Shown here: piece after piece, positions 1 to 64,000 of the stretch
Layout of the letters: each line of letters opens with the position of its first letter
Position numbering within the stretch: the first letter of the stretch is position 1
NCBI GenBank assembly: GCA_965262115.1
Contig: OZ253496.1
Location: forward strand, 1,888,001 to 1,952,000
DNA: 64,000 nucleotides
Direction of reading: 5' to 3'
Origin: Nitrospinales bacterium
GTDB taxonomy: Bacteria; Nitrospinota; Nitrospinia; Nitrospinales; VA-1
Notes under the pieces: generated by a model
Databases searched by the model: none
Told to the model about the DNA's origin: nothing
Seen by the model: the letters and a program-made list of their open reading frames with translations, nothing else
Program-made: the position numbers and the translations under genes

Positions 1-240
1 CAGACGCACCAGACCGTCCTCCCCCTGACCAAGAATCGTGCCGATGCGATGGGCGGGAGACTTTAACTTTTCAATGGCTTCCTCCAAGGTCTTGATTTTC
101 AACGCATACTGCTGGGCAGACTGCTGGGCCTGAAACATGGCATCCCTGAGATCAAGAATTTTTTCCTGCAATTGGGGTCGATCCTGGGTTTCATTTAAAA
201 CCTGGTCGATCAACTCTACAATATGGGTCGGGTCTCCCAT
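1..240 (-). CDS. N-terminus (runs off window) of probable proteasome-associated AAA ATPase, ARC/Mpa-like
   Basis: Manual translation MGDPTHIVELIDQVL...LEEAIEKLKSPAHRIGTILGQGEDGLVRL: a coiled coil followed by an EKLxxPxxxxG segment resembling ARC/Mpa N-termini. AAGGA RBS upstream. Confidence 0.5.
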   Translation of the reverse strand, partial: MGDPTHIVELIDQVLNETQDRPQLQEKILDLRDAMFQAQQSAQQYALKIKTLEEAIEKLKSPAHRIGTILGQGEDGLVRL

Positions 241-489
241 GAATAAGTCCTTTATTTTGGTTGTGAACTCAATTGTATGAACAAAAAATTTTATAAATCA
301 AGTCAATTTTCTCAAAGGTTTAGTAGAGAAAACCTTGTCATTATATTAGGATGGAAGCTTCTATTGATTATTGTCCTGAAAAACTTTCGCTCAAATTTTT
401 CGTATTCCCACAGAGCCCGGCATAATCCCAAGTGGCACCAAGACCACCTTTAACACGAAAGTGATTTCTGACAACAAGTTTTTGATTCT

Positions 490-1800
490 ATGACCTTTGC
501 GAACAACAAAACCCCTATCGAAAAATGCATCATCAGTTTCAGCCATAACAAATATTCCACCCGTAAAGAAGCCGATGCGGTGAGCCTTGCCAAGGCAGAA
601 CGTGAAATTGCCGCTGGGAAAAATGGCATCAGCCATCTTCTTCTAAGAGCTGAGGATGACGACATTGATCGACTGAAATTTCTTTTTTTGATCCGGGGAA
701 TTCCTATCATGTGTTACGCGCTGGGGAACCTAATGAACTCCGGCTTGCGCGAAATCGTGGTCGTCGGCTCTGAGGAAGTCAAAAAAGTTATGGACCGCTT
801 CCTCGACATTGTTGGCACCTGCGGAAAAACCATCCGGTTTGTCCGGGAAGATACCCAACACCTCAATCTGGTCCACACCATGAATCTGGGCCGGGAGTTG
901 CTCTCTCCTTCACCCGATGAACTGGTTCTGTTCCAACCCGGCGACCTGCCTTTCCTGTACGATTTGGAAAAAGTATTGTGCTTGCCCGACAACAAAAAAT
1001 ATAACCTGGTGCTCTGGTTGAACTCCCGACAAACGATGTTCCCGGATTTTGCAAAGAATCCGGACAGTGAATTTGTCAAACGCAATTACCATTACCGCTC
1101 TTTCAGCGAAAATGAAGCCAGCCTGCTGGATCTTAAAGAACCTAACTTATATCCCATTAACTTTGCAATGATGGATTCGGATATCATTGACCGCCTGCAC
1201 TCTTCCCGCAAGGACGGACAAATAATTCACGCGGGCATCCAAATCGCTTTGCAAAAACCCTTACGCTTACTCAAAGTTCTGCCTTATGTCATGGACCATC
1301 TGTTGACGTTCCGAATAAATGTAAACCGTATCAGACCCGGCGACCGGTATCATTTCGGCATGTCCCGAAAAAATTTCCATAAAGGTATCTCCCGCTTGCT
1401 CAATACTCCCCTGACCACCACGTTGCACGACGACCCGGCTTTCGTTTCCGATGTCGATGCATTGGAAGATTGGGAAGATTTTGAGTCTCTCACCCATCAT
1501 GCGGAAAAAACCCATGGCCAGGAGGGACTGGAGACCATCCACCCGTTTGGACAATCCCTGACCCGGTTTCGTGAAAAGGGCATGCCTCAGTTGAAAACAG
1601 AGATTCCCATGTATCGGGATTTTCCTTCCTACCTCAACTCTATTTATGAAACGCTCAAGATGGGTTATGTGCCCTTTGACAGGGACAACCAATACATCTC
1701 GCCCAACGCGAACTTGAAAGAAGTGGGGTTCGCATACCACTGGTATAAACAAAAATGTGCACGTCTGAAACAAACTCATGAGAACCGACAACAGGCCTGA
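490..1800 (+). CDS. Nucleotidyltransferase/NTP-transferase-like (GT-A fold) protein
   Basis: 436-aa ORF with KFLFLIRGIPIMCYAL, EIVVVG, GDLP and DVD motifs typical of nucleotide-diphospho-sugar transferase folds. Confidence 0.5.
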   Translation: MTFANNKTPIEKCIISFSHNKYSTRKEADAVSLAKAEREIAAGKNGISHLLLRAEDDDIDRLKFLFLIRGIPIMCYALGNLMNSGLREIVVVGSEEVKKVMDRFLDIVGTCGKTIRFVREDTQHLNLVHTMNLGRELLSPSPDELVLFQPGDLPFLYDLEKVLCLPDNKKYNLVLWLNSRQTMFPDFAKNPDSEFVKRNYHYRSFSENEASLLDLKEPNLYPINFAMMDSDIIDRLHSSRKDGQIIHAGIQIALQKPLRLLKVLPYVMDHLLTFRINVNRIRPGDRYHFGMSRKNFHKGISRLLNTPLTTTLHDDPAFVSDVDALEDWEDFESLTHHAEKTHGQEGLETIHPFGQSLTRFREKGMPQLKTEIPMYRDFPSYLNSIYETLKMGYVPFDRDNQYISPNANLKEVGFAYHWYKQKCARLKQTHENRQQA

Positions 1801-1917
1801 CCGGAAAAATCACTGGCGTTATGCCGAGACCCGCTTTCTGCAAACCGAAAATAACGCTATAATACAGACTATAATTTTGCAGGGTAAAATTTAAGCACGC
1901 GGACAAACGAGCCAAAA

Positions 1918-2874
1918 ATGCCAAAATCGTGGCAGGGCAATAGTTTATTGAACCTAACCCGATTATCCGGGTTTATCCTTTTATCGGTGGGCATTCACAT
2001 AACATCGGTGATCGCCTACATGGTGATCCCCGTCGCGAAAGAAGAAGTAAAGGGACCTCCCCCTATCCGGATAAAATATATCGAACCGGAGAAACCCCTG
2101 GCCGCCAAAGGTGGCCGAATCATCGATACGCCGACGCCACCCAAAAAAATCGAGAAGCCCAAAAACAAAGATCTGCTGGCAAAATTTGACAGCCGAGCCC
2201 ATTTCAATATCAAAAAGAAAACTGCAAAAACCTATCAGCGCAAAAAAACCGTGGTGCCGAAATCGAAAGGGTCGGTGGGCAAAACAGGTGCCGCGCCCGT
2301 TCGAGAAAAGAAAGTCGCACGCAAACCGCAAAAACGTGCCGCGATTGAGCCGGGAAGAAAACTCCTGCCGGAATCAGATATTGGAAAATATAAATCCGTT
2401 ACCCGGGAAAAACCCAAACCCACGATGTCCTCCGCCAATCCCAAGGCAGGCACAGGTAGCGCCTTGGCTCTTCTGGACGGGTTTGACCCCGAACCCTTCG
2501 CATCGCTCAGCACAGAGGATCTCGAAAACATCGATGATGACGAACCGGTTTCCCTCGATACAACAGAAGTCAAATACGCTTCTTATTTCGCTAGGATCAA
2601 GCACCAGATTGAACGGGTATGGATTTATCCCACCGAAGCGGCGCAACGCGGCATCAGCGGGGATATCACTTTGACATTCAGAATTTCCAAGGACGGCAAC
2701 CTTCTGGGAGTGCGGCTGTTGGATCAATCAGGCTATGAAATTCTGGATGTGGCCGCGCTCAAAGCCGTGAAGGAAGCGGCCCCCTTTTATCCCTTCCCGG
2801 CAACCATTGACCGGGAGAGGTTATCCATCCAAGCCAATTTCGTTTACACCCCCCAATTCGAACCTGCCCACTAA
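1918..2874 (+). CDS. TonB family energy transducer
   Basis: N-terminal TM helix with SxxxH, Pro/Lys-rich linker, C-terminal WIYP..A..RGISG..G..LD.AA TonB_C domain. Confidence 0.85.
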   Translation: MPKSWQGNSLLNLTRLSGFILLSVGIHITSVIAYMVIPVAKEEVKGPPPIRIKYIEPEKPLAAKGGRIIDTPTPPKKIEKPKNKDLLAKFDSRAHFNIKKKTAKTYQRKKTVVPKSKGSVGKTGAAPVREKKVARKPQKRAAIEPGRKLLPESDIGKYKSVTREKPKPTMSSANPKAGTGSALALLDGFDPEPFASLSTEDLENIDDDEPVSLDTTEVKYASYFARIKHQIERVWIYPTEAAQRGISGDITLTFRISKDGNLLGVRLLDQSGYEILDVAALKAVKEAAPFYPFPATIDRERLSIQANFVYTPQFEPAH

Positions 2875-3086
2875 CCGGGCAACGCCCGGTGGTAACTAGC
2901 AATATCTCTTAAGTGCTAGCAACCGTTAACTCGGCTTAAAAAGGGACGCCATCGAACGGCACTTTAAGCCGAGAAGAAGTTTGTTTTTCAGATAGGGCTA
3001 TTGCCCATCTCCACCGGGCGGAGTACCTCCGCGGGCAGGTTGCAATGTGTTTATCTTGCGGGCAATCGTACTGGCGGCCCAACAAG

Positions 3087-5063
3087 TTATTGCTCGCTGG
3101 CCCCACGCCTAGTGGGGAAGAAATCTCGGACTTCGTCTAAGTGAGTTGTTACCGGACAAGGAGGTAGTGATGCGATGAACTGTTTTCCATACCCACGCCG
3201 CCTCATGCGGGAATCAAGAATTGAAACCACACCGGTGTCGGTCTTCTTGCGGATCAACCGGCCAAACCCCTGCTTCAATTGAAGGATCGCCCGGGGAATC
3301 TGGTAGTGCCTGAACGGGTCGATATGTTGCCGACGCAGTTCTTCAATGCGGGCTTCTGTCAACGGTTCTTTGGGAACGTCAAAGGGAAGTTTGGTAATGA
3401 TGACACTTTGCAACGCGTCACCGGGTATGTCCACTCCCTGCCAGAAGGAGTTGGTTCCGAAAATCACTGAGGGTTCCTGCTTGAACTTTTTGATCATTTG
3501 GACGGTGGGCATTTCTCCCTGACGGATGAGCTGGAACTGAAGCTCGTCCAGTCTTTCATAAACCTGATTGAGAAGCGCATAACTTGTAAACAGGATAAAT
3601 GTTTTACCGTCGGAAGCCTCTACCAGTTCCCGGCACCGGTTAGCAATACCCTCTACATAAACTCCTGTTTCATCCCCCGGTTCGGGGAGATCATCGGGAA
3701 CATAGAGCAGGGCTTGGCGGGGGTAATCGAAAGGTGCCTCCAAAGACAACTCCTCATCCGGCTGGTAACCAATACGCTCTTTAATAAAATCGAATCCTTT
3801 GGCAGTGGTCAATGTCGCCGAGGTCATGACCACCCGGTCAATTTTATCGAATACCTGCGCGTGCAGTTCTTCCGCAACATGAATGGGAACCCCGCGCAAG
3901 ACCACACGGGCAAAACGTTTTCTGGGCGTGATTTCTAACCAGTAAACATACCCGCGCATATGCTGGTTGAGAATGGCAGATAGAGCGTTATTGAACTCAA
4001 AACAACGCTCGGCGGCGGATGAAACATCAACCCGGTCTTCCTCCGAATGCAGACCCCCTTCCAAAGATTTCAAGGCCTCCCGCAGGGCTTCGAGCGGAGC
4101 ATACACACCGTTATCCAACACGGGCGGTTTGTAGAACCGTAAGACCCGGTCGTTTTTTCCATACTCTTCCAGAAGTTGATTGAAAAAAACATCGGCCGCC
4201 TGACGTGCGGACATCACCAACTTGCGAAGATGCGGCACCGAGTCGTGATCGATGCGAGTCAACAACCCTCGTTTGGTGCGTGGGTTATGCAACCGGTCGA
4301 GAAAATAGATCAAACTGGAATTTGAAATTTCAAGCCCCAGAAACTGGGTGGCCGCTTCTTCCAGATTCTGAGCCTCGTCAAAAACCACCGCATCGAAAGC
4401 CGGTAGCACCGCACCGGCGTTGGCAACGTTGGCAAAAAACAAATGATGGTTGACGATTAATAGATGGGCTCCGAACCATTTCTTGCGGGCTTTGAAATAA
4501 AAGCAGGACGAATGCGTTTCGCAATTTTTCCCCAGACACAGGTCTTTCTGCCGCCCCACCTCTTCCCACACCTGGGGAAGCACTTCAAAAGGCAGGTCAC
4601 TGCGAAACCCGGTCTCCGTCTCTCCGGCCCAGTTGAAAATTCCTTCCCATTGGTTTTCCTCATCGGGCTGGGTGAACAACCCCGCCTGCGCCGACCGTTT
4701 CAACCGCCTGAGCGACAGGTAGTTTTCGTTGCCCATGCACAAGGCATAACGAAAGGCTATTCCCAATTTGTCGCGCAGCAGGGGGATGTCGTGATTGAGG
4801 ATCTGATGTTGGAGCGTCTTGGTATAAGTGGAGATAACCACCTTCTTGTTATTTTCCACAGCCCATAAAATGGCAGGGATGAGGTAAGCCAGACTTTTAC
4901 CCGTTCCGGTACCCGCCTCGACGATCAGGTGCCGGGCATTGCCGAATGCTTCCTCCACCGCCTCCGCCATATCCATTTGTTGGCGACGGAATTCGAATCC
5001 CTCCAACCGTGAAGACAGAATGCCCTCTTTACCGAGATAGTTTTCTACCCGATTTGCTGTCAT
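3087..5063 (-). CDS. DinG/YoaA family ATP-dependent DNA helicase
   Basis: EAGTGTGKS, DEAQ, TSATL, SFWQGVD, KLPF, QGFGRLIR motifs. Confidence 0.93.
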   Translation of the reverse strand: MTANRVENYLGKEGILSSRLEGFEFRRQQMDMAEAVEEAFGNARHLIVEAGTGTGKSLAYLIPAILWAVENNKKVVISTYTKTLQHQILNHDIPLLRDKLGIAFRYALCMGNENYLSLRRLKRSAQAGLFTQPDEENQWEGIFNWAGETETGFRSDLPFEVLPQVWEEVGRQKDLCLGKNCETHSSCFYFKARKKWFGAHLLIVNHHLFFANVANAGAVLPAFDAVVFDEAQNLEEAATQFLGLEISNSSLIYFLDRLHNPRTKRGLLTRIDHDSVPHLRKLVMSARQAADVFFNQLLEEYGKNDRVLRFYKPPVLDNGVYAPLEALREALKSLEGGLHSEEDRVDVSSAAERCFEFNNALSAILNQHMRGYVYWLEITPRKRFARVVLRGVPIHVAEELHAQVFDKIDRVVMTSATLTTAKGFDFIKERIGYQPDEELSLEAPFDYPRQALLYVPDDLPEPGDETGVYVEGIANRCRELVEASDGKTFILFTSYALLNQVYERLDELQFQLIRQGEMPTVQMIKKFKQEPSVIFGTNSFWQGVDIPGDALQSVIITKLPFDVPKEPLTEARIEELRRQHIDPFRHYQIPRAILQLKQGFGRLIRKKTDTGVVSILDSRMRRRGYGKQFIASLPPCPVTTHLDEVRDFFPTRRGASEQ

Positions 5064-5212
5064 GACCGTGCATGGTACGGGCACAATTTAAAAAGCGCAA
5101 AATTATATTTGCACGCCAGCAATAAAGACGTCGATTATCTCTGGTTCAACGAGGTTGAATTATGTGGCGGACTTCCTTTATAGTAGATACAGATAACTTA
5201 ACTGGAGCCAGC

Positions 5213-5912
5213 ATGAAAACCCTTAGTATCATCCGCACACTCTTTTTTACATCCACTACTTGGGCTCAGGATGGCGATGGCGCCCAGCAGCGAAAACTGC
5301 TGCGAACCGGACAACTGGTTCTGGAAGAAATTCAGAATTCCCCCGACCAGAAAATTCCCACCGGGTTGATCGCCAAGGCCAAGGCCATTATTGTCTTTCC
5401 CACTATGTTGAAAGCGGGATTTTTTGTCGGCGCACGATACGGCAAAGGGTTTGCCTCGGTACGCGCCAAGGAATCTGGTGAATGGGGCGCTCCGGCTTTT
5501 CTTTATACCGTCGGCGGCAGTTTCGGTTTTCAATTTGGTGCAGAAGCGGTAGACCTGATCCTGCTCGTTATGACGCAAAGGGGATTGGAAGGACTGCTCA
5601 GCGAAAAGTTCACGTTGGGCGGAGACATCGCCCTGGTGGTGGGACCCGTGGGCCGCCATGCAGAAGCGGCGGTAGATGTCTTCATGCAGGGAGAAATCTA
5701 TTCCTATTCCAGAGCCAAGGGCATTTTTGGGGGGGATTTCCGTGAAAGGCACCGTCATCACCTCAGACGTCGATGCCAACCAAGCTTATTATGGAAAACC
5801 CCTAACCGCAGAGAACATTCTGCTTTCCAATCAGGCCGGGGAAATTCCTGAATCTGGAAAACAATTCATAAAAATATTCAACCATCTGGCTCCCTACAAA
5901 AAAGGAAAGTAG
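5213..5912 (+). pseudogene. Ysc84/SYLF lipid-binding domain protein, frameshifted
   Basis: KAGFFVGARYGKG, GGSFGFQFG, YSYSRAKGIFGG; continues in another frame (ISVKG...DANQAYYG) after the G7 run at 5729-5735. Confidence 0.8.
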
Positions 5913-5948
5913 CAGTGCTACACTCCATCTGATTCCGGCGAACCAAAA

Positions 5949-6161
5949 CTACAGAAGTTTTTTGAACTCGGCCAAGGTCAGTCCCGCTTGGCGAACGATT
6001 GCCCTCAGGGTGCCTTTTGCCATTTCTTTATGATTAGGGATGGTTAACCTTCGGTGAGGCGGATCGGGTTTTCTCAGGATAAGATGGTGATCCAGCACAT
6101 AACCCAGTTTCTGGAAAGCCTTACAGGCTTCTTTTCCGGAAAGAACGGGAAATTGACTCAA
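5949..6161 (-). CDS. hicA: HicA family toxin with apparent in-frame deletion
   Basis: 70 aa with LSGKE..GY..H..TIPNH..GTL..I; the usual xxGS before the conserved His is missing. Confidence 0.8.
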   Translation of the reverse strand: MSQFPVLSGKEACKAFQKLGYVLDHHLILRKPDPPHRRLTIPNHKEMAKGTLRAIVRQAGLTLAEFKKLL

Positions 6162-6370
6162 ATGGGAATCTCAACAATTTCTTCTTCAATAGACGGGGGA
6201 ATCGGTTCATCGTGTTGCTTTAAACTTTCCAGATAACCCTTGACGGCATCCTGAATGTTTTCTAAGGCCTTGGAACGGGTCACTCCCTGCGAAACACAAC
6301 CCGGCAAAGACGGGCATTCCGCTACAAACACACCCTCTTCATCTTTTTCGATTAGAATTCTGAACTTCAT
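6158..6370 (-). CDS. hicB: Short HicB family antitoxin
   Basis: FVAECPSLPGCVSQG.T..ALENI.DA motif; overlaps the hicA start. Confidence 0.88.
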   Translation of the reverse strand: MKFRILIEKDEEGVFVAECPSLPGCVSQGVTRSKALENIQDAVKGYLESLKQHDEPIPPSIEEEIVEIPI

Positions 6371-6451
6371 GACGACCAATATTTAAAAAGGGATCGCTAA
6401 ACTATAGGTAAATTCTAATCAACCAGTCCTTTAAAATCAACTGCAACCTTT

Positions 6452-6586
6452 GTCGCTATCTCCCGAAACACGGTCGACTGCATCATCGCCGCGATCTGCA
6501 TCGAAAACAAACAGACGCTTCTACACCACGATAACGATTTTGACAAGATAGAACCCTGCACGGCTTTGAAGTGTTTTCAGGGGTGA
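6452..6586 (+). pseudogene. C-terminal fragment of a PIN/VapC toxin
   Basis: Manual translation VAISRNTVDCIIAAICIENKQTLLHHDNDFDKI matches the VapC C-terminal DxxIAA..LLHxDxDF pattern; no start. Confidence 0.7.
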
Positions 6587-6955
6587 TCCCTGCTAGAGAC
6601 CAACTTACCCCATATCGAATTACACTAAAAATTATTTGTTTTTTTATTAAGCAAGTCAGAGAAACCATATTTACAAATAAAAGCCGACAACAGTTTACGC
6701 TCCTGAAATAACAATTCTTGCTTACTTATATCTTTAACGGGAAATGCGCTTACATAAAGGTCTTCTCTTGAATCTCCATACTTTTCCTTATACGACTTCC
6801 CCCCAATATGGTTCCCACTATAACTATAACCGGGCTTTTGCTGAAAAGCCGCACGGTCAAAATTCCCCCATCTTCGCTTTAGATACGAAGTGATCTTCCC
6901 CTGAATTGGTGGACACATCGAAAAGTGTGGATAATACACTTTTGGAGGTGTTTTT

Positions 6956-7230
6956 ATGGGAACCAAACGCAGGAGTTTCAGTAAAGAATTCAAGTTAGAA
7001 GCGGTTCGATTGGTTATTGAAGTAGGCGATAGCATTGCCCGGGTGTCCCGGGATCTGGGAATCCGTTCTGCCCTTCTGGGTCGCTGGAAACAGGAGTATG
7101 AGGAGGATCAGGGGAATGCGTTTCCCGGCAAAGGACAGCTTAAGCCGGGAGATGAGTTGCAGCAGTTGCGGCGAGAAAACGCTCGCCTTCGTATGGAGCG
7201 GGACATATTAAAAAAGGCGGCAGTTATCTT
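6956..7230 (+). pseudogene. IS3 transposase OrfA, interrupted at its 3' end
   Basis: MGTKRRSFSKEFKLEAV...LKKAAVIF; the native end (SKGSQ*) resumes at 8481-8499. Confidence 0.9.
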
Positions 7231-7301
7231 TGTGATGGCCTCTTCATTAATCTTTATGCCCGGCACGGGTACTTCATGCCCCGAAGCAACTGTGTTAAAT
7301 G

Positions 7302-8460
<1,159 letters not shown>

Positions 8461-8495
8461 TGAACAACATACAAGGGGTACTCGAAGGGTTCCCA

Positions 8496-9305
8496 ATGAG
8501 ATATCGGTTTATACGGGATCATCGAGAAGCATTTCCGGTAAGCCCGATGTGCCGGGTTCTGGAAGTGGGACGAAGTGGGTTCTATGCCTGGCTGAGCCGC
8601 CCCGAGAGCCTGAGGAGCCGTGAGAAGCAGCGATGGGTTGATGAGATCAAAACCGTTTATAAGAAGAGTCGCCAGACTTATGGCAGTCCCAGAATTCATG
8701 AGGACTTGAAAGACAAGGGATATGCCATTGGCAGGCATCGTATTGCCTGTCTTATGCGCGAGCATGGAATCGTTGCCAAGCACAAAAGAAAGTTCAGGGT
8801 GACAACCGATTCCAAACATAATCACCCGGTGGCAAAAAACAAACTGCAACGGCGGTTTAATGTTGCTGAGCCCGGTCAATGCTGGGTTTCGGATATCACC
8901 TATATCCCGACTCAAGAGGGCTGGTTATACCTTGTGGTGACGCTGGATTTATTCCACCGTAAAGTTATTGGTTGGGCCATGGATCGTTGGATAACCCGTT
9001 GGTTGGTAATGAGAGCTTTAAATATGGCAATGAAGAACGGCGGCATGAAACCGGGATTGATTCACCATTCTGACCGGGGGGTTCAATATGCCTGCAACGA
9101 TTTTCAAGCCTTGCTCAATGTTCATGGGATAGAGTGCAGTATGAGCCGGAAGGGCGATTGCTGGGATAACGCCGTGGCGGAGAGTTTTTTCCATACTCTC
9201 AAAGTGGAACTCATTCATAACCGGAACTACAAAACCCGTCAGCAAGCAAAGAAGGATATTTTTGAATATATCGAAGTGTTTTATAATCGGCAACGCCGTC
9301 ACTAA
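8496..9305 (+). pseudogene. IS3 transposase OrfB (DDE) with premature TAA about 18 codons early
   Basis: [31 protein letters not shown]; the frame continues YLGYLSPAEFE after the stop. Confidence 0.9.
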
Positions 9306-9416
9306 TATCTCGGCTATCTCAGCCCTGCCGAATTCGAGAAACAGGCCTATGCCTCTTAACTAACTGTCCACTAAAACAGGGGAAGTTCAGAGTTTAGGTT
9401 TCGGCGGTCGCGTGCG

Positions 9417-9456
9417 TGTGATATTCCCAACATTAACTTCATGCCCTGAAAGGGTA
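9417..9456 (-). repeat. ~40-bp TACCCC mini-element unit
   Basis: TACCCTTTCAGGGCATGAAGTTAATGTTGGGAATATCACA on the minus strand. Confidence 0.85.
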
Positions 9457-9500
9457 TCTCCGCCCCATTGCCACCGCCGCGCTGGCCCTGCGCCGAGCAG

Positions 9501-11312
9501 TTAGACCATGCCGATGGCGGTGTGTTGCATTTGCTGGCGTTGTTCTTCGGTGACTTCTAACTGAGGAAGGTGGTTGGACCCGTATTTATCGATATACAGG
9601 AAGATGTATTCACGGACACAGGTTCTTAGATCCCATTTCGTGTTGTGCTTGCGCTCGAACTCATCGAACACATTCAGCGCATCTTGAATGCTGAGTCCAT
9701 CTTTGGTGGTGAAGTAGTAGTCGAGTGCCAGATCCCATTCTGGATTTTTGTAAAAAGTGATACCGTATTTTTCCGGCTCAAACGCGACAGGACTGTATTT
9801 ACCCAGCACGAAGGTCATGAATCCGAGTGAGTGGATGTGGGCCGAGTTTTTCTCGACGAAGGCTTTACTGTCGTCGGCTTCTTTTTCGGTTTCACCGGGA
9901 AAACCGAAGAATCCCATCAAATGATTCCAGATTCCCGCTTCGGACGACATACGGAGATTAGTTTCGATGGCATCGAGCTTGGTCGCTTTATCCATGAGTT
10001 TAAGGACTCGTTGATTGCCCGACTCGTAACCGAAATGCAGATATTTGCAACCCGATTCGGCGACATCCTGCCAGACTTGTTCATCCAATAGGGATTCTTC
10101 AAAGCGCATATGCGTGGTCCAGGCAATATCGAGTTTATCGTCGATCAAGCGGCGCGAAAGTTTCTGGAACAGTGCCGGGGGATAGGACTCATCGGTGAAA
10201 TGGAAAAACCGGGTGCCGTATTTTTCTTTGAGGTGCTTGATTTCATCGGTGATCTGGTCGACCTGCTTGGTGCGGAACCCTTCAACGTAACCTTGAAAAT
10301 GGTCGCAGAAAGTGCAACGCCCCCAATAACACCCCCTTGTCGCGAGGTAGGGCAGGATGAGATGCGGCACGAAATATTTTCCCAGCGGTAAACCATCAAA
10401 GTCCGGGGGCGGCAACTCGGCCAAGTTTTCGGCACAGACTTCTTTGTTCGTGTGAATGCCACTATCGTCTTTGTAGATCAGGTTGGGGAGCTGGGAAAAA
10501 TCGCCGCTCTCTTTCACCGTTTCGGTCAGTTTCAGATAAGCCGACTCGCCTTCATAAACCACCGCCGTGTCGAACCATTCCCATAGCCCTTGCATTTCCG
10601 GCAGGGTGTCGCGGATGCGGGTGATGATGTTTCCGCCCAGGGTGATATGCGTTCCGGGAAACTCTTCCTTGATCATTTTACAGAAGGTGAAGGTGGCGAT
10701 GAGTTGTTTCTGTTGCACCACTGAGATGCCGACCATTGCCGGACGCTCGCGTTCCATCACCGGACGGACCAGCATGCGATAAACGTCACGGTAAATATTG
10801 ATCTGGTCGTCATCAATCGCTTCCAGAATTTCTGAGGACATGAACGGTTTGTAAACGATGTCGGTCTCGATGGGTGGAAAACAGATTTGCGCCGGATAAT
10901 AACCGAGCGAAACCACTGCCATAACCTGATGCAGGCAATTCGTCGCCCACTCCAACTGGTCGATATCGTAAAACGCTTTGCCGCGCAGGATTCCCTTGGC
11001 CCTTTCGACATCCGTGGAAAATTGTTGAAACAGTTCCGGGGTGCAGGTGATGAGCTTTTGCATCAACTCCTTTTCTTCCTCATCGAGCCTGCCTTCTTTT
11101 TCCTTGTCCTGAAGATAGCTGAGCTCGCTGGCAATGCGTTGCGCGACATGTTCCAAAAACCGGGAACTGAAAAACAGATCATACATCTCGACGTTGACAT
11201 CCAGCTGCGAAACGTCGTGACCCGCCGGGCGCAGAACTGAAGCCAGTGACGGCAGACTCAGGTAGGGCTCGGAAGGTAACCAGTCAGGGGGAAATATGAG
11301 TAATGTTTTCAT
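9501..11312 (-). CDS. B12-binding radical SAM protein
   Basis: TRGCYWGRCTFC (CxxxCxxC), N-terminal PYLSL and LGG segments of a cobalamin-binding domain, GYESG. Confidence 0.9.
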   Translation of the reverse strand: MKTLLIFPPDWLPSEPYLSLPSLASVLRPAGHDVSQLDVNVEMYDLFFSSRFLEHVAQRIASELSYLQDKEKEGRLDEEEKELMQKLITCTPELFQQFSTDVERAKGILRGKAFYDIDQLEWATNCLHQVMAVVSLGYYPAQICFPPIETDIVYKPFMSSEILEAIDDDQINIYRDVYRMLVRPVMERERPAMVGISVVQQKQLIATFTFCKMIKEEFPGTHITLGGNIITRIRDTLPEMQGLWEWFDTAVVYEGESAYLKLTETVKESGDFSQLPNLIYKDDSGIHTNKEVCAENLAELPPPDFDGLPLGKYFVPHLILPYLATRGCYWGRCTFCDHFQGYVEGFRTKQVDQITDEIKHLKEKYGTRFFHFTDESYPPALFQKLSRRLIDDKLDIAWTTHMRFEESLLDEQVWQDVAESGCKYLHFGYESGNQRVLKLMDKATKLDAIETNLRMSSEAGIWNHLMGFFGFPGETEKEADDSKAFVEKNSAHIHSLGFMTFVLGKYSPVAFEPEKYGITFYKNPEWDLALDYYFTTKDGLSIQDALNVFDEFERKHNTKWDLRTCVREYIFLYIDKYGSNHLPQLEVTEEQRQQMQHTAIGMV

Positions 11313-11391
11313 TTTTTAAGCGCTGTCTTGATTCATTCAAAACTTTTCTTAAAGGCAATTCGCTGTCCCTTATTGAAACCCTTGGGTAACC

Positions 11392-11512
11392 CGTCATTGC
11401 GAGGAGGCATTGACGACGTAGCCATGATATCCCTTCATTAGCTCTCGTGCCCCGCAGGGGTAAATCCATAAAAGCTGGATCGCCACGCTCCCTACGGTCA
11501 CTCGCGATGACG
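11392..11512. repeat. CGTC-type palindromic repeat pair containing an inserted mini-element (11423-11462)
   Basis: CGTCATTGCGAG...CTCGCGATGACG ends; the CGACGTAGC|AATCC motif is split by a 40-bp unit. Confidence 0.8.
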
Positions 11513-11521
11513 AACAAGTCT

Positions 11522-13324
11522 TCAGGCCCGACAAAGGACCTTCTCCTCTTCTTCCGCCGGCGGTTGTTTACCGCTCAGCGACTCTTTGCCAAACTTGTCG
11601 AGATACAGCAGAAAATGTTCGCGCGGCAAAGTTCCCCACAATTGCAGGGACTTGAACAACTCTTCCGCCATGCTGATGCATTCGCTGTTCATTTCCCCGG
11701 CCTCTTCGCGGGACATCCCCTCTTTAGCGACAAAATCCAGGTTCATAGCAATGTTTCTATCCGGGTCTTCGATAATGCGTTCGATGGAAAACTTTTCCGG
11801 ATACTGGTAGCAACTTGAATCCCGGTTCAGCAGGAACACTCCGGGCCCGAATGAATGAATGGAATCGATGTTGTCGCGCAGAAAGTCGATAGTCTCCTGA
11901 GCCTCGGGCCGGGTTTCGGTGGGGAACCCGAAAAATAAAAACGAATGGTTCCAGATACCCGCCTTATGGCTCTTCATCAAAACGTCCTGTTCCACTTCCC
12001 TGGTGGTTCCTTTATCGATGAGCGCCAGCACCCGGTCGTTGGCGCTTTCCAATCCGAACATCAGGAAAATGAATCCTGCCTTTTTCATTTTGGTGAATAA
12101 TTGTTCGTCCATGACCTTTTCAAACTTCAGCAATGCCAGGGAGCGGATTTCCACCCCGCGTTCGATCATCAATTCCGAAACATCGTTGAGGGCGTGCGGC
12201 GAAACCGCTTCATCGGAAAAAGTGAAATATTTCGTGTTGTATTTTTTCATCAACGCTTCCAGTTCATCGACCATGGCGTGGGTTTTCTGTTTGCCGTAGC
12301 GGTGTCCATAAACAAAACTATGTGTGCAGAAGGTGCACTTGCCCCAGTAACAACCCCGGCTCTGTAAAACAGGGATGATCGGGTATGGCGACAAGTAGCT
12401 ATGCATCGGCAAGCCGTCAAAGGTCGGGCCGGGAATATCTTCGAACCTCAGTTCCACACGTTCCTTGTTCTGCACCACTTCCCGTCCATCCAGATGTATC
12501 AGGTTGGGCACGGTCGATAACGCATCCCCGGCCTTGAGCGCGGTGAGCAATCTATGCAAGGGTTCTTCGCCTTCGAAGGTCACGATACTATGGCAAAAAT
12601 CATCAAAAAATTCCGGATGACCGATCAACTGCCCGGCGTTGACGCTGAATATCGGACCGCCTAGAGTGATATGAAGATGCGGAAATTTTTCCTTGAGTAA
12701 CCTGGCTAGAGTTAGCCCGGGAATGATCTGCGAGATGCCGACAATAGAGATGCCGACCACGTCATAGTCTGACCAGTTTTCACCGGGAATCAAAATGCTC
12801 TCATATAAATGAATGAAGGGGTTAGTCTCTTTGTCGCGGCTGGCTTCATGCGCTCTATGGGTAGACTCTTCAGCGCGAGTGCCGCTTTCAAAAGTCGACA
12901 GACTGAAAACCGCCGGTGCGTGCGCGTCGGAAACCAGTTTTAGAGCGGATTTGATCACCATATCCGCCTGCTGATACGAGGGAAAATCGAAAAACCGTTC
13001 CGGAGTTCTGAGAACTGACTTTGCCTCCTCGACGCCGGCAATGATGCGGTCGGAAAATTTTAACCCCGTCGCCAAAACATCGAGATGAGATTTTTCCTTG
13101 ATTAATAGAGAGCCCTGGTTTTTGAGCGATTCCAAACGCTGAGCCATCAGGTTTTCAGCATTTTGCAAAAGGGGCGCCGACAAAAAATGCTCGTAGGACG
13201 CTATATTAAAATCTCTTTGCTCCACCTCCCAACCTTTGGCGCGTAAATAGGCCGTAAGATAGGGCGTGCTTAAATACGGCTGCGTGGGGTACCACTGTGC
13301 CGGAAAAATCAACAAGGTTTTCAT
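11522..13324 (-). CDS. B12-binding radical SAM protein, paralog of 9501-11312
   Basis: SRGCYWGKCTFC, GLES; same MKTLLIFP start as its neighbour. Confidence 0.9.
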   Translation of the reverse strand: MKTLLIFPAQWYPTQPYLSTPYLTAYLRAKGWEVEQRDFNIASYEHFLSAPLLQNAENLMAQRLESLKNQGSLLIKEKSHLDVLATGLKFSDRIIAGVEEAKSVLRTPERFFDFPSYQQADMVIKSALKLVSDAHAPAVFSLSTFESGTRAEESTHRAHEASRDKETNPFIHLYESILIPGENWSDYDVVGISIVGISQIIPGLTLARLLKEKFPHLHITLGGPIFSVNAGQLIGHPEFFDDFCHSIVTFEGEEPLHRLLTALKAGDALSTVPNLIHLDGREVVQNKERVELRFEDIPGPTFDGLPMHSYLSPYPIIPVLQSRGCYWGKCTFCTHSFVYGHRYGKQKTHAMVDELEALMKKYNTKYFTFSDEAVSPHALNDVSELMIERGVEIRSLALLKFEKVMDEQLFTKMKKAGFIFLMFGLESANDRVLALIDKGTTREVEQDVLMKSHKAGIWNHSFLFFGFPTETRPEAQETIDFLRDNIDSIHSFGPGVFLLNRDSSCYQYPEKFSIERIIEDPDRNIAMNLDFVAKEGMSREEAGEMNSECISMAEELFKSLQLWGTLPREHFLLYLDKFGKESLSGKQPPAEEEEKVLCRA

Positions 13325-13598
13325 GATGGGTTAATGATAGCATTTTTACTATCTCAAGCCCAACAAGATAATATTTGACATCAATTTCCTGCAAAGTATA
13401 ATTGCCTGTTTATACGATACATAAAGCTTTCTGCCCCGCCGACACAGTAATCTGGCAGGGTGAAGCCATCCTGAAACCGGGTTTTCCCCCCATAGCAAAA
13501 AGGGCATAAATTCTAATTCCCCCCACATTGTTTTTTCTGGTTTTTCTCCTGGGGAATGGGGTTTTCCTGGCGTTTTTCGTCCATAAAGAGGTTTGAAT

Positions 13599-15767
13599 AT
13601 GAAAAATCTTAAAGTTTTGATCGCACTGAATATTTTGCTGTGGGTGGCACTGTCTGCCATCCCTGTGTTGGCAAAAACGGTCAAAGCCACTGAAACTGAA
13701 ATTTCACTGGTCGATGGACTTGCCGTCGATAAAAAAGGCAATATTTTTATTGCCATGCGCGATCACAACATCATAAACCGTGTGGACACCCAAGGGAATA
13801 TGACCCCATTTGCCGGTACCGGCGAGTCGGGGTTCAGCGGAGACGGTGGCAAAGCCACTGACGCAAAGCTGAAAATACCGGCCGGCCTGACCTTCGATAA
13901 AAAAGGCAACCTCTATATCGCCGACCGGGACAACCACCGGATTCGAAAAGTGGACACACGCGGCACCATCACCACGGTCGCAGGTAATGGCACCGCAGGG
14001 TTCAGCGGGGACGGCGGAAAAGCCACCGAGGCCATGCTCAACCTGCCTTCTGGAATCGCTATCGATGATAAGGGGAATATTTATATTTCCGACCGCTCCA
14101 ACGACCGCATCCGCGTCGTCAACAGTAAAGGAATCATCACCACGATCGCAGGCAATGGCATGGACGGATATAAAGGCGATTTAGGCCCGGCCACCCAGGC
14201 GCAACTGTCGAGACCCTTCGGGTTGGCCCTGGACAAAAAAGGCAATCTCTATATCGCCGATCGCGGAAACAATCGGGTCCGAAAAGTCAATCCTCAGGGA
14301 ATCATCACGACTGTTGCCGGCGATGGCAGCTTCTTTTTCATGGGAGATAACGGACCCGCCTATCGTGCCAGCATCGCAGGACCCACCGGCGTGGTGGTGG
14401 ATGATAATGGCATCCTCTACATCGCCGACCGAAATAATAACCGGGTCCGCGCGGTCGACACCCATGGAATGATCCGCACCGTGGCAGGAACCGGACAACA
14501 GGATTACAACGGTGATTCTGAAGTAGCGCGTGATACCAATTTGTACCTGCCTTTTGGGGTTGCTCTCGATCCCGATGGCAACCTGCTGATTGCTGACCGG
14601 TCACATTACCGCATTCGTCGGGTAGACCCCCGTCGCGGCACTGTCATAACTGTTGCCGGGAATGGAGTGAAGATGTTTGCCGGAGATGGCGGCCCGGCTA
14701 CCGGGGCAAATTTGAGTTTTCCCCACGGTATCATCGTAGATAAAAATGACAACCTGCTCATTTCCGATAAGGGGAATTACCGCATTCGCCGGGTTTCACC
14801 GGACGGAATCATCCTGACCATTGCCGGAAACGGGATACGGGGAAACATCGGTGACGGACTGTCGGCCCTGAAAGCCTCCATCTATGGTGCAACATCCCTG
14901 AAGCTGAATAACAAGGGAGAAATGTTCATCGTCAGCCCCAGCGGATTTACCAGCATTATTCGTAAAATAGATGAAAAGAACATCATGCGCAAAGTTTTGG
15001 GAACGGTAGATAAGGACTATCTGGAATCCATTGCCAAGAGCAAATACAAAGGCAGGGTCCAAACCGGGGAACTGGCGGTCATCACCACTTTTTCAGATAT
15101 CGCCTTTGACCATAAAGGCAATATGTTTATTTCTGATCGACTCAACCACCAAATTCGAAAAGTGTCTGCCCAAGGCGAAATTACCACCATCGCCGGTACC
15201 GGAGAGTCGGCCTATTATGGCGACGGCGGCCCGGCGAGCGAAGCCGCCTTTCGCGACCCCAGCGCTCTGACTACCGACAAGCAGGGCAACTTGTATATCG
15301 CCGATGGCGCCAATAACATGATCCGTAAAATAGACACCAAAGGCATTGTCAGCACCATCGCCGGCAATGGCAATCACGAAAACTCGGGAGATGGTGGCCC
15401 GGCATTGGAAGCGGGAATTCGCAATATGGACTACCTGGCTATGAGTCCGGCTGGCGAACTGCATATTGTCGGAATGAACACCAATACCGTAAGAAAAATT
15501 ACCAAGGATGGAAAAATCGTGACGGTTGCAGGGAAAGACTATCAAGGCTATTTTGGCGACGGTGGCCCGGCCACCAAAGCCATGCTCAAAAGTCCTTCGG
15601 CAATCACTTTCGACTCAAAAGGCAATTTATATATTTCTGATATGGGAAATAACCGCATCCGTAAAGTGGACACTAACGGAACCATCTCCACTTTTGCAGG
15701 AACAGGAACCTTCGGCTGGGCTCAGGATGGAGAAACAGTAGAAATTTATCTACAAAACTTTCCCTAA
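13599..15767 (+). CDS. Secreted NHL-repeat (teneurin-like) beta-propeller protein
   Basis: Signal peptide, then many DxxGNLYIADxxNxRIRKV...TxAGxG..GxxGDGG repeats. Confidence 0.92.
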   Translation: MKNLKVLIALNILLWVALSAIPVLAKTVKATETEISLVDGLAVDKKGNIFIAMRDHNIINRVDTQGNMTPFAGTGESGFSGDGGKATDAKLKIPAGLTFDKKGNLYIADRDNHRIRKVDTRGTITTVAGNGTAGFSGDGGKATEAMLNLPSGIAIDDKGNIYISDRSNDRIRVVNSKGIITTIAGNGMDGYKGDLGPATQAQLSRPFGLALDKKGNLYIADRGNNRVRKVNPQGIITTVAGDGSFFFMGDNGPAYRASIAGPTGVVVDDNGILYIADRNNNRVRAVDTHGMIRTVAGTGQQDYNGDSEVARDTNLYLPFGVALDPDGNLLIADRSHYRIRRVDPRRGTVITVAGNGVKMFAGDGGPATGANLSFPHGIIVDKNDNLLISDKGNYRIRRVSPDGIILTIAGNGIRGNIGDGLSALKASIYGATSLKLNNKGEMFIVSPSGFTSIIRKIDEKNIMRKVLGTVDKDYLESIAKSKYKGRVQTGELAVITTFSDIAFDHKGNMFISDRLNHQIRKVSAQGEITTIAGTGESAYYGDGGPASEAAFRDPSALTTDKQGNLYIADGANNMIRKIDTKGIVSTIAGNGNHENSGDGGPALEAGIRNMDYLAMSPAGELHIVGMNTNTVRKITKDGKIVTVAGKDYQGYFGDGGPATKAMLKSPSAITFDSKGNLYISDMGNNRIRKVDTNGTISTFAGTGTFGWAQDGETVEIYLQNFP

Positions 15768-15815
15768 CCCCGCTAGGCGCGGGGCCGGTGTGTACGTGGT
15801 ATTCTTCCTCAGCTT

Positions 15816-15874
15816 TTCCCTTGCAGGGCATAAAGGCAAGTGAAGAGGGCATCACATGTGCCTTGGAGGGGTAA
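15816..15874. repeat. Mini-element unit (15816-15856, +) abutting an inverted partial unit
   Basis: TTCCCTTGCAGGGCATAAAGGCAAGTGAAGAGGGCATCACA followed by TGTGCCTTGGAGGGGTAA. Confidence 0.65.
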
Positions 15875-15908
15875 TAACTTTCTCTGGCGAACAATGTTAG
15901 GTTCTCTT

Positions 15909-15944
15909 CCCTCCCTTCATATGGAGGGACTGAGGGAGGGTTGG
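15909..15944. repeat. CCCTCCC...GGGAGGG palindromic repeat family
   Basis: CCCTCCCTTCATATGGAGGGACTGAGGGAGGGTTGG; near-identical at ~44310-44345, related copies at ~38778 and ~51543. Confidence 0.8.
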
Positions 15945-15984
15945 CTTTATCTTTGCTGGTTTCAGTTTAGTGAAAATCAAACCC

Positions 15985-16051
15985 TGATCTTCCCCCGGTA
16001 TTGTGGACACACCGAAAAGAGTGGATAATATATTTTGGAGATTTTCAAATG
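15985..16051 (+). mobile_element. Solo IS3 left-end remnant
   Basis: TGATCTTCCCC..GTGGACAC..CGAAAAG.GTGGATAATA..TTTGGAG aligns with 6891-6958. Confidence 0.8.
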
Positions 16052-16555
16052 CAAAAACGCAACTTCGTAGCAAGATTAATTTTCATGCTTTCCCTGGTAT
16101 TCAGCAGTCAGACTTTCGCGGCCGAAACTGATGGACTCGCCAATATTCTCAAGAAAATTGACGGGCTCACCTGCACCCAACCCGAAAAGCTTCCGCAGTT
16201 TTACGCTAAAAACCTGGTGATCATGGTGGATGATAAACGTGCCTTGCTGGAAAACAGGGTTAAGGACTATCGCCAAATGATGTCTGATTTCAGGGATATG
16301 AAATGCGAAACCCAGCGTCAGGTGCTCAGCGGAACAGTCGGCAAAGATGTCAGCTATGTTTTGGTCGATGAAATTATCAGCATCACCTCCAAATCAACCG
16401 ATACCGATGAGCGGCAACACAGCGTCTGCAGTTATATGTTTACCCGGGAAGGCTCACAATGGAAGATATCGCTTGAACATTGCTCCAGTCTGCCTGATTA
16501 CAGCATAAATCCCGGAGACGATGCCCTGTACTATTTCCACAACCCGGTTTACTGA
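16049..16555 (+). CDS. Secreted NTF2/SnoaL-like fold protein
   Basis: Signal peptide; C-terminal FTREGSQWKISLEHCS typical of NTF2-like domains. Confidence 0.6.
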   Translation: MQKRNFVARLIFMLSLVFSSQTFAAETDGLANILKKIDGLTCTQPEKLPQFYAKNLVIMVDDKRALLENRVKDYRQMMSDFRDMKCETQRQVLSGTVGKDVSYVLVDEIISITSKSTDTDERQHSVCSYMFTREGSQWKISLEHCSSLPDYSINPGDDALYYFHNPVY

Positions 16556-16600
16556 TTCGCAATCAGTAGGTCGGCGGTTCAGTTCCGCCAGCTGGCTCCA
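16551..16600 (+). other. 3' half of a tRNA (Thr-like), att-site remnant
   Basis: Anticodon arm ACTGA-TTCGCAA-TCAGT, T arm GGCGG-TTCAGTT-CCGCC, ends GCTGGCTCCA; no 5' half; borders the AT-rich island. Confidence 0.8.
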
Positions 16601-16712
16601 GTATTTCAAGGTGTTGTGAGTTTTCTCATAACACCTTTTTCTATATGTAGACAGGATAACTTGGTGATTTCGTATTGTCATGCAATAAAAAAGAAGAGTA
16701 TAAATTTATGAA

Positions 16713-17372
16713 CTATTTAAAGACCGCCGCAAATACTTCTTTTCCGGGCTGAGCTTTTATAATGGTTGGGCTATTTGATCTCTTTAACACTATGGTGCCT
16801 ACCCTCATCAAAATATCCTTTTTTTCCTCTATGATATTGAACCTAAATAATGCTTTTCTTTGAATGCCGAATACCCAAAACCCTAGTTCTTCAAGTTCTT
16901 TAATTTTTTCATTGAGAGAATAAGAAATTTCTATTTTGTGTTTGGGTTCAATATCATCCCAAATTTCCCCAAAATCAGATATCTCCTGTAGAAAATCTCC
17001 AATGAGCTTTGCTTTTGTTTGGTCATTAATGTCATCATGGTCGCTTTGATACATGTCAGAGCCACTAATTATATTGATTATATCTTTCCCAGTGTGGAGC
17101 CTTGAGAGATGAAAAATATTTGGTGCACTAATCTTCTTTTCCTGGGGATCTTCCGTTGGTAGCAATTCTTCAACAGTGATTTCAAGAGCCGAAGCCAAGG
17201 CCTGCAATGTATCTAAGGCAGCGGCCCCCCCTCGCTCAATTCGTTGAACGGTCCTTTCACTTATTCCTGAGATATCGGCTAATTGCTTCTGCGGCCAGCC
17301 ACGCTTTGTGCGTAATTCTTTAATCAATTTTGCTCGCGAAATCGATTTTTTCTCATTCATAGTTGCTTCCAT
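16713..17372 (-). CDS. XRE-family HTH protein
   Basis: IKELRTKRGWPQKQLADISGISERTVQRIERG. Confidence 0.85.
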   Translation of the reverse strand: MEATMNEKKSISRAKLIKELRTKRGWPQKQLADISGISERTVQRIERGGAAALDTLQALASALEITVEELLPTEDPQEKKISAPNIFHLSRLHTGKDIINIISGSDMYQSDHDDINDQTKAKLIGDFLQEISDFGEIWDDIEPKHKIEISYSLNEKIKELEELGFWVFGIQRKALFRFNIIEEKKDILMRVGTIVLKRSNSPTIIKAQPGKEVFAAVFK

Positions 17373-17501
17373 GATTAAAAGCCTCCAAACAGTTTAAGGT
17401 TTAATTTTTTCTTAAAAGAAAAAGATAATCCATTTCAAAACTATTTGGAACGACAGGAACCAGACAGTTGAACGACATTCAAAAGTCCGAGAAAAGAAGA
17501 T

Positions 17502-17963
17502 TTAATAAAAATAATTCCAAGAAACTTCTATGTTTTTGCTATTCAATTGCGTCTCAGGAAAAGAAGTCCCAGATTGATTATTACAAATGGGAAATGACCC
17601 ATGGTTTTCTAGAAAATCCGTGAGGAAAAAACTTTCCAACTCAAAAATATTATCCGTCCCCAAGTTTCTTAATAGCTGAAATATGTGTATGGTAAATAAA
17701 GTGGTATATTTGGAGGCATAATTGGAGATAGCTTTATTACCAGACTGACCAGTTAAATGACCTCTGAGCCTACTTCCGATACTATTTTGTTTTGATTCGC
17801 TCATTCCAATATAAATCAACCTAGAAGCCTTAAACGGATAAGGAATTTGGCAATCTTCAAGGTAAATAAAATACAGACCAATGGCACCCTGAACAAACCG
17901 AACTGACTGCTCATTAAGTCTGAATTTTTCTAAAAAGCTTATTGATAACGGATTATTTAACAT
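17502..17963 (-). CDS. GIY-YIG-like nuclease superfamily protein
   Basis: GLY...IYIGMS...RLRGH...E...N arrangement. Confidence 0.55.
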   Translation of the reverse strand: MLNNPLSISFLEKFRLNEQSVRFVQGAIGLYFIYLEDCQIPYPFKASRLIYIGMSESKQNSIGSRLRGHLTGQSGNKAISNYASKYTTLFTIHIFQLLRNLGTDNIFELESFFLTDFLENHGSFPICNNQSGTSFPETQLNSKNIEVSWNYFY

Positions 17964-17982
17964 TTTCTAGAAAGATAAAAGT

Positions 17983-18174
17983 ATGGACCAAAATGATATC
18001 AAAACAGGGCAGGAAGTTGTAGATGAGTTTGTAAAATCAATTGGCCAAGAGAAGAAAGTTGATAAAGAAACCTTGGAATCCATTAAGGACCTGCACTTAA
18101 ATAATAAGCTTACAAAGACCAATCTTTTGGAAATATTGAGAAAGAAACGTGAGGAGAAACAATGCTTAGATTAA
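17983..18174 (+). CDS. Small hypothetical protein overlapping the ATPase start
   Basis: 63-aa ORF, 13-bp overlap with the next gene. Confidence 0.65.
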   Translation: MDQNDIKTGQEVVDEFVKSIGQEKKVDKETLESIKDLHLNNKLTKTNLLEILRKKREEKQCLD

Positions 18175-20564
18175 AAAGTATTGAAATATCTGGTTTTAGA
18201 GGGGCCAGATTCCCACTTTTTCTTGATTTCAAAAAGGAATGCAGAAGCATGGCAATATTTGGGGAAAATGCAAGTGGGAAAAGCACCATAACAGATGCAA
18301 TTGAATGGTTTCTCTCAGATAAAGTAGGTCACCTTTGGCGAGAAGATTGCAAAAAGGAGGCTCTAAGAAATCTAAAAATTGACGAAAAGCAAGAGTCCTA
18401 TGTAAAAACTGAATTAAATAAACAGGGATTTGAAGGAACAAGAAAACTAAGTCCAAAGCTAAAGTCACAGATTCAAAATAAATCGCCGGACCTAGACAAC
18501 TATCTCGACAAAACAACCTCAGAAAGACTTATTTTGAGGAATGCCGATTTAACGACGGATATCAACAAAACTAAAAGCCAAAAAAAGGACAAAATTGCAG
18601 ACATAATCGGATATGAAAAAATTATTCAATTCAGAAACACTATTCAATCAACCCTCAATACTCTTCAAAAAGAAACATCATACACAACTGCTAAGCAAAT
18701 TTATGATTCTAAAGTAGCTGAACTATTTAAGTTAGCCGGGAAAGTAGTTCAAACAGAGAAGGACTTTTACAAAGAGATAAATTCAAAACTAAGCTCTTTC
18801 AATCTTAATAAAAAAGCAAATGATAAGGCTTCCTATAAAGCCTGTATTTTGGAATTAAATAAAGGCATAAATCAGGAAGAGAAGGCCAAGAAAAAAATAA
18901 AATTACAAAGTTTTAAGGAAGAACTAAAGAGCATTGAACTAATACTCCCTTCGCCAAAAAAGTATGAAAAGGATTTTTTATTGGCATACGAAAGTTTGAT
19001 TAAAGAAAAAGAAAAGATAAAGCAGCTTAATCTTGAAGGTTTCCTTAAAATGGGCAAGGAAATTTTGGAAGGGAATGAAAATCAAGAAGAAGAGTGCCCT
19101 TTCTGTGGGAACGAGATTAAGTTCGAAGAACTACAGGTCGAAATAACTAAAAAATTATTGGCCCTGAAAAAAAATCGAGAAGAATTTGAAAAAATAAAAA
19201 CTCAAAAGGACTCTTACGTTAGCTCCTTGAATGAAGTGGGCAACGCGTGTTTCGCCCTAAAATTCAAGTGGGAAGGTTTGAATATTTCAGACGAATTTAA
19301 AGAATTGGTACTTGAATTTTGCACTGAGACTTCCACTCTATCCAAGATAGTTGTAGATAACTTTAATTTGTACGGCGAAATAAAGATACCGGAATTAAGA
19401 GAAAAACAAGAAGAAGTCTTATTAAAAGAATTTGGGTTGCTGGTAAAGAAAGTTGAAATTAATGAAAAGGCATTAAAGCTTACGGAGCAACAGCAAAAAA
19501 TTGTTGATGCAAATGGAGAGCTAGCAAGTTTTCGAAAAGCATTTTTTGACTATCAAGATAATTTGGAAATAAAGCAGATGTTTGAAGAACAAATTAGCTC
19601 TCTATCTTTTGTGTTTGAAGAATTTAAGAAGGTGCAGAATAAAGCTATGCAAGAAGCATTAAATAGGATGTCGGAGGATATTGGGAAGTTCTATTCAATA
19701 CTTCACCCGGAAGAAAATGTTGACTCTGTGAGGCTAGCCATTGTTGGAGAAGAGGGTGTTGAGTTTGAATATTCTTTTGAAGGAAAAACAAGACATCCTC
19801 CGATGAAATATTTAAGCGAGTCTCATCTAAATAGTTTGGGAATAGCATTATTTCTATCCTCAGTTAAACTTTTTAACGTGGGAAGCAATTACTTTATCTT
19901 AGATGATGTCGTTACAAGTTTAGACATAGGGCACAGGCGTAGGATAATAAGATTGCTAAGAGATGAATTCCGGGATTGGCAGGTAATTTTATTAACCCAT
20001 GAGTACTATTGGTTTGAGCTAATTAAAAAAGAACTTGGTCCAGAAGGTTGGATCTTTAACGAAGTAAGGTGGGACAATGAGAATGGAATATTGTTAGACC
20101 TGAGTCCGCAGAACCTTCGGGATCTGATTGAAAAAAAAAGAAAGTCCGGAGAATCGGTAGGGAACGATCTAAGAAAATTATTAGAAAGATTGTTGAAGGA
20201 AGTTTGCGAATCTTTAGAAGTTAAAGTGGCGTATCGTTCAAACGAGCGAAACGAAGAAAGAATGTCTGCTGAATTGCTAAATGCCTTGCGTGGAACCATA
20301 AATAAAAAATGCGTGCCCCTAAAACAACACCAAATATATTCTAAACTAGAGGCAGACAACTTAATTGGAACAAAAGAATCTCATGATAGGCCGGAAGCCG
20401 CAAGCTTGGGAGACGTATATGTTATTTTAGAGGATATTGACGAATTCCAGCAATTATTTGAGTGTGGGGCATGTAAAACATTTGTATCGACAGAAAGAGA
20501 TGTGTCAGGTCAAGATAAGATACTCTGTAAGTGCGGAAAAAAAGAATTAAGCTGGAAAATATAA
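18162..20564 (+). CDS. SMC/Rad50-type ABC ATPase (RloC/AAA_13-like) with zinc hook and C-terminal Cys cluster
   Basis: GENASGKS Walker A, coiled coil with CPFC, LSESH signature, ILDD Walker B, LTH, NDLRKLLE, CGAC...CKCG. Confidence 0.8.
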   Translation: MLRLKSIEISGFRGARFPLFLDFKKECRSMAIFGENASGKSTITDAIEWFLSDKVGHLWREDCKKEALRNLKIDEKQESYVKTELNKQGFEGTRKLSPKLKSQIQNKSPDLDNYLDKTTSERLILRNADLTTDINKTKSQKKDKIADIIGYEKIIQFRNTIQSTLNTLQKETSYTTAKQIYDSKVAELFKLAGKVVQTEKDFYKEINSKLSSFNLNKKANDKASYKACILELNKGINQEEKAKKKIKLQSFKEELKSIELILPSPKKYEKDFLLAYESLIKEKEKIKQLNLEGFLKMGKEILEGNENQEEECPFCGNEIKFEELQVEITKKLLALKKNREEFEKIKTQKDSYVSSLNEVGNACFALKFKWEGLNISDEFKELVLEFCTETSTLSKIVVDNFNLYGEIKIPELREKQEEVLLKEFGLLVKKVEINEKALKLTEQQQKIVDANGELASFRKAFFDYQDNLEIKQMFEEQISSLSFVFEEFKKVQNKAMQEALNRMSEDIGKFYSILHPEENVDSVRLAIVGEEGVEFEYSFEGKTRHPPMKYLSESHLNSLGIALFLSSVKLFNVGSNYFILDDVVTSLDIGHRRRIIRLLRDEFRDWQVILLTHEYYWFELIKKELGPEGWIFNEVRWDNENGILLDLSPQNLRDLIEKKRKSGESVGNDLRKLLERLLKEVCESLEVKVAYRSNERNEERMSAELLNALRGTINKKCVPLKQHQIYSKLEADNLIGTKESHDRPEAASLGDVYVILEDIDEFQQLFECGACKTFVSTERDVSGQDKILCKCGKKELSWKI

Positions 20565-20627
20565 AATTATTTCATTTAAACAGCCTAGAAAGGTACCAAG
20601 TTAAGGAAAGGGAAGCTTTGGGTGAGT

Positions 20628-21334
20628 ATGGCTTATAAAATAGGCGGTAAAGAATTCTCAAATAAATCTGAAATTACTAGTCAATGCCAGAAAATTCGTG
20701 ATGGCACCCTAGATCGGCAAGTTGTTGATGATTTATATCCAGAGTTTTTATTCGACCTTTGCAAATATCACAATGAATGGCACATGAAAGCAGAAGGTGG
20801 TGTTAGTTATATTTCTACCCAGACCACCGAGCACGGAACTCGTTGCTTTGTTTTAATAAAAAAAATGGAAGTGAAATTGATATTGGCTTCCCTTATGCGA
20901 TTAAATGTATTCTTACAAGCCGTACTTCAAAATTAACTCCTCAGAGTTTACTTGATTTTAAGAGTGCTGCAAGAACTTCAATTCAATCTCAAATATTTAT
21001 CTTTCGCGATAGGGCTCTAAATTCCGCAAAAACTTGTCCCTCTACTGGCGAAATAATAAATAGAGAAAGCTACTCCATTGACCATGTACCGCCAAATACC
21101 TTTGACAGACTTCTTTTTAACTTTAGCCGAGAAAATAGTATAAATCCTTTGAATGTTGAGGTTAATTCAAGGGAAGGTGTTGTCGCTGAGTTCGGAAATA
21201 AAAAATTGGAGTCTATGTGGCAAAAATACCATAAAGCGAAAGCAAAATTGAGAATTCTTTCTAAGAAGGGTAATTTACAGTTACCAAAAGTTCATACGCC
21301 TTGGATTGAATTGTGCTCAACCGATACGATCTGA
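20628..21334 (+). pseudogene. DUF3223/DCL-like plus HNH-like protein, frameshifted at an A8 run
   Basis: TRCFVL..GS..D.. continues across frames at 20858-20865; C-terminal CP..G...IDH.PP..F...W..YH. Confidence 0.55.
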
Positions 21335-21469
21335 AAATTAAGTAAGAGCACCCAAAATGGTACCAAAGTGCGGTATTACTGGTACGCTAGGCTTGAGTTG
21401 TTTTAGCTCCGTTCTGCCCCAAAAATCGAAGCAAAGGCTCCCTGCTCACTAGTCGCTGAGAGCTTTGCA

Positions 21470-21512
21470 TAACCCTGGATTCTTCGTCACTTTGTTCCTC
21501 AGAATGACAAAA
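21470..21512. repeat. CGTC-type repeat half; empty-site equivalent of 59375-59497
   Basis: TAACCCTGGATTCTTCGTCACTTTGTTCCTCAGAATGACAAAA. Confidence 0.8.
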
Positions 21513-21609
21513 AGTCCCCGCATGTCATGCTTCCCCTCCTACGTGGTTGAAATAAAAGCTCCATCCCTCTAATATAGCCAGAGAGAAACTTCTGGAGTCA
21601 CTCGCCGTG

Positions 21610-21652
21610 TACCCCTCTGCGGGGCATGAAAGCTAATGAAGGGGATAACACA
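21610..21652 (+). repeat. Mini-element unit
   Basis: TACCCCTCTGCGGGGCATGAAAGCTAATGAAGGGGATAACACA. Confidence 0.8.
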
Positions 21653-21743
21653 AGGGCAAATAGCAATAGCTCCTTAAGCCGCTAACACGATTTGAATGCA
21701 GATAAGAGTTATTGCTCGTCAGCCCTCCACTCAGGAGCTGTTC

Positions 21744-22055
21744 ATGAAAAAACCGGCAAAAAAAATCATCGGCCATGTTGACCCGGACCTCAGCGACCTG
21801 ATACCCGGTTATCTGCAAAACCGCCAGAAAGATATAAAAGCTATTAACAAAGCGCTCAAGACTTCTGATTTTGGTGAAATCCGCCTACTGGCCCACTCCA
21901 TGAGAGGATCCGGAGGCGGCTACGGTTTCATGCCGATCAGTAAAATCGGCAACACCATCGAGGAAGCTGCAAGAATAAAAAACCCCGACCAGATTAAAGA
22001 CGGGCTGGCCGAACTTTCAGACTTTCTTAAACGGGTAACTCTGGTTTATGATTGA
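21744..22055 (+). CDS. Hpt (histidine phosphotransfer) domain protein
   Basis: LAHSMRGSGGGYG motif. Confidence 0.85.
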   Translation: MKKPAKKIIGHVDPDLSDLIPGYLQNRQKDIKAINKALKTSDFGEIRLLAHSMRGSGGGYGFMPISKIGNTIEEAARIKNPDQIKDGLAELSDFLKRVTLVYD

Positions 22056-22113
22056 TCCGGTCATGTTAACGACTATTTATAACTTCACGCTCAATTCCCT
22101 CACCCATTAAACC

Positions 22114-24459
22114 GTGTTGAAATCTTTCAAGGGGTTCGCAATTTTTTTTCTGGCCTTTTCAGGGGTCTGTTCCGTTTTCGCTCAGGAAAAGGACTGGACT
22201 TATTGGCAGGAGCGTTTCCTCCAGTCCTCCTCCAATGAAATCTCTGCATCTGAATCGGCACCACATATCAAAGAGGTTCGTGTCACCGCAGCATTGCCGG
22301 ACTACCCATGGATCAAGGTTTCCAGTTACCGGAACCGACCGGTGGAACGGTGCATCACCTGCCACGATGGCATCGCCAGTATCAGCCCTTCCCATCCTCC
22401 CGAGTTTGGCTGTTCCGTCTGCCACGGCGGCGAACCTGAATCGGTAGACAAGGATCAGGCGCACGCGACTTTGATTTATGACCCCGAGGCAGGGACCGGG
22501 AAACGCAATCCTTCCAGCCTGAGTGTGGTGGAACAATCCTGCGGACAATTATATTGCCATGCGGGTCACACCGATGAAGATAGAAATCATGTCAACCGTG
22601 TTAAAAAATCCATGATGAACACGATGGCGGGTGTGATCTCGGGCTTGAGATACCAATGGGCGGCGCAGAGCCGGAAAACCGCACGTTATGGGACCCTTTC
22701 TATTACCGATATCGACGGGTCGGTTCCCAAAAACCAGGGCGCTTTGGAAAAACTGGAACGGCTGCCATTCTTTTCTTCCGCAACAATTCCCCAACCTGTT
22801 TTGGAAAAGGAGATGTCGGTTCCTGTGTCCCGGCACCCGGCAGACCGTCTACTGCGGAAAAGATGTTTCCAATGCCATCTCGATTCACCACCGGCCAAAG
22901 GCCAGTACCGTTCGCAAGGTTGTGCCGCCTGTCATTTTGAATACTCTTCCAGCGGACTCTATGAAGGCAACGATCCAACGATCTCACGTGCCGAACCGGG
23001 CCACGCCCGGTTCCATAAAATCCGCGCCATTCCCTCACGCGCCACCTGCGTTCAGTGCCATCGGGCATTTGAATTGCGAACTCTGGGCACCAAACCCCAC
23101 GAAGAACCGGATGTCTTGGAAGAAATCAAAGCGGAAGAGGACATCACCCCTGTTGACAATTCAATCAATCCTGTTGAAACACCATCAACCGCCCTGGATG
23201 CTGAGACAATAAAGGATGCAATGGTCGAAATACTATCAACCATCCTCGACCTTAAAAAAATAGAAGATGCAACGGTCGAAGCACCCGAAGAGGACGACAC
23301 CGTTAAAGAATTTTCCTTGTTTGCCGCAAAAGGCCAGGTCCTAAAAGATGTGCACACGGCCAAGGGAATGGACTGCACCGATTGCCATACGCAACTTGAT
23401 ATCATGGGGGACGGGAATCTTTATTCCAAGCAACATGAAGCAGTAGAGATTCGTTGCGAGACATGCCATGGAGACAGTCTGTCCTATCCCTCCATTTCAC
23501 AGATCACCGAACCCGGCGATGCGGCGATTCGGGTCAGTAAATATTATAAAGGCGGTTCAAACAAGGTGGAGGACTGGATGGCGGTTTCGGCACACAGTCG
23601 GAAGATGACCAATGTAAAAGTTCAAGATGGACGCATGGTCGCCATTGGCAAGCAGAGTGGCAAGGTTCATGAAATTCCGCTGGTGAAGGATTTTCTCAAT
23701 GCCCACTCCATTCCCCAACACCAGTCCCGTATAGAATGTTCGGCTTGCCACGCACGCTGGGTAGTGCGTTGTCCGGGATGCCATCAGACCATCACGGGCA
23801 GCCAGACCCAAGCACCCATACCCACGCCCCATTTCCTGGATATCGGGGAACCCGCGTTAATGATCGGGCCTCGGGGCAAGGTGGCCCCCATGCTGACCCA
23901 GCCGGAAAGACACCTGACCGTTCTTGATGAGAGAGAAAATCTGATTCCCGTTCTGGGGCGGATGGGAAAGAGACAGGGGCAATATCGGCAGTGGGCTTTT
24001 ACCAATCCGCATGGCACCTCCGGCTCAAACCTGGCTTATGCGCTGAATCCGCATTCCATACAAAAACAGGCCCGCTCTTGCACCAGTTGCCATTTGTCTC
24101 CTGAAACTTTAGGATTAGGGGAAGGCGATCTCAAGATAGGAAAAAACTCCACCGGGAAAAATGATTTTGTCGATCCCTTAAACCGGACGGATAGAATGCT
24201 GAAGGCATCACAGTTTGATCCGCAAGCCAAAGTGTCAATGCGGGGGGAACCCCTTGCAGGAACCCATCAGCTAAAAGCCCGGACCTTTAACCAGAAAGAA
24301 ATAATCCGGATTTTAAGAGTTGGCAATTGCATACCCTGCCACGACCAGTATGATGATCCGGTCTATCAGGATATCAACCAAAGCTATGCCTTTGCACGTA
24401 CAATGGACCACCGTCGCTTACGGGAAAAAATATTGAGTTTGAGGCGATCCCCTGAATGA
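22114..24459 (+). CDS. Multiheme cytochrome c (11 CxxCH plus one CX4CH)
   Basis: Signal peptide; CITCH, CSVCH, CGQLYCH, CFQCH, CAACH, CVQCH, CTDCH, CETCH, CSACH, CPGCH, CTSCH, CIPCH. Confidence 0.92.
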   Translation: MLKSFKGFAIFFLAFSGVCSVFAQEKDWTYWQERFLQSSSNEISASESAPHIKEVRVTAALPDYPWIKVSSYRNRPVERCITCHDGIASISPSHPPEFGCSVCHGGEPESVDKDQAHATLIYDPEAGTGKRNPSSLSVVEQSCGQLYCHAGHTDEDRNHVNRVKKSMMNTMAGVISGLRYQWAAQSRKTARYGTLSITDIDGSVPKNQGALEKLERLPFFSSATIPQPVLEKEMSVPVSRHPADRLLRKRCFQCHLDSPPAKGQYRSQGCAACHFEYSSSGLYEGNDPTISRAEPGHARFHKIRAIPSRATCVQCHRAFELRTLGTKPHEEPDVLEEIKAEEDITPVDNSINPVETPSTALDAETIKDAMVEILSTILDLKKIEDATVEAPEEDDTVKEFSLFAAKGQVLKDVHTAKGMDCTDCHTQLDIMGDGNLYSKQHEAVEIRCETCHGDSLSYPSISQITEPGDAAIRVSKYYKGGSNKVEDWMAVSAHSRKMTNVKVQDGRMVAIGKQSGKVHEIPLVKDFLNAHSIPQHQSRIECSACHARWVVRCPGCHQTITGSQTQAPIPTPHFLDIGEPALMIGPRGKVAPMLTQPERHLTVLDERENLIPVLGRMGKRQGQYRQWAFTNPHGTSGSNLAYALNPHSIQKQARSCTSCHLSPETLGLGEGDLKIGKNSTGKNDFVDPLNRTDRMLKASQFDPQAKVSMRGEPLAGTHQLKARTFNQKEIIRILRVGNCIPCHDQYDDPVYQDINQSYAFARTMDHRRLREKILSLRRSPE

Positions 24460-27182
24460 ACCGTTTCTTTAAAATTTCAGCCCTGCTGGTTTTGGCAGGA
24501 AGTTTTTGGTCCTTTCCTTTTCTGTCTTCAGGGCAGGATTTAGAAATCAAAAATCCATTCGAGTTTCCAGGCAGTGATGAACAGGAAAAGCCCCCTCCAT
24601 CCCCTGAACCTGAGAAAAACCCGTCAGGACTACTCGATCTTTTCATTCAACCTGACGGCGATGCCCAGCCTGAATCCGAAGAAATTTTTGAATCGGATGT
24701 TGGCAGTGGCAGTACGTCCGCTATTGAATCCAAGAGTATGGTTGAGATTCCGAAATCGATCTCGAAAAAAGATTTTGACGCCGCCGATTTCAACGATCCT
24801 TTCTACCGGGTTCGGGGCTTTCAGGAAAATTCAGAAAAAATTTTACAACCGGGAACCACTTTGGATGGAGTCCGGTTTCAGAACTACGGAGAATCCGGAA
24901 AATTCGTTGAGCGGTTTTATCGCGAATCAGGATTCTCTATAGACGCAGTTTTCGGTAAAATTAAATACTTGGAAAAAAGGGGCGGGTGCTACACCTGCCA
25001 TCAGGGCATCGAAGAACTCAGCCCCAACCACAAGATGGCCTGCGTTCGGTGCCATGGCGGAAACCGTCGGGCCAAGTCCCTGCCAAAAGCTCATAAAGGA
25101 CTGGTGCCAAATCCCTCTTCCATGGAGAACGCTCCCAGGTTTTGCGGCAAATGCCATGAGAGCCATGTCAATAAAATCGGCCGCTCGGTGATGGCCACCG
25201 CCAAACGCATGATCAACATCACCCGTTTTGCATGGGGCGCACAACCTGCCGATGAACTGCCCTATTCCCTGTATCCCGAAGAACAGGAGCAACCCTACCC
25301 TCCATCGGGAGACGAGCATGCGGTAGACGGGTTTCTCAAAACCAAATGCCTGAGATGTCATCTCGATGCGCCCGGCCCGCACCGGCCAGGGGATTACCGT
25401 GCAACCGGATGCTCGGCCTGCCATATGGTCTACACCAATGACGGTATTTCTCTTTCGCACGACCGGGCTATTCAGGCTTTGCAGGAAAAGGAAAAAACAC
25501 AAAACCGGTTTGAACGAAATTTCGCCAGCAAATCTCTGAGCAATCGCCGGGGCTATCCCTTGCTACATAAATTCACCACCGCCATACCCAGCGTCCAATG
25601 CGAACATTGCCATAACAATAATGGCGTGGGGCAAGAGTTTGAAGGCTTGTTTGCCATACCTGCACGACCTCAAGCCGCTCCAAAATCCATCAACGATGAA
25701 CAACCGGTTTTGTACGGAAAGGAACATAAGTTCCTGGTTCCCGATATTCACCGTGAAAAGGGCATGCATTGCATCGACTGTCACATCGGCGATGAAATGA
25801 AACCGGAAATCGAACCGGAAGGCCTGCGTTCGGCAGTTCAAATACGCTGTACCGATTGCCACGGCACTCGCTCGAAACCACCCGAAGGATTGCTATTGAT
25901 TGAATCGGACCCCAGAACCAAACAACTGTTAAAGAGAGCTGATTTGAATCCCAACCTGAAAAGGAAAGTCCGCACGGGAGATACGGTACTGGTGAATTCC
26001 AGCTTCTCGCCCATGACACACATCAAGCAGGAGAAGGGCAAATGGATTTTGATTTCCAAAGTAACGGGAAAGAAACACACTATTCCTCTTCTAAAAAATA
26101 TTGAGCCGCCTATCGCCCACCAGATTCCAAAACATATGAAGGAGGTGGAGTGTGCGGCCTGCCATGCCAGATGGTCGGCAGGAGAATGGGGAATGCATCT
26201 CATTCGCGAAAACACATTCGCCCCGGAAAAGTGGAAAGACTGGAACCTGAGCGACCCGGATCTGCAGGAACAGCTCTCAACAAATGAATCTGGCCAACCG
26301 GGAATGATCAACTGGCTCACTGCAAAATCCCACCCTGACAAAATAGAAGGAGACCGTTTGAGGGGATATTGGTGGTCCGTGTTCGCAGAGACCGGATGGT
26401 CGGACCTGATATTGGGGAAAAATGATCGCGGGAAATATTCGATACTAAAACCCCGCTATCAGTATTTAATCACAGACCAGACCAGTCCGCTGGGGCTTCC
26501 GACCAAACGTGCCGAACCACCATTGACTCTGGATGGGGGAGCAGGCCTGATCTGGACCACCTATTCCCCGCATACGATTCGCAAGACCGTCCGCAGTTGT
26601 GAGTCCTGCCATCAAAACGAATTGTCCGCCGGGTTGGGCGACCCTCTACGGCAGAACATTAAAAACGCAACTTCGTTTTTTGATGAATTGCGATTCAACA
26701 ACCAGGTGCTGCCGCAGTTCCAGCTCAAGCAGGGGGTGACGCAAAATGGGGAGCCCCTGCAAACGGCTTTTCCCGGCGATGAGATCCGTTTTCTAAACGC
26801 GGAAGAAATCTCTGCCTTGCAGGAAACGACAGACCGCTATCGTTCGTTCCGCTTCCTGAACTTACGCGAATTGAGTTTCCCGCGCCTGCTTTCGCGGCAG
26901 GAATTCCCCTATGACGCCCGGCACCGTGCGCAGGAAAATAGTATGGGTCCACCACCCTTAAAGGATGACCTTTATTATAATGTGGAAAAAAACCAGTTTG
27001 TGAAAGTCGAAGCTCCTGCGGTTGAAATCCCACCCACGCCGCAGGAATCCGAAGCCCTGGAACCCGGAACCCCGGAACCCGCTCAGCAAAAGAAAATCAT
27101 AGAGTTTTTATACGATCTCTTCCAGGACGACGAAACACTCGATAACGGGAGTGACCAGCCGCCCCTTGAACCTGGACCATGA
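24456..27182 (+). CDS. Multiheme cytochrome c (10 CxxCH), paralog of the upstream gene
   Basis: CYTCH, CVRCH, CGKCH, CLRCH, CSACH, CEHCH, CIDCH, CTDCH, CAACH, CESCH; ATGA overlap. Confidence 0.92.
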   Translation: MNRFFKISALLVLAGSFWSFPFLSSGQDLEIKNPFEFPGSDEQEKPPPSPEPEKNPSGLLDLFIQPDGDAQPESEEIFESDVGSGSTSAIESKSMVEIPKSISKKDFDAADFNDPFYRVRGFQENSEKILQPGTTLDGVRFQNYGESGKFVERFYRESGFSIDAVFGKIKYLEKRGGCYTCHQGIEELSPNHKMACVRCHGGNRRAKSLPKAHKGLVPNPSSMENAPRFCGKCHESHVNKIGRSVMATAKRMINITRFAWGAQPADELPYSLYPEEQEQPYPPSGDEHAVDGFLKTKCLRCHLDAPGPHRPGDYRATGCSACHMVYTNDGISLSHDRAIQALQEKEKTQNRFERNFASKSLSNRRGYPLLHKFTTAIPSVQCEHCHNNNGVGQEFEGLFAIPARPQAAPKSINDEQPVLYGKEHKFLVPDIHREKGMHCIDCHIGDEMKPEIEPEGLRSAVQIRCTDCHGTRSKPPEGLLLIESDPRTKQLLKRADLNPNLKRKVRTGDTVLVNSSFSPMTHIKQEKGKWILISKVTGKKHTIPLLKNIEPPIAHQIPKHMKEVECAACHARWSAGEWGMHLIRENTFAPEKWKDWNLSDPDLQEQLSTNESGQPGMINWLTAKSHPDKIEGDRLRGYWWSVFAETGWSDLILGKNDRGKYSILKPRYQYLITDQTSPLGLPTKRAEPPLTLDGGAGLIWTTYSPHTIRKTVRSCESCHQNELSAGLGDPLRQNIKNATSFFDELRFNNQVLPQFQLKQGVTQNGEPLQTAFPGDEIRFLNAEEISALQETTDRYRSFRFLNLRELSFPRLLSRQEFPYDARHRAQENSMGPPPLKDDLYYNVEKNQFVKVEAPAVEIPPTPQESEALEPGTPEPAQQKKIIEFLYDLFQDDETLDNGSDQPPLEPGP

Positions 27183-27931
27183 AAACTTTCGCAATTTTTA
27201 TATTCAGCGGGTTTTTTATACTCCGCCCACTTGCCGTGGAGGCAGATAGCAATAGCCTGACAAACCACCAGGCACCCTTGAGCGCGGAGAAAGACAAGAT
27301 GCAGTTGCCAGCGGAGGCACTCCGCTTTGCCGACGCAGGGATCCTGGAAGATAAAAACTGCGGCTCCTGCCACCGGTTGAACGCTGAAGAAACAGAAAAA
27401 AGTTTTACCGGGCCGGACCTGCATTATGCCGGTAGCAAATTCCAACCGAAATGGTTGATCGAATTTCTGAAAAACCCCGAGATCATCCGGCCTGGCAGAT
27501 TCATCACCGATCCCGGGTTTTTAAAGGGGAACTCCGAAAACCCGCCGCCGCATCCTTCATTTCCTGAAGAAGAGGCCAATGCCATGGCGGCAGAGCTAAT
27601 GGGTTTGAAAATTCTCAAGCAAACGTCGGTCACTCCAGAGCCTCTGTCGAAGGGGCAACGCGCCAAAATCAAATATCAGTTTGAGCGAACATTCAGTTGC
27701 ATCTCCTGTCATCAAAGTTTGAATCTGGCTGGGAAAGTCCGTGGCGGCATTTCCGGTCCATCGCTGGTCAACGCAGGAAACCGACTGCAGGCCAACTGGG
27801 TCGCCGACTGGCTGAGCAAACCGGAAACTTACACGGCAAAAGGGCGTATGCCGCGCTACAAAATGGACCCCGCCACCCTGAACCAGTTCACCCGGTTTCT
27901 CATGATGCTGAAAAAAGAAAATATAAAATAA
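27179..27931 (+). CDS. Diheme cytochrome c
   Basis: CGSCH..GPDL and CISCH..GPSL..MP. Confidence 0.88.
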   Translation: MKTFAIFIFSGFFILRPLAVEADSNSLTNHQAPLSAEKDKMQLPAEALRFADAGILEDKNCGSCHRLNAEETEKSFTGPDLHYAGSKFQPKWLIEFLKNPEIIRPGRFITDPGFLKGNSENPPPHPSFPEEEANAMAAELMGLKILKQTSVTPEPLSKGQRAKIKYQFERTFSCISCHQSLNLAGKVRGGISGPSLVNAGNRLQANWVADWLSKPETYTAKGRMPRYKMDPATLNQFTRFLMMLKKENIK

Positions 27932-27935
27932 GTCC

Positions 27936-28391
27936 ATGACAATAAATCAAAAAAATTTGCTCGCCGGAATAATGCTCCTGACACTATGGGTCACCGGCTG
28001 CGGACAAAGTGAGCAGGTTGCCCCTACCATCAAACCTCCCACACAGCAGGAGGTCGGGAAAACCATTCCGCAAAATCCACAACCTGCGCTGGCTCAGGTC
28101 ACGGAAAACACCCGGCAGACTTATCAATGGTATTGCGCCCAATGCCATGGCATGAAAGGAAAGGGAGACGGCATCAACGCCAAATTCCTCACGGTCCCAC
28201 CCCGCAACCACACCAAAGCTGAATATCTCGAAACCCGGACCAATGAGCAACTTTTTGAAGCTATCAAATTCGGCGGACTTTCTGTGGGCCGGGCTCCCTG
28301 CATGCCGGCCTGGGGCCACACTCTCAATGAGGGCACCATCCACTCTCTGGTCCAATACATCCGCGAACTGTGCCAGTGTGAAGTCCGCTAG
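27936..28391 (+). CDS. Monoheme cytochrome c lipoprotein
   Basis: Lipobox VTGC; CAQCHG.GKGDG; MPAW. Confidence 0.88.
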   Translation: MTINQKNLLAGIMLLTLWVTGCGQSEQVAPTIKPPTQQEVGKTIPQNPQPALAQVTENTRQTYQWYCAQCHGMKGKGDGINAKFLTVPPRNHTKAEYLETRTNEQLFEAIKFGGLSVGRAPCMPAWGHTLNEGTIHSLVQYIRELCQCEVR

Positions 28392-28489
28392 CCCTTTGAC
28401 AGGGGAGGCAACTGGCAATAACTATATCCTGCGGACATACGCTCTCTCGGCCCAACGGGTCATTGCTCATTGCCTCCGGAGGCTCGCCG

Positions 28490-28605
28490 GTTGGCCCCAC
28501 GCCGAGTGGACGGAGTACCTCCGCTGGTAAATGGGTCTGACTTTAAATTGCGTATGAGTGTGCTTGGCTTATTAGCTTTCTCCTAGTTGGCCCCACGCCG
28601 AGTGG
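28490..28605. repeat. 20-bp direct repeat GTTGGCCCCACGCCGAGTGG (28490-28509, 28586-28605)
   Basis: Exact repeat; related copy at 3098-3115; CGGAGTACCTCCGC shared with 3019-3032. Confidence 0.75.
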
Positions 28606-28682
28606 TTTGCTATAATCATTCTCTGAGATAAAAGGAAGTCCATCCTTACCCGTACAACTTATAAAAAAAGTGAGACCCCATA

Positions 28683-29978
28683 ATGATTGAAGTGAAACCG
28701 TTCCATGGCCTGCTGTACAACACCAAGGTCACCGGACCTCTCAAAGAGGTCACCGCTCCGCCTTATGATGTGATTTCTCCCGCACTTCAGGAGTCTCTGT
28801 ACCAGAAAAATCCGCATAATATCGTGCGCCTGATTTTAGGCAGGGAGTTTTCCACCGACTCGGAAATGGACAACCGCTATAGCCGTTCCGCAGACACATT
28901 CCGACAATGGCTGGCAGAGGGGGTTCTCGTTCGCGATTCGCAACCGGGATTTTATTTATATAGTCAGGAGTATGAATTCGAGGGAGAAAAATTTTGCCGC
29001 ACGGGTTTTTTCGCACGCGTCAAAACGGAAGCATTCAGCGAAGGCAATATCCTTCCGCATGAGTTCACGCTTTCCAAAGCCAAGACTGACCGCACCCGTT
29101 TGCTCAATGCCTGCCACGCCAATTTCAGTCCAATTTTCGGGCTTTATTCCGACCCCGAAGGTAAAATCGATGCTCTACTCAAGGACGAAGGCAATCTGGA
29201 ACCTTTGTCTGTGATTGATGACGGCAGTGTTGTGCACCGCATCTGGCGCTTGACCAATTCCGCCATCTGCCGGAAACTCTCTGACCAGATGGGTGACAAA
29301 AAAATATATATCGCCGATGGGCACCACCGTTATGAAACCGCTCTGGCTTTCGCGGAAGCTAATCAAGGCAAAGTAGAAGATTGCGCCCATGTCATGATGT
29401 TCCTGACCAATATGGATTCGGACTCCATGTCGATCTTCCCCATTCATCGAGTGGTGAAAAGTCCGGAACCGTTTGACCGCGAGTCGTTCCTTAAAAAAGC
29501 CGGAGAATATTTTGACATCACCCCCTGGTCTGGTCCGCTAAATGGAGCAGAAGTAAAATCCAAACTACAAGAACTGGGGAACGCGCAAATCACTTTCTGC
29601 GCTTATATGGGGAAAGACCACACCTTCATTTTGAAAGTTAAGGACCCCAAAAACGTTGTGTCCCTTTTAGACCGTGACGAACCCGAGGACATGCGGGTTC
29701 TTGATGTCGCTCAACTGCACGCCCTTCTTTTCAGGCACATCCTCAAGATCGATACCCGGGAGAAGTCCGGCCAACAATATGTTTCCTACAAGGTCAATTC
29801 TGAGGAAGCGATGGAAATGGTAGATAGCGGCGAATACGATGTGACATTTTTCATGAACCCCACTCTCATAGAGCACGTGCGCCGGTTGGCGGAAAAGGGT
29901 GTGCGTCTTCCGCAAAAGGCCACCTTTTTCTATCCCAAACTTTTATCGGGACTGGTCATCAACAAATTCGGACCATGA
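28683..29978 (+). CDS. DUF1015 family protein
   Basis: APPYDVI, ILPHE.T, YIADGHHRYETA, LPQKATFFYPK. Confidence 0.9.
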   Translation: MIEVKPFHGLLYNTKVTGPLKEVTAPPYDVISPALQESLYQKNPHNIVRLILGREFSTDSEMDNRYSRSADTFRQWLAEGVLVRDSQPGFYLYSQEYEFEGEKFCRTGFFARVKTEAFSEGNILPHEFTLSKAKTDRTRLLNACHANFSPIFGLYSDPEGKIDALLKDEGNLEPLSVIDDGSVVHRIWRLTNSAICRKLSDQMGDKKIYIADGHHRYETALAFAEANQGKVEDCAHVMMFLTNMDSDSMSIFPIHRVVKSPEPFDRESFLKKAGEYFDITPWSGPLNGAEVKSKLQELGNAQITFCAYMGKDHTFILKVKDPKNVVSLLDRDEPEDMRVLDVAQLHALLFRHILKIDTREKSGQQYVSYKVNSEEAMEMVDSGEYDVTFFMNPTLIEHVRRLAEKGVRLPQKATFFYPKLLSGLVINKFGP

Positions 29979-30039
29979 AAATATTTTTCAGTATTGTTGT
30001 CTACGATCATAGGGAGTTGGCCATCAATAGATTTGGACT

Positions 30040-30660
30040 ATGAAAATTATATCCACGGAGTTTATAACCGGGGCCGTTTCGGCCAAGCAATACCCGAAAG
30101 GAGCACTTCCTGAATTCGCGTTTGTTGGCCGTTCCAATGTGGGCAAGTCCTCTCTCATCAAATCCTTGCTCAACCGGAAAAAGCTGGTTCGCATCAGTTC
30201 TTCCCCCGGCAAAACCCGAGAAATTAATTTTTTCAACATCAATGATGCCATGATGTTTGCTGACCTTCCGGGTTATGGATTTGCCAGAGTCCCCCCGGCC
30301 CTGCAGAAGCAGTGGAAAAAAATGATCGAGGAATATCTGACCCAGCGCGAACCTCTCACCGCCATCGTGTTCATCGTTGATGTTCGGCGTAAACCGACTG
30401 AGTTGGATTTGACCTTGAAAGAATGGCTGGAGGAATTGGATAGAAACTATATTCTGGCGATCACCAAGGCCGACAAACTCTCCGCCTCGGAGCGTAGTAA
30501 ACAGGTGAAAATAATTAAAGCCGCATTCATGGGTAAAAACGCTCTGGACTTCACGGTCTACTCCAGCAAAAACCATACGGGCAGAAAAGAACTCTGGGCC
30601 CAACTACAAAAGCTGACCCGCGCCAGCCATGCGTCCGGTGGCCACGATGTTCTTTCTTAG
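30040..30660 (+). CDS. engB: Ribosome biogenesis GTPase YihA/YsxC
   Basis: GRSNVGKSS, PGKT, DLPGYG, TKADK. Confidence 0.95.
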   Translation: MKIISTEFITGAVSAKQYPKGALPEFAFVGRSNVGKSSLIKSLLNRKKLVRISSSPGKTREINFFNINDAMMFADLPGYGFARVPPALQKQWKKMIEEYLTQREPLTAIVFIVDVRRKPTELDLTLKEWLEELDRNYILAITKADKLSASERSKQVKIIKAAFMGKNALDFTVYSSKNHTGRKELWAQLQKLTRASHASGGHDVLS

Positions 30661-31090
30661 CCCGTGAGCCTTAACAAAGACTTCTTTGAAAACAAGGTCG
30701 GCTTATTAATTTTTAAGAACCCGTCTATTCTAAAGGCAATATAAATTTATGCGACGTTGGGTCCACACGTCCCGTTACAATTTCCTGATAAATGTGGGGC
30801 TCTTCGCAGTAAGCGCTCTGGTTTCACTGTTTCTTTTTGACTGAGTTTTTACTAAGTATGAAAAAACTTTCCTCCTGAGTTCATCCAAAGATATTCAGGT
30901 TTTAGAAAATAAAACTTACGATTTAGCTTCCCTGGGCTTTAAAGAAAAACCGGTTTCGGCTCACAAAAACCCTGATACAAATGGTGGGCACTGAAATAGT
31001 CTCATCCGCTTACCAGTCCTGGCTCCGGGAGCAACCTTGATGTTAAATAGCACTTATCAACCAGGCATTATAGAATACAAAGCATAAAAT

Positions 31091-31120
31091 AAAAAACCCC
31101 TTCCCCAAAAAGGGAAGGGG
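31091..31120 (-). terminator. Intrinsic terminator downstream of the ferredoxin gene
   Basis: CCCCTTCCC/GGGAAGGGG hairpin followed by a U-tract on the minus strand. Confidence 0.7.
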
Positions 31121-31186
31121 TAATGATTGGGTGCCAGTTCTGCCTTATTGCTTCGCCCAAAAAGTTTTGCCTTCGGTCGCTAGTCG

Positions 31187-31513
31187 TTATCCCCAAAGTT
31201 CGTCCGGGACTTCCAGGCGGTCTATCTTTTTACCTTGGGCAATATGCTGATCAAGAATTTCATCCACATCTTCCGGCTGGACCTGCTGGTACCAGACACC
31301 ATCCGGGTAAACGACAACGACAGGGCCTACTCCACAAGGGCCAAGGCATCCGGTATTAGCAACCATGCATTTGCCAAACAACCCTTTTTGCTCCAGCCCC
31401 ATTGCTATCTTTTCAAAAATGGCATTGGAACCCGCTTCTCCACAGGAGCCTCTGGGGTGCCCCGGCGGACGGCTGTTGGTACACACTAAAATATGATAAC
31501 TTGGTTTCGGCAT
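31187..31513 (-). CDS. Thioredoxin-like [2Fe-2S] ferredoxin
   Basis: HILVCTN..GSC..GCLGPC..GP.VVVYPDGVWY. Confidence 0.92.
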   Translation of the reverse strand: MPKPSYHILVCTNSRPPGHPRGSCGEAGSNAIFEKIAMGLEQKGLFGKCMVANTGCLGPCGVGPVVVVYPDGVWYQQVQPEDVDEILDQHIAQGKKIDRLEVPDELWG

Positions 31514-31588
31514 CAGTAAATCTCCGTTCAGGTTTATTGAAAAACAGAATGCTACATTAGATGTTTGATAAAGGGAATAGTTTTTTTG

Positions 31589-32686
31589 ATGAAAGTTTTC
31601 AACACAAAACCGGATAAGAAAGAGGACTCCCCAAAAAATCGGTTTGACGGGGACTATTTAAAATCATGGCTGGAACCTCTTATCAAGGAACCTATCTCCC
31701 GCTTTGAGTTTTTCGCCCTGAAAGGCGATGCATCCGACCGAAGTTATTTCCGCATCAACTATTTCCATCATTCCAAAGAAGCATCATCGATCATTGTCAT
31801 GCAATTGAAGAAACAGGGCCCTGAAAATGAACCGGACTTCAACCGCATGCAAAAATTCCTGACACATCTGGATATACCGGTTCCTGAAATTTTATATTAC
31901 GATGCCGACAGAGGACTGCTTTTCCTTGAAGATGGGGGCGACAAGCATTTGGAGGATCTGGTCCACAATTCCCTCGGGGATATTATTTCCTGGTACCAGA
32001 AAGCCATAGAAATTATTGTAGCCCTACAGACTCGCGTCACCCGGAACATGCGGCCTGATTGTCCTGCCTATGCGCTGAAGTTTGATGTTGAAAAACTGAT
32101 GTGGGAAATGGACTTCATGATAAAACATTATATTCAGGGATTCCTGAAGCGTGGATTAAATCAGGACGAAGAGTCGAAAGTCCGGACAGCCTTGCTTGGA
32201 CTCTGCGAAACCCTGGCCGAAGAAGAAAAGGTTTTTGTTCACCGGGATTTTCATTCAAGAAATTTGATGATCCTGAAAGACGACCTTCTGCTCCTTGATT
32301 TCCAGGATGCCCGGATGGGACCACGCCAATATGATCTGGTATCCCTTTTGAAAGATTCGTATGTTGTTCTGAAAGAAAACACCCGCAATGAATTGCTGAG
32401 CTATTACCTTCAGCGTATGGAGCAGGAAGAAGGCCGAAAAATTCCCCATTCTCCTTTCCTGAAAATTTTTGATTGGATGTCAATCCAGAGAAACCTGAAA
32501 GCCGTCGGCACCTTCGCGTTTCAATATATGGAACATAAGAATGAACGATACCTGGATTACATTGATCCTACTTTGCAATACATCCGGGGCACCATCCGTT
32601 CCCGGCCAGATTTGGAACCACTCGGCCAGGTTTTAAAGCAGGCGATTCCAAAACTCAACATAGATACCGGAATTAATCCGCCATGA
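31589..32686 (+). CDS. Aminoglycoside-phosphotransferase-like kinase (AmgK-like)
   Basis: GDASDRSYFR, HRDFHSRNLM, DFQDA.MGP..YDLVSLL. Confidence 0.88.
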   Translation: MKVFNTKPDKKEDSPKNRFDGDYLKSWLEPLIKEPISRFEFFALKGDASDRSYFRINYFHHSKEASSIIVMQLKKQGPENEPDFNRMQKFLTHLDIPVPEILYYDADRGLLFLEDGGDKHLEDLVHNSLGDIISWYQKAIEIIVALQTRVTRNMRPDCPAYALKFDVEKLMWEMDFMIKHYIQGFLKRGLNQDEESKVRTALLGLCETLAEEEKVFVHRDFHSRNLMILKDDLLLLDFQDARMGPRQYDLVSLLKDSYVVLKENTRNELLSYYLQRMEQEEGRKIPHSPFLKIFDWMSIQRNLKAVGTFAFQYMEHKNERYLDYIDPTLQYIRGTIRSRPDLEPLGQVLKQAIPKLNIDTGINPP

Positions 32687-33783
32687 TGATCCTCAAAAAA
32701 TATGTATTGTTCATGTTCCTAAAAGTCTATCTGCTAACCGTAGGTGGTTTGATCGGGATTTATTTGATCATTGATTTTTTCGAGCGGGTGGATGAGTTCA
32801 TGGTGAAAGACGCTCCGCTTATTGATCTTGTCTCTTATTATGTTTACAAAATACCTTTCATTGCCGGCTATATGGCACCCCAAAGCGTACTTTTGGCGAC
32901 AGTCATCACACTCGCCTCGCTGTCAAGGCAAAATGAGTTCACCGCCATGAAAGCCTGCGGCATCAGTGTCACCGGCATCACATTCCCCATCATCGGTGCA
33001 TCGGTTGTTATTGCTTTCCTGGTATTAGCCTCTAGCGAATATCTTGCCCCCATCACTAACCAAAAAATGAATTATATTTTTTATAGCAAGGTTCGGGGAA
33101 ATGTAACCTATGGGAAAATAGCAAAAAAGAATCTATGGTTCAAAGCTAAGGACCATGCTATTTGGAGTGTTGACTCCTTTGACCCGAAGAAATTCATCCT
33201 GCAGGGGGTCATCATTTTAATGCCGGATGAAGGCTTTGGAATCAAACAGAGAATCGATGCCCAGAGCGCTATCTGGTCGGTGGACAAATGGTATTTCATT
33301 GATGGATACGTTCGTCACTTTAACAAGGAAGATCTGGTGTCCACAGAATTCTTCGAGAGCCGGTCGTTTCCGGTTTCTGAAATCCCGAAAGATTTTACCA
33401 AGGTAATAAGAAGACCGGAAGAACTGAGCCTTCGGGAAATGTACGCGACCATTCAGTTGTATGCTCAGGAAGGCAAGGACACTTCGCAAAAATGGATCGA
33501 TCTGCATCGCAACCTGTCTTATCCTTTCATCAGCGTTGTTTTAGCCTTTCTGGCGATTCCCTTATCATTGAGATCGAGCAGGCATGGAGGCCTGCTGTTT
33601 TGTGTGGGGGTGAACCTGGCAATGGGGTTTGCTTTCTCTTTCCTCTACGCCCTCAGCATTTCTCTTGGCCGAGGGGGAACCTTTGATCCAATTCTGTCCG
33701 CATGGGGACCCAACCTGCTGTTCACAGCTCTTGGATTTTATTTATTGCTCACCATGGACAGTGAAAAGGCTTTCCCGATTTAA
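32683..33783 (+). CDS. lptG: LPS export permease LptG/LptF family
   Basis: NEFTAMKACGIS, three TM + periplasmic domain + three TM, AWGPN. Confidence 0.8.
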   Translation: MMILKKYVLFMFLKVYLLTVGGLIGIYLIIDFFERVDEFMVKDAPLIDLVSYYVYKIPFIAGYMAPQSVLLATVITLASLSRQNEFTAMKACGISVTGITFPIIGASVVIAFLVLASSEYLAPITNQKMNYIFYSKVRGNVTYGKIAKKNLWFKAKDHAIWSVDSFDPKKFILQGVIILMPDEGFGIKQRIDAQSAIWSVDKWYFIDGYVRHFNKEDLVSTEFFESRSFPVSEIPKDFTKVIRRPEELSLREMYATIQLYAQEGKDTSQKWIDLHRNLSYPFISVVLAFLAIPLSLRSSRHGGLLFCVGVNLAMGFAFSFLYALSISLGRGGTFDPILSAWGPNLLFTALGFYLLLTMDSEKAFPI

Positions 33784-33884
33784 TGTTGAATCCCACAAAT
33801 GGGTTTTATTCCCCGTGGCTTTCTACGTCTTTTAAAATTACTCTTTATCAGGATACCTCATCCACTTGCAGCGGGATTGCTCAT

Positions 33885-34817
33885 TTGAAAAAAATCGCTT
33901 CCATTGATATTGGTTCCAACACCGTTCGACTTCTGATTCTGGAATTTGACGAGAACCGGGATTTCCGCATCCTTGCATCCCGAATGGTGATCACCCGTCT
34001 TGGTGAAGGGATGGACATCCACGGGAAACTGATGGAGCCTCGAATATCTGCAACCCTCTCGGCTTTATCTACATTCCGTCAGGACTGCCTGGATCATGGC
34101 AACCCTCCCTTACACGCTGTGGCCACCAGTGCCGTGCGGGAGGCCTCCAACGGTCAAGAGTTTGTCCGACTTGCCCAAGAAGAAACCAACATCGAAATTG
34201 AAATCATCCCCTGGGAAGAAGAAGCCCGCCTAACCCTGGAAGGCGTTTTCTGGAAAATACCACATGAAAACCGCAAGATTCTCACTATCGATATCGGTGG
34301 CGGCAGTTCCGAGTTCATACTCTCTGAAGGAAAAAATATCGTCGGCTTTTGCAGTAGCTCTTTAGCAGTGGTGAGGCTGACAGAAAAATTTATCCACCAG
34401 CATCCGGTTGATAATGCAGAGTACGAAAACCTGACCACCCACTTAAGAAACGAATTGCAAGCGATCAAGAAAAAACTCTCGGTCTTCATGCCGCAGGTAT
34501 TGATCGGTACGGCGGGGACCGTCACCACATTAGCCGCTTTAAAAGAAAATATTTACCCTTATGATCCCGAAAAAATTCATGGCGCATTATTACCCCGGTC
34601 GGACATCGAATCCCTGATCCAGGACCTGAAAAAAAAGTCTCTCAACGAACGGTTGGCGTTAAAGCCTCTTGAACAGGGCCGGGAAGATTTGATCATAGCG
34701 GGCACGGCAATCGTTTTGGAAACCATGCGGATATTTCAATGCGATCCCTTGATAGTCAGCGAATACAGCCTGCGGGAAGGAATCATCCTGAAATCCTTAG
34801 AAGCCGGGGCTCCCTGA
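33885..34817 (+). CDS. ppx: Ppx/GppA phosphatase
   Basis: IDIGSNTVRL, ATSAVREA, EEEA, DIGGGSSE, LREG. Confidence 0.9.
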   Translation: MKKIASIDIGSNTVRLLILEFDENRDFRILASRMVITRLGEGMDIHGKLMEPRISATLSALSTFRQDCLDHGNPPLHAVATSAVREASNGQEFVRLAQEETNIEIEIIPWEEEARLTLEGVFWKIPHENRKILTIDIGGGSSEFILSEGKNIVGFCSSSLAVVRLTEKFIHQHPVDNAEYENLTTHLRNELQAIKKKLSVFMPQVLIGTAGTVTTLAALKENIYPYDPEKIHGALLPRSDIESLIQDLKKKSLNERLALKPLEQGREDLIIAGTAIVLETMRIFQCDPLIVSEYSLREGIILKSLEAGAP

Positions 34818-34916
34818 CACTGACCTCATATTTCCCATAAAACGCTGACTAAAAAGAGCTTGAGGGTTGATTGAATTTGACTTCAAGGTCCATTTCAGAT
34901 ATGGTTTTCCATCACC

Positions 34917-36716
34917 ATGACTACTAAAAAGAATTCCGCAAAGAAACTGGTTTCCATCAAGAGATCTCCGAAATCTTCAGGGCACCCCATGAAAGGTCGG
35001 GATATTCTGGTTAAAGCTCTCGAGAATGAGGGAGTCAAAGTTATTTTTGGCTATCCTGGCGGAGCTTCCATGGAAATCCATCAAGGACTGACCCTGACTA
35101 AGAAAATACGCATGGTTCTGCCCCGCCACGAACAAGGCGGTTCCTTCGCGGCAGGGGGCTATGCCCGTGCCACCGGAGAAGTCGGGGTTTGCCTTGCAAC
35201 ATCGGGTCCCGGAGCCACCAACCTGATCACCGGCATCATCGATGCCAAGATGGATTCCATTCCCCTTGTCGCCATCACCGGCCAGGTACCCAGTATGGTT
35301 CTAGGCAGTGACGCGTTTCAGGAAACCGACATCATGGGGGCCACGTTCCCGCTGGTTAAGCACAGCTATATGATCCAGAATGTCGCGGAAATTCCACGGA
35401 TCGTTAATGAGGCATTCCATATTGCCCGGACCGGCAGACCCGGCCCGGTTCTGATCGATATTCCTAAAGATATTCAACAGCAGGAAGGCATCGCTGATTT
35501 TGACGTTTCGTTTGATGTTCCCAGCTATCGGCCCAACGTAAAGCCCTCGATCCTGCAATGTAAAAAAGCGGCGCACGCTATTCAAACTGCAAAACGTCCA
35601 CTGATTTACGCGGGGGGCGGCATCATCAGCAGTGGGGCTTCGGAAGACCTGCGGACCTTTATTAAAAAAACCGGCATCCCCGTCACCACTACGGTAATGG
35701 GTTTGGGGGCAATCCCCTCCAACGATCCACTTTCTTTACGCATGCTGGGAATGCACGGAGCGGTTTATGCCAATATCGCTATCAACCACGCCGATCTGGT
35801 TATCGCCATGGGTGTGCGTTTTGATGACCGGGTCACCGGCAAACTTGCAGAATTCTGTAAAAACGCACAGTTCATTCATATTGATATCGACCCAACGGAA
35901 ATAAATAAAAATATTCTGATCGACATCCCCATTCAGGGAGACGTTAAGCAGGCGTTGAAAATTCTCCACGGCTATGTCGAACCCAAGAAAGATATCAAGC
36001 CATGGATCAAACAAATACAAGACTGGAAAAAGGAATTCCCCCTGGGGTTTAAACTTAAGAAGGGCGAAATTGTTCCGGAATCTGTCGTCGCCGAAATCAA
36101 CAAGCTCGCGGCCAAGGACGCAATATTTTCCGTCGGGGTCGGGCAACACCAGATGTGGGCGGCTCAGTTTCTCGATTTCGACAAACCCAATAACTGGTTG
36201 TGTTCATCCGGCTTGGGGGCAATGGGATATGGACTGCCCGCCGCCATGGGAGCTCAGGTTGCGTTTCCCGACCGGCAGGTGATCAACATTGAAGGGGATG
36301 GAAGTTTTCTGATGAATATTCAGGAACTGCAAACCCTGAAAATAGAAAATATCCCGGTAAAAAATATTGTTCTCAACAACGCTCATCTAGGAATGGTGGC
36401 CCAATGGGAAGACCGTTTTTACAAATCCCTTCGCGGCCATACTTTCATCGGCGATGCCAACTTTGCCGAAGTAGCGCACGCTTTTGGAATCAAGTCTGAA
36501 AGTATTACCGATCAGAAAGATGTTGTTCCGGCTTTAAAGCGCATGCTCAAACACAAAGGCCCCTATGTCCTGGATGTGAAGTATCCTTATAACGACAAAG
36601 CCCATGGACATGTCATGCCGATGATTCCAGCGAATCACACTTATCTGGATACCTGTCTGGATGCATCCACCTCGCTTCGGGATTACTGGAAAAAGAAAGG
36701 TCTGCTGGAAGAATGA
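34917..36716 (+). CDS. ilvB: Acetolactate synthase large subunit
   Basis: FGYPGGA, RHEQG, TSGPGATN, GMHG, RFDDRVTG, GQHQMW, GDGSF. Confidence 0.96.
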   Translation: MTTKKNSAKKLVSIKRSPKSSGHPMKGRDILVKALENEGVKVIFGYPGGASMEIHQGLTLTKKIRMVLPRHEQGGSFAAGGYARATGEVGVCLATSGPGATNLITGIIDAKMDSIPLVAITGQVPSMVLGSDAFQETDIMGATFPLVKHSYMIQNVAEIPRIVNEAFHIARTGRPGPVLIDIPKDIQQQEGIADFDVSFDVPSYRPNVKPSILQCKKAAHAIQTAKRPLIYAGGGIISSGASEDLRTFIKKTGIPVTTTVMGLGAIPSNDPLSLRMLGMHGAVYANIAINHADLVIAMGVRFDDRVTGKLAEFCKNAQFIHIDIDPTEINKNILIDIPIQGDVKQALKILHGYVEPKKDIKPWIKQIQDWKKEFPLGFKLKKGEIVPESVVAEINKLAAKDAIFSVGVGQHQMWAAQFLDFDKPNNWLCSSGLGAMGYGLPAAMGAQVAFPDRQVINIEGDGSFLMNIQELQTLKIENIPVKNIVLNNAHLGMVAQWEDRFYKSLRGHTFIGDANFAEVAHAFGIKSESITDQKDVVPALKRMLKHKGPYVLDVKYPYNDKAHGHVMPMIPANHTYLDTCLDASTSLRDYWKKKGLLEE

Positions 36717-36839
36717 AATTGCGTAGCCCGGCCTAGCTGAAAAAATTTCCTGAACAGAAAATTATTTTTGAGGTGGATGCGGCTTTCGAAGCCTGTCAAC
36801 TCATGGGAAAACCCTGACTCTTTTAATCGGAACACTTTC

Positions 36840-37712
36840 ATGCCACTCACTGAAGCAACAAAACATAAACTCGATACGTTGATCCGGTTTATGATCTGGG
36901 TGGACCTCACCATCCTGCTGTTGTATTTTTTGAGCAGCCAGTTTGGCGTTTCATTCCCTTTTCCCCTTCCAGGGAAAAAGCTGAATAATCCACTGGCCCT
37001 GCTTTTACTGCTATTTTCCATACGCCTGACATTGAATGTTCCGTTTCGTAAACGCCACCTTACTGGGACTCCTCATCGATTTTATTTTTCGCTTTTTTAA
37101 TCATTATACAATTAGCCCTTCAAATTATGTGGTTAACCTCGGCTCCCGACGACTTTCGCTGGAGTTTGGATGCCGAACAGGGCTACGGCACCCATTTTTC
37201 TGCCGTCCAGCTCTATATTCTGGGTCTCCTCGTGGTGATGACGGCTTGGGCCGATTACGGCAAGGAAGCCGGTTGGAAAGAAAAACTGCCCTGGTATCTG
37301 GTCGCCAGTGTTTATTTTTATATCGGCCTGGATGATTGTATCGGCATCCACGACAATATTTCATGGATCCGGAGCGTGCTCCCTGAGTCAATAGTCTTTC
37401 ACTTCGTTTACGAATGGTTATGGCTCTATGCCCCTGTTGCTATGGCTGTGGTGGTTTTTCTCAGCGGCTTTCTTTTTACAGAAATTCCGTTATTCCCCAT
37501 GGATCCTTACCACAATGTTTGTAGCTTTAACTCTCTGGGTATCGGTTCTTCTGTTTGAAGGACTGGCCAAAAATATTGTATACCCGATGGGGCCAGACTG
37601 GAAACAGTTGTTAATCGGTGCTGAGGAAGGATTTGAAATGTTAGGGGCAACCCTCTTTATGCTGGGGTTCAGCCAGCATCTTAAAAATATCGCGGAGAAC
37701 CTCCGCAGGTGA
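36840..37712 (+). pseudogene. Integral membrane protein split over three frames
   Basis: Consecutive hydrophobic ORFs (36840-37100, 37127-37558, 37428-37712) with LDD...H, W...Y and EEGFEMLG motifs; breaks fall near T-tracts. Confidence 0.6.
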
Positions 37713-37740
37713 ATTGCAATAGCTTTTTACCCCTCCAGGG

Positions 37741-38643
37741 CTAGTGGTTCAAACTGTATTCCAGATAAGCGCGTTCGATATTCGCGTCCAGCCAGTTCAG
37801 GTTTTTCCAGCCTTTATATTTTTCCATCAAAACCGGCCGGACCGCATCCTGAGTTTCCTTGAGGGACTTGCCATTTTCCAACTGTTTGAGAACCATTCCT
37901 TTAAGATTAAACAGGTAGTGTTTCATCGCCAGGAACACCGGCTTGCCGCCCGGCTCACCGTGGCCCGGAATATAAATTTCCGCATCCAGGTTGCCCAACT
38001 TGTTCATGGCAGAAAGCCAATCCTCTATATAAGCGTCTCCCATGTACGGAATTTTTCCGTTAAAAACCAAATCGCCGGTAATCAGGGTCTTCAGTTCCTC
38101 AATATAAATGAACAAGTCCCCATCCGTGTGCCCCCGCACGTGAATCAGCTGTAAATTATACCCGCCGACAAAGATTTCCATTCTTTCCTTAAAAATCATA
38201 TTTGGCGGAGTGATGACCGTCTCATCCATTCCGGGAATATTCATGGTCTTAAAAAAATCCAGATGCTCCTTGCCGGAAGAACCCATCAGGCTCCTGCGAA
38301 CATTTTCATGGGCAATGATGGCCCGGCTGTCTTTAAATATCTGGTTACCAAAAGTGTGGTCCCCGTGATAATGCGTGTTGATCGTATAAAGGATGGGAAG
38401 ATCGGTTCGCTTGCGAATTTCTGCCAGCACTTTTTCTGCTTTCTTCGGGGTCACCCGGGTATCCACCACAACGACTCCGTCACGGGTGATGAGAAAGGTG
38501 GTGTTCGAATCTATCCCATCTCCATTCACAACTGTGAAAAGGTTCTTCCACACCTCAACGGTTTTAGAACCTTCCGCGCTGCAAACCCCGCCCAGAACGC
38601 TGACAAACAACGCTAAGCCGACCAGCCATCTTAATCCCACCAT
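37741..38643 (-). CDS. Secreted metallo-beta-lactamase-fold hydrolase
   Basis: THYHGDH, GHTDGD, GDL, PGHG. Confidence 0.9.
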   Translation of the reverse strand: MVGLRWLVGLALFVSVLGGVCSAEGSKTVEVWKNLFTVVNGDGIDSNTTFLITRDGVVVVDTRVTPKKAEKVLAEIRKRTDLPILYTINTHYHGDHTFGNQIFKDSRAIIAHENVRRSLMGSSGKEHLDFFKTMNIPGMDETVITPPNMIFKERMEIFVGGYNLQLIHVRGHTDGDLFIYIEELKTLITGDLVFNGKIPYMGDAYIEDWLSAMNKLGNLDAEIYIPGHGEPGGKPVFLAMKHYLFNLKGMVLKQLENGKSLKETQDAVRPVLMEKYKGWKNLNWLDANIERAYLEYSLNH

Positions 38644-38773
38644 ATCAATCTCCCAGTTAACACCTAATTGTTTTGGAAACGAGGCGCATGGTAGCATTTC
38701 CCCTCTTTCCCGGCAACCACTAGCCGCCACTGGGCGTGGAGGCAATGAGCAAAAGCTCGTTGCGAAAGCAGGA

Positions 38774-38888
38774 ATTTCCCCTCCCTTCATAGGGAGGGGT
38801 TAGGGGAGGGTTGGATTATGGATCGTCAAAAATAATCCACACCCCTCCGCGGCTACGCCTTGCCTCCCATCATGAGAAGGGAGGATCA
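38774..38888. repeat. ~115-bp composite palindromic repeat, inverted homolog of ~51466-51581
   Basis: CCCTCCCTTCATAGGGAGGGG...ATCCACACCCCTCCGCGGCTACGCCTTGCCTCC..CATGAGA.GGGAGGATCA. Confidence 0.8.
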
Positions 38889-38957
38889 ATGAGAGTCCCG
38901 GTTTTTATGCCTTTCTCGCTCCTTTAACCCTTTGAACAATTATGTTAATTTAGGGAT

Positions 38958-39413
38958 ATGGAGGCCTTGAGCAAAAAGAAATATGATTTTCTTTTGTATC
39001 TGTTGGAAGAAGGCGACGCCATGGTTTGCCTCGACGCCCGGCTCCCGGAAGTGGATGTTCCAGCGGACCAAAAAGATAATTCATCGCTGAACCTGATATT
39101 CAACCTTAATTTCAGGCGCCCGCTTGAAATAACAGAAGAAGGGATTTTTGCCACGCTGGCCTTCAATGGAAGACCCCATAAATGCGCCCTGCCCTTTGAC
39201 GCAGTATGGGCCATATACGACCCAAAAATGAAGAACGGCCAGGTGTGGGAGGAAAGCATCCCGGAAGATATGAATTTGGCGGATCAGGTGATGGGTGACC
39301 TGCCGGCAAAACCCAAGTCAAAACTGAAATCCGTGAAATCCAGCAGCAAACCTTCCAAGGACATCAAAACCGAAGGCAAGCGCGACCGCAGCCACCTTCG
39401 AGTCATCAAATAA
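38958..39413 (+). CDS. SspB-like ClpXP adaptor
   Basis: LDAR..V.VP, L.F.G....C.LP..AVWAI, C-terminal HLRVIK (ClpX-binding type). Confidence 0.75.
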   Translation: MEALSKKKYDFLLYLLEEGDAMVCLDARLPEVDVPADQKDNSSLNLIFNLNFRRPLEITEEGIFATLAFNGRPHKCALPFDAVWAIYDPKMKNGQVWEESIPEDMNLADQVMGDLPAKPKSKLKSVKSSSKPSKDIKTEGKRDRSHLRVIK

Positions 39414-39437
39414 TTGTTCGGGACCGTTACCATATCC

Positions 39438-39466
39438 TTTACAAAGGTTTGAGGATAGATTACACT
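39438..39466 (+). promoter_or_regulatory. Sigma70-like promoter for tRNA-His
   Basis: TTTACA-17 bp-TACACT upstream of the tRNA. Confidence 0.5.
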
Positions 39467-39503
39467 TTGCCTCTGCTTAATTTGGCCGAGATCGAAAAAT
39501 CAT

Positions 39504-39580
39504 GGTGGGCGTAGCTCAGTTGGTAGAGCTCTGGATTGTGGCTCCAGTGGTCGCGGGTTCAAGTCCCGTCGCTCACCCCA
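39504..39580 (+). tRNA. tRNA-His(GTG)
   Basis: Complete cloverleaf with G-1, anticodon GTG at 39538-39540, TTCAAG T-loop, CCA end. Confidence 0.97.
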
Positions 39581-39651
39581 TTTTTACTAAGAGGGGGGAT
39601 GTTGAATATGCTCCACACAGCTAATGCGGAATATATTCAACATAGACGAAA

Positions 39652-40096
39652 ATGTCAAGAACAATTCTTGAAAAAATTTCATTAGGAAAACGAATCAAGT
39701 TTTCCAGGGAACATGCCAACCTAACCCAAGCGGATTTGGCAAGCCAAACCATCGAACAAGGACTTAGGCCTCATAGAAACCGGGTTCACACCATCACCTG
39801 TGACAACGGGCTGGAGTTTGCCGAACACCAGAAAATGGCGCAAACCCTGTCGGCTAATATCTACTTTGCCCATCCTTATGCTTCTTGGGAACGGGGCCTG
39901 AACGAAAACACCAATGGACTCATTCAACAATATTTACCAAAATCACAGCCCCTGAATAACATCACCGAAAAGAAACTGAGCACCATCATGGATCAACTCA
40001 ATCATCGACCCAGAAAAACACTGGGTTGTAAAACACCTTATGAGCTATTCTTTAAAAAATAAACTTTACTAACTGTTGCACTTACTAGTTGAATCC
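39652..40096 (+). pseudogene. IS30-family transposase 3' fragment with right end, fused to an XRE-HTH start
   Basis: TITCDNGLEF, YFAHPYASWERGLNENTNGL, LNHRPRKTLG; end TGTTGCACTTACTAGTTGAATCC. Confidence 0.88.
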
Positions 40097-40992
40097 ACCC
40101 TGCAAAATAAAGTGAACAAGGCAATCAAAAGCATCCATTTGCTATGCTTTGCATTTTGTTCATTGCCCTCGGTAATGTCTTTAGCCATTCCCACTCCAAG
40201 ATCATTTAAGTTTTTTATTAAAGAGGAAGCATTATCATTTACATCATTGAGTTTGTTTAAATGAGCTTCAATTTTTTCCAGGAGTTCATTGCTTTCATGA
40301 ACAGGATTTATTAGAGGCGTAATATTTGGCAAATGAGGCCGTGGCGAGACTTTCATTTCATGCACAATAGAATGAATGGGAGATTCTAAAGATTTTCCTA
40401 GCCTTGCAGATAGATCAAGGTTTTCTTTATAAAGCCGATTGGTTGTTTTTGATAATAAATCTTGAAATGCCGATGGTTTAAATGCTTTGGAAAAACCTTC
40501 CGTTAGACCTTTAAATTTTTCTCGAAATGTCTTGGCAGTTTCCGAAAAGTGTTGTCTTTGTTTTATGAGGAGATTTTTTAAATGCTGTAAGTGATCCTCT
40601 TCAATGGATTTTTCGACATAGAATTCTTTTTCATCGAGTTGGAATTGAATGTCAATAAAAATTTTTGCAATTTCTAAAAGCCCTTCATCGCTTAATTGGT
40701 TGAGATCTGATTCATTTAGGGAGGTTTCAATTTGTTCGTCCAATCCATCTTTTTCAAATTTTTTGGTAATTATAGAAAATAATTTGATTGCCAATTCCTT
40801 TGAATCTATATCATTGAGATTGAGAACTTTGTCTTCTAGTTCGCATAATGCATTTGTTGATAAAATCCCAATGAGCAGCCTCCCTAACTTCTCAGACTTA
40901 AATCCGAAATTTAAAGAAATGGCATGCTTTAAAGCAGCATCCAAAATCTTTGACCCCTCTCCTTTATTCTCATCCGCCGGTTTGCTCATCAA
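40069..40992 (-). CDS. AT-rich hypothetical protein, 3' end cut by the IS30 end
   Basis: 307-aa ORF; the last codons derive from the IS30 terminus. Confidence 0.6.
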   Translation of the reverse strand: MMSKPADENKGEGSKILDAALKHAISLNFGFKSEKLGRLLIGILSTNALCELEDKVLNLNDIDSKELAIKLFSIITKKFEKDGLDEQIETSLNESDLNQLSDEGLLEIAKIFIDIQFQLDEKEFYVEKSIEEDHLQHLKNLLIKQRQHFSETAKTFREKFKGLTEGFSKAFKPSAFQDLLSKTTNRLYKENLDLSARLGKSLESPIHSIVHEMKVSPRPHLPNITPLINPVHESNELLEKIEAHLNKLNDVNDNASSLIKNLNDLGVGMAKDITEGNEQNAKHSKWMLLIALFTLFCRVDSTSKCNS

Positions 40993-41153
40993 AACACTCT
41001 TTCAGAATTCGTTGAAAATATTTGCACTCCAATTAAAGGTACATAGCAGGGGATAAAAAGTCAATGTGATGGGAAACGCCTGGGAGGAATTTTAGGCTAA
41101 AAACAGGGGCGCTATAACTTCAACAAATTCAAAAATCGTAGAACCACTGGATC

Positions 41154-41301
41154 TACCCATGCTGGGCACGAAGTTAATGTTGGGGATATCACGTATACCT
41201 CCCGGGCACGAAGTCTAAGGTGGAATATAATGCGCTCACGAAAGCTTTGGTTGGGATTATTACCCTTTCAGGGCATGAAGGTTAAGGTTGGGAATATAAC
41301 G
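41154..41301 (+). repeat. Tandem array of four diverged mini-element units (one partial)
   Basis: Units at 41154-41193, 41194-41232, 41233-41260, 41261-41301. Confidence 0.85.
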
Positions 41302-41305
41302 CCAA

Positions 41306-41336
41306 CTCCAGTGGTCGCGGGTTGCAGGCCCCACCC
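41306..41336 (+). other. Duplicate of the tRNA-His 3' part (att-like)
   Basis: CTCCAGTGGTCGCGGGTT identical to 39542-39559 (18 bp), then degenerate. Confidence 0.65.
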
Positions 41337-41343
41337 TTTAGTT

Positions 41344-41883
41344 TCATTTTAATTTTTCCAAAAGGGCTAGCAAAAGGATTTTGGAATCATTTTTGCCCTT
41401 TTCATCGTTTTCTCTGTCGGCGATAGATTCGGCTTTTCTTATATGTTCAATTGCCTTGGAGCCGTTTTTTACCGCGTCGTACTCTCGTGCCAGGTTGTAA
41501 TGCACTTGAAAATCATCTGGGTTAAGGTCAAGGGCCTTACGGTGTTGTTCAATGGCTTTTTCTCATTCTCCCTGTTCTTCATAAATAAGACCAAGATTAA
41601 AATAGACTTTGGCATAATCCGGGTCGAGCTTTAAAATCTCCTGGCAAATGGCGATGGAATCGTCGTACCGCTTAAGCTTCCTGTAGGTAATGGACAGCCC
41701 ATGCATTGCCTTTTTATTTTTTGGGTTGAGGTGTATCGATGTTTCATAAGCCTCAGCATCCTCTTTCAGAAATTTCCCCTTGCGGCAGGCCAATCCTAAT
41801 TGGAAGTAAACTTCCGCGTCCTGGGGATGTTGCTCGACCGCTTTCCGGCAAGCTTGGATTTTTTTTTCATGCTGGTCCTTCAT
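41344..41883 (-). pseudogene. TPR protein with in-frame TGA at 41563-41565
   Basis: TPR pattern continues in frame after the stop (EKAIEQHRKALDLNPDDFQVHYNLA). Confidence 0.8.
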
Positions 41884-42084
41884 GGGTCCGTATATCTCCG
41901 GTGACTTGCCACACTTTGACTACAGTGTTAAAGCAGTTAGGGTATCCATTTAAGATGACTTTCCCAATAGATTTCCTCATTCCATGGCATTCCATTCAAG
42001 CAGGCCCAATTTTCAGCATATCAATTCACTTTAATTTTAGCTAAAATTTACAATATCCCATCCGTCAAATCTTAACCACTACAA

Positions 42085-42420
42085 ATGAGTAATGAAACCC
42101 TACAGTCTATTTCTTCTTCAAAAAGAAGGTTTTTTTTATTCCATCCCTACAGTGGCGCTTTAATTATTGCTATGGATTGGGTATTTTTTGGTGTGGAAGC
42201 TGGTACTTTGGGTTTGAGTATACCGGTTATGTCTCTACTAGCATTTGCAACAACACTACTAGGGGTTTTCACTATTCAAATCAAACTAGCTAAAGATAAT
42301 TAGGCAATAGCCCTTGTGAAAGGTGTTTTGGGAGGGTTTGTTGCAGGCATCCCACCCATTGCGGGAACATTTATAGGAGCATTAATACTGGCATTATCTG
42401 GCTTATCAACGAAAAAATAA
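42085..42420 (+). pseudogene. Small membrane protein with in-frame TAG at 42301-42303
   Basis: Hydrophobic frame continues (AIALVKGVLGGFVAGIPPIAGTFIG...) to TAA at 42420. Confidence 0.65.
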
Positions 42421-42431
42421 GGGGGCGAACA

Positions 42432-42932
42432 TTGAAGCCAGGCAGTTTTCATTTTTTAGCAGGGGTGTTTCTTATCTTGGGCCTTATGCTATTCGGCCGG
42501 CCGGTGGAAATTTATGCCATAGAGGGGGCCTCGGGCTACGACTCGGTAGGCAACTACATCGACGAGGCCGCTATCGATGAAACACGCAACCAGAAACTGG
42601 CCGCACAACGCCTCCAGCAAAAGCATGACGAATACGTCGAAAAGATCAAAAATGATCCCGACAATTACCTCTACCATTTCTACCTTGGGAAGCTATACCT
42701 GGAGCTCGACCGCCCCCACGAAGCCATCGCCGCCTTCAAGGAAACCCTGCTCATCACACCCGGGGATGGAAAGGTGCATTACCAGATGGGAAAAGCCTAC
42801 AGCCAAGCCAAAAACAGCGAAAAGGCGGTCGAACATATCGAAACAGCTAGCCGCATCTTCAAGGAAAACCTCGACCTGCACTGGCAAACCAAGGCCCGAA
42901 ACCTCTTGAGACAGATCCAGGAGCAGAATTAA
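42432..42932 (+). CDS. Secreted TPR protein
   Basis: Signal peptide; HFYLGKLY..EAIAAF, VHYQMGKAY. Confidence 0.8.
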   Translation: MKPGSFHFLAGVFLILGLMLFGRPVEIYAIEGASGYDSVGNYIDEAAIDETRNQKLAAQRLQQKHDEYVEKIKNDPDNYLYHFYLGKLYLELDRPHEAIAAFKETLLITPGDGKVHYQMGKAYSQAKNSEKAVEHIETASRIFKENLDLHWQTKARNLLRQIQEQN

Positions 42933-43084
42933 ATTTTCAGTAAAAGATGGGGATGAAGTGACACTGGGCAACAGGAGAATATTGTCAAACAGGAGGAGAA
43001 CTTAGGCTAAAAACGTGGGCAAAATAACTGTTTGTATTTCAATCATGGGACCCCCCACTGGATCTACCCCTTGTATGTTGTTCA

Positions 43085-43300
43085 TAAGGGAAATTTGTAA
43101 TAGTTGTTCCTGCGAGTTCTGTGAAAAACCGGTTTTTGGTTTTCCACAAGCTCCCAGGATTTGATTCAGGGCACAATAGATCGTTTACCCCTGGGGCTTT
43201 TAAGCCCGTCCCGCAGCGCAGATCGTTGTGTCCTATTTTGATTAACCCGAACAGTTGCCTGGGACTTTGAGTCCGCATCGACAAGGTTGGGAGACCAAAT
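43085..43300 (+). ncRNA. Putative IS110 bridge RNA, copy 3
   Basis: Hairpin 43109-43158; TTTACCCCT 43184-43192; CCCGCAG 43210-43216; ACAGTTGC 43251-43258; ACAAG 43281-43285. Confidence 0.85.
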
Positions 43301-43301
43301 T

Positions 43302-44232
<931 letters not shown>

Positions 44233-44455
44233 CATTTAACACAGTTGCTGCGGGGCATGAAGGCTAATGTTGGGGACACCACAAACACCGATGGACAGAG
44301 ACAAAAGATTCCCTCCCTTCATATGGAGGGACTTAGGGAGGGTTGGATTGACCGCCCGGAGTTTTGTCATCGCGAATCGCGAAGCGGCGTGGCGACCCAG
44401 GTTCTTTCATTGGGAATTGAATTAATATTGCAAGGCTGGATTGCCGCGCTCCTTT

Positions 44456-44533
44456 TACCCCTTTGGGGCATGAAGGTTAAGGTTGAGGATATTACATATA
44501 CCTTCGGGGCAAGAAGTTAATGTTGGGAACATT
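44456..44533 (+). repeat. Two tandem mini-element units truncating a CGTC-type repeat (44364-44455)
   Basis: TACCCCTTTGGGGCATGAAG...ATTACA then TATACCTTCGGGGCAAGAAGTTAATGTTGGGAAC, directly after GGATTGCCGCGCTCC. Confidence 0.8.
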
Positions 44534-44566
44534 TAAAAAGTTTTCAGATACTCGTCGAATATGACA

Positions 44567-44758
44567 TTAAAGCGCCGAACGTGGAGTTATGATTGGCCCA
44601 CCTCCTAACCCCTTCCACATTAAAACGAACAGAGTAATCACCAAAACTATAAAAACAGCCAAAATAATCTTGGCTGATTTACTCATGGCTGGTTCTGGTT
44701 TAACTTCATTTTGAGGCGACTCAACTTTTTTATATTGTTGCATATCGTTGCAGTCCAT
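44567..44758 (-). CDS. Small single-TM hypothetical protein
   Basis: 63 aa with one hydrophobic helix. Confidence 0.45.
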   Translation of the reverse strand: MDCNDMQQYKKVESPQNEVKPEPAMSKSAKIILAVFIVLVITLFVLMWKGLGGGPIITPRSAL

Positions 44759-45069
44759 TTCTGAGAAGGAGAGAGGGCTGGGGAAACAAAATTGCTTATG
44801 AGGACAAAGTTATAATTTACCTTTTTACTCTGCACCCAACTCCTACGGTACAATGTAGCACTATTCATGGGAGTGTGTCTGCAGTGAATGGGAGTGACAC
44901 AAAAAGTTAATAAAATAAATAGGTCCTAGTCAGGGTCATTTTAATTTTAATATTAAATTTGCAGCAAGAGAATACAGGTGGTAAAGAAAACTGAGACGAT
45001 TAGAAAACACATCTCGTCCAAACGATTGTTTACCGTAAGGTAGGGTGGAAAATAGAGGAGATTCGTTTA

Positions 45070-45291
45070 ATGACTGAACTGGAAGAACTCAATGACCCAA
45101 AGAAGCTTAATGATTTAATGGAAAAAATAAATACAAAATTGGCAATAATAGGTGTCCAGCTTAGAGAAAGGGTACCCATGTCACTGACTCTCTTAAGTGA
45201 TGAGTTGAACTACGAAATATCAACGGGTGATACAGTCTATCCACTAATTTTAGAGTGGTTTAAGAACAGATTTCCAGGCGAAAATATATAA
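45070..45291 (+). CDS. Small hypothetical protein
   Basis: 73 aa with strong GAGGAG RBS. Confidence 0.55.
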   Translation: MTELEELNDPKKLNDLMEKINTKLAIIGVQLRERVPMSLTLLSDELNYEISTGDTVYPLILEWFKNRFPGENI

Positions 45292-45889
45292 GTAAAAGAC
45301 GAGTAAATTTAAATGTCCGCTTGGAAAATTTATACCGAAGCGCAAATGGCAACCTCAATAAATGGAGTTGGAGAGGTAGGCTAAAAGATGAACGATTGGA
45401 AACCGAAAACTAACTAAACAGGCAAAGATCAAATGGTGGTTCTGGCTCCTGTTAGCTGTTTTTTGTTTTGGTATATGGGTCAACCATCAAAGCATCCATC
45501 AAATGCGATAAAGATTGATCTTCCCCTGAATTGGTGGACACATCGAAAAGTGTGGATAATACACTTTTGGAGGTGTTTTTATGGGAACCAAACGCAGGAG
45601 TTTCAGTAAAGAATTCAAGTTAGAAGCGGTTCGATTGGTTATTGAAGTAGGCGATAGCATTGCCCGGGTGTCCCGGGATCTGGGAATCCGTTCTGCCCTT
45701 CTGGGTCGCTGGAAACAGGAGTATGAGGAGGATCAGGGGAATGCGTTTCCCGGCAAAGGACAGCTTAAGCCGGGAGATGAGTTGCAGCAGTTGCGGCGAG
45801 AAAACGCTCGCCTTCGTATGGAGCGGGACATATTAAAAAAGGCGGCAGTTATCTTTGTGATGTCCTCTTCATTTGTCTTCATGCCCCGA

Positions 45890-47080
<1,191 letters not shown>

Positions 47081-48103
47081 GGGTACTCGAAGGGTTCCCA
47101 ATGAGATATCGGTTTATACGGGATCATCGAGAAGCATTTCCGGTAAGCCCGATGTGCCGGGTTCTGGAAGTGGGACGAAGTGGGTTCTATGCCTGGCTGA
47201 GCCGCCCCGAGAGCCTGAGGAGCCGTGAGAAGCAGCGATGGGTTGATGAGATCAAAACCGTTTATAAGAAGAGTCGCCAGACTTATGGCAGTCCCAGAAT
47301 TCATGAGGACTTGAAAGACAAGGGATATGCCATTGGCAGGCATCGTATTGCCCGTCTTATGCGCGAGCATGGAATCGTTGCCAAGCACAAAAGAAAGTTT
47401 AGGGTGACAACCGATTCCAAACATAATCACCCGGTGGCAAAAAACAAACTGCAACGGCGGTTTAATGTTGCTGAGCCCGGTCAATGCTGGGTTTCGGATA
47501 TCACCTATATCCCGACTCAAGAGGGCTGGTTATACCTTGCGGTGACGCTGGATTTATTCCACCGTAAAGTTATTGGTTGGGCCATGGATCGTTGGATAAC
47601 CCGTTGGTTGGTAATGAGAGCTTTAAATATGGCAATGAAGAACGGCGGCATGAAACCGGGATTGATTCACCATTCTGACCGGGGGGTTCAATATGCCTGC
47701 AACGATTTTCAAGCCTTGCTCAATGTTCATGGGATAGAGTGCAGTATGAGCCGGAAGGGCGATTGCTGGGATAACGCCGTGGCGGAGAGTTTTTTCCATA
47801 CTCTCAAAGTGGAACTCATTCATAACCGGAACTACAAAACCCGTCAGCAAGCAAAGAAGGATATTTTTGAATATATCGAAGTGTTTTATAATCGGCAACG
47901 CCGTCACTAATATCTCGGCTATCTCAGCCCTGCCGAATTCGAGAAACAGGCCTATGCCTCTTAACTAACTGTCCACTAAAACAGGGGAAGATCAGTATGT
48001 GATATCCCCATCATTTATATTTCTGCATTGGACGATGTTTCCTATTCGGAATAATGATAAACTTGGCAATAAACTCAAAACTCTCGATATGGAGATTGTA
48101 AAG

Positions 48104-48634
48104 ATGAACAAGACTCTGTTTACATTTGTGGTCATGCTCTGCTTTCTGTTCGTGGCGACATTTTCATCGGCTGGACCAGAAGGACACAAACCCTATGTTG
48201 GATCGAAAGCCTTCGAGCGAATGAAACAACTGGCAGGAAACTGGGCAGCCTCTATGAAAATGGGGGAGGAAGTCATGAAGATGAAGTCCAGCTATAAACT
48301 GACTTCCGCCGGAAGCGTATTGATAGAAACCACGCATGAAGGCGCACCGCATGAGATGGTGTCGGTCTACCACGACAACAAAGATAAAAAACTGGTCATG
48401 ACCCATTATTGCGCCGAGCATAACCAGCCTAAACTGGTTCTTGCAAAAATGGACGGCAACAAACTGACGATGGACCTTTCTTCTGACAGTGACATCGATG
48501 TTGCCAGGGAGATGCATATTCACGCTGTTTCCATCGAGTTTGAAGGGGATGACAAGATGACCCAGCAGTGGACAAGTTATTCGGATGGCAAAGAGGGGAT
48601 GGTCGTGACAATGGCATTCAACAGGGTGAAATGA
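48104..48634 (+). CDS. Secreted His/Met-rich hypothetical protein
   Basis: Signal peptide; MVSVYH..MTHYC..NQP..MHIH. Confidence 0.7.
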   Translation: MNKTLFTFVVMLCFLFVATFSSAGPEGHKPYVGSKAFERMKQLAGNWAASMKMGEEVMKMKSSYKLTSAGSVLIETTHEGAPHEMVSVYHDNKDKKLVMTHYCAEHNQPKLVLAKMDGNKLTMDLSSDSDIDVAREMHIHAVSIEFEGDDKMTQQWTSYSDGKEGMVVTMAFNRVK

Positions 48635-48888
48635 TGCTCTGAAATAATATGCAGGGGTAATAAAAATGAAACAGACCCGAAAGAAAACCCCGACTAAGCC
48701 AGGTCAACCGCGCAAAATAGTCAAAAAGGTCCGGAAAGATTTGGCGAAGAAAAAACAGGCCGAGGACCAACAGAAACTGGCCCAACTGTGGGACGAAGAT
48801 CTTTGTGAGTAGAGGGTGTGCGGCAATGCCGCATGAAGTTAAAGGAAGAGGGCCGCGGATGAGGGGTCGCCCCATGGGCTTCGCCTCT

Positions 48889-49572
48889 TTAAAGTTTTTC
48901 CAGCCACTCTCTGGCGAGCCCCACCGCAGTGATGATCTGCCCAGGGGTCATTTTCTTTTCTATAATGTCCGCATTTTTGCTTCCAACTTCATTCCCGTTC
49001 ACCCCGGCAATGTTAAACCACTTGTGAGCTTCTACATAATCCTGCTCAACGCCCTGGCCCTTTTCATACATCAGGCCAAGGTTGGACTGGGCACCGGAAA
49101 TCCTCTGCTCAGCTGAAAGCCTATACCATTTGACCGCTTCTTTATCATTCAGAGGGACTCCCTCACCCCTCATATGCATCAACCCAAGATTGTATTGGGC
49201 CTGACCATACCCCTGGTCGGCCGATAGCTTGAACCATTTGATCGCTTCTATATAATCCCGCACAACTCCCTGGCCCCTTGCATGCAAGACTCCAAGATTG
49301 TGCTGGGCCTGAGGCAACCCCTGTTCGGCCGCGAGCTTATACCATCTGACCGCTTCGCTAAAATCCTGTTCGGCTCCCTGGCCTTTGCCATACATCAGCC
49401 CCAGGTTGGTTTGCGCTTCGGCGAATCCCTGTTCTGCCGCCAGTCGATACCACCTGATGGCCTCTTTAAAGTCCTGGGCAACGTCCTGGCCTCTACTGTA
49501 GAAAAAGCCAAGGTTATATTGGGCTTCGGCACTTCCTTCTTCCGCTAAAGGTTTCCATTCATTAAAAGTCAT
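48889..49572 (-). CDS. Sel1-repeat protein, possibly 5'-truncated
   Basis: Repeated AQxNLGxMYxxGxGVxQDxxEAxxWYxLAAEQG. Confidence 0.9.
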   Translation of the reverse strand: MTFNEWKPLAEEGSAEAQYNLGFFYSRGQDVAQDFKEAIRWYRLAAEQGFAEAQTNLGLMYGKGQGAEQDFSEAVRWYKLAAEQGLPQAQHNLGVLHARGQGVVRDYIEAIKWFKLSADQGYGQAQYNLGLMHMRGEGVPLNDKEAVKWYRLSAEQRISGAQSNLGLMYEKGQGVEQDYVEAHKWFNIAGVNGNEVGSKNADIIEKKMTPGQIITAVGLAREWLEKL

Positions 49573-51166
49573 TCAAATATTCCTTTGTCTCTGTAAGTTC
49601 AGGAAAACCCGGGTCGGCATTTTTTAACTGGCTGAGCAATTGTTCATAGGTTTCTTTTGCTGCGGATTTGTCGCCACTCGCTTTGGCGGCGCGAGCCGCC
49701 CCCACCAGAGAGCGGAGTCGGTTGCGGTGCCGCAACAGGGAGATGGCAAATTGCTCCTGGGCCTGAACCGGTTTGTCGGCTTGCAGATAAACTTCACCCA
49801 GCAATTCGTAGGTGGGTTTGAGAATGCGCGGCGGTCCCGACGGTGCCGGAAGTTTCTCTTCAATCAACGTTGCTTGTTTGGCGAGTTCGATGGCGGCGTC
49901 ATAATTTTTCTGGTGCAGCTTCATCGCCACCCGGATTTCCAGTTCCCACACTTCAAGGCTTTCGGGGCGTTTGAAATAGTTTTCGCGAAACCCTTTTTCG
50001 CGGATGCTTTTTAATTCGGTAAGATATTTATGGGCTTCTTCCTGTTTCCCCTGCATGGCGGCGGCGAATCCGCGGACGAAACTATATGCGGCCTTGGAAT
50101 AACTTTTAGGGTTCCATCCCTCTGGCGGAGCGAGTTGTTCTGCCCATTGCTCGGTCTCAATAATGGCGGCGGCGAACATGCGGGGATAATATTTTCCGGC
50201 TCTTAAATTGGATTTGAACTCGATTCCCTCCCGCATATCTTTTTGCTGGATGGCAAAAACCGTAGCGGACTCCTGCAAGAGTCCCTGTTGCAGGGTGGTG
50301 TAGTGCAGCCATTGCAGGCTGTGGTAACCGCGTTCGCTTTTCGGCAGGTTTTTTCTTTCCACCCAATCGACAGAAGTGGTCCACCCGTTTTGATTGGAGG
50401 TTTGCGCTTCCTGCCACATGCCAAGCTGCACAAAGATATGCGCCGGCATGTGCTGGGCGTGAGCCGATGCCGGAGCAATTTTGGCGAACCGTTTGGCGGA
50501 AGGCAAGGCCAGCCGCGCCAGATCGGGAGTGTCGAGGGCGTGGATCGCGTAATGCGCGGCGCAGGGGTGATCGGGGCTCCTCTGAAAAACCTCCAGCGCA
50601 ATAGCGCCCGACTCGATTTGCAACGGCAATTTGTTTTCCGCGTTTCGTGCCAGGCCTAAAAGAGACAGGCTGTAAAAACAGGCGGCCTCCAGGTCATTGG
50701 GATAGGTGCTATAAATTTTTTCCATGGCTTTGGAATAAGCTTTATCGCGCATGGGTTTTTTGCCGTCCCCATAAAGCAGCCGGACAGCATGAATATAGTC
50801 TTGTTCCCGCTGTGTTAACGTTGCATTTTTCGGGATTTTAGCCAGCGCGGCCTGTGCAGATTCGGCATCCTGTTCTTCCCAGAGTGGATGGTTGTGGGCC
50901 ATGGCTTGTCCCCAGTAACCCATTGCGAAACGCGGATCAGCCTTGGTAGACCGCTCAAACGCCGCCAGCGCTTCGGCGTACCAGAAAGAGTGCAGGGCGG
51001 CCACACCGCGCAGGAAATGCTGTTGCGCCTGCCCGCTACCAGAAGTGGGGAAGGAAACGGTGCCCAGTTTCGCGGCCGGGCTCATCGCCTGGGCAAAGCT
51101 TGTGGTCAGCGTAAAAATTATGATCAATGTGATAAGCCGTACGCGCGCCAAAAACATGTTATCCAT
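49562..51166 (-). CDS. Secreted TPR-like protein
   Basis: LGTVSFPTS..AQ..F.RG.A.LHSFWY, HP.A.HY.IH, HAQHMPAHIF. Confidence 0.8.
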   Translation of the reverse strand: MDNMFLARVRLITLIIIFTLTTSFAQAMSPAAKLGTVSFPTSGSGQAQQHFLRGVAALHSFWYAEALAAFERSTKADPRFAMGYWGQAMAHNHPLWEEQDAESAQAALAKIPKNATLTQREQDYIHAVRLLYGDGKKPMRDKAYSKAMEKIYSTYPNDLEAACFYSLSLLGLARNAENKLPLQIESGAIALEVFQRSPDHPCAAHYAIHALDTPDLARLALPSAKRFAKIAPASAHAQHMPAHIFVQLGMWQEAQTSNQNGWTTSVDWVERKNLPKSERGYHSLQWLHYTTLQQGLLQESATVFAIQQKDMREGIEFKSNLRAGKYYPRMFAAAIIETEQWAEQLAPPEGWNPKSYSKAAYSFVRGFAAAMQGKQEEAHKYLTELKSIREKGFRENYFKRPESLEVWELEIRVAMKLHQKNYDAAIELAKQATLIEEKLPAPSGPPRILKPTYELLGEVYLQADKPVQAQEQFAISLLRHRNRLRSLVGAARAAKASGDKSAAKETYEQLLSQLKNADPGFPELTETKEYLNDF

Positions 51167-51257
51167 CTTTGGGTCTTTCGGTAGCCAGGGTGGTGTTTTT
51201 AACGAGTGTAGCACAGATTAGCTGGCGAACCGCTAGAGGCTGGGACGGGAGGATTTT

Positions 51258-51581
51258 CGTCATCGCGAGTGACCGCAAGGAGCGCGGCGATCTAGCAGGA
51301 CTCTCTTGTCATTCTGAATACTTCGACCATGCTCAGCACAGGCTCCGTGAAGAATCTCGTTTTGTTCGATGGGATGGAGGGGTTTGCTTTAAACGTAATG
51401 GAGGGAGGCTGTCATGCTGAGGCCCTCGAAGGATATTGTTATTTAATTTTCTCTCCCATAACAAACTGATCCTCCCCTCTCATGAGAGGAGGCAAGGCGT
51501 AGCCGCGGAGGGGTGTGGATTTTTTCTGATGGAATTCATAAGCCAACCCTCCCTTGGCCCCTCCCTATGAAGGGAGGGGAA
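51258..51581. repeat. Cluster of CGTC-type and CCCTCCC-type palindromic repeats
   Basis: CGTCATCGCGAG.., TGTCATTCTGA..GAAGAATCT, TGTCATGCTGAG..CGAAG, plus the inverted homolog of 38774-38888. Confidence 0.75.
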
Positions 51582-51606
51582 GATCATACTTTATCTTCTT
51601 CCCCGC

Positions 51607-51873
51607 AGGGGTATCAATACCCAAGCACGGTGTGGAACACAGCACCGATGCCCACGCACCAGTAAATGCTGGCACCGATAAGATTCCATATTGAGGCTGT
51701 GATTTCTTGGAAGGTCATTGCACCACCGCCTTAACCACAAAGAAAAAGAACGCGAGCGTGGTGATGACGGTGTTCGCCACCGCCGACCAGATCATGATTT
51801 TGTGAGTGAGTTTTTCCATAGCCTTTATATCGTCCTCATTTTTTAAGGTCTGTGATCGGCCAAAAGGGGACTC
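51607..51873 (-). repeat. ~250-bp duplicated segment (other copy 53130-53377) containing a small disrupted ORF and a palindromic site
   Basis: GTGTGGAACACAGCACCGATGCCCACGCACCAGTAAATGC and flanking sequence shared. Confidence 0.85.
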
Positions 51874-51974
51874 TTATTTGGTGGAGTAGGAGTTTGTTAT
51901 ATCGCGTCCAATCTCTTTCAATGCGATCCACGGTGGATTTTTGAAAATCTTCAAGGGGCAACAAAAATTGCCGA

Positions 51975-52292
51975 TCAGGGTAAACTTAAAATTATCTCGT
52001 CGTTTTCTATCTTTACCGGATAAGTTTCGACAAAGGCTCCATCATCACATAAGTCCAGGGAAACACATTCGCCGTTGGTGACATCAAATTGCCAATAGTG
52101 GGCTGGGCAGGTCACTAGTTTTCCTTCCAATTTACCAGTGGCCAAAGAAGCTCCCACGTGCGGACATTCATCCTCAAAAGCAAAAAGTTTACCTTCAATC
52201 ATGAACATCGCTACCTTCTTGTCGTTGATAGTAAACGCTTTGCCATGGCCGTCGAAAACATGATGCCATTTCCCTAAATTATGTTCGGTCAT
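51975..52292 (-). CDS. Rieske [2Fe-2S] ferredoxin
   Basis: CPHVG...CPAH.WQFD. Confidence 0.9.
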   Translation of the reverse strand: MTEHNLGKWHHVFDGHGKAFTINDKKVAMFMIEGKLFAFEDECPHVGASLATGKLEGKLVTCPAHYWQFDVTNGECVSLDLCDDGAFVETYPVKIENDEIILSLP

Positions 52293-52305
52293 AAATTTCC
52301 CTTTT

Positions 52306-52470
52306 CTAAAAATGGCGGCGTTGCTGATTGTAAAATATTTCAATGTAATCAAAAATATTCGTTTTTGCTTCTTGACGGAAATCATAAACCTTTCCAAGAA
52401 TCAACTCCACCTTTAAAGTATGGAAGAAACTTTCCACCACGGCATTGTCCGAGCAATCACCCTTCGGCGA
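52306..52470 (-). pseudogene. IS3 OrfB C-terminal fragment
   Basis: [20 protein letters not shown]...YIEIFYNQQRRH. Confidence 0.85.
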
Positions 52471-52550
52471 AAAAGCCCACAACCACGAAGACCAGGAAGA
52501 ACGGCCCCTTAAATAACCCACCCCAAAAACCGGTTTACACAGGCAGGATT

Positions 52551-52580
52551 AATGTCGGCTTTCGGCCAATAGCGGACGTT
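52551..52580. repeat. ~30-bp palindromic site AATGTCGGCT..AGCGGACGTT
   Basis: Related sites at 51845-51873, 53348-53377, 55094-55122; half site at 45312-45324. Confidence 0.65.
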
Positions 52581-52583
52581 CCT

Positions 52584-53099
52584 TCAAACTTTGCATCTGT
52601 CAATTCGCAATCCGAAATATAAGTGACCTACCTCGAGACCCTCAAACTCTGCTACTCGTGGCAAATGTCCCCATTTCTTGAAACCAAACTTTTCCAAAAG
52701 CCTGATGCTGCCCTGATTGTTATCGATAAGGATACCAAATAATGTTTTTATCTGAAGTGAAGGACAAAGATCGATAGCATATTGCAGAAGACGCGAAGCA
52801 ATGCCTTGACGATGATATTCAAATTGAATGAAGAAGCTCACTTCAGCTGTATGACGAAGGGCCATACGACCAGGACGATATGGGCTGATAGTTAAATAGC
52901 CAACAATCGATTCACTTTCTTCAGCAATCAAGATGGGGTATTTTTCAGGCAAGTGGTCTGCAAACCATTTCTTTCGATCATCTGTTGTGACGGGCGTGAT
53001 GTCTGCTGTTTTTTGACCCATGGCTATTGACTGATTGTATATTTCGACAATCGCTTCCAAGTCCCTAGGTTTTGCAATTCTTATGTTCATTATTTCCAT
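52584..53099 (-). CDS. GNAT N-acetyltransferase (phosphinothricin/YncA-like)
   Basis: AIVEIYN, TAEVS, RQGIASRLL, N..SI.L.EKFGF..WG. Confidence 0.88.
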   Translation of the reverse strand: MEIMNIRIAKPRDLEAIVEIYNQSIAMGQKTADITPVTTDDRKKWFADHLPEKYPILIAEESESIVGYLTISPYRPGRMALRHTAEVSFFIQFEYHRQGIASRLLQYAIDLCPSLQIKTLFGILIDNNQGSIRLLEKFGFKKWGHLPRVAEFEGLEVGHLYFGLRIDRCKV

Positions 53100-53428
53100 A
53101 TAACAACGAACCTTTACTCATCGAACGCTAGGGGTCAGTATCCCAGAACCGTGTGGAACACAGCACCGATGCCCACGCACCAGTAAATGCCGACACCAAT
53201 CAGGTTCAATATGGACGCCTTGATTTCTTGGAAGGTCGTTGCACCACCGCCTTAACCACAAAGAAAAAAACGCGAGCGTGGTGATGGTGGTGTTGGCCAC
53301 CGCCGACCAGATCATGATTGTGTGAGTTACCTTTTCCATCATTTTTTAAGGTCTGCTATCGGCCAATAGCGGATATTCACACAGCTTTGACTCACAGGCG
53401 GCGTTTGCGCGTCCGGTACCACAAATAA

Positions 53429-55012
53429 TTAGCCAGTCGGTAAGATATTTTCAAGCGCTTTACGAATCTTCACGCCTAGAATGTGCAATGGTTCTTTATC
53501 CGCAGCGTTCAGAGCATTAACAATCAGATCAACATACGAATGTTTATTAAGACCAAGTTTGTGGACTAGAATATTGAAATAGACTTTTCCTGGTAGTAGC
53601 TTTATTAGAGAGTCATATGGCGCTACAAGCGCACTTTCTATTGTTGCCTTTTCCTCGTTGAAAATGGAATCTGGAGCAATACTCCAATTATCCGATGATA
53701 GCGCTGAGCAATGATTTTCTCGAACTTCAGCCTCTGACCCATCTACAATTAGGCTGTTAAGCGATCTATTTACCTGATCCATACATCGCGCCCTAAACCG
53801 TTCAGATATTTGTTTTAACAGTAAACCATCACGAAATCGAGTTGCGGCCTCTAAACTGAACTCCAAATATAGAGTGTCCGCCTCTGACGGGGTAATGCCA
53901 AGGTGGTTTGCGACAGCGACAAACAGGCCCTTAATACAAAATAAGCTTTCTATCTCATGCACTGGAAGCGGCGTCACTTCATCTGGCAGAGAATCTAAGA
54001 ACTGGTTAGGCCAATAGTCGAGATCTATCAGGCCAATCGCTGTTACCCCCGATATTATCTCGCTTTCGCAGAATGCTGAGGAGCACTTTATGACATCCCT
54101 ACATGAACCTACAGGGATAACGGCATCCTTACGACCATTGAACCAAGCCCGAAAAAACTTTTGATCGTAGCTGGACTCAGTGCCTTCGCAAAAGATCAAT
54201 CGATCTGCAAAAATTGAGAAAGATGCCGCAGAAAGAATATCCTCTTCAACATCTAAAGGAATACCAGACCCAGTATTTATTAACTCCGGTTGCTGCCCGG
54301 GTCGCATGATTAAATAATCGTCTGTGTCTCGTGATCGAGCGAATGTTAAGTCATGAGTTATGTAAACAAACCTACAATCAGCACGAAGCTGCTCAAGTTC
54401 GTCCCAAAATTGAATTGCTAATCGACTATGAAAATGTACTTCTGGTTCATCTACCACAATAATTCCTGAATTTGCATCAAGAACACGTCCTGCTAAGTAC
54501 AGTGCCACACGCTCGCCATCGCTCATAGACTTTGCCGAGTAAGCTGTTTCTCCAGTAACATACTCAGAGGTAACTTTAGGCGTGTAACCTTTGAAATTAA
54601 TATGACGACCCGGAAAAAGTAACTGCCAGAATTTCTGAAGGCGCATTAGGTTTGTTGTTTCGGGTTCGGTTGTTCCCGATTTATACTTTTCACGAAAATC
54701 GATAGCAGCTGCAGAGTCTTCAGCCATTAGTTTGGCAAAAAGGTTATTAATTTCTGATGATATGTTCCAGGGCTGTTTGCGTCGTTGTTTCTTGTGCTGT
54801 GCTAATTCTTGTTCGGCCTGGACAAGTGATTGCATAGGAATATTTTCATCCAACGCAATGTTGCGAAGGGCAGCTATCGTCTCAGCGCTATTCCACGAAG
54901 CCAATTCAAGACCAAAGCGGGTTTTACCTGAACCGTTCGAACCTAGAATGATGACCGGTTTAGATCCATCGAGGACAGTTCCCTCGCTATTGTATTTAAG
55001 TGGTTTGTTCAT
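53429..55012 (-). CDS. ABC-type ATPase fused to a TOPRIM-like (DUF4435/OLD-like) domain
   Basis: GSNGSGKT, MSDGER, VDEPEVHFH, ITHD; FCEG...D, GLIDLD, EIES. Confidence 0.8.
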   Translation of the reverse strand: MNKPLKYNSEGTVLDGSKPVIILGSNGSGKTRFGLELASWNSAETIAALRNIALDENIPMQSLVQAEQELAQHKKQRRKQPWNISSEINNLFAKLMAEDSAAAIDFREKYKSGTTEPETTNLMRLQKFWQLLFPGRHINFKGYTPKVTSEYVTGETAYSAKSMSDGERVALYLAGRVLDANSGIIVVDEPEVHFHSRLAIQFWDELEQLRADCRFVYITHDLTFARSRDTDDYLIMRPGQQPELINTGSGIPLDVEEDILSAASFSIFADRLIFCEGTESSYDQKFFRAWFNGRKDAVIPVGSCRDVIKCSSAFCESEIISGVTAIGLIDLDYWPNQFLDSLPDEVTPLPVHEIESLFCIKGLFVAVANHLGITPSEADTLYLEFSLEAATRFRDGLLLKQISERFRARCMDQVNRSLNSLIVDGSEAEVRENHCSALSSDNWSIAPDSIFNEEKATIESALVAPYDSLIKLLPGKVYFNILVHKLGLNKHSYVDLIVNALNAADKEPLHILGVKIRKALENILPTG

Positions 55013-55302
55013 ATTGAATGTTCAATCCTAGAATGGCTAAGAGTTGTTTGTGTAAAATAAAAGCATATTATAATAAACAATATTTGCCTGAGTTACGTCC
55101 GCTTAGGGTCGTTTGCGGTCTTAAGATCAGCGTGAATCCAGGGGGCAAGCTCATTCCTGCCCCGTCATTGGTTCTTATTCCACATTCGAATTTTACAGGT
55201 TTGGCGGGGGTAGTACAAGGTTGCCCGGTTATCGTTATTATTTATATCATTTTCGGGTTTCCGATCAGGTTGGTTTACAACTCCCGCCTGTTGCTCTCCG
55301 TT

Positions 55303-56628
55303 TCATTTAGTTCCCCTCTTTAACTCCGTTGTATCGGCGCGATGTTCGAGAATGAGAAACAACGTTAGTGCCACCGCCCCGACCGCCGAAACAACCAGTA
55401 AGATAGTTAAAAACTGACTCCAGCCATCGGCTCGGTCTGCCACCGCGCCGCCGATGAAATCAAAAGCCATGGCGAATGTATAACCCACAGCATCTATAAT
55501 TCCAACCAAAACGCCACAGCGAACGCCACCAAACTCAACGGAGAAAACGCTCATCGGGATGTAATAGCACGGTGATATCGCCACACCAAAAAACATGATG
55601 GCTGCCAAAGTGGTCCAGAGTGCCAGGGTATGGGTCAAACCCAATGAGGGAATCAGCAGCAGTGCCGCCAGACAAAATACAGAAAACACCATCATGCCGC
55701 CGAGAACAAAAATGCGGGTTCTCTTGCTGATGACGTCGAAAACAAATCCGCCTAACAGCGCAGAAATCAAACAACCAATGGGAAAAGCAGAAGATGTCAT
55801 CACTGCAATTCCTGCGGTCAATCCAAATGTTTCTTTCAGATAAATGGGAATAAAACCCTGGATCTCAAAAAGAACCGTGAGGCAGGTGATGCTTAAACAG
55901 ATCAGCCAAACCCGAGGGCTTTTAGAAAAATAGAGCAAGGCCTGGGACAAAGTCAGACCATCCACAGGATGAGGCTTTTTCTCGACCTCTTTTTCTTCAG
56001 CCGTGGCCGCCAGCCCTGCATCTTTTGGAGATTGTTTCAGAATGAAAATGATGAGCAAAAGAACGACACCGGCTATCGCAACTGCCGTTGCGATCACACC
56101 TTGCCAGGATATCACCAGAAAAAGGCTTCCTAGCCCCAGTGTTGTGACTACTGAACTGAACCTGGAGCTGGACGAAATGATACCCCATATTCGACCCCGC
56201 CAATTCTGCGGATACCAAATACGAATGAGGTTGGCCATTGCAGGCCAGCCTGCAGATTTTCCAAACAACGCCACAAAGTAAGCGATTGAAAAAAAGAGCA
56301 CGCCTGACATTGTGCTGAAAACAGTCGTGGCCAGCATGCAAAGGGACAAGGAAAAAATGAAAACTCGTCGCCCACCGAATCTGTCGGCCAAAACTCCATT
56401 AATGAGTTTGCCAGCCACCGTACCGGCTGTACCCCAGCCAAGAATTGCACCCCAGGCGGTTTTAGTCAGGCCCAGCATAGGATCGTCGAGCATTGCCGGG
56501 CCGGAAATCACAACGGTCTTGCGGCACATATAAAGTGCCGCGTAGCCCACGTACATGCAACCTAAGACGATCATTTCCCATCTAAATCTGGGATCCTGGC
56601 GAAATCGATCTATCAAGTTGGCACTCAT
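55303..56628 (-). CDS. MFS transporter (GlpT/UhpC-like)
   Basis: Y.CRK, G.LADRFGGRR, GWP......WYP...RG..WG; about 12 TM. Confidence 0.88.
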   Translation of the reverse strand: MSANLIDRFRQDPRFRWEMIVLGCMYVGYAALYMCRKTVVISGPAMLDDPMLGLTKTAWGAILGWGTAGTVAGKLINGVLADRFGGRRVFIFSLSLCMLATTVFSTMSGVLFFSIAYFVALFGKSAGWPAMANLIRIWYPQNWRGRIWGIISSSSRFSSVVTTLGLGSLFLVISWQGVIATAVAIAGVVLLLIIFILKQSPKDAGLAATAEEKEVEKKPHPVDGLTLSQALLYFSKSPRVWLICLSITCLTVLFEIQGFIPIYLKETFGLTAGIAVMTSSAFPIGCLISALLGGFVFDVISKRTRIFVLGGMMVFSVFCLAALLLIPSLGLTHTLALWTTLAAIMFFGVAISPCYYIPMSVFSVEFGGVRCGVLVGIIDAVGYTFAMAFDFIGGAVADRADGWSQFLTILLVVSAVGAVALTLFLILEHRADTTELKRGTK

Positions 56629-56634
56629 CCTGGA

Positions 56635-57132
56635 TCATTCATTTTTTTTTAAGATGTTTACCGTTTTGGAAAAAACCATGGAGTTGGGAATCAAAATAAT
56701 TTTTTCATTATTTTCGAGGGTGGTGTAGCGAAAATCGATATGGGCCACTTTCCCCTCCTCTCCTGACACAACAATAAAATCTCCGATATCAAAGGGGTGA
56801 TAGACTAAAATCAAAACCCCCGACAATAAATTTGAAATCGTATCTTTGAGAGCAAAGCCCAACGCAAAGCCCGAAAGCCCCAAGCCGGCTACCAGCGCAG
56901 AAACATTTATTCCCAAAGTTCCCAAAGCGGTAACAGTACCAAATGCCAGAATACTTACCTTTGCGACTCCGGAAACAAGAGAACTTATAGGTTCTTGCAG
57001 GCCCCATCGGTCTCCAAATTTTCTTAACATGGTCTGGGTTGTTTTTGAGATGACCCAAAAACAAAAAAAGACCGCTATTGCCATGCCCAGCTTTGGCAAC
57101 CACAGTAGCAATTGATCTTCAATAGTCTGCAT
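56635..57132 (-). CDS. Short MscS-family mechanosensitive channel
   Basis: AGLGLSGFALGFALKDTISNLLSG, PF.IGD.I, IPNS. Confidence 0.88.
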   Translation of the reverse strand: MQTIEDQLLLWLPKLGMAIAVFFCFWVISKTTQTMLRKFGDRWGLQEPISSLVSGVAKVSILAFGTVTALGTLGINVSALVAGLGLSGFALGFALKDTISNLLSGVLILVYHPFDIGDFIVVSGEEGKVAHIDFRYTTLENNEKIILIPNSMVFSKTVNILKKNE

Positions 57133-57264
57133 CCTGCCACCTCCGTCGAAACTTGATTTACAATAATTTTAAAAATTTCAACTCATTTGGGCTTTTCAAT
57201 TCCCACGATACAATACAATCCACTAAAAAAGGGGTCAACCCTTTCGAGTTAACCCCTTTATATA

Positions 57265-57310
57265 TGATGGACTTGATGGGGATCGAACCAAGGACCTACT
57301 GATTAAGAGT
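57265..57310 (-). other. 3' half of a tRNA-Lys(CTT)-like gene, att-site remnant followed by a hairpin (57225-57258)
   Basis: Minus strand ACTCTTAATCAGTAGGTCCTTGGTTCGATCCCCATCAAGTCCATCA; no 5' half. Confidence 0.7.
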
Positions 57311-57356
57311 GGCCACTTTACTCTTCTTATCACGATTACCGTATAATTTTAGTGCT

Positions 57357-57692
57357 ATGGTCGAACTTCTTCTTATCATTCATTTTGTCATTATTCTGTT
57401 TATCATTTTCGGGTTGCCGGTCGGTCTGTATTTTAACTCCCGTCTGTTCCGCATCATCCACGCTAGTTCCCTGGCGGGGGTCGCCCTGCTGATGGTTCTG
57501 AAAGTCCCCTGTCCCTTGACCATCTGGGAAGAGATGTTGAGACAAAGCCCGGTCTATGAAGGGTCTTTCATAACAAGCTGGCTCAACCGGATCATCTATC
57601 TGGAAGATTTTGATCCCACCTTCGTGCCTTACCTGAGTGTGGGTTTCTTTTTTCTGGTTTCCCTTAAAACCTTACGGACATTTAAAAAATAA
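57357..57692 (+). CDS. DUF2784-like membrane protein
   Basis: IHF...FR.IH...CPLT.WE..LR...Y.GSFI..W...IIY. Confidence 0.8.
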   Translation: MVELLLIIHFVIILFIIFGLPVGLYFNSRLFRIIHASSLAGVALLMVLKVPCPLTIWEEMLRQSPVYEGSFITSWLNRIIYLEDFDPTFVPYLSVGFFFLVSLKTLRTFKK

Positions 57693-57709
57693 AAATATGG
57701 AATCCTAAA

Positions 57710-57931
57710 TTGAAGAAAACCATAGGCTATATATTATTGGTTCTGTCCTTCGTTCCGTGGGCACTCATTGCTCTCCTCCCATTTCTGGACTTGTCAACAG
57801 GACAGATAGCCGGTGCGACTACAATTTTAATCATTGCAGCGGAGGTGGCATTCTTTGCAGCTATTGCTTTATTGGGTAAAGAAGTTTGGCAACGTATCAA
57901 AGCAATATTTAAACCAGGGCCGAAGGGGTAG
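57710..57931 (+). CDS. Small membrane protein (transporter-suffix-domain-like)
   Basis: Two TM; AEV.F..A..LLGKE. Confidence 0.7.
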   Translation: MKKTIGYILLVLSFVPWALIALLPFLDLSTGQIAGATTILIIAAEVAFFAAIALLGKEVWQRIKAIFKPGPKG

Positions 57932-57948
57932 AAGAGATCCTGGAGGGT

Positions 57949-58509
57949 TTAGTACGCCGATTGGCGTTTTTCGAATTTATGCGAATGTAAAAGTTTCCGC
58001 GCTTCCTGGGCCAGGGTTTTGAGTCCGGAAAATTCATCTGCATTCTCGTTGCTCTTTAACGCCAGCACCTTTTTCTGTTTTGCCAGATACAGCAGCCCCT
58101 CGTAACGGATGACCCCGGTCTTCAGGTTTCGCCGGAAGATGAAGATTACATCCTCATCATATTGTTGAGCCAGTTCCTGCAGTCGATCCCGCGTGACCGG
58201 TCCGGTAAAAGCTTCCCCGGCTTTGGCGGGCGCAATGCGGGCCGGGTCTACCTTCAACAGGGTTTTACGGATCTGTTTGAGGTCGGGTGGGATTACGTCC
58301 TTTTCACTAGTTTGGCTGGCGCGGTTTTCGATCACCCGCAGGGATTGAGGAAACACCAGCATCTTGATGGCGCTGTCCGATTTGCCTTTGTCAATCAGGT
58401 CGGCATCCGCTGGGACTGCCGTTAAAGTGCAGAGCGACGCAAAAAGACAGGAAGCAAACAGGCACGCGTTTTCAGTTCGGCTTTTACTATTTTGTATAAA
58501 GTTAAACAT
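57949..58509 (-). CDS. Secreted hypothetical protein
   Basis: 186-aa ORF with signal-like N-terminus. Confidence 0.55.
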   Translation of the reverse strand: MFNFIQNSKSRTENACLFASCLFASLCTLTAVPADADLIDKGKSDSAIKMLVFPQSLRVIENRASQTSEKDVIPPDLKQIRKTLLKVDPARIAPAKAGEAFTGPVTRDRLQELAQQYDEDVIFIFRRNLKTGVIRYEGLLYLAKQKKVLALKSNENADEFSGLKTLAQEARKLLHSHKFEKRQSAY

Positions 58510-58627
58510 AGAGTCTGAATCTGTTCCTGCAAGTAAAATGGAGGCTCTGTCTTTTCCTTGAATTTTACTTGTTATAATCGGTCGGGTATACTGGTTCTTT
58601 TAAAAAAACACTCTGGGGTTTTGATTT

Positions 58628-59344
58628 ATGAAATTCCTCAAAATTTTCCTGATTGTCCAGATGGTGATGGTTGCGCCTTGGCTGTTAAACCCGGCACAGG
58701 CTGACAACTCAAAAATATGCTATGACCTGCTTCGTCCCCTTGAAAAGCAGGTTCAAAAGATTAAAGACCGTGGCGGGATATGGGAATTGTTTGAGAATGG
58801 AGCGGCTTTACGAAAACATTCCATTGCGGGGCTTCATGCCGACGCTAAAATAACCTCCGTCATAGACACCATAGACTACCTGTGCGAAAACCAGGAAGGT
58901 CTGCCCGTACGCGAGGTGACTCATCAACTCGTCCCCATGATGAGAAAAATGGGGCGGGAGGGTTTTATAAAACATTATTTAGCTTTTTTCCATTCCATTG
59001 AGGTGATTGAAGAATGGGCAAAGTATGCTGAATATTTTGAGGCGAATCACCAACGCAAATTGGATTTCAACCAGACGAAGACCACCCTCGACAAGGCGCA
59101 GAAATTTGTTGAGCGCTATTCGGCACTGGCCCAACATATCGACTCGGTCAATGATGAAGAATCACGCATAAAATCTTCAGGCTTGCTGGTACCTCCTCCA
59201 AATGTCGAAGGAATTGTTGAGGAATGTAAAACGCTTACTGAGGATATCAAGCAGTTCGTCGCTATAGACCCCCTTTTAATTCAAGCTAATCTTGAAAAAT
59301 CAGAGATCCCTTACGCACCCTACCTGACTGGAAGTGGAGAATAA
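58628..59344 (+). CDS. Secreted hypothetical protein
   Basis: Signal peptide ending AQA; 238 aa. Confidence 0.7.
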   Translation: MKFLKIFLIVQMVMVAPWLLNPAQADNSKICYDLLRPLEKQVQKIKDRGGIWELFENGAALRKHSIAGLHADAKITSVIDTIDYLCENQEGLPVREVTHQLVPMMRKMGREGFIKHYLAFFHSIEVIEEWAKYAEYFEANHQRKLDFNQTKTTLDKAQKFVERYSALAQHIDSVNDEESRIKSSGLLVPPPNVEGIVEECKTLTEDIKQFVAIDPLLIQANLEKSEIPYAPYLTGSGE

Positions 59345-59385
59345 GAAGCACCCTCTTTGAGGGAGAGCTTTACATAACCCCGGAT

Positions 59386-59561
59386 TACCCCTGCGGGGCA
59401 TGAAGTTTAATGAAGAGGATATCACATACCCCTGCGGGGCACGAAGGTTAAGGAAAAATATCACGTCTTCGTCACTTTGTTCCTCAGAATGACAAAATAG
59501 CCCAGTATTGTCATGCTGAGCTAGTGATATTTGACCTTTGAATTCTTGCCCCGTAGGGGTG
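59386..59561. repeat. Three mini-element units (59386-59426 +, 59427-59465 +, 59523-59561 -) inside CGTC-type repeats
   Basis: TACCCCTGCGGGGCATGAAG..ATCACA then TACCCCTGCGGGGCACGAAG..ATCACG; the third unit splits GTCATGCTGAGCT|TCTCGAAGCAT. Confidence 0.88.
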
Positions 59562-59637
59562 TCTCGAAGCATCTTGCTTCTTCGTTTGTTCGACTTACGC
59601 AAAGGTCTCTCTGCGAAAGGCCTAATAGATAAAGCTC

Positions 59638-59976
59638 TTAAGCGGGTGGGGTGTCGGTCGATTCTTGCGGCTCATTCCCTCCCTCGTCAGAGGGATCGCT
59701 GGTGTCGTTGCTGGTGCCGGACCAATCCTCTTCGGCGAAGCGGTCGGTCATGGTGTGCAGGTCTTTTTTGTTGCGTTGAATTTTTTTCAGCAGGATTTTG
59801 GTTTCTTCATCGGGGAACAGGTCGTTCAGGTCGCTCTCTTCTTCGGGGAACACTGCGTTCAGGTCCACTGTTTCCGGGAACGGCAATGTGCTTTGCGGCG
59901 GAACAGGCATTTGCTCTTCTTCGTTGACGATTGCTTCCGGTTCTTGGGGGGGGGGGGGGGGGTGTTCTTCGTTCAT
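59638..59976 (-). CDS. Acidic low-complexity hypothetical protein with a C17 tract
   Basis: 112 aa, GGAG RBS, poly-Pro encoded by 59946-59962. Confidence 0.55.
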   Translation of the reverse strand: MNEEHPPPPPQEPEAIVNEEEQMPVPPQSTLPFPETVDLNAVFPEEESDLNDLFPDEETKILLKKIQRNKKDLHTMTDRFAEEDWSGTSNDTSDPSDEGGNEPQESTDTPPA

Positions 59977-60150
59977 GCTCAGGTCTCCGTTCTGTTCTGC
60001 ATACTACTTAAAAATTTTTACTAAATCAAATCTCATGGAGGTCAATCACCCCCACCCTCTTTAAAAAGAGGGAGCAAAACCCTTTCAAGCCGAGACAACT
60101 GTTTGCCTGCAGAAAAAACATATTGCTAGTTGAGTCCAGCGTCACGCTGG

Positions 60151-60627
60151 TTAATAGCGGGCGAGCCATATTCCGAGGAACAGGGCGATGGCGATCATCC
60201 ATAGGGTCATTTTGCTCAGGCCGATCATCTTTTTGAGGTTCGGCGACACCAGATCTTTGTTAGCCGGCTTCAGGTCGAGGTCCGAGATCTGGATTCTCAG
60301 TGAGAAGGTGACATACATGCTGGTGAAAAATGCTCCTGCCACGAACAGCATCTTGATTCCGAACAGGTTGTAGTAACCGGGTTTGAGTCCGACCTGCGCC
60401 GAATAGTTTTCCAGCAGATAGTAGACCCCTGATCCTATGAGCATGAGCAAGCTGGCGAATACGGTTGGCGCCAGCAGGTCGAGGATTTTATAAGACGGCG
60501 AATTTTCATCGCGGTCGCCCGGATTTTTTTCGACCACGGGCAGGTAGACCTTCAGGCAATAGATGCTACTGCCCAACGCGACCCCTGTTGCCAGCAGGTG
60601 AATGAAAATGATGATGACGTTGGTCAT
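60151..60627 (-). CDS. Four-TM membrane protein (CopD/DUF4149-like)
   Basis: IHLL..G...GS, L..SG, Y...F.IK. Confidence 0.6.
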   Translation of the reverse strand: MTNVIIIFIHLLATGVALGSSIYCLKVYLPVVEKNPGDRDENSPSYKILDLLAPTVFASLLMLIGSGVYYLLENYSAQVGLKPGYYNLFGIKMLFVAGAFFTSMYVTFSLRIQISDLDLKPANKDLVSPNLKKMIGLSKMTLWMIAIALFLGIWLARY

Positions 60628-62144
60628 TTAGTTCGGCGGTGTTCCAGATAATGGATGAGCAGGCGCACGCCATAGCCGGACGCGCCTTTTGGGGTGTAGG
60701 CGGTTGCTTCTCCCCATGCGGTGCCGGCGATATCGATATGGGTCCAGGGCTGGTCGCCCGCGAATGCTTTGAGAAACGCGGCGCCCATGCTGCTGCCTGC
60801 GCCGACTCCCGGTGACGCGATATTTTTGAGATCGGCGATATCGCTTTTGGTGGCTTTATCAAATTCTTCCCACAGTGGCAGTTCCCACACCCGTTCACCT
60901 GTGGCATCGCCGGATTCTTTCAGACGTTTGATCATGGCAGGGTTGGTGCCAATGACGGCGGCGGCCTGGTGTCCCAATGCCATGATCACCGCACCGGTCA
61001 AAGTGGCGAGGTCGATCACTTCTTTTGGTTTATAGCGTTGCGCGTAGGTCAGCGCGTCTGCGAGGACCAGTCGGCCTTCGGCATCGGTATTGAGCACTTC
61101 GATAGTTTTGCCGGACATGCTTTTTAAAATATCGCCGGGTTTGATGGCTGATCCACCGGGCATATTTTCTGCCGCGGCCACGATGCCGATGACGTTGACC
61201 GGCAGTTTCAGGCTGGCGATGGCTTGCAGGGTCGAAAGCGTTGTGGCGGCGCCGGACATATCCATCTTCATCTCGTCCATGCCCGCTCCCGGTTTGAGCG
61301 AAATGCCGCCGGTGTCGAAGGTGACGCCTTTACCCACTATGACGGTCGGGGCTTTCTTTTTAGCGGTGCCGAAATACTCCAGCACGATCAGTGCGGGCGG
61401 TTCATGACTGCCGCGCGAAACGCCGAGCAGGGCACCCATGCAGAGTTTTTCCATTTCCTTTTTGCCCAGCACCTTGCAGGTGATTTTAGATTTGCGGGCG
61501 ATTTTTTTTGCGTGGTCCGCAAGATAAGTCGGGGTCGCCGTGTTACCGGGATGCGAGATTAAATTTCTTGCCGCATGCACGGCGCTGACGATTTTTTCGG
61601 CCCGGTCAATGGCTTTCTCCAATATGGCGGTTTTCGTTTTTGATTCCGCAACCAGGGTCAGCTTTTGCAGTCGGCTGGGCGGATCGTCTTTTTCATCCTG
61701 GCTTTTGTATTCGTCGAAATGGTAGAGGGCGAGTCCTGCCCCTTCTGCCACGGCCCCGGCAAATTCGCCATAGCGCGGACCTTTGGCGATTTTCTCGAAA
61801 CAGCCTAAATAATCCGAAACCGATTTGAAGTTTGATTTTTCCGCCAGCTTGGCTGCGGTCCCCGATGCTTTGCAGATTTTTTCGGCGGTGAGGTCTTTGG
61901 TTTTTCCGATACCGACCAGCAGCAGGTTGTCGGCTTTCAGGTTGCCGTTACAACTCAGCAAAAGGGTCTGGTTGGATTTTCCCTCGAAGCGTTTGTTTTC
62001 AAATGCCGTGGTGATGGCGCCGTTGAGGGCGGTGTCAACGTCCTTCAAAGTTCCGCCCGGTTTTTTTTCTTCCGGGCAGGGCAGAATGAGGCATTCGGTT
62101 TTATGGTTAAGGGGGCTATCGGATTTCTGGTTTATTTTTATCAT
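60624..62144 (-). CDS. pepA: Leucyl aminopeptidase (M17)
   Basis: VGKGVTFDTGGISLK, MKMDMSGAA, NTDAEGRL, DLATLTGA, HIDIAG. Confidence 0.96.
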   Translation of the reverse strand: MIKINQKSDSPLNHKTECLILPCPEEKKPGGTLKDVDTALNGAITTAFENKRFEGKSNQTLLLSCNGNLKADNLLLVGIGKTKDLTAEKICKASGTAAKLAEKSNFKSVSDYLGCFEKIAKGPRYGEFAGAVAEGAGLALYHFDEYKSQDEKDDPPSRLQKLTLVAESKTKTAILEKAIDRAEKIVSAVHAARNLISHPGNTATPTYLADHAKKIARKSKITCKVLGKKEMEKLCMGALLGVSRGSHEPPALIVLEYFGTAKKKAPTVIVGKGVTFDTGGISLKPGAGMDEMKMDMSGAATTLSTLQAIASLKLPVNVIGIVAAAENMPGGSAIKPGDILKSMSGKTIEVLNTDAEGRLVLADALTYAQRYKPKEVIDLATLTGAVIMALGHQAAAVIGTNPAMIKRLKESGDATGERVWELPLWEEFDKATKSDIADLKNIASPGVGAGSSMGAAFLKAFAGDQPWTHIDIAGTAWGEATAYTPKGASGYGVRLLIHYLEHRRTK

Positions 62145-62287
62145 GGTCTCCTCTTATAAGGTAGAGGCTGTTAGTGGGGTTTGCGCCAAAGTGGGGCTCG
62201 CCTTAAAGTAGGGCTTGCGCCAATTAGATTAGAGTTTATATTTATGATCTACCGCAATCAACCTCAATTTTATAGATGGGGGGCCGT

Positions 62288-63349
62288 ATGAACATATTGA
62301 AGAGTTGTTTTCTTTCAAGGTTTATGGCCATCGCCCTGGTGATGGGGCTCACCGGCATGGCGCAGGCAGAAACTATCATTGAGTATTTGACACCGACTGC
62401 CGCGAGCAGTCCGGCGGGATTGGATTTCGATTCTAAAGGCAACCTCTGGTTTGTGGAGATCAACGGCAACAAGGTCGGCAAACTAACACCGGGGAAGGTG
62501 AAGGAGGGGACCTCTGACGGAATCATTGAGTATGAGATGCCTCATGCCAACAGTAGGCCACAATATCTTATAGTTTCTCGCGACGATATCGTCTGGTTCA
62601 GCGAAATAGGGGGTAACCGCATTGGGCGGCTGGACCCTGCCACTGGGGTAATAAGGGAATACGTTATTCCCACGCCTAAGAGTGAACCACATCAATTGTT
62701 TGAGTCGGAGGATGGGAAGATCTGGTTCACCGAGTTTGAAGCCAACAAAATTGGCAGGCTCGATCCGATAACGGGAGAGATCAAAGAATTCCCGGTCCAT
62801 GAAGGCCACCCGCATGATCTGGTGGTCGACGATGAATACGTCTGGTACACGCAGGGGGGCAAGTTCTGGGCCAAGGTGTTTGCCAACAAAATTGGGTATT
62901 TGGAGATTGAAACGGGCAAAGTCGGGGGAATTGTGATCCCTCCAGCAAAATCGGTTCCGCACGGGATGTTTCTCGCGTCGGATGGCACCATCTGGTTCAC
63001 CCAGTTTTTCGCCAACAAAATTTCGCGTTTGGACTTTTCAGAAGATTTCCCGCCCAAGGTGATTGACTATCAGGTTCCGGGAAAAAGAACCGGAGCGCAC
63101 GATCTCGTTGTGGATTACGACAAGCGGTGGGTCTGGTTTGTGGCCAACCACAAAGACAGCATTGGCAGGCTCGATGTAAACGAAGCCGAACCGGGAACCT
63201 CCAAAGGCATTAAACTGTTCGCTTTGCCGACCAAGGGTGCGCACCCCAGCAACCTGGTGCTGGACAAGGAAGGCAATGTCTGGTTCACGGAAATGTGAAT
63301 GTATTTCCGGGGAAGGTACCAGAATAAAATAGGCAAGTTGGTGCCTTGA
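62288..63349 (+). pseudogene. Secreted Vgb-lyase-like beta-propeller with in-frame TGA at 63296-63298
   Basis: Repeats G.xWFTE..xNKIGRLDP; the last repeat continues after the stop (MYFRGRYQNKIGKLVP). Confidence 0.75.
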
Positions 63350-63735
63350 ATTTTGGGTACCAGAGGGGGTGAGGTCGTTTGCAGGGATTGTCAGGTGAGT
63401 TTTCTCTGGAAATGAGGCTGTTGTTTCCGCTCACAACTGGTTTTACAACTTTATTATTAGAGGGTTAACGCTTGAAACCCGGTTTGGGGCCATGTTTTGA
63501 GGCCCTTAGTGTGGTCGGCTGTCAGGTTGTAAACAGGGGCTTTAAAAAATTCCCCAAAGCCTTGCAAAATCAGGTAGAAAGCAAGGATTGACAATCAGTG
63601 TGGGGGTCACTAGAATGGATGGAATTTTCCTGGGTTTTATGAGACATTGGATAATCTGGCAGGAGCTATTTTTCCCAGCCGGACAGCAAATTTTCACATA
63701 ATAATAAATTTTCGAATAACGACGGGAGATCGTCC

Positions 63736-64000
63736 ATGGAAGCCGTTGCAGAAAAAGGCCAGGCCGTTGCTCAAAAACAAGGCCAAATAAAAATAACCGT
63801 GTGTTTGAGCCTGAGTGGAATCGCTGAAGGTGGTCAGGACGTTTATGACGAGTTTCAGAAGCAGATCGGCGAAATGGAAGCCGATGCCACACTCGGTGAA
63901 CGAAAATGCGAAATGGCTCAGGTCGGGTGTCGGGGTTATTGCAGCCGCGATGTTCTGGTAGACGTTTATGTTCCCGGTGAAGATCGTGTGACTTATGAAA
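63736..64000 (+). CDS. N-terminus (runs off window) of a NuoF/HoxF-like protein with a thioredoxin-like 2Fe-2S domain
   Basis: Manual translation ..ITVCLSLSGIAEGG..VGCRGYCSRDVLVDV...VTYE; GGGAG RBS. Confidence 0.6.
   Translation, partial: MEAVAEKGQAVAQKQGQIKITVCLSLSGIAEGGQDVYDEFQKQIGEMEADATLGERKCEMAQVGCRGYCSRDVLVDVYVPGEDRVTYE

Follow-up and report, generated by a model that had tools for sequence, protein, structure and literature searches.

Very small dispersed repeats (SDRs) of Nostoc and its relatives were reported in 2008, as cited in PMC3116915 and PMC4390886, and the part of PMC4390886 that concerns SDR5 describes its precise insertion into HIP1. The repeat analysed here, a 39–41 nt sequence that we call the unit, is likewise a very small dispersed repeat with precise insertion, its sites forming 63 target clusters; it differs from the cyanobacterial SDRs in the phylum of its host and in using a loose target motif rather than HIP1. 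SDR1-8 (Elhai et al. 2008, Genome Res 18:1484) reportedly resemble the unit in self-nesting, compensatory stems and the lack of a known mobiliser, and differ from it in size, at 21–27 nt. Judged by description, rather than by comparison of sequences, the SDR group would be the closest kind to the unit.

Two better characterized groups are also similar. REP, BIME and REPIN sequences are, in the sections of PMC3116915, PMC8266576 and PMC3733652 that describe them, short intergenic hairpins in hundreds of copies with a mismatch in the stem and, at the base of the hairpin, a conserved motif as a possible guide. All of these features have a counterpart in the unit. However, column frequencies show no GTAG or CGTC tag beside its stem, there are no inverted doublets and no RAYT gene, and the unit has a fixed length and a 20–25 nt tail. 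The unit is not itself a REP-type repeat but lands in such repeats, and the CGTC repeats that it invades (described in part of PMC3733652) are something different. IS200/IS605 elements and their non-autonomous derivatives share with the unit the absence of target duplication, a one-sided target preference and, if the pairing suggested below is correct, an end that pairs with an internal guide, although in a different register. For IS200/IS605 and RAYT it is established, according to the relevant part of PMC8266576, that cut sites are chosen by pairing with a guide. The unit departs from IS200/IS605 in having one hairpin rather than two, no fixed 4–5 nt target, no TnpA in three of the genomes that carry it (G000, G007 and G013) and no replichore bias. 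As to IS91- and Helitron-like elements, the unit has no fixed target, and a Y2 search (PF04986) gave no match in a setting where the positive controls were silent too.

The window, i.e. the whole 64,000-nt stretch of contig OZ253496.1 that was analysed, lies in a genome with the working label G000; other G numbers denote relatives. Its unit copies outside the IS110 insertions, and the repeats that hold some of them, are as follows.

59386..59426, plus strand: 41-nt unit, a tandem insertion at the 5-prime edge of the following unit (profile and covariance-model matches)
59427..59465, plus strand: 39-nt unit with C16 and last base G, splitting a CGTC/SRM-type repeat between GGAT and TCTTC (covariance model)
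59523..59561, minus strand: 39-nt unit with A16 and last base T, splitting a second REP-type repeat (sequence, models)
59363..59611, no strand assigned: MITE-like host cassette with REP-type hairpins and short terminal inverted repeats (sequence)
21477..21508, plus strand: empty paralogous copy of the target repeat (sequence)
21610..21652, plus strand: 43-nt unit (orthologue empty in G007, filled in G019)
11423..11462, minus strand: 40-nt unit in an SRM-type repeat (profile and covariance model)
9417..9456, minus strand: 40-nt unit (profile and covariance model)
15816..15856, plus strand: unit nested in an opposite-strand unit, whose pieces lie at ~15797-15815 and ~15857-15873 (profile and covariance model)
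41154..41301, plus strand: unit cluster with units at 41154-41193, 41194-41232 and 41261-41301 and a tail lacking the hairpin at 41233-41260 (models)
44456..44532, plus strand: two tandem units, the second degenerate (profile)
51581..51613, minus strand: partial or degenerate unit (profile; covariance model E 0.007)
7231..7271, minus strand: 41-nt unit lying at offset 20 within another unit, the one interrupting IS3 orfA (profile)

The original prediction of a mobile mini-element in this window listed its copies, and all of them stand where it placed them: nhmmer gives 18 matches, two of them weak, and the covariance model gives 11 matches at E<1e-4 among 19 listed. The cluster at 41154, counted there as four units, contains three; the remaining piece (41233-41260) has no hairpin and appears to be the tail, with the edit, of a unit that was interrupted. 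The comparison of an empty repeat (21477-21508) with the same repeat split by two units (59386-59465) stands as described, with the correction that 21477 is a paralogous REP-type repeat and not an orthologue. The cassette at 59363..59611 carries its three units as passengers. At the orthologous site in G019 the first of these is missing, the gap being 41-nt or 43-nt depending on the alignment, and the second (59427..59465) is present in both genomes. MITE-like cassettes with short terminal inverted repeats and REP-type hairpins occur at many other sites, and related cassettes of 133 and 177 nt are present or absent between orthologues, some with flanking direct repeats. Elsewhere in the window, the region 22114-27182 holds two consecutive genes for large multiheme cytochromes (781 and 908 aa).

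A profile built from 140 distinct full copies (nhmmer) finds 444 matches at ≥8 bits in the 2.68-Mb genome, 361 of them at E<0.01, against three weak matches, the best of 9.2 bits, in the reversed genome. The consensus reads TACCC-S-TNC-S-GGGCA-Y-GAR, then a variable purine-rich spacer, then AYATCAC-R. Most copies (343 of 395) lie outside ORFs of ≥100 aa, which make up 81% of the genome, and many of the 52 inside such ORFs look like spurious ORFs or IS3 read-through. The exact pattern is present in 21 of 41 relatives, all of the same genus, and covariance-model matches extend to 48 of 120 genomes of the phylum and 10 of 30 genera, some by a single weak match. Within genera the distribution is patchy, e.g. 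2 of 11 genomes in g19 and 9 of 17 in g20. A partial GTDB scan (30 of 64 parts) gave 131 unit loci, and each of the 80 listed has a title naming Nitrospinota; at 102 of 124 metagenome loci a homologue of a G000 protein is found, with a median identity of 82%. Plasmid and phage records yielded no match. In IMG/VR there were 15 loci, and three contigs bear unit-like copies. One of these contigs, a 50-kb phage-like contig (loci L209-L211, L214, L215 and L221), holds about six units, so phages may ferry the unit between hosts; no mobiliser-like ORF was seen at the one IMG/VR locus inspected by eye. Rfam has no match to the unit, the window giving only a tRNA and the locus under study a chance match at E 2.3. 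A literature search that covered main texts, few of them from subscription journals, found no description of a 39–41 nt Nitrospinota family. The family is thus apparently undescribed, as had been proposed, although the novelty does not extend to the kind, very small mobile repeats having been reported for cyanobacteria.

The unit is a real, mobile, dispersed micro-element. When the copy in IS3 is removed in silico, orfA reads to ...VIFSKGSQ*, and at the unit site the IS3 homologues of G016, G030 and G003 have an exact 41-nt gap, with orfA ending as predicted. The unit at 11423-11462 splits its repeat between CGACGTAGC and AATCC, also as predicted. When the two flanks of a unit are joined, an exact empty allele exists for 38 of the 260 pairs of flanks, and many of these 38 are tandem cases. 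In 29 of the 38 the length removed includes the last variable base and there is no duplication; six are ambiguous by one base, two are one base longer and one is an artefact. The 138 orthologous comparisons divide into 23 sites that are shared, eight that are cleanly empty, 89 where the unit is absent (84 with a larger indel) and 18 that have diverged, i.e. orthologous sites do differ in presence and absence. On realignment, four of the eight clean pairs are exact, three are off by one base and one by two. In an unbiased catalogue of indels between orthologues, 11 of 18 rows of 38–45 nt are units, at nine sites; nested composites of 79 and 82 nt are present or absent as a whole; and there are four further filled and empty orthologous pairs.

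Self-nesting leads to the same boundaries. With inner units and IS110 copies removed, 34 outer units become regular, at 39–43 nt. In 697 filled contexts, same-strand self-insertions lie at offsets 9 (23 cases), 10 (1), 20-21 (10) and 30 (6), a spacing of roughly 10 nt, and those on the opposite strand at 17-18 (8); a further 72 contexts are tandem. The exact IS3 gap, the filled and empty orthologous pairs and the nesting uphold insertion without target duplication. There are no terminal inverted repeats, so that neither classical MITE feature is found in the unit. No circle or excised form was seen among the contigs, the only material in which such forms could be sought.

The original prediction saw only a 5' hairpin, a description that proves incomplete. 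Within the hairpin, positions 6 and 10 change in compensation (CG 353, GC 89 and TA 22 of 499 distinct units). At the other end, the last base, previously written as R, is A, G or T; it belongs to the unit and is tied to base 16. The pair 16:last is Watson–Crick in 429 of the 499 distinct units and occurs in three states (TA 254, CG 161, AT 14), the remainder being TG (40), CA (14) and others (16). Permutation stratified by length and three other positions gave a mean of 321 and a maximum of 350 over 5000 rounds. The pair is Watson–Crick in 167 of 186 units in G000, 102 of 113 in other genomes and 86 of 105 in metagenomes. Because copies are related, these counts overstate independent events, and the controls leave that relatedness partly in place. 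In 58 diverse 39-mers the pair is CG in 28, UA in 19, UG in 6, AU in 2 and other in 3; their covariation score of 0.255 was reached in none of 500 shuffles, and controls with the register slid gave ≤0.03. The neighbouring pair, 17:penultimate, is near-invariant, which the search pattern partly fixed.

The co-variation of base 16 with the last base suggests that the hairpin likely extends across the joined ends. Together with the 17:penultimate pair, it would stack the first and last bases side by side on bases 15-16, and the ends, once joined, would make up a single stem of 8 bp that contains one mismatch. As to which strand folds, a GNA triloop and a 2:14 wobble favour the bottom strand, and the excess of T.G over C.A at 16:last (40 against 14) favours the top.

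These features are the basis of the reading that we favour, tentatively and somewhat short of even confidence, in which the unit is a non-autonomous micro-element moved as a folded single strand, its ends aligned by internal pairs and rejoined by a cut-and-join enzyme acting in trans. On one strand, bases 1-6 would pair with 10-15 and the last two bases with 16-17. An enzyme with IS200/IS605- or RAYT-like logic, in which DNA–DNA pairing picks the cut sites, would then release a copy or a circle. Insertion would be into intergenic hairpin repeats at the loose motif W-K/N-S-Y-N-C, the slash marking the junction, whose downstream side resembles the unit's own start. Either the insertion or later homing between repeats would often turn GG at +3/+4 into CT. 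Copy number would be raised further by hitch-hiking in MITE-like cassettes and in IS3, and IS110 would use the unit as a landing site.

Most targets are intergenic repeats, namely CGTC/SRM-type and DUF559-type repeats, the CCACTCGGCG family and the unit itself, and insertions in genus g15 have the same registers. On the downstream side the motif n[not T]YnC is present at 106 of 186 sites in G000 and 88 of 113 elsewhere, compared with a background of 0.087 in the same contexts, and in 26 of the 63 target-cluster representatives. The preference is for a loose motif, with no fixed tetra- or pentanucleotide, and the IS3 target (AAGAT) lacks the downstream motif. Target sequences fold with a mean of -6.2 kcal/mol, against -4.3 for random intergenic and -4.8 for shuffled sequence, although no fixed place of the junction in a stem or loop was found. 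Flank sharing among similar units is confounded by one dominant target family. A second family of mobile modules, 94–101 nt long with variable terminal hairpins, is intergenic in G000, shows orthologous indels (e.g. at L153:1082, L162:14062 and L162:15437), and is a frequent target of the unit.

Several observations count against the self-aligning reading. The searches found no enzyme and no long element with both ends, and unit position 10 does not co-vary with target +6; the IS3 target is off-motif, half of the eight clean orthologous pairs are 1–2 nt off, and the folded strand is ambiguous. Lagging-strand targeting is reported for IS608 and ISDra2 in part of PMC6006769. The unit is oriented 80/74 and 120/121 on the two replichores, which were set from GC skew in an assembly that may be chimeric at its start, and this lack of bias, given the behaviour of IS608 and ISDra2, counts against an IS200/IS605-like version. 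The stretch G000:C1:10000-100000 has a GC content of 0.37–0.43 compared with 0.47 elsewhere, simple tandem repeats and no units, and is probably foreign DNA joined to the contig.

Searches for candidate families found no mobiliser in G000, as had been noted for the window, in keeping with a non-autonomous element. The suggested HUH/Y1 or RAYT mover finds no support: Y1 genes are absent from G000 and from G007 and G013, which are among the relatives richest in units, and present in 9 of 41 relatives, no RAYT (Y1) gene flanked by the unit was found, and the ten Y1 loci of the relatives yielded a single weak partial unit match. There were four tyrosine recombinase matches, and a rough scan for HUH motifs gave six matches in 2317 ORFs. 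The 61 ORFs with units on both sides contain no recurring mobiliser-like family, and no longer element bearing both unit ends was found. Three cas1 genes, at G000:C1:768805, 2126375 and 2643996, have neighbouring ORFs that read by eye as cas-like, apparently of three CRISPR-cas types, with a short array near 765600. A reading that we hold to be unlikely, yet deserving of serious consideration, is that the unit is the self-aligning substrate of a new transposition chemistry, whose enzyme, outside Y1, Y2, RT, IS110, Ssn and DUF559, would join without duplication and write a two-base edit into the target; the unit would then stand for a widespread class of micro-elements with a mobiliser of its own.

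The two-base edit is seen at the targets themselves. GG at +3/+4 reads CT in 24 of 34 filled unit loops (19 distinct inner units) and in none of 962 loops without an insertion; a search of 23 genomes turned up no edited unit that is uninterrupted. The CCACTCGGCG family, unrelated to the unit loop, has CT at the same place in 8 of 10 filled copies compared with 1 of 249 empty copies. One orthologous pair reads GGGGC when empty and GGCTC when filled. Among 135 filled sites with an empty match of the same length, the only kind that the comparison could find, all 22 differences at +3 are changes to a pyrimidine; DUF559-type targets show no edit. Both coupling of the edit to insertion and homing with co-conversion are possible.

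Homing is central to an explanation without any dedicated enzyme, in which host repair or recombination captures short folded strands at nicks in hairpin repeats and the filled alleles then home into paralogues. One-sided co-conversion is expected from homing and the edit fits it; one inner subfamily occurs in several different outer units, each time flanked by GGCTC; repeat families supply most of the targets; and none of the candidate mobiliser genes searched for tracks the unit. Host repair would, however, leave the fixed ends and the three-state 16:last pair unaccounted for. Units also occur in unique DNA such as IS3 orfA, the same CT change appears in two unrelated target families, and the unit is patchy (10 of 30 genera) though repair enzymes are universal. 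We regard this explanation as somewhat unlikely.

The IS3 elements raise a different alternative, an RNA intermediate, in which the transcribed unit would fold like a tiny intron and be copied by target-primed reverse transcription, with a flap giving the one-sided edit. All 17 IS3 copies of the genome, which are nearly identical, carry the unit at one site in orfA; those in the window lie at 6891-9390 and 45516-47990. Read by hand, the filled element does not reach orfB by a shift at its A6G motif, be it -1 or +1. As no OrfAB fusion can thus be made, the filled IS3 was either moved in trans by a copy outside the assembly or the unit is removable, and removal at the RNA level could allow 17 near-identical filled copies. 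The contigs of three runs listed no 41-nt skip or empty form of IS3, although contigs are no evidence of absence. In most copies the loop of the top strand, taken together with base 10, is UNCG, and the 16:last pair tolerates T.G. On the other side, co-variation backs the 6:10 pair and hence a triloop, not a UNCG tetraloop; orientation shows no bias relative to flanking genes (89 against 82); and 343 of 395 copies avoid ORFs, which argues that the unit is not efficiently spliced out. The RNA-templated mover that had been suggested also lacks an enzyme, as the RT in G000 (G000:C1 near 50200-51000) is broken and none was found in G007 or G019. An RNA intermediate is accordingly rather improbable.

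Less probable still, in our view, is that a small hairpin-associated nuclease, of the Ssn GIY-YIG or DUF559 type, makes nicks in its own repeats into which the unit is then ligated. Many targets are indeed of SRM or DUF559 type, and Ssn-like genes flanked by SRM repeats, sometimes with units, are found in G000, G015, G018 and G019. Two such GIY-YIG genes with SRM-type flanks lie at G000:C1:2573200-2573535 and 2378945-2379076, the second truncated. However, the Ssn-like query had no match in any of six g15 genomes, each of which has 12–57 unit matches. The cut made by SsnA, as described in part of PMC11893778, is upstream of its repeat, whereas the insertion sites of units are in the loop or the distal arm of the stem. 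The DUF559 genes keep repeats of their own: of the nine PF04480 matches in G000 only one is near a unit, against a baseline of 18%, and none was found in G007. Most of the short DUF559 nuclease genes (e.g. 2140509, 377385 and 735444) are flanked on both sides by CCCTC-type hairpin repeats, an arrangement like that of ssn genes with their repeats.

Could the unit be immobile alone, a passive module of MITEs, REP cassettes and IS3 multiplied further by local tandem duplication? In 84 of the 138 orthologous comparisons it is lost with a larger block, and 72 of 697 contexts are tandem. Such carriage does contribute to copy number; as the sole explanation it is contradicted by unit-only indels at ≥9 orthologous sites, the exact IS3 gap and the 63 target clusters, and we consider it very unlikely.

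Three copies that had been recognized as split, at 7272/8476, 43065/44250 and 45856/47081, are present, and the interrupter in each proves to be an IS110-family element at a CT core, with DEDD and Transposase_20 domains (Pfam).

7287..8473, minus strand: IS110-family element at the CT core in a unit loop (unit halves 8480-8474 and 7286-7272; Pfam)
8328..8358, minus strand: predicted IS110 bridge-RNA target-binding loop, TACCCCTT ... CCCGAAG, matching loop variant TTC (fold)
43072..44247, plus strand: variant IS110 within a unit whose loop is TGC (unit halves 43065-43071 and 44248-44283; Pfam)
43186..43216, plus strand: predicted target-binding loop of the variant IS110, TACCCCTG ... CCCGCAG (sequence)
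45892..47078, minus strand: third IS110, in a unit that interrupts the second IS3 (unit halves 47085-47079 and 45891-45856; Pfam)

All 24 complete IS110 copies lie at CT in a unit loop; TACCC forms the left flank of 23 of them, and in G013 a relative of 88% identity likewise adjoins a unit. The left end folds (z -5.0), with an internal loop that carries TACCCCTT and CCCGAAG. By the left and right guide rules of IS621, taken from the part of PMC11208160 that sets them out, the predicted bridge-RNA guides match the unit loop and the CT core and co-vary with the loop variant: in the element at 43072, within a TGC loop, the guides are TACCCCTG and CCCGCAG, both altered together with the target. 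This IS110, with its CT core, its long left end and its two guides for a hairpin target, is similar to IS621 and ISPpu10, the IS110 elements that target REP hairpins (PMC11208160); the difference is that the target here is itself a mobile micro-element, and the likeness concerns the parasite rather than the unit. That IS110 elements target hairpin repeats is already known, as described in part of 10.64898/2026.03.19.712850. In the window, the recombinase ORFs end early, at 264 aa compared with about 316 aa elsewhere, and the IS110 copies are ~10 nt shorter, at 46117-46134 and 7510-7530 (minus strand), than those in other contigs. That the IS110 bridge recombinase also moves the unit is hardly credible, in spite of the 24 of 24 copies in the unit loop and the matching guides, as it acts at the CT core in the loop and not at the unit ends, unit junctions share no core with their targets, and among the 23 genomes of the genus only 6 have it, G019 not being one of them. 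Its action inside the loop and its limited occurrence mark IS110 as a parasite of the unit rather than its mover.

To our knowledge, how repeats of <50 nt spread with no evident transposase has been an open question since the SDR report of 2008. The unit family gives this question testable handles: a 39–41 nt substrate, an end pair with three states that can be broken and restored, a target motif and a two-base scar. Its patchy distribution over 30 genera could let co-occurrence point to the mover. The family also exposes a three-level chain of parasites, in which IS3 carries the unit and IS110 is guided to the unit, and a natural pair of predicted IS110 bridge RNAs re-tuned to two variants of the same target.
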